A stretch of DNA of 64,000 nt from Macrostomum lignano (GCA_002269645.1 NIVC01001420.1:23576-87575); one strand, 5' to 3'. Positions 1 to 64,000 are shown, numbered from the stretch's first letter. The notes: a model not told the origin generated them from the letters alone. Numbers and translations: made by a program.

Positions 1-1
1 C

Positions 2-98
<97 letters not shown>

Positions 99-101
99 TA
101 G

Positions 102-190
<89 letters not shown>
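1..190. repeat. (CTGT)n microsatellite, truncated by window edge
   Basis: Near-perfect CTGT tandem repeat seen directly. Confidence 0.98.
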
Positions 191-194
<4 letters not shown>

Positions 195-964
195 TAATGT
201 GAGTTCTGCGTGAATTGTCTGCATTTTTATAAAACTTTTTCCTTCCATCCTGTTTCATTTCTCCCCAGCTTCTAGGTGCCGTCAAACTGCGCAGAAGTTC
301 TCGAACTTCCCCCTAATTCTATATTTCAGTGGCCGCAATGCAGACCGGCGCTCAGTCATTGCGCTCGGACACGAGCCTCTTAGCCTCTAGGAAAAAGCAG
401 TTGAAATTCGGAAAACTGCATCGCCCAGACACGGGAGGAGAAAAAGACAGGGGGGGGGGTAGCAGAGAGCAACCAGAAAAATGCGCAATAGGAGCATCAT
501 AATGTAGGCAACGATCCCTCACTTCAACTCGCCCCATGCGGTCGGTATGCATCGTCGGTCGGTAAGTTTTTATGATGTAGAAAAAAATCCCCACCAGAAA
601 AAAACCAATTTTCCAGATCGATCGGGAATGCTTGATCTCCGTCCGCCTTGAAACCTTTCAACAGAAACCACTGTTAGATTAGTGTGAGCGAGTGCATGAG
701 TGCGTGCCTTGCGTACAGACGTATTTGCGCGCTTGTATGTGCGCTCATGAAAGTCTAGCTCCAGCAAATATTATTTGCTTTAAAGAAGAATAACTGTAAC
801 AAAAATTGGTTACCATGGACCACCCGAAAACTAAGCGATAGTCGCATGTATGACATTTCATGTTATTTAAGCGGGGATTTAGCGGCTTAATAATCGGGGA
901 CGACTAAACAGGAAAATTTTAAATTAAAAAAAATTATCTAGCAAAGGGCGAAGAGTGTAACAGG

Positions 965-2062
965 GGGAGGGGTAAAGAGGGTAACTGGAATGTAGGAAAG
1001 GATGGTAACGAGGAGGATAAAGAGAGGGTAACGGGTAAGGGAGAGGGTAACGAAGAGGGTAACGGGTGGGGGAGAGAGGGTAACGGGTGGGGGGGAGAGG
1101 GTAACGGGTGGGGGAGAGAGGGTAACAGGTGGGGGGAGAGGGTAACAGGTAAGGGAGAGAGGGTAACAGGTGGGGAGAGAGGGTAACAGGTAAGGGAGAG
1201 AGGGTAACGGGTGGGGGAGAGAGGGTAACAGGTAAGGGAGAGAGGGTAACAGGTGGGGAGAGAGGGTAACAGGTGGGGGGAGAGGGTAACAGGTGGGGAG
1301 AGAGAGTAACAGGTAAGGGAGAGAGGGTAACAGGTGGGGAGAGAGAGTAACAGGTAAGGGAGAGAGGGTAACAGGTGGGGAGAGAGGGTAACAGGTAAGG
1401 GAGAGAGGGTAACAGGTGGGGAGAGAGGGTAACAGGTAAGGGAGAGAGGGTAACAGGTGGGGAGAGAGAGTAACAGGTAAGGGAGAGAGGGTAACAGGTA
1501 AGGGAGAGAGGGTAACAGGTGGGGAGAGAGGGTAACAGGTAAGGGAGAGAGGGTAACAGGTGGGGAGAGAGAGTAACAGGTAAGGGAGAGAGGGTAACAG
1601 GTGGGGAGAGAGGGTAACAGGTGGGGAGAGAGGGTAACAGGTGGGGGGAGAGGGTAACAGGTGGGGAGAGAGAGTAACAGGTAAGGGAGAGAGGGTAACA
1701 GGTAAGGGAGAGAGGGTAACAGGTGGGGAGAGAGGGTAACAGGTAAGGGAGAGAGGGTAACAGGTGGGGGGAGAGGGTAACAGGTGGGGAGAGAGAGTAA
1801 CAGGTAAGGGAGAGAGGGTAACAGGTAAGGGAGAGAGGGTAACAGGTGGGGAGAGAGGGTAACAGGTAAGGGAGAGAGGGTAACAGGTGGGGGGAGAGGG
1901 TAACAGGTGGGGAGAGAGAGTAACAGGTAAGGGAGAGAGGGTAACAGGTGGGGAGAGAGGGTAACAGGTAAGGGAGAGAGGGTAACAGGTGGGGAGAGAG
2001 GGTAACAGGTAAGGGAGAGAGGGTAACGGGTGGGGGAGAGAGGGTAACAGGTAAGGGAGAGA
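965..2062. repeat. G-rich 20/21-bp minisatellite (GGGTAACAGGTGGGGAGAGA / GGGTAACAGGTAAGGGAGAGA)
   Basis: Roughly 50 tandem units of two interspersed variants; explains ORFs 924..2072 and 934..2160. Confidence 0.95.
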
Positions 2063-2419
2063 ATTGGAGCAAGAGATAAAATGAGTGAGGTAGTCATGGG
2101 AGAAACGGAGAAGAGAAGGGCATAAAGACAGTGATGAAGAATGAACCAGCTTCCAGACATTTCATCTCTCTAGCTGTAATACTCCCGCGAACCCAATGAT
2201 TGATTTGTAGCAAAACTGTCTTTCAGCTTGGCCAATAGGAAAAGAAGGAGATCATGAACAACTGCTAACTGCTGGGTCGTAATGTTTATGTAAAAAGCAT
2301 ACGAATCGGAGTTTGATTCATTTGGTTCTAAGGCTTTATGCGGGTCTAAAATTTAAAATGCTTGATACCGCTGCTCTCTCATAGATTGTAAACAACTTGG
2401 AAAAAAGCAATTAGAGAAT

Positions 2420-2925
2420 CTCACTCTCTGCAAGAATTCCCCATTTGAGAATCTCCCTCAGTGTAAGAATTCCCCATTAAAGAATCTACCTCTGTAAGAA
2501 TTCCCCTTTAGAGAATCTCCCTCTCTGCACGAATTCCCCATTAGAGAATCTCCCTCTATGCGAGAATTCCTCATTAGAGAATCTACTCTGCAAGAATTCC
2601 CCATTTGATAATCTCCCTCTGCACAAATTCCCCATTAGAGAATCCTTCTCTTTGAAAGAATTCGCCATTAGAGAGTCTCCCTCAGTCTAAGAACTCCCCA
2701 TTAGGGAATCTCCCTCTCTGCACGAATTCCCCATTAGAGAATCTCCCTGAGTGAGCATTCCCCATTAGAGAATCTCCCTATGAGAGAGAATTCTCCATTA
2801 GAGAATCCTCCTCAGTTGTAAGAATTTTCCATTCAAGAATCTCCCCCTGTGTGAGAATTCCCCATTAGATAATCTCCCTCACGTACTGTAAGAATTCTCC
2901 ATTAGAGAGTTTCCTTCTCTGTGAA
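2420..2925. repeat. Degenerate ~33-35-bp minisatellite (AAGAATTCCCCATTAGAGAATCTCCCTCT)
   Basis: Roughly 14 diverged tandem units. Confidence 0.9.
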
Positions 2926-3351
2926 ATCACTCATAAAATTTCATACTAGTGGTTTTTTAGTTATCAGCATTTTGACAGACACATTCTGCACAACACAGAT
3001 TAAAGACAAGCATTGTTTGTCTGCTCAAACTTCACTGCAGCCGACCTATTGAACACAGTTTAAGCCATGTGTTGTCATACGCTCGTACTTCGTAGAGCGA
3101 TCGGACCAACTCCTCAACACAATTCAGTTCAATAAGTGATGAGACCTCACAAAAGAACCGCAATGAACGCTGAGGCTTTTTTCTTAGTCATGAGAAAGCT
3201 GGAGAAGACCAGCTCAAGACAAATATTTGTCCAGTCAAAGTGAATTAGGCAGGAGCAAAAGCTGTGTGCGGTGCTTGCCGCTTGTGGCAGTCTGCTCTCC
3301 GATTTGGTGCTGTTTTCTCTCCGCATTGTAGCTTGAGCAAACTGAAGTCTG

Positions 3352-3741
<390 letters not shown>

Positions 3742-4522
3742 TACGTGTTTTTAGTTCTTTTTTGTTTTTATCATAAGCCTGGTATTTTTTTAGCTTGCTC
3801 TGTGAAGCAACCTCGGGAGTAGTGTCTCGGGTAATTGGCAAAGCTAAAAAAAGCTAATTCCAGCAGATGTGTTTACTGGGACTTATTTTAGTCCAGGTAT
3901 TGCGATAGGTTCGCAGGTGTTGTCTCGAGACGATAGAGACTCGCTAAATGAAGAATTGCAGGATAGAGAGGGGGTGACGCTGCTATAGATAGGGAAGGGA
4001 CTAATATCTGCGCATGAACTTAAATCACCCCACTGGAACAAATAGCCGAATTTTTCTACTTTAAGTAATCATAGCGAGACTTACTGCTAATTGTTTTGAA
4101 ATGGTAAATTTCGCTGTCGCTGTTTCTATTGCAAAGGCAGCACGCATTTAAATAGGTGCAGGTGTACAGCTGATTTAATCCACTACTCTCTTATTCACAA
4201 GTGCGCCGAAACTTTCTAACGAATGCTTTATTTCGTTCTAAAAAAGGAGACGCTGATTTCTATACTGCGGCTTGTAAATTAACAAATACGAGACAAGGGT
4301 TAGGCGTCAATGAAGGTGAAGGTTGGCTTCGGTATGGAGGCTAGCTCGGGTTCGCGGTGTTCATATGTGCATTGAAAATGTTAGCTTCTTGCCAACTGCT
4401 TCCCTGAATAGCTATGGATGACGTCATCGTCCCTCAAAAGGCTCTGTGGAGTTAGAGGAGTCTTGGCTGAAGTAGGCTCAATTTGAAGATCTGTGCGACA
4501 CGTCAGAATGTACATTGGAGAT

Positions 4523-4717
<195 letters not shown>

Positions 4718-5399
4718 GTCAGTCAGGACTCGCTAACGGTTAGAAATCAGAAAGACTTGTAGTCTTTAACTACATTAACTACAATGAAGTAGACATTGAG
4801 AGTGTATATGGTAGGCAATAGAAGTAGGTAGTCCAAGCGGTTTTCGAGCTAGGGCGCGCACTTACCAAATCAGCTTGACTTTGCTGAACAGGAGTATAGA
4901 AGAGGAGAGGAGAGGGCAGGACAGAGTACAGCAGTGAAGCAGCGGGCAGAGTACAGCGGCAGGGCGCATTTTCAGAGAGACAGGGGGAGGCACGGAGAAA
5001 TGGGAGGAGAGAGAATTAGCATGAGGGCGCAGGATGGACAGCCCTTGGGAACCTCTCCTGCGGGAGCCAATAGACTCTGGGCTACTGATATCTGTTTAAA
5101 AGGGGAGCGGAATCGCCAGCGCACGTTCTATCGCGTCATCTTTCTTGCCTTCTTGGCCCAATACTAGCAGGGTGTGTTTTTAGGCTATAGTTCAAACAAT
5201 ATCGTGCTGTTGATTTCTGGACTTCATTTTTCCCCGGCATATTTACCGGAAGTTAAACTGGGCGAACTGGCTGAACCAACATAGGAAAGTAGTGCTGACT
5301 CGAATATTTGAGGTCCCAGAGTTGACAACAAAGTTGTCTTCGATCAAGGCGGTAAGTAATTAACTATTGACAACTAAACAGACAGGAAGACATTGACGA

Positions 5400-5822
<423 letters not shown>

Positions 5823-6899
5823 CTCTTACGACTGTCTGTGTGTTTAGCGGGACCTGAGTTATGTTAATGCGTTACGTGGACCACGCAATTCCGGTTAAAA
5901 AATAGAGTCTGTTTTGACAACGCGAAAGGCTAGCTAGGGTTATCTTTTTGTTAACTTGACGGAATAGCCAGTTCGGGGAAACTGTGGTGGTTCACTAACT
6001 ACGTTTTGGGGACCGGGTTAGGTGGACCGCAAAAAAACAGTTGGTTTAGTTAGACCTCTTTCGTTGTAGAAAATTTATTGCTTTAAACTGTTCTTTTGAA
6101 CTAATTAAAACAGAAATTCTCAAAAAGAACAGATAAAAGGGTTACGACGTCATTTAATGAAAATATCCCAAGTTCAAACCAATTTATTTAGCATTATTAA
6201 TCGGGTTAATCGGGTTAAACAAATGTACGATCGCATTAGTTAGTTGCGTCGCGTGAATACAAGAAGGTGAATGAAAATAAAGCATTTTAAAAATAAATAC
6301 CGAATCATATCAAATACTAACTGTAAACTCATTAAAACTAATTTAGGTCAAAATGTATGCTTCAAATACATGTTAACAAACGTAAGATTCCATTAGTTAA
6401 TAAAGGTCATCCGAGTACGAGCCTACAAGAAGTTGAAGGGCATTTTTAATAACGACAAAAGTTACTAAAACTGAAATTAAATTTATTTGACTACATCAGT
6501 CCTATTATACTGAATGAGTTGGTGAGCAATCATATGCTAAGCCAATCATTTTACCGACTTTCATCTTTTCGTTCACGCAGATGATGGCTTAATCTTCTTA
6601 TTTTTTCTACGAAATATTCTCCTGGACCTTCCCTGCCTCCGTGGTCCGGGAACGCTTCTGTTATTGATCTGTCATTGCCTCTCTCACGAAGTTCAGCTTA
6701 CTCAGCCATCGAATCCGCTTTCGTCAGCTCAGCTCTATGATGAACCTTTCTATATTTCTCGTCAATTAGTGGTTTGAATCTTCTTTTAAAGTTCGTTTTA
6801 ACCTTCATCTCGGTGAAACGCAGTCAGTCTCGTCGAGATCAGGCGAACAAAATCAACCACAGGCTCCTACAAAGGTAGAAAATAAAATTAACTGACAAT

Positions 6900-9800
6900 C
6901 AAACAGACACAGAAATCTGTTCCAGTTGTGTCTGTAGGTTATGTGGACCACCTGAGAGCCAGAGCCTCAAACAGACAGAGAAATCTGTTCGAGTTGTGTC
7001 TGTAGGTTAGATGGACCAGCTATTCTACAGCACTTCTAGGCGATAATCTGAGCCAGGAATCTCCAAGAGCCTCTCGTTACACATCCAGATGTTCTGCCTT
7101 GATGCTGGACTAGCTCACTTTCTAGGAATCTGTTCTGATTGCATTCTAACAAACTGAAGCATTCTCGGCACTAAACTTTCTCGGCGGCTCTGAGAGCCAG
7201 AGCCTCAAACAGACAGAGAAATCTGTTCGAGTTGTGTCTGTAGGTTAGGTGGACCAGCTATTCTACAGCACTTCTAGGCGATAATCTGAGCCAGGAATCT
7301 CCGAGAGCCTCTCGTTACACATCCAGATGTTCTGCCTTGATGCTGGACTAGCTCACTTTCTAGGAATCTGTTCTGATTACATTCTAACAAACTGAAGCAT
7401 TCTCGGCACTAAACTTTCTCAGCGGCTCTGAGATCCAGAGCCTCAAACAGACAGAAATCTGTTCGAGTTGTGTCTGTAGGTTAGGTGGACCAGCTACTCC
7501 ACAGCACTTCTAGGCGATAATCTGAGCCAGGAGTCTTCGAGAGACTTTCGTTACACATCCAGATGTTCTGCCTTGATGCTGGACTAGCTCACTTTCTAGG
7601 AATCTGTTCTGATTGCATTCTAACAAACTGAAGCATTTTCTGCACTAAACTTTCTCGGCGGCTCTAAGAGCCAGAGCCTAAACAGACAGAGAAATCTGCT
7701 CGAGTTGTGTCTGTAGGTTAGGTGGACCACCTTCTGAGAAACAAAGCCTCAAACAGACTGAGAGAGCTGCTTCAGTTCTGTCTGTAGGTTATGTGGACCA
7801 TTTAAGAGCCAGAGTCTCAAACAGACAGAGAAATCTGTTCGAGTTGTGTCTGTAGGTTAGGTGGACCAGCTATTCTACAGCACTTCTAGACGATAATCCG
7901 AGCCAGGAATCTCCGAGAGCCTCTCGTTACACATCCAGATGTTCTGCCTTGATGCTGGACTAGCTCACTTTCTAGGAATCTGTTCTGATTGCATTCTAAC
8001 AAACTGAAGCATTTTCTGCACTAAACTTTCTCGGTGGCTCTAAGAGCCAGAGCCTAAACAGACAGAGAAATCTGCTTGAGGAGTTGTGTCTGTAGGTTAG
8101 GTGGACCACCTTCTGAGAGACAAAGCCTCAAACAGACTGAGAGAGCTGCTTCAGTTCTGTTTGTAGGTTATGTGGACCATTTAAGAGCCAGAGCCTCAAA
8201 CAGACAGAGAAATCTGTTCGAGTTGTGTCTGTATGTTAGGTGGACCAGCTATTCTACAGCACTTCTAGGCGATAATCTGAGCCAGGAATCTCCAAGAGCC
8301 TCTCGTTACACATCCAGATGTTCTGCCTTGATGCTGGACTAGCTCACTTTCTAGGAATCTGTTCTGATTGCATTCTAACAAACTGAAGCATTCTCGGCAC
8401 TAAACTTTCTCAGCGGCTCTGAGAGCCAGAGCCTCAAACAGACAGAGAAATCTGTTCGAGTTGTGTCTGTAGGTTAGGTGGACCAGCTACTCCACAGCAC
8501 TTCTAGGCGATAATCTGAGCCAGGAATCTCCGAGAGCCTCTCGTTACACATCCAGATGTTCTGCCTTGATGCTGGACTAGCTCACTTTCTAGGAATCTGT
8601 TCTGATTGCATTCTAACAAACTGAAGCATTCTCGGCACTAAACTTTCTCAGCGGCTCTGAGAGCCAGAGCCTCAAACAGACAGAAATCTGTTCGAGTTGT
8701 GTCTGTAGGTTAGATGGACCAGCTATTCTACAGCACTTCTAGGCGATAATCTGAGCCAGGAATCTCCAAGAGCCTCTCGTTACACATCCAGATGTTCTGC
8801 CTTGATGCTGGACTAGCTCACTTTCTAGGAATCTGTTCTGATTGCATTCTAACAAACTGAAGCATTCTCGGCACTAAACTTTCTCGGCGGCTCTGAGAGA
8901 CAGAGCCTCAAACAGACAGAGAAATCTGTTCGAGTTGTGTCTGTAGGTTAGGTGGACCAGCTATTCTACAGCACTTCTAGGCGATAATCTGAGCCAGGAA
9001 TCTCCGAGAGCCTTTCGTTACACATCCAGATGTTCTGCCTTGATGCTGGACTAGCTCACTTTCTAGGAATCTGTTCTGATTACATTCTAACAAACTGAAG
9101 CATTCTCGGCACTAAACTTTCTCAGCGGCTCTGAGATCCAGAGCCTCAAACAGACAGAAATCTGTTCGAGTTGTGTCTGTAGGTTAGATGGACCAGCTAC
9201 TCCACAGCACTTCTAGGCGATAATCTGAGCCAGGAGTCTTCGAGAGACTTTCGTTACACATCCAGATGTTCTGCCTTGATGCTGGACTAGCTCACTTTCT
9301 AGGAATCTGTTCTGATTGCATTGTAACAAACTGAAGCATTTTCTGCACTAAACTTTCTCGGCGGCTCTAAGAGCCAGAGCCTAAACAGACAGAGAAATCT
9401 GCTCGAGTTGTGTCTGTAGGTTAGGTGGACCACCTTCTGAGAGACAAAGCCTCAAACAGACTGAGAGAGCTGCTTCAGTTCTGTCTGTAGGTTATGTGGA
9501 CCATTTAAGAGCCAGAGCCTCAAACAGACAGAGAAATCTGTTCGAGTTGTGTCTTTAGGTTAGGTGGACCAGCTATTCTACAGCACTTCTAGGCGATAAT
9601 CCGAGCCAGGAATCTCCGAGAGCCTCTCGTTACACATCCAGATGTTTTGCCTTGATGCTGGACTAGCTCACTTTCTAGGAATCTGTTCTGATTGCATTCT
9701 AACAAACTGAAGCATTTTCTGCACTAAACTTTCTCGGTGGCTCTAAGAGCCAGAGCCTAAACAGACAGAGAAATCTGCTCGAGTTGTGTCTGTAGGTTAG

Positions 9801-12800
9801 GTGGACCACCTTCTGAGAGACAAAGCCTCAAACAGACTGAGAGAGCTGCTTCAGTTCTGTTTGTAGGTTATGTGGACCATTTAAGAGCCAGAGCCTCAAA
9901 CAGACAGAGAAATCTGTTCGAGTTGTGTCTGTATGTTAGGTGGACCAGCTATTCTACAGCACTTCTAGGCGATAATCTGAGCCAGGAATCTCCGAGAGCC
10001 TCTCGTTACACATCCAGATGTTCTGCCTTGATGCTGGACTAGCTCACTTTCTAGCATACATGCGCAACAGTCGGCCGAGTCGGCCGATCCGGCCGACCGA
10101 TTTGGCGGCCAACCAAGGTAAGTCGCAAAAATGCCCACCCGAAAGAATCATACGTAGTACTAATTAGATGACGAGGCATTTAGCCCTTATAAGACAGTTA
10201 TAGTTACTCCTGCCGTTTACCCAAAATTGCGTTCATTTTGCTTAAGGGTTTCTTTTACAGGTAAGTCGCATTTTTGGCCAAAAACTACGTCGCATTTTTT
10301 GTTAAAACTAAGTCGCACGGCCGACCGAATTTTGGAGGTTGCGCATGTATGCTTTCTAGGAATCTGTTCTGATTGCATTCTAACAAACTGAAGCATTCTC
10401 GGCACTAAACTTTCTCGGCGGCTCTGAGAGCCAGAGCCTTAAACAGACAGAAATCTGTTCGAGTTGTGTCTGTAGGTTAGATGGACCAGCTATTCTACAG
10501 CACTTCTAGGCGATAATCTGAGCCAGGAATCTCCAAGAGCCTCTCGTTACACATCCAGATGTTCTGCCTTGATGCTGGACTAGCTCACTTTCTAGGAATC
10601 TGTTCTGATTGCATTCTAACAAACTGAAGCATTCTCGGCACTAAACTTTCTCGGCGGCTCTGAGAGCCAGAGCCTCAAACAGACAGAGAAATCTGTTCGA
10701 GTTGTGTCTGTAGGTTAGGTGGACCAGCTATTCTACAGCACTTCTAGGCGATAATCTGAGCCAGGAATCTCCGAGAGCCTCTCGTTACACATCCAGATGT
10801 TCTGCCTTGATGCTGGACTAGCTCACTTTCTAGGAATCTGTTCTGATTACATTCTAACAAACTGAAGAATTCTCGGCACTAAACTTTCTCAGCGGCTCTG
10901 GGATCCAGAGCCTCAAACAGACAGAAATCTGTTCGAGTTGTGTCTGTAGGTTAGGTGGACCAGCTACTCCACAGCACTTCTAGGCGATAATCTGAGCCAG
11001 GAGTCTTCGAGAGACTTTCGTTACACATCCAGATGTTCTGCCTTGATGCTGGACTAGCTCACGTTCTAGGAATCTGTTCTGATTGCATTGTAACAAACTG
11101 AAGCATTTTCTGCACTAAACTTTCTCGGCGGCTCTAAGAGCCAGAGCCTAAACAGACAGAGAAATCTGCTCGAGTTGTGTCTGTAGGTTAGGTGGACCAC
11201 CTTCTGAGAGACAAAGCCTCAAACAGACTGAGAGAGCTGCTTCAGTTCTGTCTGTAGGTTATGTGGACCATTTAAGAGCCAGAGCCTCAAACAGACAGAA
11301 ATCTGTTCGAGTTGTGTCTGTAGGTTAGGTGGACCAGCTACTCCACAGCACTTCTAGGCGATAATCCGAGCCAGGAATCTCCGAGAGCCTCTCGTTACAC
11401 ATCCAGATGTTCTGCCTTGATGCTGGACTAGCTCACTTTCTAGGAATCTGTTCTGATTGCATTCTAACAAACTGAAGCATTTTCTGCACTAAACTTTCTC
11501 GGTGGCTCTAAGAGCCAGAGCCTAAACAGACAGAGAAATCTGCTCGAGTTGTGTCTGTAGGTTAGGTGGACCACCTTCTGAGAGACAAAGCCTCAAACAG
11601 ACTGAGAGAGCTGCTTCAGTTCTGTCTGTAGGTTATGTGGACCATTTAAGAGCCAGAGCCTCAAACAGACAGAGAAATCTGTTCGAGTTGTGTCTGTAGG
11701 TTAGGTGGACCAGCTATTCTACAGCACTTCTAGGCGATAATCCGAGCCAGGAATCTCTAAGAGCCTCTCGTTACGCATCCAGATGTTCTGCCTTGATGCT
11801 GGACTAGCTCACTTTCTAGGAATCTGTTCTGATTGCATTCTAACAAACTGAAGCATTCTCGGCACTAAACTTTCTCGGCGGCTCTAAGAGCCAGAGCCTC
11901 AAACAGACAGAGAAATCTGTTCGAGTTGTGTCTGTAAGTTAGATGGACCAGCTATTCTACAGCACTTCTAGGCGATAATCTGAGCCAGGAATCTCCGAGA
12001 GCCTCTCGTTACACATCCAGATGTTCTGCCTTGATGCTGGACTAGCTCACATTCTAGGAATCTGTTCTGATTGCATTCTAACAAACTGAAGCATTCTCGG
12101 CAACAAAAAATTCTCGGCGGCTCTGAGAGCCAGAGCCTCAAACAGACAGAGAAATCTGTTCGAGTTGAGTCTGTAGGTTAGGTGGACCAGCTACTCCACA
12201 GCACTTCTAGGCGATAATCTGAGCCAGGAATCTCCGAGAGCCTCTCGTTACACATCCAGATGTTCTGCCTTGATGCTGGACTAGCTCACTTTCTAGGAAT
12301 CTGTTCTGATTGCATTCTAACAAACTGAAGCATTCTCGGCACTAAACTTTCTCGGCGGCTCTGACAGCCAGAGCCTTAAACAGACAGAAATCTGTTCGAG
12401 TTGTGTCTGTAGGTTAGATGGACCAGCTATTCTACAGCACTTCTAGGCGATAATCTGAGCCAGGAATCTCCAAGAGCCTCTCGTTACACATCCAGATGTT
12501 CTGCCTTGATGCTGGACTAGCTCACTTTCTAGGAATCTGTTCTGATTGCATTCTAACAAACTGAAGCATTCTCGGCACTAAACTTTCTCGGCGGCTCTGA
12601 GAGCCAGAGCCTCAAACAGACAGAGAAATCTGTTCGAGTTGTGTCTGTAGGTTAGGTGGACCAGCTATTCTACAGCACTTCTAGGCGATAATCTGAGCCA
12701 GGAATCTCCGAGAGCCTCTCGTTACACATCCAGATGTTCTGCCTTGATGCTGGACTAGCTCACTTTCTAGGAATCTGTTCTGATTGCATTCTAACAAACT

Positions 12801-15800
12801 GAAGCATTCTCGGCACTAAACTTTCTCAGCGGCTCTGGGATCCAGAGCCTCAAACAGACAGAAATCTGTTCGAGTTGTGTCTGTAGGTTAGGTGGACCAG
12901 CTACTCCACAGCACTTCTAGGCGATAATCTGAGCCAGGAGTCTTCGAGAGACTTTCGTTACACATCCAGATGTTCTGCCTTGATGCTGGACTAGCTCACG
13001 TTCTAGGAATCTGTTCTGATTGCATTGTAACAAACTGAAGCATTTTCTGCACTAAACTTTCTCGGCGGCTCTAAGAGCCAGAGCCTAAACAGACAGAGAA
13101 ATCTGCTCGAGTTGTGTCTGTAGGTTAGGTGGACCACCTTCTGAGAGACAAAGCCTCAAACAGACTGAGAGAGCTGCTTCAGTTCTGTCTGTAGGTTATG
13201 TGGACCATTCAAGAGCCAGAGCCTCAAACAGACAGAAATCTGTTCGAGTTGTGTCTGTAGGTTAGGTGGACCAGCTACTCCACAGCACTTCTAGGCGATA
13301 ATCCGAGCCAGGAATCTCCGAGAGCCTCTCGTTACACATCCAGATGTTCTGCCTTGATGCTGGACTAGCTCACTTTCTAGGAATCTGTTCTGATTGCATT
13401 CTAACAAACTGAAGCATTTTCTGCACTAAACTTTCTCGGTGGCTCTAAGAGCCAGAGCCTAAACAGAAAGAAAAATCTGCTCGAGTTGTGTCTGTAGGTT
13501 AGGTGGACCACCTTCTGAGAGACAAAGCCTCAAACAGACTGAGAGAGCTGCTTCAGTTCTGTTTGTAGGTTATGTGGACCATTTAAGAGCCAGAGCCTCA
13601 AACAGACAGAGAAATCTGTTCGAGTTGTGTCTGTAGGTTAGATGGACCAGCTATTCTACAGCACTTCTAGGCGATAATCTGAGCCAGGAATCTCCAAGAG
13701 CCTCTCGTTACACATCCAGATGTTCTGCCTTGATGCTGGACTAGCTCACTTTCTAGGAATCTGTTCTGATTGCATTCTAACAAACTGAAGCATTCTCGGC
13801 ACTAAACTTTCTCGGCGGCTCTGAGAGCCAGAGCCTCAAACAGACAGAGAAATCTGTTCGAGTTGTGTCTGTAGGTTAGGTGGACCAGCTATTCTACAGC
13901 ACTTCTAGGCGATAATCTGAGCCAGGAGTCTTCGAGAGACTTTCGTTACACATCCAGATGTTCTGCCTTGATGCTGGACTAGCTCACGTTCTAGGAATCT
14001 GTTCTGATTGCATTGTAACAAACTGAAGCATTTTCTGCACTAAACTTTCTCGGCGGCTCTAAGAGCCAGAGCCTAAACAGACAGAGAAATCTGCTCGAAT
14101 TGTGTCTGTAGGTTAGGTGGACCACCTTCTGAGAGACAAAGCCTCAAACAGACTGAGAGAGCTGCTTCAGTTCTGTCTGTAGGTTATGTGGACCATTTAA
14201 GAGCCAGAGCCTCAAACAGACAGAGAAATCTGTTCGAGTTGTGTCTGTAGGTTAGGTGGACCAGCTATTCTACAGCACTTCTAGGCGATAATCCGAGCCA
14301 GGAATCTCCGAGAGCCTCTCGTTACACATCCAGATGTTCTGCCTTGATGCTGGACTAGCTCACTTTCTAGGAATCTGTTCTGATTGCATTCTAACAAACT
14401 GAAGCATTTTCTGCACTAAACTTTCTCGGTGGCTCTAAGAGCCAGAGCCTAAACAGACAGAGAAATCTGCTCGAGTTGTGTCTGTAGGTTAGGTGGACCA
14501 CCTTCTGAGAGACAAAGCCTCAAACAGACTGAGAGAGCTGCTTCAGTTCTGTCTGTAGGTTATGTGGACCATTTAAGAGCCAGAGCCTCAAACAGACAGA
14601 GAAATCTGTTCGAGTTGTGTCTTTAGGTTAGGTGGACCAGCTATTCTACAGCACTTCTAGGCGATAATCTGAGCCAGGAATCTCCGAGAGCCTCTCGTTA
14701 CACATCCAGATGTTCTGCCTTGATGCTGGACTAGCTCACTTTCTAGGAATCTGTTCTGATTGCATTCTAACAAACTGAAGCATTCTCGGCACTAAATTTT
14801 CTCGGCGGCTCTGAGAGCCAGAGCCTCAAACAGACAGAGAAATCTGTTCGAGTTGTGTCTGTAGGTTAGGTGGACCAGCTATTCTACAGCACTTCTAGGC
14901 GATAATCTGAGCCAGGAATCTCCAAGAGCCTCTCGTTACACATCCAGATGTTCTGCCTTGATGCTGGACTAGCTTACTTTCTAGGAATCTGTTCTGATTA
15001 CATTCTAACAAACTGAAGCATTCTCGGCACTAAACTTTCTCGGCGGCTCTGAGAGCCAGAGCCTCAAACAGACAGAAATCTGTTCGAGTTGTGTCTGTAG
15101 GTTAGGTGGACCAGCTACTCCACAGCACTTCTAGGCGATAATCTGAGCCAGGAGTCTTCGAGAGACTTTCGTTACACATCCAGATGTTCTGCCTTGATGC
15201 TGGACTAGCTCACTTTCTAGGAATCTGTTCTGATTGCATTGTAACAAACTGAAGCATTTTCTGCACTAAACTTTCTCGGCGGCTCTAAGAGCCAGAGCCT
15301 AAACAGACAGAGAAATCTGCTCGAGTTGTGTCTGTAGGTTAGGTGGACCACCTTCTGAGAGACAAAGCCTCAAACAGACTGAGAGAGCTGCTTCAGTTCT
15401 GTCTGTAGGTTATGTGGACCATTTAAGAGCCAGAGCCTCAAACAGACAGAGAAATCTGTTCGAGTTGTGTCTGTAGGTTAGGTGGACCAGCTATTCTACA
15501 GCACTTCTAGGCGATAATCCGAGCCAGGAATCTCTAAGAGCCTCTCGTTACGCATCCAGATGTTCTGCCTTGATGCTGGACTAGCTCACTTTCTAGGAAT
15601 CTGTTCTGATTGCATTCTAACAAACTGAAGCATTCTCGGCACTAAACTTTCTCGGCGGCTCTAAGAGCCAGAGCCTCAAACAGACAGAGAAATCTGTTCG
15701 AGTTGTGTCTGTAAGTTAGATGGACCAGCTATTCTACAGCACTTCTAGGCGATAATCTGAGCCAGGAATCTCCGAGAGCCTCTCGTTACACATCCAGATG

Positions 15801-17295
15801 TTCTGCCTTGATGCTGGACTAGCTCACATTCTAGGAATCTGTTCTGATTGCATTCTAACAAACTGAAGCATTCTCGGCAACAAAAAATTCTCGGCGGCTC
15901 TGAGAGCCAGAGCCTAAACAGACAGAGAAATCTGTTCGAGTTGAGTCTGTAGGTTAGGTGGACCAGCTACTCCACAGCACTTCTAGGCGATAATCTGAGC
16001 CAGGAATCTCCGAGAGCCTCTCGTTACACATCCAGATGTTCTGCCTTGATGCTGGACTAGCTCACTTTCTAGGAATCTGTTCTGATTGCATTCTAACAAA
16101 CTGAAGCATTCTCGGCACTAAACTTTCTCGGCGGCTCTGAGAGCCAGAGCCTCAAACAGACAGAGAAATCTGTTCGAGTTGTGTCTGTAGGTTAGGTGGA
16201 CCAGCTACTCCACAGCACTTCTAGGCGATAATCTGAGCCAGGAATCTTCAAGAGACTTTCGTTACACATCCAGATGTTCTGCCTTGATGCTGGACTAGCT
16301 CACTTTCTAGGAATCTGTTCTGATTGCATTCTAACAAACTGAAGCATTCTCGGCACTAAATTTTCTCGGCGGTTCTGAGAGCCAGAGCTTCAAACAGACA
16401 GAGAAATCTGTTCGAGTTGTGTCTGTAGGTTAGGTGGACCAGCTATTCTACAGCACTTCTAGGCGATAATCCGAGCCAGGAATCTCCGAGAGCCTCTCGT
16501 TACACATCCAGATGTTCTGCCTTGATGCTGGACTAGCTCACTTTCTAAGAATCTGTTCTGATTGCATTCTAACAAACTGAAGCATTCTCGGCACTAAATT
16601 TTCTCGGCGGCTCTGAGAGCCAGAGCCTCAAACAGACAGAAATCTGTTCGAGTTGTGTCTGTAGGTTAGGTGGACCAGCTATTCTACAGCACTTCTAGGC
16701 GATAATCCGAGCCAGGAGTCTCCGAGAGCCTCTCGTTACACATCCAGATGTTCTGCCTTGATGCTGGACTAGCTCACTTTCTAGGAATCTGTTCTGATTG
16801 CATTCTAACAAACTGAAGCATTTTCTGCACTAAACTTTCTCGGCGGCTCTGAGAGCCAGAGCCCTAAACAGACAGAGAAATCTGTTCGAGTTGTGTCTGT
16901 AGGTTAGGTGGACCACCTTCTGAGAGACAAAGCCTCAAACAGACTGAGAGAGCTGCTTCAGTTCTGTCTGTAGGTTATGTGGACCACCTAATAGCCAGAG
17001 CTCTAAACAGACAGAGAAATCTGTTCGAGTTGTGTCTGTAGGTTAGGTGGACCAGCTATTCTATAGCACTTCTAGGCGATAATCTGAGCCAGGAATCTCC
17101 GAGAGCCTCTCGTTACACATCCAGATGTTCTGCCTTGATGCTGGACTAGCTCACTTTCTAGGAATATGTTCTGATTGCATTCTAACAAACTGAAGCATTC
17201 TCGGCACTAAACTTTCTCAGCGGCTCTGAGAGCCAGAGCCTCAAACAGACAGAGAAATCTGTTCGAGTTGTGTCTGTAGGTTAGGTGGACCAGCT
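6900..17295. repeat. Satellite array: ~35 x 236-238-bp units plus ~12 pairs of ~67-bp head-only units
   Basis: Unit GAGCCAGAGCCTCAAACAGACAGAGAAATCTGTTCGAGTTGTGTCTGTAGGTTAGGTGGACCAG... recurs at 6954, 7192, 7430 (238-bp period). Short-unit pairs at approximately 7666, 8041, 9368, 9744, 11134, 11508, 13072, 13446, 14060, 14436, 15286, 16849. Counts are manual. Confidence 0.97.
10055..10351. mobile_element. 297-bp hAT-type MITE inserted in the satellite
   Basis: Perfect 14-bp TIR CATACATGCGCAAC / GTTGCGCATGTATG. 8-bp target duplication CTTTCTAG (10047-10054 and 10352-10359); removing the insert and one copy restores the satellite unit. An 8-bp TSD is typical of hAT. Confidence 0.9.
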
Positions 17296-17810
17296 TCTCT
17301 ACAGCAATTGAGTTGCAGGCCTTGCAGCTAGCTACTTTGAGATCATCAAACGAAACTCACTTTTCTGGACTCGGTGTCGACGGATTTGCGAGCAGACTGA
17401 TGATTTTCACCAGGCGATGCGGCTTCTTCGATTTCGCAGTGGCTTTTTGCGACGGTGTTTTTTTAGTTTTTATTTTAGGCTTGGCGTCCTTTTTTGCGGG
17501 TCATCATATCTTGGTTGTAGATTACAGTTTTTGGCACAATAAATTTATATATGGATGAAACTTGGAGTAATGATTAACATTAGACCTATTAAGTATAAAA
17601 AACCGTTCTAATTTATACAATTGCAATCCTTTAGAGTTGTATAGTATGGATTATAAGTACTTTCTTTTAAACTGTCTGTGTCTGGTCTCACTACGCCATG
17701 GTTTACGTGGACCACCCGCTTAGACATTATATATCCCTCTCTCCACTGTCTTACCTTCAGAACGCTTGCGGGTTTCCTATTGGCTGCGGTCGGTCCCATT
17801 GTTGGGGTGG

Positions 17811-17965
17811 ATCTATCCTCCTAAGTGTTAACCAGCCAATTATAGAAAGGGAGGTCTGTCTGTCTGTCTGTTCCAACCCTATACTCCTGCACATGTGTTT
17901 ACGTGGACCAAACAGACAGTGAGTGTTAGGCTGACTGTTAATGCGTTCTTAGTTTTACTGGGACC
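17811..17965 (+). mobile_element. Possible 5' end of a Helitron/Helentron-like non-autonomous element
   Basis: A|TCTATCC...TTATAGAAAGGGAG followed by (GTCT)n and GTTTACGTGGACCA resembles DINE-1/Lep1-type ends; no 3' end located. Confidence 0.35.
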
Positions 17966-19037
17966 GCAATCAAGTCGACCTTTTGCTAGAGAGTCAGAGA
18001 CCCAATCGCTAGCTAAAAGGCCCTTCTTAATTGCGTCCTCTTGATCAAATCTTTTGCATGTACATGTATGAATTGTCCTTTTCAATTAGGTAAATTGCAT
18101 CTTCAACTTTGCACTTGAAAGGCTGCAGCTTAGGATCTTCTTCTTCCAACATTGGAGGAGGATAGAACAGGATATCCCATAGTGTTTAGGATAGAATTGG
18201 CAAGCACTTAATTCATGAAGTTGCTATTTTCTTCTTGTGTAATGGTAGAGCCTCAGAAATTCGCATTTACACAGTGTGGCTATCAAGGACCACTGGGAGT
18301 TCTTGAGAAGTCATTGAAGAATACTATTTAGGCTTCACTTAAATATCTTTCTTGTCTCGGAGTCTTTATCGTTTGATCTGGTTAGCGAATTGGATTTCTT
18401 TACGTTGGTGTCTTACTCTGTGAGTCTGTGCTCAGAGTACGATACCGAAATTGCTGGAACTGAGCTAATTAAATGGAGTTTAAAGTTTACTGTATCAAAT
18501 TCATTTCGCATACGAGGTTTCAGAATTTAACCTGCGTACCTACTTGAATGTCAAAGATGTTGAACGCATATTGTTTTAAAGCCAGTGGCGGTCATAATAT
18601 GATGTTAACATAGCCATTTGTTCGTAAGGTAATGATCTGTAAAAAATTCAGTTTTGCATCGAATCTATGCTTAATAACTGCTATACACAAACAGACACAA
18701 ACAGACACAAACAGACACAAACAGACGATTTTCGAAAAATTTTCTAAAATTTTTCGGTTTACGTGGACCAGACTCGCTCAGTTTAGGTAGACCAGGCTGG
18801 AGGTCCAGCTAAACTGAAATGCAAATAACTTTGGAAAAAACCATGCTAGACATCCCAAAATTGCTTAAGCCTTTCTTGACCCGCCTGACATTAATGTGAG
18901 ATCCTCATCAACGTCTTAACCCCACCAGAGACAAAATTATTTGGTGGTCCACCTAAGTGGTCTACCTACACCGGGTGGTCCAGCTAACGAGGCTACTAAA
19001 CTTCCAAAAAGTCCACGTAAACACACAGACAGTAGAA

Positions 19038-19055
19038 CAGACAGACAGACAGACT

Positions 19056-19134
<79 letters not shown>

Positions 19135-19135
19135 T

Positions 19136-19198
<63 letters not shown>

Positions 19199-19199
19199 T

Positions 19200-19259
<60 letters not shown>

Positions 19260-19277
19260 GGCAGACAGACAGACAGA
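19038..19277. repeat. (GACA)n microsatellite
   Basis: Seen directly. Confidence 0.98.
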
Positions 19278-19335
19278 AAGACTCCAAAAGACCCAATTGA
19301 TTCGCGCAGGGCAGCTGAGGCCATTAAAACCTAAG

Positions 19336-22300
19336 ATGCAGCTTGACGGCGGCTGGGGCTGGATGGTGGTGCTTAGCAGCTTCATGCTGCACGTGATCAT
19401 CGACGGCATCAGCTACGCTTTCGGCGTGCTGGCAGCCGACCTGGTGCAGGAGCTGGGCTCCACCCGCCAGCTGAACGGCTGGATCGCCTCCACCCTGGTT
19501 GGCGTCACTCTGGCAGGCGGCCCGGTGGCTGGCGCCGTCAGCGCTCGGTTCGGCTATCGGGTGGCGGCGCTGGCCGGCTCCGTCATTGGGGCGGTCGGTT
19601 TCGCGGCTTCCTATTTTGTTGAGACGGCCTGGCCTCTGGTTATCACCGTTGGCTGCTTGGTTGGTGAGTGTGGGTAAAGTGCCTTTCTCACTCCAGAGTG
19701 TACATTCTTATCTGCCTCTCTTATATCCCGAATGTAAATTCTTATCTGCCCCTCTTATATTCCGAATGTACATTCTTATCTGCCCCTCTTATATCCCGAA
19801 TGTACATTCTTATCTGCCCCTCTTATATTCCGAATGTACATTCTTATCTGCCCCTCTTATATCCCGAATGTACATTCTTATCTTGCGCGTCTTATCTCCC
19901 GAATTTACATTCTTATCTGCCCCTCTTATCTCCTGAATGTACATTCTTATCTGCCCCTCTTATATCCCGAATGTACATTCTTATCTGCCCCTCTTATATC
20001 CCGAATGTACATTCTTATCTGCCCCTCTTATCTCCCGAATGTACATTCTTATCTGCCCCTACTATATCCCGAATGTACATTCTTATCTGCCCCTCTTATA
20101 TCCCGAATGTACATTCTTATCTTGCCACTCTTATCTCCCGAATGTACATTCTTATCTGCCCCTCTTATCTCCCGAATCTACATTCTTATCTTGCCACTCT
20201 TATATCCCGAATGTACATTCTTAACTGCCCCTCTTATATCCCGAATGTACATTCTTATCTGCCCCTCTTGTCTCCCGAATCTACATTCTTATCTGCCCCT
20301 CTTATATCCCGAATGTACATTCTTATCTGCCCCTCTTATCTCCAGAGTGTACATTCTTCTGTCTCCATATGTCCCAACGCTCTAGATGTATATCCCCTAT
20401 AGTTCCCTATCTAGCTATACATTTCAAAGCTATAGAATTATAGTATTATTTTTTTCCTCTTCGCCATTCTCTTTTTTCAATGGTCTGATCAATTAAACTT
20501 TGAAGTACACAGCGAGTCCTCTCTGTCACGAACTTGCGCAAAAAGTCGTTCTTTGATCTTCAGTTAGTCGATTTTTTTTATAAAATGCAAATTACCTATC
20601 GATGCAATTGGATTTAGTATCATGCATAATGTAACGAGAGGAAGGTCCTTATAGAAATCTTCTTTGATGTTGTCCAAGAGGAAAGAAATCCCGCCTGCAG
20701 TTCCTCAGAGAGCAATGCTTTGCTTCTTTGCTGCGATTCTTCATTTCTTGAAAACATACAGTCCACAGTGCTGTCGCGTGCGCAACGGGATTTAGCCAGA
20801 TCCTGTAAGATCCCAGAGCTCTCTCGCAAAGAGATTAGGCAAGCAGTCTCCCTCGGGTTACGAGTTACAGCTGAGTAGGACTGCATGAGGTTGCGGGCGG
20901 ATTTAGATGCAAGATTTTGATGAAGAACTTAGAGAGGAATGGATGCACAGATTCCGCAGCCTCCGATGCCGAGGGTATAGGTAATCAGATTGACTATAGA
21001 GCTGCTAGGGGATTCTATATGCTACTCCCGGAGTAGAACTCTCTATGCAGCTTTTTATAGTCAGAATCGAGCGCGAGAAAAACAGAGGAAGCTAATTTTA
21101 TCATTGATCATTTCAGGCTTCGGCATGAGTCTGATCTATCTGCCAGCTATAATCTGCGTGGGCATCTACTTTGAGAAGTACAGGTCAACAGCGATTGGTA
21201 TTGCAGTGTGCGGCTCCGGAGTCGGTGAGGCTTGAAGACTCAATCCACCAATTATAATAATTATTTTAATTGCTTATAGCGAAAGAAAATTGCCTCTGAT
21301 AAAATGATTCCATCCAGCTAGTCAGATGGCTGTAATTTTCTCGGCGCATTTTGTTTTGACGGTGCATAAATGTATTTAACGAGCACGGGCCCACCCTATG
21401 CAAGAAAATTGCTCAGCTGCAATTTTTAAAAACAAAAACAACCACTTCTATCTCTTACCTAGTGTACAAAACTCTCTAACCACTCACCCCAGTCTGCCAT
21501 CCAGTGTGTACATGGCTTCCGAGCCACCCATCCCAATCTCTCACCCAGTGTACATGACTCCCAAACTACCCACCCCAATCTCTCACCCAGTGTACATGAC
21601 TCCCCCCACCCCAATCTCTCACCCAGTGTACATGCCTAACAAACCATCCACTTTAATCTCTCACCCAGTGTACATGTACATGACTCCCGAGCCACCCACC
21701 CCAACATCCTGAATCTTACCCAGTGTACATATCTCCTGAACCACCCAGCCCCTAACAATCTGTCACCTTCAAAATGCAATCCAGGCACTCTGGCGATGAG
21801 CCCGCTAATTAGCTTCCTGTTGCGCCAGTACACCTGGAGAGGGACCATGATCATACTATCTGCCGCCGTGCTCCAGTGCGCCGTATTCGCTGCTCTGTTC
21901 CGACCGTTCAAACTCGACCAGATTTTATCTTCTTCATCGTCGACAGATCAGTCGCCTCCGGAGAAACAGCTGGAGGCTAATCAGCCCGAAATCGACATCG
22001 ACATCGACAATGACAACGACAAGACGACGCCGCTGCCAACTCCTGGACGTCATCATCAATTGCTGTCGCCGTCGTCGCCGCACCCGCTGCCCATTGTTCG
22101 TCGAGCGTCGGCTGACGAAGGTGGCGACGACGGCGGCCGGTCGCTGCTGCTGACGACGATGCTGCCACCAGGGAACGAGACAGCAAAGTACATTTTGGAC
22201 TGTTGGTGCTATAAGCTCAAAATACTCGTAGTTTTGAATGCCACTGCATGGGTTGCGATTAGCCTAGCTACTTTAAAATTGTATAGAGAAGCCTAGCTAG

Positions 22301-24016
22301 GGGCGTTCGATTCGCTGCCCAGCATTCATTTGAGGCTCGAGAAACGATTAGAAAGTCAAAAGAGCCGCTGTACACCCTGTGTGAGCTGTGTGCATGAGTG
22401 CGTGCCTGCGGACAGCATTGGCGCGCTTGCATGTGCTCAGGAGCCAGCGGAATGCATGGGCAGAACTGCTCTTAAGTCTCAGCCATTCTTGCCTGGCTCC
22501 CAATTCAGAAGCAACTCTTCCGTCGCTGACGTGGCCGACAATGATCAGCTTCTAGGAGACGGCAACAAGCAGCAGATGTTGCAGCAGCCGATTCCAGCGG
22601 TCGCTGATTTCCTGTCCGTGCAAGACATGCGGCCGCGAGTGCAGTGCCAGCCGCGATCTCAGGCTCTGCTGCAGCCGCCGCATCATCAGCAGCGTCATCA
22701 CCATCTGACCAGCGCCAGTCTCACTAACGTGAGTCGACCGGTGCAGTTCGTCCGCTCCATCACCAGCCTCACCTCCGTGCCAGCAGCCGGCGCTACTCAT
22801 GGCTCGGCCGCTGCAGGCGCCGATTCCAGCGGCGCAGCGACAACGACGGCAGAGTCTGCGGATGCGCAGAAATTTTTCAACTTGGAGCTGCTGACTAAAC
22901 CGGTTTTCCTGCTGTTCCTGCTGTCCAACCTGCTGTGCAGCATCGGGTTCAATGCGCCGTACATCTACACTCCGGACAGGGCGCAGCGGGCCGGACACGA
23001 GGACACCGAGAGCGCCCTGCTGGTGTCGGTGATTGGCGGCGCCAACACTGTGGGCCGGCTGGGGTTCGGCTGGCTGTCAGACCGCGGCGCAGACAGTCGG
23101 CGGCTGCAGCTGTACTGGGCATCCCTGGCGGTGTCTGGAGCGGCTCTGGCCATCAGCTGCCTGTCCGATGAATACGCCTTCAGCGCTGCCTGCTGCGCCG
23201 CCTTCGGTCTGTTCTCAGGTGAGATTAATTGATATATATCTACATTCCGAGATAGATTGATGCAATTTGATGGAAGAAGCATGCATTCGAAAATCCTACG
23301 CAGGCAGTCAGCGGCGTCGCTAACGGGAGGGGACAGGGGGGACATGTCCCCCCCCCAGTAAAAGATCTGGGGGGGAACATGCCAATGCTTTGTTCCCCCA
23401 CCCCAACTTGTGACCCGAGATGGAAATCAATAATTTTGCTGCAGGGCCTGTGGTGCCAAAATGAGTCCTGCGGCGCTAAAATGAGTGCCTGCGGCGCTAA
23501 AATGAGTACTAACAACACCGATTCTGAAAATAGTGTACATGTAAGAATTGTCATGTACATGTACACGTATAATTTTTGGCTTTGTCCCCCCACCATAAAA
23601 TCCATGGCGACGCCCCTGCGCAGGCTCATTCGTGACGCTGACGTCACCGGTCCTGGTTGACCTGGTCGGCATCGACAAGCTCAGCGATTCGTTCGGCCTG
23701 ACGCTGCTGTTTCAAGGAGTTGGCGTGCTGGCTGGACCGCCTTTGGCTGGTGTGTAGCTAGCTGATGACTTTGTTGATTTGTAATTTTCTTTGTTGTCAC
23801 CCTGCCACTAGCTAAATTGAATCCGTCCGTCAGTCACCTCGACACTTCACTACATACGCAGGCCTTCTTTACGACTGGACATCATCATTTGACGTACCTT
23901 TCCTGGTGTGCGGTTGCAGCCTCATCGCCAGTGGATTAGTGATGGTGCCAGCGCATTGGCTGCTCAGAGCCGAACAACAGCAACAGCAGCTGAACTGCAT
24001 CACCCAGGAACTGTGA
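19336..24016 (+). CDS. Monocarboxylate transporter family (SLC16/MCT, MFS), 6 coding exons, ~624 aa
   Basis: Exons 19336-19663, 21117-21224, 21785-22187, 22464-23218, 23624-23749, 23862-24016, all GT-AG and phase-compatible (sum 1875 nt). Motifs DGGWGW, YLPAIICVGIYFEKYRSTAIGIAVCGSGVG, VDLVGIDKLSDSFG. The intron 3 boundaries (22188/22463) and the start codon are tentative. Confidence 0.92.
19695..20360. repeat. 34-bp minisatellite in MCT intron 1 (CCCGAATGTACATTCTTATCTGCCCCTCTTATAT)
   Basis: Roughly 19 units, period 34. Confidence 0.95.
21485..21745. repeat. Degenerate ~42-bp minisatellite in MCT intron 2
   Basis: CACCCAGTGTACATGAC core repeated about 6 times. Confidence 0.85.
22250..22470 (+). 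mobile_element. tRNA-derived SINE copy in MCT intron 3
   Basis: A-box-like TAGCCTAGCT, B-box GTTCGATTC, and core GTGTGAGC..GTGCATGAGTGCGTGCCTGCG..CAGCATTGGCGCGCTTGCATGTGCTCAG shared with 680-750, 25880-26000, 48295-48515 (-) and 60190-60420. Confidence 0.7.
23309..23618. mobile_element. 310-bp hAT-type MITE at the MCT intron 4 / exon 5 junction
   Basis: TIRs CAGCGGCGTCGCTA / TGGCGACGCCCCTG. Right TSD CGCAGGCT (23619-23626); left copy CGCAGGC(AG)T (23299-23308). Confidence 0.82.
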
Positions 24017-26181
24017 CTGACGGTGTCCCTTGAAAGACAGACAGCATCTGTCCCTGGCTTAATCCGTTCCGGAAGATGCTGTCTATGAAATTAATTGGCT
24101 TGTGTGCAAAGCTTAATTATTTCTGCCGATTGTCAGTGGCATTGCTCGAATCGAATGTGATTTGTTATAGATAAAATTTATAGATATTATTTCTCGATAT
24201 GCTAGCGTAGGTACATATCGGCCGGGCCTCAGAGTGCCGAAAATGCAGGAGTCAAACAAAATAATTTAAGCTTTTATCGGGACATCCGTTATGTATATAT
24301 TTAGCTACATGTTCTTGCTTCAATTGTTTGTTTGACAGTTATGCTTTCAGTTAATTAATTTTTTAGCTTTCATCGTTTTGGTCGTTTTGCTTTGTCGTAA
24401 TAATTGTCTTATGTATTTTCTTTATTAAGTTGACAATTTTTTACGTAACCATTATAGTTTAAGGGCAAATAAATTATAGCTGGCTAAGTAAGCATTTGAA
24501 AAAAACTTTGCTTGGGAAATACATGTACATTAAGCGAGCTAAATATATTCTAAACAAAGATGCTAAAATAATTTGTCACGAAGTGTAACCACACATTCTC
24601 ACCGCCAACTTTGTGTTCCTCTGCTTTAATGTTCTGTAAACAAAAGTACTGAATGCACTATTGGATTACAAATAATTAAAGCTTCTCAATGCAATTTTCA
24701 TATTGTTGTCTGGTTCTTTTCCTTCCTTTTTCAAATATGATCGATAGATTATTTGATTTGTTTGATTGTTTATTGAAAAAAAACAATTTAAAAAATAAAC
24801 TAAAACCATTTATGATCAGTTATTTGTGAGTTTATCTTTGTTGACCTGTGTACTTCTACAAATATGCTTCTTAAATACTTCAAAGTTTTTCTCTTCTAAA
24901 AGGTAATCTATTTTAATAAATTAACCTTTAAAAACGTTTAAGATGTGAAATGTCAATGAAGACAAAAAAGATTATTGTGTACTTTGATATTTGCTTGACC
25001 TACAATAAGCAGGTACGAGCACGGCAAACAGCTTTAAGCATCAATTCTTTTATGGGCACAGAAAAAAGCAAAAAAACTTGATTGCATTCTGTTATTCTAG
25101 CAGCCTAAAGGCCAAATTTTTATAACCTTTTGTGTCGTCTATACAAAGCTAGCCAAGTGTGCCTCACAGGATAATGGAATTAGTGGCACAGCTGACGGTG
25201 TACCAACATAAAATGACGTCAGGCACTTTACAAACATCGCAGAAGAGGTCCTGAATATCAACAAACACGAAGTGGCACGAACTAAATCCTTTTTTTAGTT
25301 TTTTTAGCTAGCTACTAGATTTTCTTTGAAATGATCTGGAGAAGGAACGCAGCTTTACATTTGTCGGATCGCTAGTGAATTTAGGATGCAGCTTTTTTAG
25401 GAAAATTAAGTGCGTAGCGTCCTACTTCAGTTTTTCAGCAGGACGTCAAGCTAAGTGTACCGGCACGAGTATGGTACATTATACACCAAAAAACTATAAA
25501 GCTAAAGCTGCACAGCTCGATAATCTCTATAAACGAGAACCTGTTGTACCTAAGTGTCGCTACTTTAAAAACAAGAACTAGGCTTCTTTGGATGCAGATG
25601 AGAAGTTCGATTATATTGTTGTCTACACGCGACTTTTGCAAATGTATCAAAGCAATATGCCATTATACATTCACTTATTGGTGCCAGCTTGCCTAGTTGT
25701 TTAATGGACAGGCTATTCTGGATACAAATTCCGCACTAACCATTTAAGGTTATCTAAGCTTATCCTAGCCATCTAGCCAGAAAAGCTCAATGGTAAAGGC
25801 GTCATCTGACTCCACTAACCCAGGTTCTGATCGATTGTCGTGCGCTTGGCGGCCAACCGCCAAGACGAAGTACATGTACATGCCCGACGATTAGAAAGTG
25901 AACAAGGTCCGCTATACAGCCTATGCTTGTATGTGCTCAGCTGGAGTCGATCGAATGAGCAGAATTGCCATGGTGGCCCACAACCTTGCCTGCCCTCGTG
26001 CCAATATTTATGGTATAGGTATATTATAAATTTTATAAGCGTATATTGTGACACTTCTTCTAATCGGATAAGTTCAGAAGTCAACAATTCAGTTGTGTCT
26101 TCTTCATTTTGCCTCGGGCAAAAAAACAGCAAGACAATTCAACGAACGCAGGCAAAATGCAACAAGGAGAATGATCCAATG

Positions 26182-26501
26182 GGGGGGCATCACAAACCCG
26201 GAAAATCACAACTCCGTAAAGCGCTTTCCATCATAGACCCGAAATATCATAAACCCGAAATATCACAAACCCGAAATATCATAACTCCGAAATTGATAGC
26301 AACACACATCACAAACCCGAAATATCATATCTCTGAAAACAAAAATAGCATTGTCCATCACAAACCCGAAGTATCATAACTCCGAAGGTTCTAGCAATGT
26401 TGGTTTTCGAAGTTATGATATTTCGGGCTTATGATGGGCAATGCTATTTTGCCATTTTTGGTTTCGGAGTTGTGATTTTTCGGGTTTATGATGGCGACCC
26501 G
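26182..26501. mobile_element. Foldback/MULE-type MITE with modular inverted arms
   Basis: Left-arm subrepeats CATCACAAACCCGAAAT; right arm inverted, ending GGCGACCC. About 9-bp TSD GATCCAATG / CATCCAATG. Confidence 0.7.
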
Positions 26502-27453
26502 CATCCAATGCACAAAGAGAGAAATACAACTTAGGGGCAAATTGCAAGCCCTAATGCACTTGCAGACGTACCGGAAAAGACTTACTCTCAATTCTCAGTT
26601 GGAGCTCAAACTTTGGAACAAAAACTTACAAGTGCTTAACAATTGAATTGTTGATTATTTAACTTATCCGACGAGAAGGAGTGTCAAAATTTAGTCTTAT
26701 TTTGGCCCCATTTTATTAAAACATGTTTTCGTGGGTCTCTCAATTGAGTTAGAGATACCCAGAAATCTTATAGAGAAGTCCTTATTCTTATTCCTTAAGT
26801 TTGAACATAAGGAGATTAAATATCATAGAATCCCCTGTTTCAAGGATCTTACATGTAAAGAAAGTGCAAAAATGGGCGAGTCCATCACATGCTTTAATTG
26901 TAGTCAAATCGAAAAGCCAAAGCCAATATTTTAATTATTTTCTAAGCAAGTAGAAAAACTTTTGCTTGATTCAAAGGATTTAAGTGATAAGATAGAAATA
27001 GGATTTATTTAGAAGAAAATTCCAACTGGCACAATTGAAGTCTAAGAAATTGCAGATCTTGAATTTTAGTAACAACAAAAAGAAAAACAAATTAGAGTCG
27101 TTGGTTGCTTGTTGCTTTTTAAAGCCTCTTTGTCAGAAGAAAAATGAATTTATTATTAATAAAGGTGAAAATAAAGAGAAAAATTATTAATATGAAATTT
27201 AAATTGCACATAATATTTTTATTACTTGGTAACTACTAGCTGGTGTATTATATAGATTTCTATGCCAGTGTTGAAACAATAGGTTTAAAAAATTTTCAAT
27301 AAGCTTTTATTAATGTTAATAGCGGGCAAATTAATTTAATTTGGAACGAAAACAATAATAATAATTATGACCATTGGATTTATTAAAAGGAAACTAAATA
27401 AGTTGTCAAATCCATTCTCTAACAAGGCAACAAGTAGGCAAATTCTCAACTAG

Positions 27454-27771
27454 CTACTTGTGCTTCTCAACCAACTTCACCAGGCCATCGAAATCGGCAC
27501 CAAGCATCTTGTCAACCTGGCTCTTGTCCTTGAACAGTAGGAACGTTGGCATAGCCTCGATGCCCTGACTGCCGGCCGTCTCTTCGTTCTCGTCCACGTC
27601 AACTTTGGCGAAGACCACATCGGGCGTGTCTTTGGACAGTTGCTCAAATTTCGGCGCAATCATGCGGCATGGAGGGCACCAGGTGGCGGTGAAGTCAATC
27701 ACCACCAGCTTGCTGCCTGACTCGGCCAGAAGGGCATCGAACTCGGCTTTAGTGGCTAGTACTTTTACCAT
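27454..27771 (-). CDS. trx: Thioredoxin, single exon, 105 aa, WCPPC active site
   Basis: VVIDFTATWCPPCRMIAPKF...FAKVDVDE...MPTF is a full-length thioredoxin fold. Confidence 0.96.
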   Translation of the reverse strand: MVKVLATKAEFDALLAESGSKLVVIDFTATWCPPCRMIAPKFEQLSKDTPDVVFAKVDVDENEETAGSQGIEAMPTFLLFKDKSQVDKMLGADFDGLVKLVEKHK

Positions 27772-28199
27772 CGTGAATTATTAGTTGAAATAGCAATTTA
27801 TAAATTTTTCACGTGGGCTTCTTGTCTTAGCAAAGCATGCAATAAATTGGCTTTTCTCATGTCTTACTTGAAATTAAACTGCCTGAAAATCATCACTAGA
27901 AAAGCTGCGTTATAGGTTTGGAGTTTGTGGGTGTTATGAAGTTTTTTTCTGGCTGCTAAATAGGAATCTTACTAAAGTACACGCGTAGATTTAAACCCGA
28001 AGTTTCTAAGAAAAGTTATATTCCAACTTCCAAGCCCGCGCCTTTTTGCAACCGGAAATATGAAGAATAAAGAGATTTTCAACTGTGAAATGTATGATAC
28101 ACTTTCAGCAGCTAAAAATGGAAGCGTCTTTTTTCAGAATATCATCCTCATTCGGTTGCAATAATTGATTACACCTGCACCAATGGGGGGGGCGGATGT

Positions 28200-28378
28200 A
28201 CAACCGACAGCTCAGCCGCAGCTATTGCGCGGCACATCTGAAGGCTGCGTAAGGCTGTTCAGTCCAAGGACTGGGGGGGGGGTCGCTTAAGAACACAAAT
28301 TGTTCCGAGTGGGTCAAGAATCGAACCCCTGACCTTTCAGTCAGTCGTGAGTCCGACGCTCTGACCACTAGGCTACAA
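28200..28378 (-). mobile_element. tRNA-derived SINE
   Basis: Minus strand TAGCCTAGTGG (A box) ... GGTTCGATTCT (B box), followed by a non-tRNA body; no complete cloverleaf. Confidence 0.65.
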
Positions 28379-29001
28379 TCTTTACAAAAACAGGGAACTT
28401 GTGTGACCCTAAATAAACTATGAAAAAAACAAGACAAAATGCTTTGTTTATCGATTTGTAATTAACAGATCGAACCAAAACGTTTATACTTTTTTGAAAA
28501 CAAAAATTAACTTTAAAGAATCGAACAGGATATATATATATATATATATATAATAAAGTGCGAAATTAAAGTCGATTTTGAAAAAAAAAACTTACTTAAA
28601 GTAGTAATAAACAGACAAGTTAGTTTTTATTGCAAAAATTGTGATTAGACAGACTGCTATTGAGAGTAGAATAACTGGTGATAAAAAATTAAATTAACAC
28701 ATTCCGGTTACATGTGAGTTTTATGCGAAAGCTTGAAATGTTCTCATAGCATATTGCACAGTGGGAAACAGATTATTGGCAGATTATTAATACAGAAAGT
28801 TGCTTTTGCATTGCAATAATAATCGTAGAAAAAGTACTTTAATTTTATACTACGATTCTTATGTACATTTTTTCGAGTACTTCTGGGGAGGACTCTTAGG
28901 GACTTTAGGGCTATATAAAATTTACTAATCTAGGTTAACTAATCAAGATCTATATAGAAACACATTGATGTCTAATAGTAGTCAGTAGTGACAAGTTAAA
29001 T

Positions 29002-32000
29002 TTAATTATCAACTCCAGCTTGGGTCATTAGTTCCGCAACATTGCGCTCGATATCGTCAATTCTGGTGCCCATCTCGTCCATGCGGCTGCTGATCTGATC
29101 AGACATTTCTTGGAATCGCTGCTGCATCTGTTCCAGTGAGTTCTGGATCTACAAAAAACATTTAATCACACAAATATAGCAAAAAGAAAAAAGTTTTATA
29201 CACTTTTTATAATCTGTATTAACCTTATTTTATAGTTATTTTTAACCTTTTCATTAATCAATGCTACTATCGTTAGGTAAATTTGTTTTTTTACAAATGC
29301 CTCATTACTATAACCACAAAAATTATATGGGAATTAATTTAATAAACCTTCTCTTAATAAAAAACCACCCTGACACATGGATGTGTCAGAACATAGGTAG
29401 GTACCCATCTCAAGTAGGTACCCAAGTAGCTATAGTCATAATTTAATAAACCAAATAAACTATAAGCAGCAACCTAGGGGCTATGGTAGACCACATCCTA
29501 CATGGATAGACATCAATTTATGTATTCATATAGAGGCCTACTTTAAAATGTTTAAAATCATTAAACTGAGAAATTATCAACTTCAAACTGCCTGTCTCTG
29601 TTGTTTAGGGAATAACAAAAATGTAATAAAAGGTTAAATATGAGCATACAAAGGCAATTTTAATTTTAAAACCTGACTAAACTTTGCCATGAATTTAGTC
29701 AAAAACAGTAGTAAAACACTTTGAAGATCAATCTGCATAATATGGATATAAAGCAATCAAATCAAATTGCCTTGCTATCTATTAAATTACATAAAAAATC
29801 TTTCATCTTTCTTAGTTCAATCACATCAAGTCAATTTTACCATGTTTTTAGGGGTCAGACATGATTTATATTTGTGATCACAATTTTATGAATTCAAAAC
29901 AGCAACTTTTTATGAATGTGTGATTACTAAATTTACTATTCACTGGTTTTGAGGTAGGGAACTTGATGCTTCCTTTTTATTTTAATTATAACTTTCCTAT
30001 TAGATTTACAAAGATAAAAATATGAACATGAATATGTAAAACTATAATAAAGTTTATTTAACAATATTGCCAATCCAACATATTAAAAGAAAATTAATTA
30101 TTAAGTTAAGTAAACAATGAGACTGCATTGTCTTTTTTATGATCATAATGATTATCATGCCTGGATAAAAAAAGTTACTTTCTTTTTCACATCTAATTAA
30201 ATATTTCAAGCTTGACTATCCCCTATTTGAGCTAGCTCATCTGATTAACATTAGTGGGTATATGTCACGCACAAACTTGTCTAATACACAATGAAGTTGT
30301 TAGATAGATCTAGTAAGGCAAACAAACTACTTGATAATATCTATAACCATTTTTATACAAAGTATGGTACCAAGCATGAATAAACTTCCAAGCCAAAGAG
30401 TGCTCTAATTAGCTGGAGAATGCAAATCTGGTCATTAGCAAGATTTGTGAGACTATTGTCTTATCTGCCACTGCAAAACAAGGTGATCAAAGCTCTTCAG
30501 ATAGGACCATACTGAGGATTACAAACTCTATGAGCACAATTATTGTAGTCAATGACCTACATAAGCTATGGTTGGAAGTCACTAGGCTGCAAGTCTTGAA
30601 CCTGGAGGCAAAGCTAAAAAAGCAAGAAACAATCCAACTAATTTTTGTTTTGTTTGAGTAGTGCCACATACTTGTTATTATCAAAATTAGGATGCAGTGC
30701 ATATTGCATCCTATATAGCAACTTAGCAAATTGTTCCTAAAGTGGCTTTCTAATGACTTAGAAGTTAGTAAAGTACAAAAGATACAACAATGAAATTATT
30801 TGGCAATGTAGCAAAGGACAATTAATAAAAAAGAAGGCTAAAGAGCTGCATGCTTGTAGGCATTTTAAGTGGCAAACCAGCCTAGCCATAGTGGAAAAAT
30901 GAAGTTACTGATTGAGAATGAAAATTGATAAAAATCTGAATGTCTAATCTGCCTATCTAAGCACACCTCACCCAGGATTGCTTTTACAAGCTCGAAATTT
31001 CATAACCTCGAAACCAGTTACTTTTATAAGCTCAAAATTTCATAAACTTGAAATTTCACAACCTCAAAAACCATTTTAGCAGCCGACTTAACAAGTTCAA
31101 AATTTCATATCCCCAAAAATTTTAGCAAGTAATTTCACAAGCTCAAAATTTCACAACCTTGAAAACTATTTTAGCAGCCAACTTCACAAGCTCAAAATTT
31201 CACAACCTCAAAAATTGAAATTCACCTGCTAAAATGGTTTTTGAGGTTGTGTAATTTCAAGCTTATGAAGTCACTTGCTAAAATTTTTGAGGATATGAAA
31301 TTTTGAGCTTATGAAGTTTCTGGTTTGTGAAAGTGGCTGCTAGAAATGTTTTTGAGGTTGTGAAATTTTGAGCTTATGAAGTTGGCTGCTAAAATTTTTG
31401 AGGTTGTGAAATTTTGAGCTTATGAAGTTTAGGGTTTGTGAAAGGAAATACTTTTCAAGGCTGTGAAATTTTGAGCTTGTGAAGCGACCCCCTCACCCAA
31501 GACACACAAGGAACACAATGATTTAGTCCAGTTTTTGGCCTGCCAGCCTATAAATTGAACCCACCTGACTGCAAAGAAGCCCCATATTTTTAATAACTAT
31601 AGACCATTATGAAGACCAGTATTAAGAGCTATGCACAAAATTGAATATAAAGAATGGATAATAATGACAATATTGATAAATTCCTACAAGATCTTCTAGA
31701 AGACAGTGCTTTGAAAGAGCAACAAGAGCAAGAGCAAGAGCAACAAGAACAGTGAGAGAACAATGCCCCTTTAAGGCAGCCAACTTGCCTGAAGCTTTCA
31801 AGTGAGGATTCTACCACCAAGTGCCAAGGCCAAGTAGGGCATTGCCTACAACAAATTCAAACCAGCCCTGTGAACTGGAGAAAAAAGGGCCACTCTATTA
31901 GAATGACAGGCCACTTTACCAATTCTATAGGAAGTCACCAATTGACTCCAGTGCATGCTTCAAGCTGATACCCAGCCAATGCAGCATTAGTGGATCAACA

Positions 32001-35000
32001 TAGAGCTATGACTTCTAAGGTTTTAATTACTGAACATTGAACATTTTATAGTATGCTTATTTTTCTTTTGTGTGTCTTAAACTTTTATTCAACTGTTCAC
32101 TTATGCACTGCATTGCATTATGCCTTCTAGTGCTAACTCAGAGAGGCTTTTTAGTGCAGAAAATCTCATTGTGACCAAGAAATGCAATTGTTTGAGCCTT
32201 AAGTCAGCATAGTGCTTTCTTTTTATTAATGCAAACATTGGAAACAATCTTTAATAAGTCTTATATTTTTATAAGTGTTTTACCCTTTTGTTTTTCTAAG
32301 TTAGGCTATTTTCATAGTAGATTTTTCCCTAATTAGGGTAGCCACTGAACTAAGGGCTTGTTCACAATTCAAAATCAAGATTGTACATTTTTGTTCAGCT
32401 TCATTAAATCATTTAATAAATTTACACCAAAATGTGTCTTTTGATGGCGATATGAACAAATTTATAAAATGTGAATAGCCAAACAAATATCTCTGTAACC
32501 TTTTGATTTAAAAGCTTTTATTTATGCCATTTTGTGTTTTTTGTGCCATGTCTGATGATTGATATGCCATAGCTGGTAGCTACATTCAATTTCATATATT
32601 TCTTTTTCAAAGTTGCAACTTGCAATGCTGCTATCATGGCTTCTTTCCATGTGTAATTTTTTGTGCAAAAAAAAAGCCAATGGCAAATGTTTTTCATTAA
32701 CTTATTTTCTTAAAAGTTTATCTTAATATAAACAAGTGAGGTAGCACTAATAATATTCTACTCATTTCTTAGGAAGTTGATTTTGTATGTGATGCCAAAT
32801 TAAGTTTCTTTTGTTATACTGAATGAATAAATATTCGAATTATTTTTTTGTTTTAATGTGTGAAAGAAAATCTACTATATATAGGAGCAATTTTTGCAGC
32901 AAAATAAGGAGCCCATTCATGAGCTAAAAGTCTCTAGTGGTTTAATACAAATACTCAGAGTTCAAAGTGAAGTTACCAATACAAGACTGCTCAGGCTATC
33001 TAATATATAAGATGCTACCTAGACACTACTAGAATTAGACACCAGATGCTACCAGAATTAGGCACCAGATACTCTAGAAATAGACATCAGATGCTACCAG
33101 AATTGTACATAAAATGCTACCTAGAAATGTACTAAACCAACTGATTCTAAGAAAATAATTAGACACATTAGTAGTAGAACAACTTAGTGGCTAATTGGTG
33201 CAATTGCTTTAGAGGATAGAAGCGACATACCTATGAATACAACAACTTTTGTGGCATAACAGTAAGATTTATAGAGACAGAGATAAACATATATTATACA
33301 AGTTTTGAAAACTTTCAATATTTTCTTTTATTAAAAAATGTTATAATATCATGTAACAATTCATAGTAGAAGTAGAACTAAACTTCCAATCTAAGTCTAT
33401 TCCTTTTAAATTGTTTTTGCTAGATACTAGACAGATATAGTATAAGTATAAGCCTGTGATAGATAGAATCTTGTTAGTCAATTTATATGTGGTGGCTCCT
33501 TTCAGGGACCCTTGGCTCCAATCCTTGCAGCCACCATCAATCATAGCATTAAAGCCTGGGCCTCTGCCCTGCATAGGGACAGATAACAAACCTCACAACC
33601 TGCCACCAATCATGTGTGATGGTCCCTTGTCCATCTTGGAAACTCTGAACTGTCCTCTTAAACCAAAGCAAGAAGGACACCCGAGCTCTTGCTATGACCC
33701 TCATAGGTCATGGCTGCTTTGCTAAGCATTTCTTTTCCTGGGGCAACATCCAGAATGAATTGTGCCCTTTTTGCAAGTACGACAACAAAGATGCTTAGCA
33801 TTTTGTTTGTCAATGCCCATTCTTCACCAGGGAATGGCTAAATCATCTTGGTCCAAACCTATCTATTGATAATATAAATGTTTGTAGACCTGAGAATATC
33901 TTGCGGCTTATCCAGTTCCTTCAGGCAACTAGACAAGCCTCTTTCTTCCCTAATGAAGAAAATGCTACAGGATATACTGGTGGACTACCCTGATTGGCCC
34001 TGCATTATTGCTGAAGTGGGTGACCAGGATTTAGCAGAATGGGCAACTCTTGCTTTCCTGCTACAAGTCAAGTAAGTCAAGGCACTAATAAGATTATTAA
34101 TTAGATGATAAGACATTTTTGTAACTTTAAAGAGCTAGTTATTTCACCATTTGCCTTATATTTTTTGCTTACATTTGATAACATATTCAGATATTTGGAG
34201 TTAGATTCAGAATTTTTTTGTACACTTGGATTTTGTTTCAAAAACTTGCAAAAATCTACATTTGGTTTATCACTAATATTATGGCTTTTTTATTAAATAT
34301 GTTAACATTGCATTTTCTATTCAAATATAAGTTTTACCAGTATTTTTCAAATGGAAAATATTGATTTTTGTGTTGTTTTTTTTAAAAATTTTTTAGCACA
34401 TAGTGTAAGTAGACTTATTTGATAGGAATATCTTTGAGACATAATGCAAGCAAACTTTTTTGATAGGATTTTTTTGGCACATGGCATAATCAAACTTTTT
34501 AAAGGATTTCTTTTGGCATAGGCACACCATGATCTTGACTATCTTGATCTTGACTAAATGTATTAGGCATATATCAGAATATACCAAAAAAATTGGTCAT
34601 TTTTTGGGATATATATAGACTGTTTTAAATTATAGCATAGGCTTATAGCATATAAAATAACTAAATTCTGAACTTTAAAGAAGCTTTAAGAATCTATTAC
34701 ATTGTAATACATAAATTATAGTAATAGCAGCATAATACTACTCTTGTAAGCATAAACACAAATCTATATATGTTTACCTTGGTGTCTAAAGACCTGAACC
34801 TGAATGCCCATGCCTAACTGCATCTGCTCAATTATGGCTTCAACCTTATTTCTAGAATTGAGGACTGAGATTAAGTATTTCTTTTAAAAAATTGCCTCAA
34901 AATTATTGAAGAAATGACTAATAGAGGTTGGACAGGATTGAAATCTTTAGGTAGGATTGGGATTAGAAATAATTTTTTCTTGGGATTGGGACTGGGATTC

Positions 35001-36078
35001 AGGAATTGGGATCAGGTCTTTTAGTATATTATAGTTTGTAGGTCCCTATAAAGTTAAACAAAATTGAATAAAAATGTTAAGATCACAACAAAATCAATGC
35101 AAAGTTTTGTAACTAATAAAGTAATAATATAATGAGTACAAGTAAAAACAAAATACATATAAGTAATCACTAACTCTAAAAAAATTTAATCAAAAGATCC
35201 ATTCCTGATTCTTATGTTTTTTAGGGTTGGAAATATGGGATCCTAGTTGTACTTATCCTAGAAGTCTTATTTTTCAACTTTCAAGAGCAATCCTTTGCTT
35301 TAGGGAGCCATATTTCATATCTTTGATCATTTGATTACAAAAAATATTCATTATTACAATTATAATTACAATTTTTATTTTTATTTTTCTACTTCTTTTT
35401 ATTTTGTTTTTAAGTTTAATCATACATGCCCAACCTAAAAATTTTACCCATCTAGTGTGACTTAGTTTTGTCCAGATTTATGACTTGGTTCCCCCAATTG
35501 CAACTTAATTTTCACTTTTAAATTATTTTTAATTACTTTTAATTATTTTTAAATTTCTTGCTTTTTTTCTCTTTTTTTCTTTTTCTTACTTTCTTCTTTC
35601 TCCTCTCTTTTTTCCCTTTCTTTTCCTTCTCTTTTCCTTTCCTTTTTTCTTCCTCTACTTTTTGTTTTTTGCATTTTAAATTTTGCGACTTACCTTGGCC
35701 GGCAGTTATTTTACCTGTCTAGTTTGGACAGGTAAGATGGGTATTAAGCTTGGTTTAAGACCAAGATAGCCACAACTTTGAATCTCTCTGGCTTTGCTTT
35801 TTTTTACTAGGCCTATTAATTAGTACTAAAATAGCTATTGTTATATTAATGATTATGTTTTATCACTCATATTCATAAATATTGACAATAAAAATAGATT
35901 TGAAATATTTACCTATAATACAAAAAAATTATTCTTTTTCAATGTTTTTGCCAATTGATTTCCTTATCATTATATTTATCAAATCTATCATTATCAGTTT
36001 ATCAAGAAACTATTGCTACTGGTAATGTTATGTAATAATTATGATAAATATACGTAATGTAATAATATGTAATAATTA

Positions 36079-36122
<44 letters not shown>

Positions 36123-37339
36123 TAGGCTACTTGCTTTATGTAGTGAATAAATATCAATAGGTCAAGCTACATAAATGTCTATATGTCAGGCTACAATAAA
36201 AGCTAAAGCCAAGTCAAGGCAAAGGGAATGTTTATATTATTAATATAATTCCAATATAGCATCTTATAGTGTCTAGTTTCCTAATTACTACCAATAGGAG
36301 ATGTGTAAAATATATAGATCTAGGCTTGATATTATTGATTTAGACATTTTGAGCTGTGGCTATCTTGGTGTGTGGCCATCTTAGAGCCTTTTCATATCGC
36401 TGGTTTGAAAAACGGAACTGGTTCCGAACTGGTTTGATGCTCTTCAAATTGATGGTTCGAAAAACAGAATCAGTTCTGGAACATAGTTCTGGTTCTGGAA
36501 TATGGTTTGAGAAATTTTCTCAAACCATTGTCATGTTTACACTTTAACAGTAAAGTATATTTGAAATCATCAATTTTTTACTATTGTTAAATAATTATTC
36601 TGTTTTTTGTCATATCCAAGAGGAAACAAATTCAAAGAACGACAAAATTAAATTGTAAAGACTGTCAAACATAGAATTGGTTCGAAGCTCTTCATTTCAC
36701 ACTGGTTCTGGTTCTAGAACTCGAATCTATTCTGGTTCTAGAACCGATTGCTGTGAAGAGGCTCTTGGTCATGCACCATGGCATTGAGCATATATGATTT
36801 TAATGAACTAGGCAAGCAATAGCAATAGCTAAAGATATAAGTTAGCCTACTGCAATAATGCATATGTTTACAATTAGAAAAACTTTGTTTTAATAATTAA
36901 ATTCCATTGGTGCTATTTTATCAAACTAGGCCTAGGCTTAATCTAGAATGCTTAATATAAGTCTAGCTAGCTGGACTTAGCTGAGCTAGCTATTTCAATT
37001 TAATTTCAAAATCATGCACCTTTCTATTAATTGACAAAAGGACAAATGGTTTGATGAAAAAGCCCTTATCACAAAATTTCCTGGAACCTTATAGTGGGCC
37101 CTGATTTTTAGATCTGGATCTGGTAAGCTAGGGGCCTGCCTACTGAATGTATACAACATATAGGCGGGATATAGCCCTATTATAGCCTAATAAAAAGCAA
37201 AATGTAAATTTTTACATACAAGCTAAGAAGTACTTACATATGCATTTAATTCTGCGACATTTTTAGGATCAGTAGATGCAGCGCCTGAGCCTAATTTTTG
37301 GGCTGGATTTTCGCGCGAGTGATTAGTTGTTGAAGCCAT
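29002..37339 (-). CDS. HSBP1: Heat shock factor binding protein 1, 2 coding exons, 82 aa
   Basis: Exon 1 37339-37238 (MASTTNHSRENPAQKLGSGAASTDPKNVAELNAY|gtaagt). Exon 2 29148-29002 (ttttgtag|IQNSLEQMQQRFQEMSDQISSRMDEMGTRIDDIERNVAELMTQAGVDN*). Matches the HSBP1 DPK..QQMQ..FQ.MSDQI..R.D.M..RIDD.E.N.A.LMTQAG pattern. Not in the ORF track. Confidence 0.93.
30975..31490. mobile_element. 516-bp foldback/MULE-type MITE (decayed)
   Basis: Perfect 9-bp TSD CCTCACCCA (30966-30974 and 31491-31499). Arms built of AAGCTCAAAATTTCACAACCTC subrepeats in inverted orientation. Termini GGATTGC / GCGACCC. Confidence 0.85.
35421..35755. mobile_element. Decayed relative of the CATACATGC(G/C)CAAC hAT MITE family
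   Basis: Left TIR CATACATGCCCAAC, internal GCGACTTACC, degenerate right end; similar to 46421-46755 and to the reverse complement of 10055-10351. Confidence 0.7.
36383..36765. mobile_element. MITE with AGAGCC(T/C)TTTCA-like TIRs (possibly Harbinger type)
   Basis: AGAGCCTTTTCATATCGCTGGTT ... AACCGATTGCTGTGAAGAGGCTCT; internal GGTTCT/AGAACC modules. Confidence 0.55.
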
Positions 37340-38066
37340 TTGTGGTTTTAAATTTTGATTTGATTTGTATTACTATTAATCTTGATGAATAGCCTACTAT
37401 AATATAAGAATAAAAACTTTACTTTAACTTAAAAATTATAGTTATTGAAGACGTGAAAAGTTGAAATCATACGAGATTTGGCGAAAAAAACAAAACACCA
37501 CCTAAATAATACACTGGGTGAAATGAAACAATTTATAATTCTGAAAAAGTCGCCCTTTGAATTTTCGTTTTTTTGGTAGACTTTTAAAACAAAAAAATAT
37601 TTTTAACCTTATAAGACTTGAGGGTAAACTACTATAAAATTCTAATTACTTTTAAAATACTTTAAAATTTTAAGGACGTTACCTTGTTATTGTGGACCTT
37701 TCTATAAAAGCCTTTATCTTGATTGCTTTGAAGGTTATTTTATTGATTTTTTTAATATTGTGCCTGCCCCTGTGCTGTGCCTGTTGTTGTATCTTTGTAT
37801 CAATAATTTCAATAAATCTGAGTATTTTCAAACCTAAAGTTCGTAGAGGAAAACATTACTTTACAAATGATCTGGTGAACTCAAATTTCTTCCTGACTTG
37901 ACTTGACCCAACTGAAACTTAAATAAAGCACGTTGGATCTTGTGCTAGCCAGCATGCCATGGCTGGCAAGCTAAAAAATTAAATCATTGTGTTGTCATGG
38001 GAAAGAAAGAATAACTATATACCTTTCACTCGAAGTAGTGAATTATTAGTTTTTATCCTATTTAAA
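37340..38066. promoter_or_regulatory. Putative bidirectional promoter between HSBP1 and MAPK15
   Basis: 727 bp between divergent ATGs; CpGs are locally retained relative to the flanks. No TSS data. Confidence 0.55.
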
Positions 38067-41000
38067 ATGCCTATGGCAAGTGCTATAGCTGAAATAGAAG
38101 ACCACATTCTTAAAAAATATGAAATAAGAAAGAGACTTGGAAAAGGGGTAAGAAATGTGGACACCTTAAACTAACACAACTGATTTCCTTTCAATTATTT
38201 AAAAAATAAATAAACTAAAGTCTATAAGTGATTTTAATTCAAAGAAAGTTATCAAAATGATTATAAGCCTATTATATATTATTTTTGCTACTTAAGGGCA
38301 AGGCTAAATAGGCCTATATTATTTATTTAGCTCTAACTAAGTAAGATTAAGGTTAGATTAAGGGCTAATAATTAATAGTAGAAATTTTAGTTTAGTTTTA
38401 GCTTTAGAGTATCTAGCGGGCAATTCCATATAATTATGGTCGTAACATGACAGGCTATTTTTACTTATAAAATGAAATCTAATAATAGAATACACTAAAC
38501 CAATATTTTAAATGAAAGATTTTTTTGTCAAGAATATTTTTATAGAGTTTCATGTAGATATCATCATTAATATAGATGCTATTAAACCTTGAATGGCACT
38601 TCTGGTCGTAACGATAGGATTTTTGACAGATAGAAACTAAAAGGTAAAAGTCTTATAACATTTTTCATTTTTGATATTTTGCAATAAATTTTTTAAAATT
38701 CGACTAAGAACATCTTCAGAAATCATACTCTTTTTGTAGAATATATAAACTCAAAAAGGCAACAAAGATACAAAAGAAAAGGCAGCCTTATGGTCATAAC
38801 ATTCTGGTCGTAACATATTTTGTTCTGTCAATTCAGTAACTTAGAGGTACCAATATATTAAAAATATAATTGATTATTTGTTCATCAATACTTTTATCTG
38901 ATGATGCAAGTACTATACTTTTATCTATAGTTTGTTTCAACCTTCCAAAGCTTTCTATTTGTTTTTAAAAGGTTCACAAACTTAATGATGTCTTTTGCTT
39001 AAAAAACTGTCCAAATTTTTACAAAAATTACTTTTTGCCACTTGATAACATACTAATCTAACATTTTATCATTCATTTATTCTTAGATTGTAGATGTTAC
39101 ACATAAAAAACATTTGGTAAAAAAATTGGCTAATCAGGCAGTGGCAAGCAAAAATATTGACTTTTTTCTATTTTCCAAATATGTCCATCTTATATGGAAT
39201 GAGCCTAGCCTATGTCTCTTTATCACTATTATTTTGTCTATATTATATAATATTATACAATACTAGTTTAAATACAAGTAAACAATCTATATATATATAC
39301 AAGCTGTTGAAACCCGCAGATTTTGAACCCGGGGAATTTCAATCCCGGAACTATTTTTCCATGTATTCTGAAATCTGAGGCCATACTCAAACAAAAACTT
39401 ATTAATAGTTAGTAGGATAGAGGTAGACATCAAATGGAGTACATTCATGTAAAATTAGAATTTAAGCAAACATTGATCTTGTTGGCAAGGGTGCTTTTTA
39501 GGCAGTTAATGTCTGTCTGACTCTAAAACATGTATTAGCAAACTCTGGCCTCTGCCTCTGACTCTCCCTACGTCCCTTGGATCCTTTGAAACTTCTATCT
39601 TCTCTTCTGTTTCCTCTCTTCTCTCTTGTCTCTCCTCTCTGCTCTCTCTCCTCTCCTCTCTTCTTTTTTTCCTCTCTCTTCTCTCCTCTCTTCTCTCGTA
39701 TCTTCCCTCATTTCTCTTCTTTTTCATCTCTCTTATCTCATCTCTTCTTTTCTTTTCTCTTTCCTCTCCTCCTACTCTTCTCTCATCTTTTTCTTCACCT
39801 CTCTTCTCTCACATCTTTATTTGCTCTCTGATCTCTCCTTTCTCTTCTCTCTCTTCTCTTTTATCTCTTTTCATTTCTCTCTGCTTCTCCCCTCTCTCTC
39901 TCTGCTTCTCCCCTCTCTCTCTGCTTCCCCCTCTCTCTCTCTGCTTCCCCCCTCTCTCTTATCTCTCCTCTCCTATCTTTCTTCTCCTCTCTACTCTCTC
40001 CCTTCCATTCTCCTCTTTTCTCTCCTCTCGCCTCACTCACTTCTCTCTCCCTTTGTCTCTCCTCTCGTCTCTGTAATCTCTTCTCTCTTCTCTCTCCTCT
40101 GTTCTCTCTACTCTCCCATCTCTCGTCTATTCATTTTCATCTTTGCTCTCAGCTCATCCTGCCTCTTTCATCTGTCATCTTTACTGCCTTATATGTTCTC
40201 TCATTCTGTCCTCTGTACTCTTTTCTTTCATCTCTTTTGTCTCCTTACTTTCCTTTCTCCTTTCTTCTCTTCTCTTCTCTTCCCTCTTCTATATACTCTC
40301 TCCCTCTCTCGTCTCGTCTCTTCTCTCTCCACTCTCCTCCTTTATCTCTCATCTCTCATTTCTCATCTCTCCTTATACCTCTCTCATCTGTACAACTTTA
40401 TCTCTTCTCTCTTCCATTTACTCTCTCATCTCTCCTTTCTCCTCTTTACTAACTCCTCTCTGCTCTTCTCTCTGCTCTCCTCTCATCTGCAGCTCTCTAC
40501 TCTCTCCTCTCTACTTGCTCCTCTAGTCTCTCCTCTCCACTCGCTACTCTACTCTCTACTCTCTCCTCTCTACTCGCTCCTCTACTCTCTCCTCTCTACT
40601 CGCTCCTCTACTCTCTCCTCTCTACTCGCTCCTTTACTCTCTCCTCTCTACTCGCTCCTCTACTCTCTCCTCTCTACTCGCTCCTCTACTCTCTCCTCTC
40701 TCCTCTCATTGTCCTCACTCTCTCATCTCTCCAATTATCTTTTATCTTTTCTCTTATTCCCTCTCTCACCTCTCCTCTCTTTTCGAATAGTCTATTCCTT
40801 CTCTCCACTCTCAACTGCCCCCTCAGCCATAAGCTAGATTCTTTTCTGGCCTTTGAGGTAAAAGTCTGCCCATCCCTGCTTGGAAAGCCAGTTTGTGGGA
40901 CGTAGTACACTCATGGCTAGTCTCAAGCTTTGATCACGTCATCTTTTTTGCCAATTTGCAGCCCTGAAAGGAATTTGTGTATCTTCAGCTCCACTGCAGT

Positions 41001-43620
41001 CTGCATCAGTCTAACAACCAAGGAAATATGCATTTCTTAGGAGGCCATTTAATATTTACACAGTACCTTTAAAAGAAACCTAAAATTTCCATTCCATGGT
41101 GTGCCTAATTTAATAGGGTTGTATTGCATTGCATCGCATCGCCTTTTCATAAATCTTTTGCTTTTACAAACCATTCTGGATTCCCTCGATTTGCCATCCA
41201 CTGTTAAACTGCTGCAGAGTTTGCCAATACAGAGGACAGTGGTTAGAATTTCTCACTAAACTGTCATGGCTAAACGTAGCCTCTCCACGCGTGGGGGTAC
41301 AGAGAAGGCTATTAAAAAGTTATTCCAAAACACTGTACATTTGCTATGTACATTTAGTCCTATTGTCCACACACAGACAGACACACACACAGACACACAC
41401 ACAGACACACACACACAGAGTTTTGATTTTTATAGTTAGAGATAGACAAATTTGTTTATTATAGTTGTATACTTGTATAGACTCCCTAACTGCTTAACCA
41501 ATCCACCTATACTAAATAGTAGGGCCTACCTAATTTTGTATGTATGTACCTACTTTAAATATATTATGGTCATAGATTGTCTTTCTCATGGCATTTAGAT
41601 GCAGATAAAAAGTCAAAGAACATAGCTACAAGCTACCTGAAGGAGGAAAATAAAGAAAAAAAATAGACTACACTGTTGGTAGGTTCATTTCTAGTGCACA
41701 ATATAAAAAAAACGATAAATTGCATTCTGAACCTTAAACTTATACCTAAAATGAGCATTGGGTGCAATTTTGTACCTTGTCTCTGACAAAAAACCCTAGG
41801 CTAGAAAAAAAGAAAGAGAAATATAATATATAAGAGTACAAATTATGTTAGAGAAGAAATATAAAAGAGTAGATAAGAAAAAAGAAATAAGATGGAAAAA
41901 AATTGAAAGCAGAAAAGAAAGTATAAAAAAGATGATCTTTGACTGTTTTTAACTTGAATGCCTCTCTGGTGATATTTCTCGAGTTGTGCGCAATCCAATT
42001 GGCCTATAGTTCTATAGCCCAATCTCCGTTTTTGCTAGAGGCAATATACACATCTAAAAATAACCCAATCTTTTTCATTTTATTTGTTTAGCCATCGGCC
42101 TTACGTGAGAGTGAAATTTTGAACTGCAATGTGGCTAGAATAAGACTTGAGCACCCTGGTCACACCTACCCTGCAGCAAAGACAACCATTTACAAAAGTG
42201 TATGGTAGAACCTAGTTGATACCAGCCCTGAAGCTGAGCCCCAGGTTTAGGGTTCAGGTGCCCTCCAATTTTTCCCCTTTGTGTTTTTAGCTTTGTGTTT
42301 TATCCCTGGCCTTGTAGCCATCCAATATTTGCGTATTCCCAGGTTTTGTCTGCTAGGTAGTGGCTTGGATGGATTCAGTCCTAACACTATCATTGATTCC
42401 ATTGTTGGCTAGCAGTGTCTAAGTCCATAGGCTTCGGTAAGTTCGGTTAGTAGCTTTTTCCCTTAGCCTCAATGTCAGGTTCTAATCCGGGCTGCTTAGG
42501 CTTTATGCCCTTGGTAGATATGCCCCCCTCAGTGGCAAAGTCTTTCCCTGGGCTGATTTATGGGAGCCCCTAGGCTACCCACCTCATTTAACAACAAAGA
42601 AAGTATATAGGAAAGACAATCAATAAAAAAGTAAAGATAAAAGAAGAAATAGGTTTTTGACAATCTCTTTATTCTCTTTTTTGGATTCTATCTCCTTATA
42701 CTCCTTATTTTTAGCATAAGGACAATCTTATTTTTATTTATTAAAAATAAAAAATTTGGAAAATTTAAACTCATTACTAAATTTCCTATTCTATGTCTGT
42801 TATTATTACCACGCAATATTGCCAAAATTTTAGTCTATTTGTCATGTTGGCCATTTAGGTGGTTAGGTCATGGCAAGAATAGTAATAATGGGGTAGCATA
42901 GGAAAGTTTTCTAAAATAATTGCTGGTCTAATTGTGGTTCTAAAATCTACTTATTTTCTCCTTATTTTATTAAATGGCTAAAAGTGAACACCCTAGAAAA
43001 AGCAAAGAAGTTTTAATAGACCTGAGGCACTAGAAGAGAGATAGAGATTGGAGACTAAGTTTGTTAATGCATGCTTTAGACAAATGTTATTTGCCATTCT
43101 GTGACAATTCTAATTAACAAGATCAATGCTTGCCTCAAATATTAATTTAACACAAATTTACCTAATAGCAAGATTGAGTATGACTTTAAAGTTTAAACTA
43201 AAAATATATGCAAAAATAGTTCCAGGGATTGGAATTTAGGAAGTTTAAGATCTGTGGGTTTCAACAACTTATATTAGATAAATTGGAAGTTAGAAAATCA
43301 ATTGCTAATTTAGCTTTGCCCTTTGGCTTAGCCTAAAAAAAGGATTTTTGGCTCTAAGATATAAGGAATATTAACATTAATATCGTTATGTTCTATATAA
43401 GAAACTTATATCTATAGCTATTATAGTTGCATCTATAATTATTTGAAAATCTAATTCTTAATAGCATCCTAAATAAAGTATAGTAGCTTAAAAATCAAGC
43501 TGGAAAATCTACTTGAATATAAATGCCTAATCAAATATATATCTTATAGAATTTTTAATCTACACTTATTATTTAAAAACTGATTCTTATCTCAATCCAA
43601 TATACCAAAAATGGTCTGTC

Positions 43621-43667
<47 letters not shown>

Positions 43668-46600
43668 GTGTGATCGATTTTAGCAAAAATGGCTGAACCG
43701 ATTTTGTTCAAACTTGCACTGTTCGATCAGAAATTTTTCCTTGACAGTACATGCACCGTGGCTAAGAAATTGCTCGATGCTAAAGGGATTAAATATTCAA
43801 ACAACATGCTTTTTTGCAAAGGTCAAGCAGCTCTTTTGACTTGAAATGCATTGTAAGAATGCTAGAAAAAAAACTGACTGGTTAAATTCTGATTCTGAAA
43901 TAGATTGATCATAACTTAATTGTAACTCCGACTTGAATTGCGTCACAGTATTGAAAATGCAGTGTGGAAGCACCGTAGCACCGGACTTGATTTAGATTGC
44001 GTAACCATATTCTCAAATTTAATTGAGACTGATGCTGACTTGCCAGGGAAATTGATTATGTCATAACTGCTTCATGAGTGAGTGTTGAATTATATAAGTG
44101 CTACAATTTCATTTATAAATTCAATAAGATCTAGCCTAGATGTGAACAGACTGGACTGCTAATGCAGCGACCTGGGTTCAAATCTAAGTAGTGAAAATTT
44201 TTTTATTGAAAGCTTTTATTAAAAAAATAATAAAGGACTAAAGGCGTCATGTAAAAAATCATAGAATCATCATGCGAAAAATCATAGAAGCGTCATGTAA
44301 AAAATCATAGAAGCGTCATGTAAAAATCATAGAAGCGTCATAAAAAAATCATAGAAGTGTCATGTAAAAATCATAGAAGCGTCATGTAAAAAATCATAGA
44401 AGCGTCATGTAAAAATCATAGAAGCGTCATGTAAAGAATCATAAAAGCATCATGTAAAAATCATAGAAGCGTCATGTAAAAAATCATAGAAGCGTCATGT
44501 AAAAATCATAGAAGCGTCATGTAAAAAATCATAGAAGCGTCATATAAAAAATCATAGAAGCGTCATGTAAACAATCAGAAGTGTTATGTAAAAATCATAG
44601 AAGCGTCATGTAAAACTCATAGAAGTGTCATGAAAAAATCATAGAAGCCTCATGAAAAAATCATAGAAGCCTCATTTAAAAACAAATGAAAGTGTCATTT
44701 AAAAAATTAAGAAGCATCATGGTAGAATAAAAGAAGCGTCATGTCAAACATGAAAGGTGTCATGTAAAAATTAAATGAAGCTATAGTGCTATGCTAGAGA
44801 GAAAAAACTGAGATGTCAAGGCTCACAGAGAATAACTGAGATTATAGGGGGGGGGGGTTTCCTGAGATGTCAAAGCAAAAGTCAGAAGCTACTTCAAAGT
44901 TCATGTACTTTACTCAATTTTTTTATTGCATTCTTTGTTGGCTTGCCACGGGGGGGGGGTCGCTGATAGAAGAAGAGTCATGTAAAAAATAAAAGTAGCA
45001 CTATGTATACATAAAAGAAAAGTCATGTCGAAGTTAAAAGATTCATTTGGGAATTGCTACAATGTCAAAGCTTGGAGGGAATCGTTATAGTGCTGTGATT
45101 CTTAAAGAAGGAATCACTAAAATGTCAAGGCTTAGGGGAGAAGAATTGCTAAAATTTCAAGACTTTAGGTTGGGTTAAAGTAGGTTTAGTTCAGGTGTAG
45201 GTTGAGGGTTATCTCGTATTTCATCGGGTTTCAAGGTTAATGGAGGATTTTTCAGATTTCAAGGTTTATGGAGGCCATCGCTGACATGTCAAGGCTTACG
45301 GGGGGAATAGCTGAGATGTCAAGGCTCACGGGGGTATAAATGAGATTTCAAAGCTAAAGTCAGAGGCTACATGTAGTTTATTGAAAACTTTTTATTACAT
45401 TATTTGATGCCTCCTCAGGGGAGGGATCGCTGATAAAAAAGCATAATGTAAAAAATAAAAGAAGCTTCATATCAAAGTTAAGAGATTCATTTGGGAATCC
45501 CTACAATGTCGAGGCTTGCAGGGAATCGCTACAATGCTGTAGCAGTGCTATAATGACTCTTAGAGAGAATTACTGAAATGTCAATGCTTTAGGGTTAGGG
45601 TTAGGGTTCGGGTTAGGGTAGCTTATAACTTAGCTCATGTAGCTTAATAAAAATGTTTATCATGGAAGCATCATGCAAAAATAATGGAAGCGTCATGCAA
45701 AAACAATGGAAGTGTCATGCCAAAAATCATAGAAGCATTGATCATGCAAAAACTCATGGACAAAATATTGAATTTAGGGTTTTGGTTAGGGTTAGGGTTA
45801 GGGTTAGAAGTTTGACAGGGGATTTTTTAAGATTTCAAGGCTACATGTAGCTTATTAAAAAAACGTGTATTGCATTTCTTTGGCTCCCCAATGGGGGGGC
45901 ATAGATTGCTAGTCCTTATCTTAAAATCATAGAATCATAAAATATGTTTTATATTCTAGATCCTTCTATAATAATTCTTCAAAACTAATATATATACACT
46001 TTTGCTATATTATATTATGCTAGACTAATTTCAAATAGAAATTTGCAAATCATTTTAGCAACTAAGGAACAATTTTGCCATATTCAAGATAAAATAGGAT
46101 AAAAATGACTATATAGTCATTGGTCTAACTTGCTTTGATGATTATAACCCTTTCTATCTTTCCTATCTTGAGACATACATAAACTTAATAGCCAACAACC
46201 ATAGTACTAGTGATATTTAGGGAATCAAAGCCCATGGCTTTTGTGAAAATGAATAGCCATTTAAAAACAATATGTCTATAGATTTAGATTCAAAGATTGT
46301 ATCTTAGGTTAGAATATCTATTAAAGAATAAGCTGTGACCCTCTGGTTTTTATTATGCCTAGACTAAGAGAAACCCTCAATAGTGAATAAACATGAATAT
46401 GAGATAAGTACAACTATTTACGTATATGCCCAACCTCAAAATTTCACCCATCCGGTGCAACTTAGTTTTGTCCAGATTTGCGACCTAGTTCCTCCTGATT
46501 GCGACTTAGTTCCTCCCAATTGCAACTTAGTTCCTCTCAATTGCAACCTAATTTTCACTTTGTATATGACTTTTCTTGCCTTTCCTCTTTTTTCTCTTTC

Positions 46601-46754
46601 TCTTTCTCTCTCCTCTTTCCCCTCTCTCTCTCTTCTCTGTCCTTTTTTTCCTTTTCTCTTTCTCTCCTTTCTTTCTTTCCCTAGTTTTGGTTTTTTGCAT
46701 TTTTTATTTTGTGACTTCCAGTTTGGACAGGTCAGATGGGTGTTGGGCATGTAT

Positions 46755-46788
<34 letters not shown>

Positions 46789-48820
46789 TCAATCGGCTAT
46801 AGTGCTCTAGCCTATAAATTTTTACTGGCCAGAAATGCATTTCCATATACTAAAAATGGTCTGTTGGTATCATCTAGGTAGGTATGCAATCGATTTTTAG
46901 CAAAAATGGCTTTTGCTATGGCTTTTCTGGCCAAAAATGCATAATTTTTTAGTAATACACTAAGAAGACAAGAAAAGTATCAACTGAAAAATTGATCACT
47001 AGATCAATTTTGGTATGATTTTAGTTGCAATACTATATTCACACAGAAAGGGACCATTGCGACACAGTTAAGTTACCTTTTTGAGTATGGCATCTTCAGC
47101 TAACTCATAGTCATATCTGTCTAATCTAAGTCTAATTGTCTATGGCGATAACAGTAAAGACACAGGCTTTATCTGTCATGTGAGCTGTGAATATTTTAAA
47201 TTCCTATGCGTGGCTAAAAGTATAGCCCAAATTAAATACAAGAAAGAATTTTGTGTTTAGAAATTGCATTACTGTTATCGTGTATATTGTTGTTAAACTT
47301 TAGTTAACAACTTGTATTTGTACAGGCCTATGGCGTTGTCTGGAAGGCACTGGACCGGCGAACTGGAGAAGTTGTTGCATTAAAGAAAATATTCGACGCA
47401 TTTAGAAATCAAACCGATGCGCAGGTAAGCAAAATCTATGGGCAAAATTGCCCACAAACCATCCCTACAATCCCCCATAGACCATTTTTGAAATCGCCCA
47501 TAAGGCCATAAACCACCCCTAGAATCACCCATAAACCACCCCTAGAATCGCCCATAAACCACCCCTAGAATCGCCCATAAACCACCCCTAGAATCGCCCA
47601 TAAACCATCCCTAGAATCGCCCATAAACCACCCCTAGAATTGGCCAAAAACCACTCCTAGAATCGCCCATAAACCATCCCTAGAATCACCCATAAACCAC
47701 CCCTAGAATTGCCCCAAAACCACTCCTAGAATCGCCCATAAACTACCCCTAGAATCGCCCATAAATCACCCATAGAATCGCCCATAAACCATCCCTAGAA
47801 TCGCCCATAAACCACCCCTAGAATCGCCTATAAACCACCCCTGGAGTCGCCCATAAACCACCTCTAGAATCGCCCATAAACCACCCCTAGAATCGCCCAT
47901 AAACCACCCCTAGAATCGCCCATAAACCACCCCTAGAATCGCCAATAAACCATCCCTAGAATCGCAATCCTTGAAATCGTAAAATTCATGCTAAAATATT
48001 TCATTTGGTAAAGTCGAATTTATCATTTTAAAAAACTTTTTAACAGAGAACATTTCGAGAAATTGCATTTCTGCAAGAGTTCACCGATCATCCAAACATT
48101 GTGAAACTATTGAATGTAATAAAAGCCGAGAATGACAAGGACATTTACTTGGTTTTCGAGTTCATGGGTAAGATTGTTTTAATTACTATTTTGGTAACAA
48201 TTGCCACAGTTACTAATAATACGTGCTACAGCACAATTCAGTGCGTATACCTGCTACTAATACTACTATTATAATTATTAAATATAAAATCACAAGAGGG
48301 TTCTAACGCCTACGGCAACATCGTCCTACAACCGGAGCGCTGTGGCAATACTGTACGGGTACGCAGGCATGCACTCGTACACACACGCTCACACGGGGTG
48401 CACAGCGGCCCCGAATTTTCTAATCGTCAGGCATGTGCGCTCTCTGTGCCCTGGGACTCTAGGAGTTTGACCCTTATGGCTGTGAATCGCACGGCCCCCT
48501 GGGGCCAATTTTAGTGAGCACACTACATACACTACTACTGCTGCTACTACTGCTGCTACTACTACTAATACACTGCCACTACTACTACTACTACTACTAC
48601 TACCACTACTACTACTACTGCTACTGCTACTACTACTACTACTACTACTAATACACTACTACTACTACTAATACTACTAGTACTACTACTACTACTACTA
48701 CTGCTGCTGCTGCTACTACTACATACTACTGCTACTACTGCTGCTACTACTACTAATACACTGCCACTACTACTACTACCACTACTACTACTACTACTAC
48801 TACTAATACTACTACTACTA

Positions 48821-48877
<57 letters not shown>

Positions 48878-51800
48878 ATACTACTACTACAAACCGCAAA
48901 TGAATGCGGGCGCGCACGGAATTTAACCAGGGGTCGTGAAGCGAAAGTGCGACACATTTATTACTTAGCTTCTTTAATAACCCCACTATTATTAGTAATA
49001 TTAATATAATATCTCATTGATAAATTTATCTCAAATCGCTCCGCAGAGACCGATCTGCACAATGTAATCAAACGGGGCAACATTTTGAAAGAGGTGCACA
49101 AGCAGTACATCATGTACCAGATGCTCAAAGCTACGATGTACATTCACTCTGGCAATTGCGTACACCGCGACCAGAAGCCTAGCAATGTACTGTTAGACTC
49201 GGATTGTTTTGTTAAACTGTGCGATTTCGGTTTGGCCAGATCGCTTAGCCAGACTAAGCGGCAACTGCAACGGCCGGACACAGATCCTGCTCTCACCGAG
49301 TACGTTGCCACCCGCTGGTATCGAGCTCCGGAGATTCTTTTAGCTTCGCGGCGCTACACAACCGGCGTTGATATGTGGTCTCTAGGCTGTATACTAGGCG
49401 AGATGCTGCTTGGTAAACCGTTATTCCCGGGCAGCTCGACGCTAAATCAAATTGAACGAATTGTATCGGCTATTTCGCCTCCGACTAAAGAGGAGATCGC
49501 TAGTATTGGTAGCAACTATGGGGCCAGCATCTTGGAGAAGGTTAGTAGTTGGCATTTTACCTCGCTGTAATATTTAAGCTCCTGAATAATTCTGATGGTA
49601 GCTTTAATACCAATGGTTGCTAATCCTCACTCCCCATTAATCCAAATGGTAGCTAATCCTCACTCCCCATTAATCCCAGTGGTAGCTAATCCTCACTCCC
49701 CATTAATCCCAATGGTAGCTAATCCTCACTCCTGATTAATCCCAATGGTAGCTAATCCTCACACCCACTAATCCCAGTGGTAGCTAATCCTTACTCCCCA
49801 TTAATCCCAATGGTAACTAATCCTCACACCCATTAATCCCAGTGGTAGCTAATCCTCACACCCATTATTCCCAGTGGTAGCTAATTCTCACTCCTAATTA
49901 ATCCCAATGGTAGCTAATCCTCACTCCCCATTAATCCCAATGGTAGCTAATCCTCACTCCGATTAATCCCAAGGGTAGCTAATCCTTACTCCCCATTAAT
50001 CCCAGTTGTAGCTAATCCTCACACCCATTAATCCCAGTGGTAGCTAATCCTCGCACCCATTATTCCCAGTGGTAGCTAATCCTCACTCCTAATTAATCCC
50101 AAAAATCCCAATGGTAGCTAATCCTCACTCCCCATTAATCCCAATGGTAGCTAATCCTCACTCCCCATTAATCCCAGTTGTAGCTAATCCTCACTCCGAT
50201 TAATCCCAGTAGTAGCTAATCCTCACTCCGATTAATCCCAAGGGTAGATAATCCTCACTCCCCATTAATCCCAAGGGTAGCTAATCCTCACTCCCCATTA
50301 ATCCCAATGGTAGCTAATCCTCACTCCCCATTAATCCCAGTGGTAGCTAATCCTGCTTTCTGATTAATACTAATGGTAGCTAATCCTCACTCCGATTAAT
50401 CCCAATGATAGCTAATCCTCATCTCTATTAATCCCAGTGGTAGCTAATCCTCACTCCGATCAATCTTAAGGGTAGCTAATCCTCACTCCCCATTAATCCT
50501 AGTGTTAGCTAACCCTCATCCCCATGAACTAATCCCTATACATCAATCACAGGCATCGTCAGGCCGACCAGCTCGGCCATTGGAGTCGATTCTACCAGCT
50601 CAAGTTGATCCAAACGCCGTGGATCTACTTCATAAATTGTTGCAATTTAGCCCAGATCGACGAATCACAGCGGCCGAAGCGTTGCGTCATCCCTATGTGC
50701 GCCGGTTTCACTCGCCTACTGAGGAGATCACTCTCAATAGGGACGTTGCTCCGCCTGTGAGTGTACTTTTATTATAAAATGGTTTTTAAATGCACTTTTG
50801 TTTTTCAAGTGTACTTTAATTATATTGGATTTTTTCTACGTGTTAATGTGCCATCTGGGACTGTTAAGGTGCCATCTGGGACTATTAATGTGCCATCTGG
50901 GACTATTAATGTGCCATCTGGGACTGTTGAAGTGCCATCTGGGACTGTTGAAGTGCCATCTGGGACTGTTGAAGTGCCATCTGGGACTGTTGAAGTGCCA
51001 TCTGGGACTGTTGAAGTGCCATCTGGGACTGTTGAAGTGCCATCTGGGACTGTTGAAGTGCCATCTGGGACTGTTGAAGTGCCATCTGGGACTGTTGAAG
51101 TGCCATCTGGGACTGTTGAAGTGCCATCTGGGACTGTTGAAGTGCCATCTGGGACTGTTGAAGTGCCATCTGGGACTGTTGAAGTGCCATCTGGGACTGT
51201 TGAAGTGCCATCTGGGACTGTTGAAGTGCCATCTGGGACTGTTGAAGTGCCATCTGGGACTGTTGAAGTGCCATCTGGGACTGTTGAAGTGCCATCTGGG
51301 ACTGTTGAAGTGCCATCTGGGACTGTTGAAGTGCCATCTGGGACTGTTGAAGTGCCATCTGGGACTGTTAAAGTGCCATCTGGGACTGTTAAAGTGCCAT
51401 CTGGGACTGTTGAAGTGCCATCTGGGACTGTTGAAGTGCCATCTGGGACTGTTGAAGTGCCATCTGGGACTGTGGGTTGACAATTGGGAATTTTGTATAC
51501 ACCTCACCTCAACATTTGTTTAAAAAAGACACTTTTCTCGATACTATGCAGGTCGACGACAACTCGCAGCTAAGCGTATTGGAATACCGCAACAGATTGT
51601 ACGAAATGATTCAAGCCAGACAGGCGGCCAGGCGTCAGCGACGACGCGATGAACGACGTCGACGACGGAGACAGCAGCAACAGGAGGTGGAGGGCCAACA
51701 GCAGAACCGTCAAGATGATGACGAAGCCACCGTAACGGAGCCACTGTCTAATGCCGACTACGACGATGACGTCACGCAGGCGTCGGTAACTGTGTCGGCG

Positions 51801-54321
51801 CCTGCTGTTGCCGGCTCCGGCGCCTCAGGTCGAGGACTTCAATCGGCGTCGACGCGCCGACGCTCAGCTGGTCGAGCTAGTCGTCGACAGCAGCAGCAGC
51901 AGCAGGTTAGAATCCCATATAGATTATGGAGTAGTCGTGAATATCGTAGGGCTCGCTGCGGTCATGCAATGATGCAACCCACAACCAGCACTGAGGCAAT
52001 ACTATACGAATTCACGCCTGTTAGTTAGATCGTCCAATTTACTAAACTGTTATTTTACTAACAAATTAATCCACTAGGTGCAACAGCAGCAGGTTCCGTC
52101 GGGTAATCAACTGTCCGCATCGTCAGTTCAATTGCGTCGAACAATAGGCCTAGCTGACAATTCTTCAACGTTACCAAGTGGCACTGGAAATTATAGTACG
52201 CGCGGGCCGACGCCTTTGACTATGACATCATCTGTATTGCCAGTTTTTAATGGCGGCTACGGTCAGACTATGGTAAGGTGGTAAGGTGATAAGGTGGTAC
52301 TTTTGTACTTGTTTCAAAAGCTAAAATCAAAAAAAAATTTTTGTTTATTTATTTTTGGCAATTATATCTTTTAAAACGACTAGTTGTATGAAGTAAAAAT
52401 TCCGTGGGGTCGTACTATAACGCTGTCGTAGCGTAAGTTGGATCGTACGTCGGAACTTTTACACTGCTGAGATAGGAGCTAAGAACGATCTTATCTTATG
52501 ATGGCTTTATAGAACGGGCCCCGTGTCTGTTTAACTGAGTTGTTAATATTTATTATCCAATCAGGGGTGGGTGGGTCACTTTGCGATTCCATAATATTGA
52601 CCGTGGGTTTTGTTAGTGAAATTCCACGCAACTTATTGTGGCCAGGAAGTGGTTTAGATAGCTAGCAGTGTGCAGTGTGCGTATAATTGAAGGTTAGTTT
52701 ACGACTGTAACGAACTATCGCAAGATTGGAGATTAGCGGGACCGGGAGAAAAGGACAACGAGACACCGAAATTTACGAGCAAGGTGACGAGAGCAGGTTT
52801 TAAATAGGTGCGTATTTGTGTGCAATGACTAATTTTCTAAATCTCGTTCCCTCCAAAATCTGTAGAAGCCTCGCTATTGGCCGGCTCCCTTAATAATGCT
52901 GCAGCAGCGCTCTTATCAGTCCGCCCTTAAAAAACTAATAAAATAGCCGGCTGTTCTATAGACTAAAGTGAGAGACGACTTCGGAATAAAGTCTGTGTCT
53001 TTCTGCCCCGCCCCAACACCCCTAACTGTACAGCGTTTTCGTCTAAATCTCAACCCTCTTTCCTCTCCACCCTGTGCGTACAAGTTTATCTCAGTATGTA
53101 CATTGCCCAATGTACACTTCTCGTTATAAGTTCATATAAAACCTCTCTCTTCCCTTCACCAGTCTGCTCCAGTTTTGACGACCTATTCTGTCTGTCTAGC
53201 TTTAATCAACCCCCCCGGCCTAGCAGCCTTAATAGTGTTTGTTTGTGGCCTTGTTATATATAGGCTTTAATTTAATGGAGCTGCTCCGCTCTGTCGCGTG
53301 TCATTTGTGTGCTATTTAGCGCACATCTCTTCTGAAATGTTTAGTCTCAGCCTTGTTTCGAATTTCTCTGAGAAGGCTAGCAAAACCGGTGAAGAAGGTC
53401 TCTAGAAAAAATGCCCTTCGACTGCAATCGTGGATATAAAGCTGTGAACTACGGCGATTCTTTTAATTTTGACCTTCTACCGTCCTGAAACTTTCTAAGC
53501 ATCCTAATGCAAAAGTAAGTACCCTAGCGATATTATAAATTGAATGGATTTTATTAAGCCAAGGGCCCAAGGCATTACTATTGTTGGTGACCTTGTAGTG
53601 ACCTTTTTGTGTCTCGTTAAAATTCGATCCAAAATATTACTTTTTACATTACTCATTAGGTTATACGATTTGTTTGCTCTTTTTTTCAGCAACTAAACTT
53701 AGAGTCGCCTAATTCTTCTAATTTGTCGTCGAGTCGTCTGTCTACTAATAATAATGATAATAATAAGTTTTTCACTGACGAATCCGAACGACTATGGAGT
53801 CGCCATATGCAGAAAGTAAACTACATTATTACAGCTTGTTTAGATCGCATGCATGCATGCGTTTTATTTTTCTCCTTTATTACATTCATAATTGTTTACT
53901 TCTATTAGAATTTGAAATTGCTTTCTTTGTCTTAATTTGGTCTTTGTTAATTTCTGTGGCTTACGAGTCATTGTTAATTAATGACAATCCTTGTCCTTAC
54001 CTTGACCTTGTTTAGAACTCTGCCGCGGCTTCGGCGGCCGCTCTCCTAGCCGAGGCTAGGCGTCAACAATCCGCTCCAGTTGCTATGGAAACCGGCGGTG
54101 TTAGCGGCGACGGCGACGGCGGCTTGTACAAGCCTAGGCCGCCATTGTCAGGCAAGCGCCCGGGCGGCTATCATATTCGGAGAAATTTTGCCGCACCAGG
54201 TAGAGTTTTAGCGCCAGCAGCAGTCGCCACCGGCGCCTCCGTTGATTCGGCCTCGGCGGCTACAACTAGGCGAGGCGCCTACAGTTTGACAGCCTCAGCT
54301 CAACAGCAGAGTCAGCGCCAG

Positions 54322-54352
<31 letters not shown>

Positions 54353-54399
54353 CAACTCAACTTCTGTACACGGGTGGTAGGCGTAAATGGATAAATTAA
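38067..54399 (+). CDS. MAPK15: MAP kinase 15 (ERK7/ERK8), about 9 coding exons, ~685 aa
   Basis: Exons 38067-38147, 47326-47424, 48047-48167, 49047-49540, 50553-50756, 51552-51905, 52078-52272, 53690-53815 (probable), 54016-54399. Diagnostic [10 protein letters not shown]|[22 protein letters not shown]|[14 protein letters not shown] and the TEY activation loop. C-terminal exons are less certain. Confidence 0.95.
38418..39205. mobile_element. Possible ~790-bp non-autonomous DNA element
   Basis: GGGCAATTCCATATAA ... TTATATGGAATGAGCC inverted ends; internal TGGTCGTAAC modules. Confidence 0.45.
39590..40812. repeat. 1.2-kb CT-rich low-complexity polypyrimidine tract
   Basis: Seen directly; includes a CTCTACTCGCTCCT minisatellite at ~40500-40700. 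Confidence 0.95.
43600..43800 (+). mobile_element. DINE-1/Helentron-like fragment
   Basis: (GTCT)n(GT)n followed by ATCGATTTT..AAAATGGCTGAACCGATTTT..TTCAAACTTG; a partial second copy at 46850-46910. Confidence 0.45.
44244..44770. repeat. 22-23-bp minisatellite (ATAGAAGCGTCATGTAAAAAATC) in MAPK15 intron 1
   Basis: Roughly 23 units. Confidence 0.93.
46421..46755. mobile_element. hAT MITE, CATACATGC(G/C)CAAC family
   Basis: CGTATATGCCCAAC ... GTTGGGCATGTATG; internal GCGACTTAGTT modules match the satellite-inserted copy. Confidence 0.78.
47490..47965. repeat. 23-bp minisatellite (CGCCCATAAACCACCCCTAGAAT) in MAPK15 intron 2
   Basis: Roughly 20 units. Confidence 0.95.
48295..48515 (-). mobile_element. 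SINE family copy in MAPK15 intron 3
   Basis: Reverse complement carries GACGATTAGAAA, GCCGCTGTGCACCCCGTGTGAGCGTG and the tail CACAGCGC..GGACGATGTTGCCGTAGGCGTT shared with 60190-60420. Confidence 0.7.
48520..48890. repeat. (ACT)n microsatellite
   Basis: Seen directly. Confidence 0.95.
49610..50535. repeat. 33-bp minisatellite (GGTAGCTAATCCTCACTCCCCATTAATCCCAAT) in MAPK15 intron 4
   Basis: Roughly 28 units, period 33. Confidence 0.95.
50845..51475. repeat. 21-bp minisatellite (GTGCCATCTGGGACTGTTGAA) in MAPK15 intron 5
   Basis: Roughly 30 near-identical units. Confidence 0.97.
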
Positions 54400-56245
54400 T
54401 TAGTGATGAATTTTTCATGTTTTAACTATTCGTCTTTGTCAATGACCTTGAAAGTTTTAAACGGATATTTTTGATAAAATGTCAACTTTGTACTTTTACC
54501 AGTAATTTAGGTCACCGGAAACACCCTTCCCCTTTCCCTGAGCAGCGCCAAATTCAGGATGCCAAAGTGAAAATCAGTGTGCATGCTAGCTGGCAATGAA
54601 AGAATCATGGCTTTTTCCCGGGAGGGGTCAGTCGACCCCGTTGACCCCCGCCCCCCCCTCTTTTGGATCCACTAGCGAGTTCAAGCTCCGAGTTTGAGAG
54701 AATTTTATTAAGCAATATATTCGTAATTACGAAATGGTGAACGAAATTTATTTTCAGTTTCATTCGAGAGGGGTCATGACCCCCTTAATTTCCTCGGGGG
54801 AGGTCATGACCCCCTTGAATGTGTCGCAACTGTATAGGCAATAGGCAAGTAGGCAATAGGCCTAAACTGTATTGCTAATCTATCTAATACGCTTAGATTT
54901 TCTCTTCTAGCGTTTTTGTTGTTCCTGTACTCCATGTACTTAACTGTCTCTGATTGTTTTTTGCTAGATTTGGATCAAGGTTTTGTAACAAAATGTAGAT
55001 TAAAACTGTTCGGAATTTGTTGCTCAACAATTATATACATATATTGTTTGTTTTGTACATCTGCTACATAGCTATAAGTATTGTGCCTTTTGTCAAGTAG
55101 TGTGCTCTCTTTTGTTGCTTTTGCTCTTTTATTAAATTGCTTGCTTGCTTTACACACAATTTTTTTTGTTAATTGATTGTTTGCAACATTCATCTTGATG
55201 ATTTTCGCTCCTCTAAGTGTTGTCACGCGTGTCTCGCCTCTTAAAAACAGATTTTTTGCTATCTTATTTTCTTTACAACCTGTGATATTATTATAAAATT
55301 GCATATTCATCATGCCTTTTTAGCTTATTGTTGTCTGTACGCGTTTTTCCACCGCTTTTTAGCCAGTAACAGTAGTACGCTTATTTCGTCATTTTGCTTG
55401 TGGCTAACCCAGCTTGTTATTTTAGTTGTAGGCACAGATACTAGAAATTTTGATAGGCTTGATAGGCCACTCGGCACATTTGCGTGCAAGCTACTTTCAG
55501 TTCAGTAGTAAGTAAAACAGAAGCATTTTAATGTATTTTTAAATCCAAGGCTCATTTATAGGCTCTTACCCCAACTTAAACCCTCAAACCGCGCTTTTCC
55601 ACACTACCCCCCTCGCCCTGCCCCAATTTTTATTGCCTTTCTCAGAATTCCAGCCTGAAGCAGCCATGTACATTTTAGTGGACTGGCCAATGTACATTAT
55701 TGCTGAACCAATTATAGCAAGTTGTTTACGCCTGCTAGCTTGGGGTTTCTAAACTTATCAAAGTAATTTTAACAACCTTAACTTAATAAAATAGCTTACG
55801 TATTCTTTGCGCTACTGAATTGAAAGTAGAAAGCCGTTTTACTAAGTATACGAGCCTGAGTGGCCCATCTAGTTATTTTAGTATGTGTGGTATTTTCTTT
55901 TAAATCTAGATTTTAGAGTAGAAAATGAAATCAGTTGGAACATTAATTTTATTTGACAATTTGAGCTCAAAATTTTATTTTCATTCCACTGTGTCACTCG
56001 CCTATTTTTAATAAAACAAAATCGCCTCAAATTTCTTTTAATTGTGGTCCTCTTGTTCTTAATACTTGTTTTTTCCTCAATATAGGGACCGATTTTAAGT
56101 TAAAGTTTGTAAGTTTTTTACCAGCTATGGTCGTAATAATAGATAATTTATTATTTTTTTTACAATTTCAGCGCAAGTTCTTCTCTCCAACCGGAGCTCA
56201 AGTATCTAATCTGTTATTATTATTATAAATTCCTAAATCGCTTAA

Positions 56246-58137
<1,892 letters not shown>

Positions 58138-59004
58138 GAAATGCTTTTGCGAAGCATCCATTGCGGACTTGAATTGCACTATTCAATTAAGTAGTTAATA
58201 CTATTAATAGGTGTCGTTCTTATAACATAGCTTCGTTCGACCAATTTCTATTAGAAAGCCATAATACCGTACTTGCAGTAGTAGTTACACCGCATCTAGA
58301 GATAAATAGCCACAAATTTGTGCACTCGCTTAGGCCGTGTTTCGTATGAATTCCATAATTTTTCTCGCTAGTGTTGCGCCATTGCAGATAGATTTTTAAG
58401 GCAAAAATATTTATCTACACTTACTCTTTTAATAATTAATTAGCGCATTAGTTTCTGTCCCGTCTTAAGCAGGTTAAAGAGGCCGTCGATTTAATACATC
58501 TGTTTATTAGTTTTCCAAGCATTACCGGTTTATTCTTTCCATTGTTAATTATTTTGTTTCCTTTATCCAGCTGTTGCTATTGAAATATTGAATAAATATA
58601 AAATACGCTTTTAGCCCTCGAAACAACAACTTTTTGGTTAGCGTTATCAAAATCGAATTTAACAAATTATTAGCAATATCTTTTTTTATTTATATTTATA
58701 GAAAACAAAAATTTTATTATCGTCTGAAAATGTTCAAAAATATTTATAATATTCATATATATTTATCTAGAAATCTTAGGGCAACTTGGCCGTACATACA
58801 ACTCTTGCGAACGAAAACTCAGATTTTTCAAATCTTGTCTCCTATGTCCGTGTAGGCACTTGCAGATTTAAAATTCGTAAAACCTAATTCACATCAAGCT
58901 GTGAAGTCTTATAAAATCTAGCTATCTATACTCACTCTGTCCTTTTTGAATGATCGCGAACTCACATTCGTATCTATGAGCGTAGACTCCCTGCTCGTGC
59001 ACAT

Positions 59005-59485
59005 CTACTCTCACCTAGATTTCCCGCTCACGTCTATTCTCACCTAGATTTCCCGCTCACGTCTATTCTCACCTAGATTTCCCGCTCACGTCTATTCTCA
59101 CCTAGATTTCCCGCTCACGTCTATTCTCACCTAGATTTCCCGCTCACGTCTATTCTCACCTAGATTTCCCGCTCACGTCTATTCTCAGCTAGATTTCCCG
59201 CTCACGTCTATTCTCACCTAGATTTTCTGCTCACATCTATTCTCACCTAGATTTCCTGCTCACATCTATTCTCACCTAGATTTCCTGCTCACATCTAGTC
59301 TCACCTAAATTTCCTGTTCACATCTAGTCTCACCTAGATTTCCTGCTCACATCTATTCGCACATAGACTGGCTGCTCGCTTCTAATCTAACCTAGATTTC
59401 CTGCTCACATTCTCACCTGCACTGTCTCATCTCATCCAGACGGGCTGCTCATTTTCTAATCTCACCCAGACCGGCTGCTCATCTC
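59005..59485. repeat. 29-bp minisatellite (TCTATTCTCACCTAGATTTCCCGCTCACG) upstream of the KDM1B-like exon
   Basis: Roughly 16 units, decaying rightwards into the acceptor at 59493. Confidence 0.93.
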
Positions 59486-59493
59486 TTATCTAG

Positions 59494-62400
59494 GATCGCA
59501 GCCCACTGTTTCTAAGAAACACAGACCAAATATCTGTCTTCTGAAACGCAAACGCGAACCCGATAGCTCTGACTTCGTCGGCAGCCGCGGTGCTCTCGAA
59601 GGCTGCACAAAATCTGGTTGCGGCGAGTCTCAACCGGTCTGTTTCGCCCGCCTATCGTCTCGTTGCGTCGCTATAGCAACAGAATCTAATTCTAAAACGT
59701 CGCGTTGGTACCACCTGAGCAGGTGGGAGCACTATTGCAACGCCTGTTTTGAGCTGTGCTATCGAGGCCGGTTATCCAACGAATGGGCACCTAGTTGGGT
59801 TGCTCAGCTCAGATCGGCCTGGTTGCGTGCGGAGTGCCGCCAGCCCAGCCCCAGGGAACTGCTGGCTAACGCCGCACTGCCCTACTGGGCCTCTTGTCGA
59901 GACTGCGGCCGGTGGAGACAATTGGACACTGGCTCGGATTGTAATAGCGATAACTATTATAACTTGTTGCCAAGGCGTTTGTTAGAGTTTCGATGCAGTA
60001 ATTGCGACGAACCCGAACACCCGGGCGTGGCTTGGGCCGCGTCGGATCCTGATTTCCTGTCCAGCCTGGCTGCTCCTGTGCTGCTGCAGGACAACTGCTG
60101 TAGAAGGCTGCTGCTGTTCGACTCCAAGTTGAACGGCTGCAGGCCTTTAAGCGTTGGTCTGGCGCCTCTGCCCGGTGATCAGCTGATTGGTAGGGCTTAG
60201 CGGTAAAATGCGTCCCCTGGTTCGATTCCTGGCCAAATTCATTTTGGAGCTTGTCAGGGCCGCTGCACACTCTGTGAGCGTGTGCATGAGTGCGTGCTTG
60301 CATACAGTATTGGCGAGTTTGTATGTGCTCAGTAGTCAGCGGAATGGGCAACATTGCTTCACAGCGCCAGTGGTGGGACGGTGTCGCCGAAGGCGTTTTC
60401 CAACAGCCCTCCTACTTCGGGAGGCAGATGTAGGGATCGAGAGGCGGATGTAGGGATCGGGAGGCGGATGTAGGGATCGAGAGGCGGATGTAGGGATCGG
60501 GAGGCGGATGTAGGGATCGGGAGGCGGATGTAGGGATCGGGAGGCGGATGTAGGGATCGAGAGGCGGATGTAGGGATCGGGAGGCGGATGTAGGGATTGA
60601 GAGGCGGATGTAGGGATCGGGAGGCGGATGTAGGGATCGGGAGGCGGATTTAGGAATAGAGGTAGATTTAGGAATGGGGAGGTAGATGTAGGGATGGTGA
60701 GGTAGTTGTAGGGATGGTGAGATAGATGTAGGGATGGTGAGGTAGATGTAGGGATGGTGAGGTTGATGTAGGGAAGGTGAGGTAGATGTAGGGATGGTGA
60801 GGTAGATGTAGGGATGGGAGGTAGATGTAGGGATGGGAGATTTAAGGGAGGCTGGAAGATAGAGGAAGTGGATGAGGAGGCCCAGACTCTAAACCTCATC
60901 AGCGGTGTCCGAGTTCAGTCCACAACCAGATCGCTTCTTCCCCTCCCCGCCGCCCTTTAGACTCGCCGTCCCAGCTCCACCCGTTCGCCAGCGGCCTGTT
61001 CTCTTTCGGCCAGTCCTCGGCCGCTTCTTCGAGTTGCTCGGCTTTGTCGGTCCGGCCCGACCAGGTCGATCCCGACGAACTGGCCGCCGCCTACCCAGCT
61101 GGCCAGTTGGAGCTGCGCAACCAGCCGCAGCTGTACCTGGCAGTGCGCAATACTCTGCTAGCCGCCTGGGCCATCTGGCACTCGACGCTGGCTCAATCAT
61201 CGTCTCAGACACCAGCCGATTGGCCAACTATTGCTGGCAGTCGACGCTCTGAATCGTTAATCCTATGTAGAGGCCTGGCCAGGATTCGAATCTGTTCGGC
61301 CATTTTGCCGGCTATTATTCGTCGATTAGAACGTCAGGGCCTTATTAATTTCGGCATCCGACCTGTCGCTTCCGATGCTGCTGACGGCGACGACGGCGAT
61401 TGCGACGACGGTAGTGTCACTGATGTCGTTATTGTCGGCGACGACATTGCGGGACTGGTGGCGGCTCGGCAGCTGGTCAGCTTTGGCCGGCGCGTCGTTC
61501 TGATTGAATCGACCAACAACAACGAAAGGGATAACGACAAAGGAAATAGTCGTCGGCGACTTCGTCTACCCGACATTGCTGTCGTTGATAGCGTGTCGAA
61601 TAACCCGCTGTGTCTAATGGCGCTGCAGCGGGGCATCGGCCACAGCGGTGTTCGTAGTCTGGAGGATAATCCGTTGCTGAACGTGGACCTGTTCGACTGG
61701 CCCGACGGCGGTCGGATCGCGGCGGAGTCCGACGTGGTCTGTCAAGCTGTCGACGTCGTTACTGAGGCACTCGCCGCGGCGTCCGCTAAGCGAGTCTACG
61801 CGTCAGCTAGGCGAAAGGCTCGGACAACCGGAAGTGAAGCTGTTAGCTTCTTTGTCGAATCCGATGCTGCAAATTATGATGCAACCGGAAGTAAATCTAT
61901 TCCTGCCGGGAATGAACCCAATCCTACCGGAAGTGAAGCCAATCCTACCGGAAGTGAAGCCAATCCTACCGGAAGTGAAGCCAATCCTACCGGAAGTGAA
62001 GCCAATCCTACCGTAAGTGAAGCCAATCCTACCGGAAGTGAAGCCCATCCTACCGGAAGTGAAGCCAATCCTACCGGAAGTGAAGCAAATCCTACCGGAA
62101 GTGAACCCAATTCTACCGGAAGTAAATCAAATCCCACTGGAAAGAAATCCAATTTTACCAAAAATAGCTCGAATCCAACCGGATTTGTGTCGGCACCAAT
62201 CGAAAGTGATGACGTATCAGTTTCGACGCAAATCGACGAGCAGAGTCTGTTAGACGAGATGACCGCCAGTTCGGAGCAAGGCGCCAGATTGTTAAATTTC
62301 TACCTGGCCAGTTTAGAGTACAGATTAGGCGCCCCACTCGATCTAGTATCCGCCGCCTCGACGTTGCCGTTCGAGCGCGACAAAATTCTGCCGCAACTAA

Positions 62401-63305
62401 GCGACAATTCAGCGATTGTCGGAGTCGACACTCTGGCCGACCTGGCCGACTGGCTGGCTGCCGGCTCGCGGACGGTTCCGCTGCTGCGCGGTTCCGCCGT
62501 CGCCCGGATCTGTCGACGTCCGGCGGCCTCCTCGACTTCGCCAGACACCGGTGTCGAAGTGTCGCTAACCGACGGGCGTCGGATCCGCGCCGCCTGCTGT
62601 CTGTTGACGCTGCCGCTAGCGCCGTCGGGTCTTCTGACCGGTGACGATAATGACGGTCCGGAGTTCGAGCCGCCGCTGCCCAGTTCTAAACTGCGAGCGG
62701 CCGACGCTCACGGCTGCTGCCGTTTGTCGACGCTGAGGCTTCGATTCCGACGTCGATTCTGGCTGCCGAGTCGATGTTTTGCCGCTCTGCCGGAGTCGTC
62801 GACAAGTCGCGGCATCTGCCACCTGTTCGTCGATCCGTCCCCGGTCGATGGCGACAATTCGCCATCAACGTCGTCGGCCTTTCCGCTGTTGGCGATCTTC
62901 TGCGGCAAGGCTGTTGAACATCTGGCAGCTCAGGCTGATCCGCTCGGCTACGCCACCAGAGAGGCCACTCGTCGACTCGCCGTAATATTCGGCGAATCTG
63001 CCGAACCGCCCGTCGATTCGTCGCTGAGCAGCTGGTCCGCCGCCTACCCGGCCGCTGGTCGATGGTCGCCTACTGGCGACGCCGAATTCGCCGACGCACT
63101 TTCAGCCGACGTCGGCTGCTCTAGCGGCGGCGACGGCGACGGCGATGCCGGCCCGTTGTTCTTCGCCAGCGAAGCCGCTTCGAAGGAGTTTCCGCACAGC
63201 CTGACTGGCGCCTGCGTCAGCGGGCTGGCCGCTGCTGGCCGGGTGGCCGACTGGCTGGACGCTCGGTCTAGGCGGGTGCTGCTTCGGGCTGAGCAGCGTT
63301 GCTAG
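59494..63305 (+). CDS. KDM1B: Lysine-specific demethylase LSD2/KDM1B-like (C4H2C2 ZF, zf-CW, SWIRM, amine-oxidase fold), probably catalytically impaired
   Basis: Exon ~59494/59502-60189 encodes C..C..PVCF..RC..TSRWYHLS..EHYCNACF and LPYWASCRDCGRWRQL..FRCSNC. Exon ~60886-63305 encodes ALSVRPD..DEL..YLAVRNTLLAAW, LERQGLINFG, LEYRLGAPL, RFW and LFFASEA..FPHSLTGA. The N-terminus and intron borders are tentative. Confidence 0.88.
60190..60420 (+). mobile_element. tRNA-derived SINE copy in the KDM1B-like intron
   Basis: GGGCTTAGCGGTAA ... GGTTCGATTCC (B box), then the family core and tail. Confidence 0.75.
60420..60840. repeat. 20-bp minisatellite (GAGGCGGATGTAGGGATCGG) in the KDM1B-like intron
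   Basis: Roughly 21 units. Confidence 0.95.
61915..62145 (+). repeat. In-frame 21-bp repeat encoding (PTGSEAN)n within the KDM1B-like ORF
   Basis: AATCCTACCGGAAGTGAAGCC, about 10 units; the ORF stays open across it. Confidence 0.95.
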
Positions 63306-63369
63306 GGCCTCTGGGTGTCTATGTCTAGACATTGTCTTGTCTAGCTGTTTTGTTCTTTACATTCGGTTG

Positions 63370-63740
63370 GTAGGGTGTGTATTTCTGCTTGCTAGGGTGT
63401 GTATTTCTGCTTGCTAGGGTGGTTATTTCTGGTTGCTAGGATGTGTATTTCTGGTTGCTAGGGTGGTTATTTCTGGTTGCTAGGATGTGTATTTCTGGTT
63501 GCTAGGGTGATTCTTGGTTGCTAAGGGTGATTCTTTCTTGGTTGCTAGGGTGATTCTTTAGTTGCTAGAGTGATTCTTATTTAGTTGCTATGGTGATTCT
63601 TCTTTAGTTGCTGGGTTGATTTTTTTAGTTGCTAGGGCGCTTTAGTTGCTAGTGTGATTCTTTTTTAGTTGCTAGGGTGATTCTTCTTTAGTTGCTAAGG
63701 TGATTCTTCTTTAGCTGCTAGGGGGATTCTTTTTAGTTGC
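63370..63740. repeat. ~22-25-bp degenerate minisatellite (TAGTTGCTAGGGTGATTCTT) downstream of the KDM1B-like stop
   Basis: Seen directly. Confidence 0.85.
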
Positions 63741-64000
63741 TAAGCGCATTCGATCTGCTAAGGTCGATCAGGTTGCAACTGTCATAAGTTTTAATCACTA
63801 AAATGCTTCTTTGTGGTACCTAGAATGTTTTTGGTTGCTGGGATGCTTTCGTCTCGTCTTTACTAATGACTCTGGTCTGTTTCTCTCTGTGTTTATTGCG
63901 ATAGCTATTTTCATTTTATAGACACTTGCTACGAGCGTACTGTAAATTTAATCATACCCTCATCGTGTTTTCTTGTTGTTCTGTGTTCCTTTGCATTTTT

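Follow-up and report, generated by a model that had tools for sequence, protein, structure and literature searches.

A probable ancient pseudo-enzyme of the LSD2/KDM1B family in the flatworm Macrostomum lignano

LSD2/KDM1B is usually regarded as an H3K4me1/2 demethylase; its GxGxxG motif binds FAD and Lys661 supports LSD catalysis. The window analysed here, 64,000 nucleotides of Macrostomum lignano DNA, contains a gene for an LSD2-like protein that was originally predicted to combine intact zinc fingers with a degenerate oxidase active site. This raises the question of whether the protein is still a demethylase, the product of a decaying gene, or a chromatin protein that is maintained without catalysis.

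The locus corresponds to Mlig012995.g1, a transcript-annotated M. lignano gene with two exons (approximately 59494-60189 and 60961-63305) on the plus strand, on which all features below are given. Exon 1 (59494-60189, 5' limit uncertain) encodes a basic N-terminal tail, the C4H2C2 finger, the CW finger, and the start of a linker, and its frame is open from TAA at 59457-59459 onward. The originally predicted gene span was recovered, but 59494 itself is only a candidate acceptor, while the GenBank RNA-based CDS of Mlig012995.g1 is 5'-partial and begins at 59556. No in-frame ATG was found across the first ~450 codons of the gene model. The exon 1 donor reads G followed by GTAGGG (60189/60190), and the junction is identical in the GenBank RNA-derived model of a paralogous copy. 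The intron (60190-60960; 771 nt, GT..AG, phase 1) has stops in frame and includes a 20-bp minisatellite (60417-60839). Exon 2 (60961-63305) encodes the linker, the SWIRM domain, and a degenerate amine-oxidase-like domain, ending with the stop TAG at 63303-63305; as had been noted, this long exon is uninterrupted, with an open frame of 2,345 bp. A 753-aa "TTG" ORF of prokaryotic type was discarded, being exon 2 of this spliced eukaryotic gene. An assembly or annotation artefact was also ruled out, since three independent contigs concur and the splice junction is that of the RNA-based model. According to a previous study, M. lignano gene models come from genome-guided RNA-seq assembly (PMC5730564), and on the basis of these models Mlig012995.g1 is a transcribed, spliced gene. 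Neither its ID nor that of Mlig019979, a copy that reads FAGE, occurs in searchable papers or in the supplements of the neoblast/germline expression study.

Judged by sequence comparison, the product of Mlig012995.g1 is an LSD2/KDM1B orthologue. The best phmmer matches in the PDB are human LSD2 structures (E = 3.5e-53), LSD1 reaching only 5e-16, and Foldseek of the AF2 model returned LSD2 at E = 3e-41 and LSD1 at E = 5e-25. The AF2 model (pTM 0.71) has a target-normalised TM of 0.77-0.80 on LSD2 structures versus 0.6 on LSD1, although it is biased to the LSD2 fold because canonical LSD2s make up most of its input alignment; an overall LSD2-like fold is thus predicted to be kept. Compared with a vertebrate LSD2, the fingers are 39% identical, SWIRM 43%, and the oxidase domain 27%, against 40-53% between canonical LSD2 pairs for this last domain. 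Pfam Amino_oxidase matches with 84.6 bits (cut-off 19.8) over profile positions 190-442 only, and Rossmann-family HMMs stay under their cut-offs (NAD_binding_8, 15 bits vs a cut-off of 21.9; canonical LSD2s, 31-52 bits). The Rossmann beta-alpha-beta unit is still predicted (E385-390, H394-405, E410-413).

The fingers and the SWIRM domain are kept. All eight ligands of the C4H2C2 zinc finger (59604-59747), as originally claimed, are present in residue-level alignment with human LSD2 chains 4fwe and 7xe1: C37, C42, C49, C57, H73, H79, C81, and C84 in model numbering, which correspond to human C53, C58, C65, C73, H84, H90, C92, and C95. The CW-type zinc finger (59877-60020) likewise has its four cysteines (C134, C137, C167, C170) and two tryptophans (W131, W140) aligned with LSD2, an assignment that rests on the LSD2 alignment because Pfam zf-CW scores 16.9 bits, under its 27.5 cut-off. 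The fingers are followed, ahead of the oxidase domain, by the SWIRM domain (61044-61355, aa 260-363), which aligns to human LSD2 SWIRM and has predicted helices with pLDDT 75-91; its Pfam SWIRM match is weak.

The oxidase domain was compared in an alignment of 25 sequences, and the canonical motifs were seen in sponge, cnidarian, annelid, nemertean, mollusc, myriapod, nematode, echinoderm, and vertebrate sequences. An octopod, a mite, and a hagfish also show partial losses. In M. lignano, this alignment and the LSD2 alignment delimit a degenerate Rossmann dinucleotide-binding unit (61422-61538), and the losses first reported there were found again. The GxGxxG motif reads GDDIAG (61437-61454), so that the middle glycine, invariant in 20/20 canonical LSD2s, is gone and two aspartates lie in the loop. 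ESTNNNERDND (61506-61538) is present where E-A-x-D-R-x-GGR is expected: the strand-2 glutamate is retained (LIES), R-x-GGR is replaced by NNNERDND, and the one-time GGR loop (aa 417-431) is predicted to be disordered. Further losses, which the original prediction did not list, affect the G-x-GAQ FAD contact (LPDIAV in the 25-sequence alignment), the substrate motif, and the aromatic cage. The WDxNE..F.G.H motif has become TLPFERDKILPQLSDNS, and the substrate-site block (62298-62420) retains FYLASLEYRLGAPL in a flatworm-specific form according to the alignment; SSWSAAYPAAGRWS (63027-63068) stands for W..DP...MAYSF, the MAYSF region reading AAGRWS, and the cage Tyr is gone.

The position of the catalytic lysine, numbered 661 in LSD1 as well as in LSD2, falls in the GCCRLSTLRLRFRRRFW block (62712-62762), which aligns with human LSD2 without gaps and is anchored on the conserved FW, and is indeed occupied by threonine (Thr822, ACG at 62730-62732). 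By itself this exchange would be non-decisive, because LSD1 K661A reportedly keeps some residual activity on nucleosomes. Downstream, RGICHLFVD (62808-62834) carries a flatworm-specific Cys-His pair where RGLFxxFYD has its invariant Phe-x. The C-terminal FAD-ribityl/helix block LFFASEAASKEFPHSLTGACVSGLAAAGRV (63156-63245) is mostly retained. Here the reported FASE does occur in Mlig012995.g1 (FFASE, Ser AGC at 63168-63170), but it was rejected as a family trait, the other two M. lignano copies having FFAGE and the Gly-to-Ser change being private to one copy. Elements of the FAD site that persist in M. lignano also include the first and last loop glycines, the strand-2 glutamate, NNP, TLPL, and SLTGA..SG. 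The domain is further interrupted by a 21-bp in-frame minisatellite with a degenerate tail (61884-62183), detected by TRF and encoding ~12 PTGSEAN heptads; the insert is predicted to be disordered (pLDDT ~30 over aa 533-647), and Mlig012995.g1 has 12 heptads where both other copies have 9.

Three intact syntenic genomic copies are present in M. lignano, and the oxidase losses are common to all three. Each copy has a reading frame of ~3 kb, and the coding indels are all multiples of 3. Against a copy that is 7% diverged (dS = 0.07; non-coding divergence, 4-11%), dN/dS is 0.29 for the whole gene (p = 3e-9); the zinc fingers give 0.10 and the oxidase domain gives 0.37 (p = 3e-4), the gap in dN between oxidase domain and fingers being marginal (p = 0.07). 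A per-domain comparison had been proposed earlier, with a ratio near 1 and no expression as the mark of a decaying pseudogene; values well under 1, for the whole gene as well as for the oxidase domain, indicate at the sequence level that the gene is under purifying selection, the dead oxidase domain included.

The same state was found in trematodes, within a flatworm sampling of three genera (Macrostomum, Dicrocoelium, and Paragonimus). Word-index homologue searches, in which 8000 candidates were scored, gave at least four matches with the full-length query and at least two with a flatworm profile, the low-complexity repeat having swamped both, and a Paragonimus N-terminal query returned a single congener. 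The Dicrocoelium dendriticum "lysine-specific histone demethylase 1B" and Paragonimus westermani KAF8570578.1, both "KDM1B" proteins, match human LSD2 at 1e-37 via fingers and SWIRM and, like the M. lignano protein, combine these conserved parts with a degenerate oxidase region. They are more degenerate than the latter, with no detectable Amino_oxidase domain, no GxGxxG, and many long insertions, whereas M. lignano retains FFAGE and still matches the profile over its C-terminal half. The Lys661 column is Thr in both trematode orthologues, and the derived Cys-His pair is also common to M. lignano and the flukes; the Asp shared at the second glycine hinges on the placement of a one-residue gap in the trematode sequences. 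Five alignment columns are common to all flatworms and absent from 20 other LSD2s, while control triplets share 0.31 such columns on average and 3 at most. The two trematodes, although from different families, are still 40% identical over the dead domain. The losses shared by M. lignano and two trematodes suggest that inactivation probably predates the macrostomid/fluke split and goes back at least to the ancestor that the two groups have in common. Putative SmLSD2s have been reported from Schistosoma mansoni (Smp_160810 and Smp_162940; PMC6288008); known here by score only, they match human LSD2 at E of only 1e-6 to 1e-8, which fits a degenerate state.

As an enzyme homologue that lacks key catalytic residues, has RNA-derived gene models, and evolves under purifying selection, the M. 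lignano protein is a pseudo-enzyme in the operational sense. From the combined loss of FAD contacts, substrate motif, Lys, and cage Tyr, we infer that it most likely neither binds FAD nor demethylates. It is very unlikely that the protein is still an active FAD-dependent H3K4 demethylase, with non-canonical cofactor binding and other residues in place of Lys661. The predicted beta-alpha-beta unit and the retained first and last Gly, strand-2 Glu, NNP, TLPL, and FFAGE/SLTGA would speak for it, since the persistence of several FAD-site elements makes an unusual cofactor-binding mode possible, and so would the non-decisive nature of Lys-to-Thr given the activity reported for LSD1 K661A. However, two Asp sit in a pyrophosphate-binding loop whose Gly is invariant in canonical LSD2s, R-x-GGR, G-x-GAQ, substrate block, and cage Tyr are all gone together, Rossmann-family HMMs are sub-threshold, and in the trematode orthologues no oxidase domain can be recognised at all. 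That the gene is a decaying or recently inactivated pseudogene, or a redundant paralogue drifting beside a canonical LSD2 elsewhere in the genome, is scarcely credible, although M. lignano, a hidden polyploid, carries many redundant copies (PMC5730564), Mlig012995.g1 has its private Gly-to-Ser in FAGE, and the fingers evolve more slowly than the oxidase domain. Against decay stand the frames kept open in three copies with in-frame indels only, a dN/dS significantly below 1 even in the oxidase domain, the transcript-based gene models, and the flukes, whose same losses imply a state hundreds of millions of years old that has been maintained. An exhaustive search of 1.84 billion representatives yielded 16 matches at E < 1e-30, and no canonical M. 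lignano LSD2 was apparent among the 14 of the 16 that were checked by 90%-identity cluster name (10 named, all from other phyla; 4 without a name).

Neofunctionalisation, in which what used to be the oxidase pocket, or else the CW finger, has become a methyl-lysine (H3K4me) reader or a binder of another ligand, is unlikely but deserves more weight. No zinc ligand and neither CW tryptophan has been lost, and the former active-site region contains strongly conserved flatworm-specific residues (Cys-His in RGICHLF, RL[SI]T, and YL..[LV]EY.L..PL), suggesting new constraint rather than mere upkeep of a shell. On the other hand, the acidic and aromatic residues with which LSD1/LSD2 grip the H3 tail are lost, and the CW cage of LSD2 is reported in 2013 structure papers to be occluded by intramolecular contacts. 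Of the two roles first suggested, scaffold or H3K4me reader, the former is thus the one that stands, the reader role finding no support once the substrate-cavity residues are gone too.

The reading that we consider probable is an LSD2/KDM1B orthologue that turned into a pseudo-enzyme long ago and serves as a non-catalytic scaffold. The candidate pseudo-demethylase of the original prediction is strengthened by the additional motifs lost, the agreement among three copies and trematodes, purifying selection, and RNA-derived models. After an ancestral loss of catalysis, selection would have retained the zinc fingers, SWIRM, and overall oxidase shell for a scaffolding role at chromatin. Demethylase-independent activities known from mammalian LSD2 would then reside in the zinc-finger/SWIRM module and the dead oxidase surface, candidates being CW/zinc-finger-dependent repression and possibly E3-ligase activity, or partner/nucleosome binding. 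Previous studies showed that LSD2 repression requires the Zf-CW domain and not demethylation (PMC11241480), and that LSD2 acts as an E3 ligase on OGT (PMC11118440). Literature searches turned up nothing specific on a KDM1B pseudo-enzyme or on LSD2 in flatworms.

More tentatively, and with somewhat more doubt than confidence, we propose a single loss of LSD2 catalysis in an early rhabditophoran, after which the protein persisted as a non-enzymatic chromatin factor, possibly the sole LSD2 there. If this is true, the conserved core job of LSD2 needs no demethylation, the partial losses in octopod, mite, and hagfish make LSD2 inactivation a recurrent outcome, and schistosome/fluke "LSD2" drug targets escape flavin-directed inhibitors. 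Fluke and schistosome "LSD2" proteins have been listed as demethylases and druggable targets with no comment there on the active site (PMC6288008, PMC4159997). For parasite drug discovery it matters that at least the Paragonimus and Dicrocoelium orthologues are without a recognisable FAD site. To our knowledge, only work in mammalian cells, with mutants and over-expression, has revealed demethylase-independent roles of LSD2. A naturally inactive LSD2 that selection has kept would be a clean system for the roles of fingers, SWIRM, and oxidase shell, and M. lignano is tractable, with RNAi, transgenesis, and accessible stem cells and germline. It would also add a KDM1-family member to the catalogue of chromatin pseudo-enzymes, which as far as we know has so far consisted mostly of JmjC proteins.

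Compared with known systems, the M. lignano protein has the domain order of human/mouse LSD2 (KDM1B, AOF1; 4fwe, 4gu0, 4hsu), namely C4H2C2 finger, CW finger, linker, SWIRM, and Tower-less amine-oxidase domain, with all zinc ligands. Unlike human/mouse LSD2, it lacks FAD-binding, substrate-binding, and catalytic motifs, and its oxidase domain carries the disordered heptad-repeat insert of ~95 residues. LSD1/KDM1A also has SWIRM and amine-oxidase domains but no N-terminal zinc fingers, and sequence and fold matches to it are far weaker. The heptad insert sits at the position of the LSD1 Tower; equivalence with this coiled coil was rejected, as the insert is predicted to be disordered and not a coiled coil, so the Tower has no equivalent in the M. 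lignano protein. JmjC pseudo-demethylases such as JARID2 have likewise lost cofactor ligands and keep an enzyme fold that serves as a chromatin scaffold, but theirs is a different fold, whereas here the FAD-dependent KDM1 fold itself would be naturally inactivated. Finally, the demethylase-independent functions of LSD1/LSD2 (PMC11241480) were obtained with engineered mutants, while the M. lignano case is a natural one.

The LSD2-like gene of the free-living flatworm Macrostomum lignano (exons at about 59494-60189 and 60961-63305) encodes a protein in which all four features of the LSD2/KDM1B architecture are found. As originally predicted, the eight ligands of the C4H2C2 finger (aligned to human C53, C58, C65, C73, H84, H90, C92, and C95) and the four Cys and two Trp of the CW finger are present. 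A phmmer search of PDB sequences returned human LSD2 at E = 3.5e-53 and LSD1 at 5e-16; fingers and SWIRM contributed 135 bits of the score to human LSD2, while the oxidase domain contributed just 46 bits. The Pfam Amino_oxidase match (84.6 bits) is restricted to profile positions 190-442, and all Rossmann families fall under the Pfam cut-off (NAD_binding_8, 15 bits vs 21.9; canonical LSD2s, 31-52 bits). The AlphaFold2 model (pTM 0.71) is confident in the fingers, SWIRM, and both oxidase lobes, and disordered at aa 417-431 (the one-time GGR loop) and aa 533-647; it superposes on LSD2 crystal structures with TM 0.77-0.80 over target (~0.6 for LSD1), although its 26-sequence input alignment, in which canonical LSD2s predominate, biases it to their fold. 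Judged from sequence and model, the protein is an LSD2 orthologue with a predicted LSD2 fold. The second disordered segment spans an in-frame 21-bp minisatellite (61884-62183) in the oxidase domain, where LSD1 carries its Tower, encoding PTGSEAN heptads predicted to be disordered (12 units in the window, nine in each of two other genomic copies).

The degenerate oxidase site proposed in the original prediction is borne out: GDDIAG (61437-61454) replaces GxGxxG, ESTNNNERDND stands where E-A-x-D-R-x-GGR is absent, and Thr (62730-62732) occupies the column of catalytic Lys661 (human numbering recovered from PDB chain alignment). Alignment with 20 other LSD2s upholds these losses and adds three that had not been listed: G-x-GAQ reads LPDIAV, the substrate block WDxNE..F.G.H reads TLPFERDKILPQLSDNS, and MAYSF, including the aromatic-cage Tyr, reads AAGRWS. 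The Ser of FASE (63168-63170), also counted as degenerate, is indeed present but private to this copy; FAGE stands in the two other copies and in virtually all LSD2s besides. The protein lacks each of the four features tested for catalytic competence in KDM1 enzymes. The loop keeps its first and last Gly, and the strand-2 Glu, NNP, TLPL, FFA-x-EA, and SLTGA..SG also persist.

The two exons share a reading frame and are separated by a phase-1 GT..AG intron of 771 nt (60190-60960), which contains stop codons and a 20-bp-unit minisatellite (60417-60839); exon 2 (2,345 bp) is uninterrupted, as had been noted. Only the equivalent splice junction exactly reproduces the model that GenBank gives for the paralogous copy; because the gene models of this assembly derive from a genome-guided RNA-seq transcriptome (PMC5730564), the junction and transcription of the gene are RNA-supported. 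The annotated coding sequences of all three copies are 5'-partial, starting at 59550-59556; the open frame extends upstream to a TAA (59457-59459), and no in-frame ATG occurs in its first ~450 codons. The last three bases of the M. lignano spliced leader are ATG (PMC8629364), and joining it to the acceptor cgcag|CCCACTG (59501/59502) would be in frame, giving MPTVSKK...; that the leader supplies the start codon is a speculative idea. A second in-frame acceptor (ttcag|AAGCGC) is seen in the genomic copy L001, where the window reads CTG.

The gene region of 4 kb differs by one base from contig NIVC01002456.1, which carries Mlig012995.g1 (P0200, PAA57689.1): position 61207 is A in the window and G in that contig (Gln314 vs Arg). 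Outside the gene, the two are separated by indels, probably derived from tandem repeats. Two further copies in the assembly, are L002 (Mlig019979.g1), with 99.5% DNA identity to the gene, and L001 (Mlig019979.g2), with 92-97% identity, and the database protein P0001 (hypothetical protein BOX15_Mlig019979g2) is 92-95% identical to the spliced translation. A GAPDH gene (56249-58137; Gp_dh_N, E = 5e-40) lies on the same strand 1.3 kb upstream and is immediately upstream at all three copies; L001 keeps the order protein kinase, GAPDH, LSD2-like. Three syntenic copies fit the hidden polyploidy and assembly redundancy of this species (PMC5730564). The intronic minisatellite and three with 20-29-bp units, in the GAPDH intron (57133-57603), directly upstream of exon 1 (59000-59408), and directly after the stop codon (63365-63742), vary in length among the three copies. 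Elsewhere, the window holds about 10 kb of satellite DNA (6952-16915; ~238-bp unit, higher-order periods of 374-474 bp), an MFS_1 transporter fragment (22330-23232), and a long AT-rich stretch (24000-48000; GC 0.28-0.37 vs 0.43-0.57 elsewhere), within which strongly skewed CT-rich low-complexity arrays (39601-40731) account for a 403-aa "ORF" at 39626-40837.

Compared with L001, the gene shows dS 0.072, dN 0.021, and dN/dS 0.29 (Fisher p = 3e-9), far from the value near 1 of a decaying pseudogene; the intron, the intergenic DNA, and the 3' flank have diverged by substitutions to an extent (4-11%) that agrees with dS. The gene is not a decaying pseudogene. The fingers have a dN/dS of 0.10, linker plus SWIRM 0.36, and the oxidase domain 0.37 (p = 3e-4), and all coding indels among the copies are multiples of three within the heptad repeat or a Gly/Asp run; thus, the dead domain is still constrained, apparently less than the fingers, with a marginal difference in dN (p = 0.07).

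An exhaustive search of 1.84 billion representatives yielded 634 relatives, the named best matches being canonical LSD2s of a sea cucumber, snails, bivalves, a nemertean, an annelid, a millipede, a sponge, a hydrozoan, nematodes, and vertebrates. Other flatworms were represented only by Dicrocoelium dendriticum (P0003) and Paragonimus westermani (P0050, P0153) proteins, which are annotated as lysine-specific histone demethylase 1B. The fingers and SWIRM of P0050 account for its match to human LSD2 (E about 1e-37). No Pfam Amino_oxidase match is seen in P0050 or P0003; both are devoid of GxGxxG, GGR, GAQ, FAGE, and the substrate block, and both carry Thr in the Lys661 column (ARLITVTL). In five alignment columns, both flukes share with M. 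lignano a residue present in 0/20 other LSD2s (control triplets of M. lignano with two non-flatworms: mean 0.31, maximum 3); they include Cys-His in RG[IF]CH[LM]F, where Phe is otherwise invariant, and an Asp in place of the second loop Gly, a column that depends on where a one-residue gap is set in the trematode sequences. Although from different families, the flukes share 40% identity across the dead region, 64% across the fingers, and 75% across SWIRM. On the simplest reading of these sequences, inactivation occurred once, ahead of the split between macrostomids and neodermatans, and the protein was then maintained. Schistosome surveys list Smp_160810 and Smp_162940 as putative SmLSD2 with E-values to human LSD2 of just 1e-6 and 1e-8 (PMC6288008; PMC4159997), and these published values are consistent with a degenerate state. 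Among 16 proteins below 1e-30 in the representative search, 90%-identity cluster names were checked for 14: ten bear names, all from other phyla, and four (P0011, P0014, P0017, P0018) are proteins from Logan read-assemblies, rich in Lys/Asn/Ile, unlike the Ala/Arg/Gly-rich M. lignano proteins. This non-exhaustive check thus gave no sign of a canonical copy in the annotated proteome.

Partial degeneration was also seen in LSD2s of the octopod Argonauta hians (P0010; GGR lost, Lys661 to Thr, GxGxxG kept), the mite Tropilaelaps mercedesae (P0031; Lys to Gln), and the hagfish Myxine glutinosa (P0033; substrate block and cage Tyr lost, N-terminal THAP domain). From their sequences, these may be losses independent of flatworms, making loss of catalysis recurrent in LSD2, or they may be gene-model errors. 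P0035 of Gordionus sp. (Nematomorpha) has LSD2-like fingers and SWIRM, then unrelated sequence and no oxidase domain, which could be a gene-model artefact or a further loss.

The non-catalytic parts that define LSD2 are intact and most constrained; the oxidase shell is retained, and its cofactor and substrate contacts are gone. The protein would probably bind no FAD and act as a scaffold. In mammals, LSD2 has a repressive function that requires the Zf-CW domain and not demethylation (PMC11241480), and its E3-ligase activity towards OGT is separable from demethylation (PMC11118440). Either activity would be an obvious candidate for the retained function. Conserved flatworm-specific residues in the one-time active-site region (Cys-His, RL[SI]T, YL..[LV]EY.L..PL) may point to a new constraint, and we therefore keep in consideration, as improbable, that the protein now binds a new ligand or acts as a reader. 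The H3K4me reader role suggested in the original prediction found no direct support, and the cavity has lost its H3-tail contacts; in the LSD2 structure papers of 2013, the CW cage is reportedly occluded. A scaffold would be the preferred reading. Naturally dead relatives are well known among JmjC demethylases; our literature search found none described in the FAD-dependent KDM1 family and no remark on how intact the active sites of LSD2 are in flatworms. The present case would gain in interest if the phylum-wide, sole-copy scenario is true.
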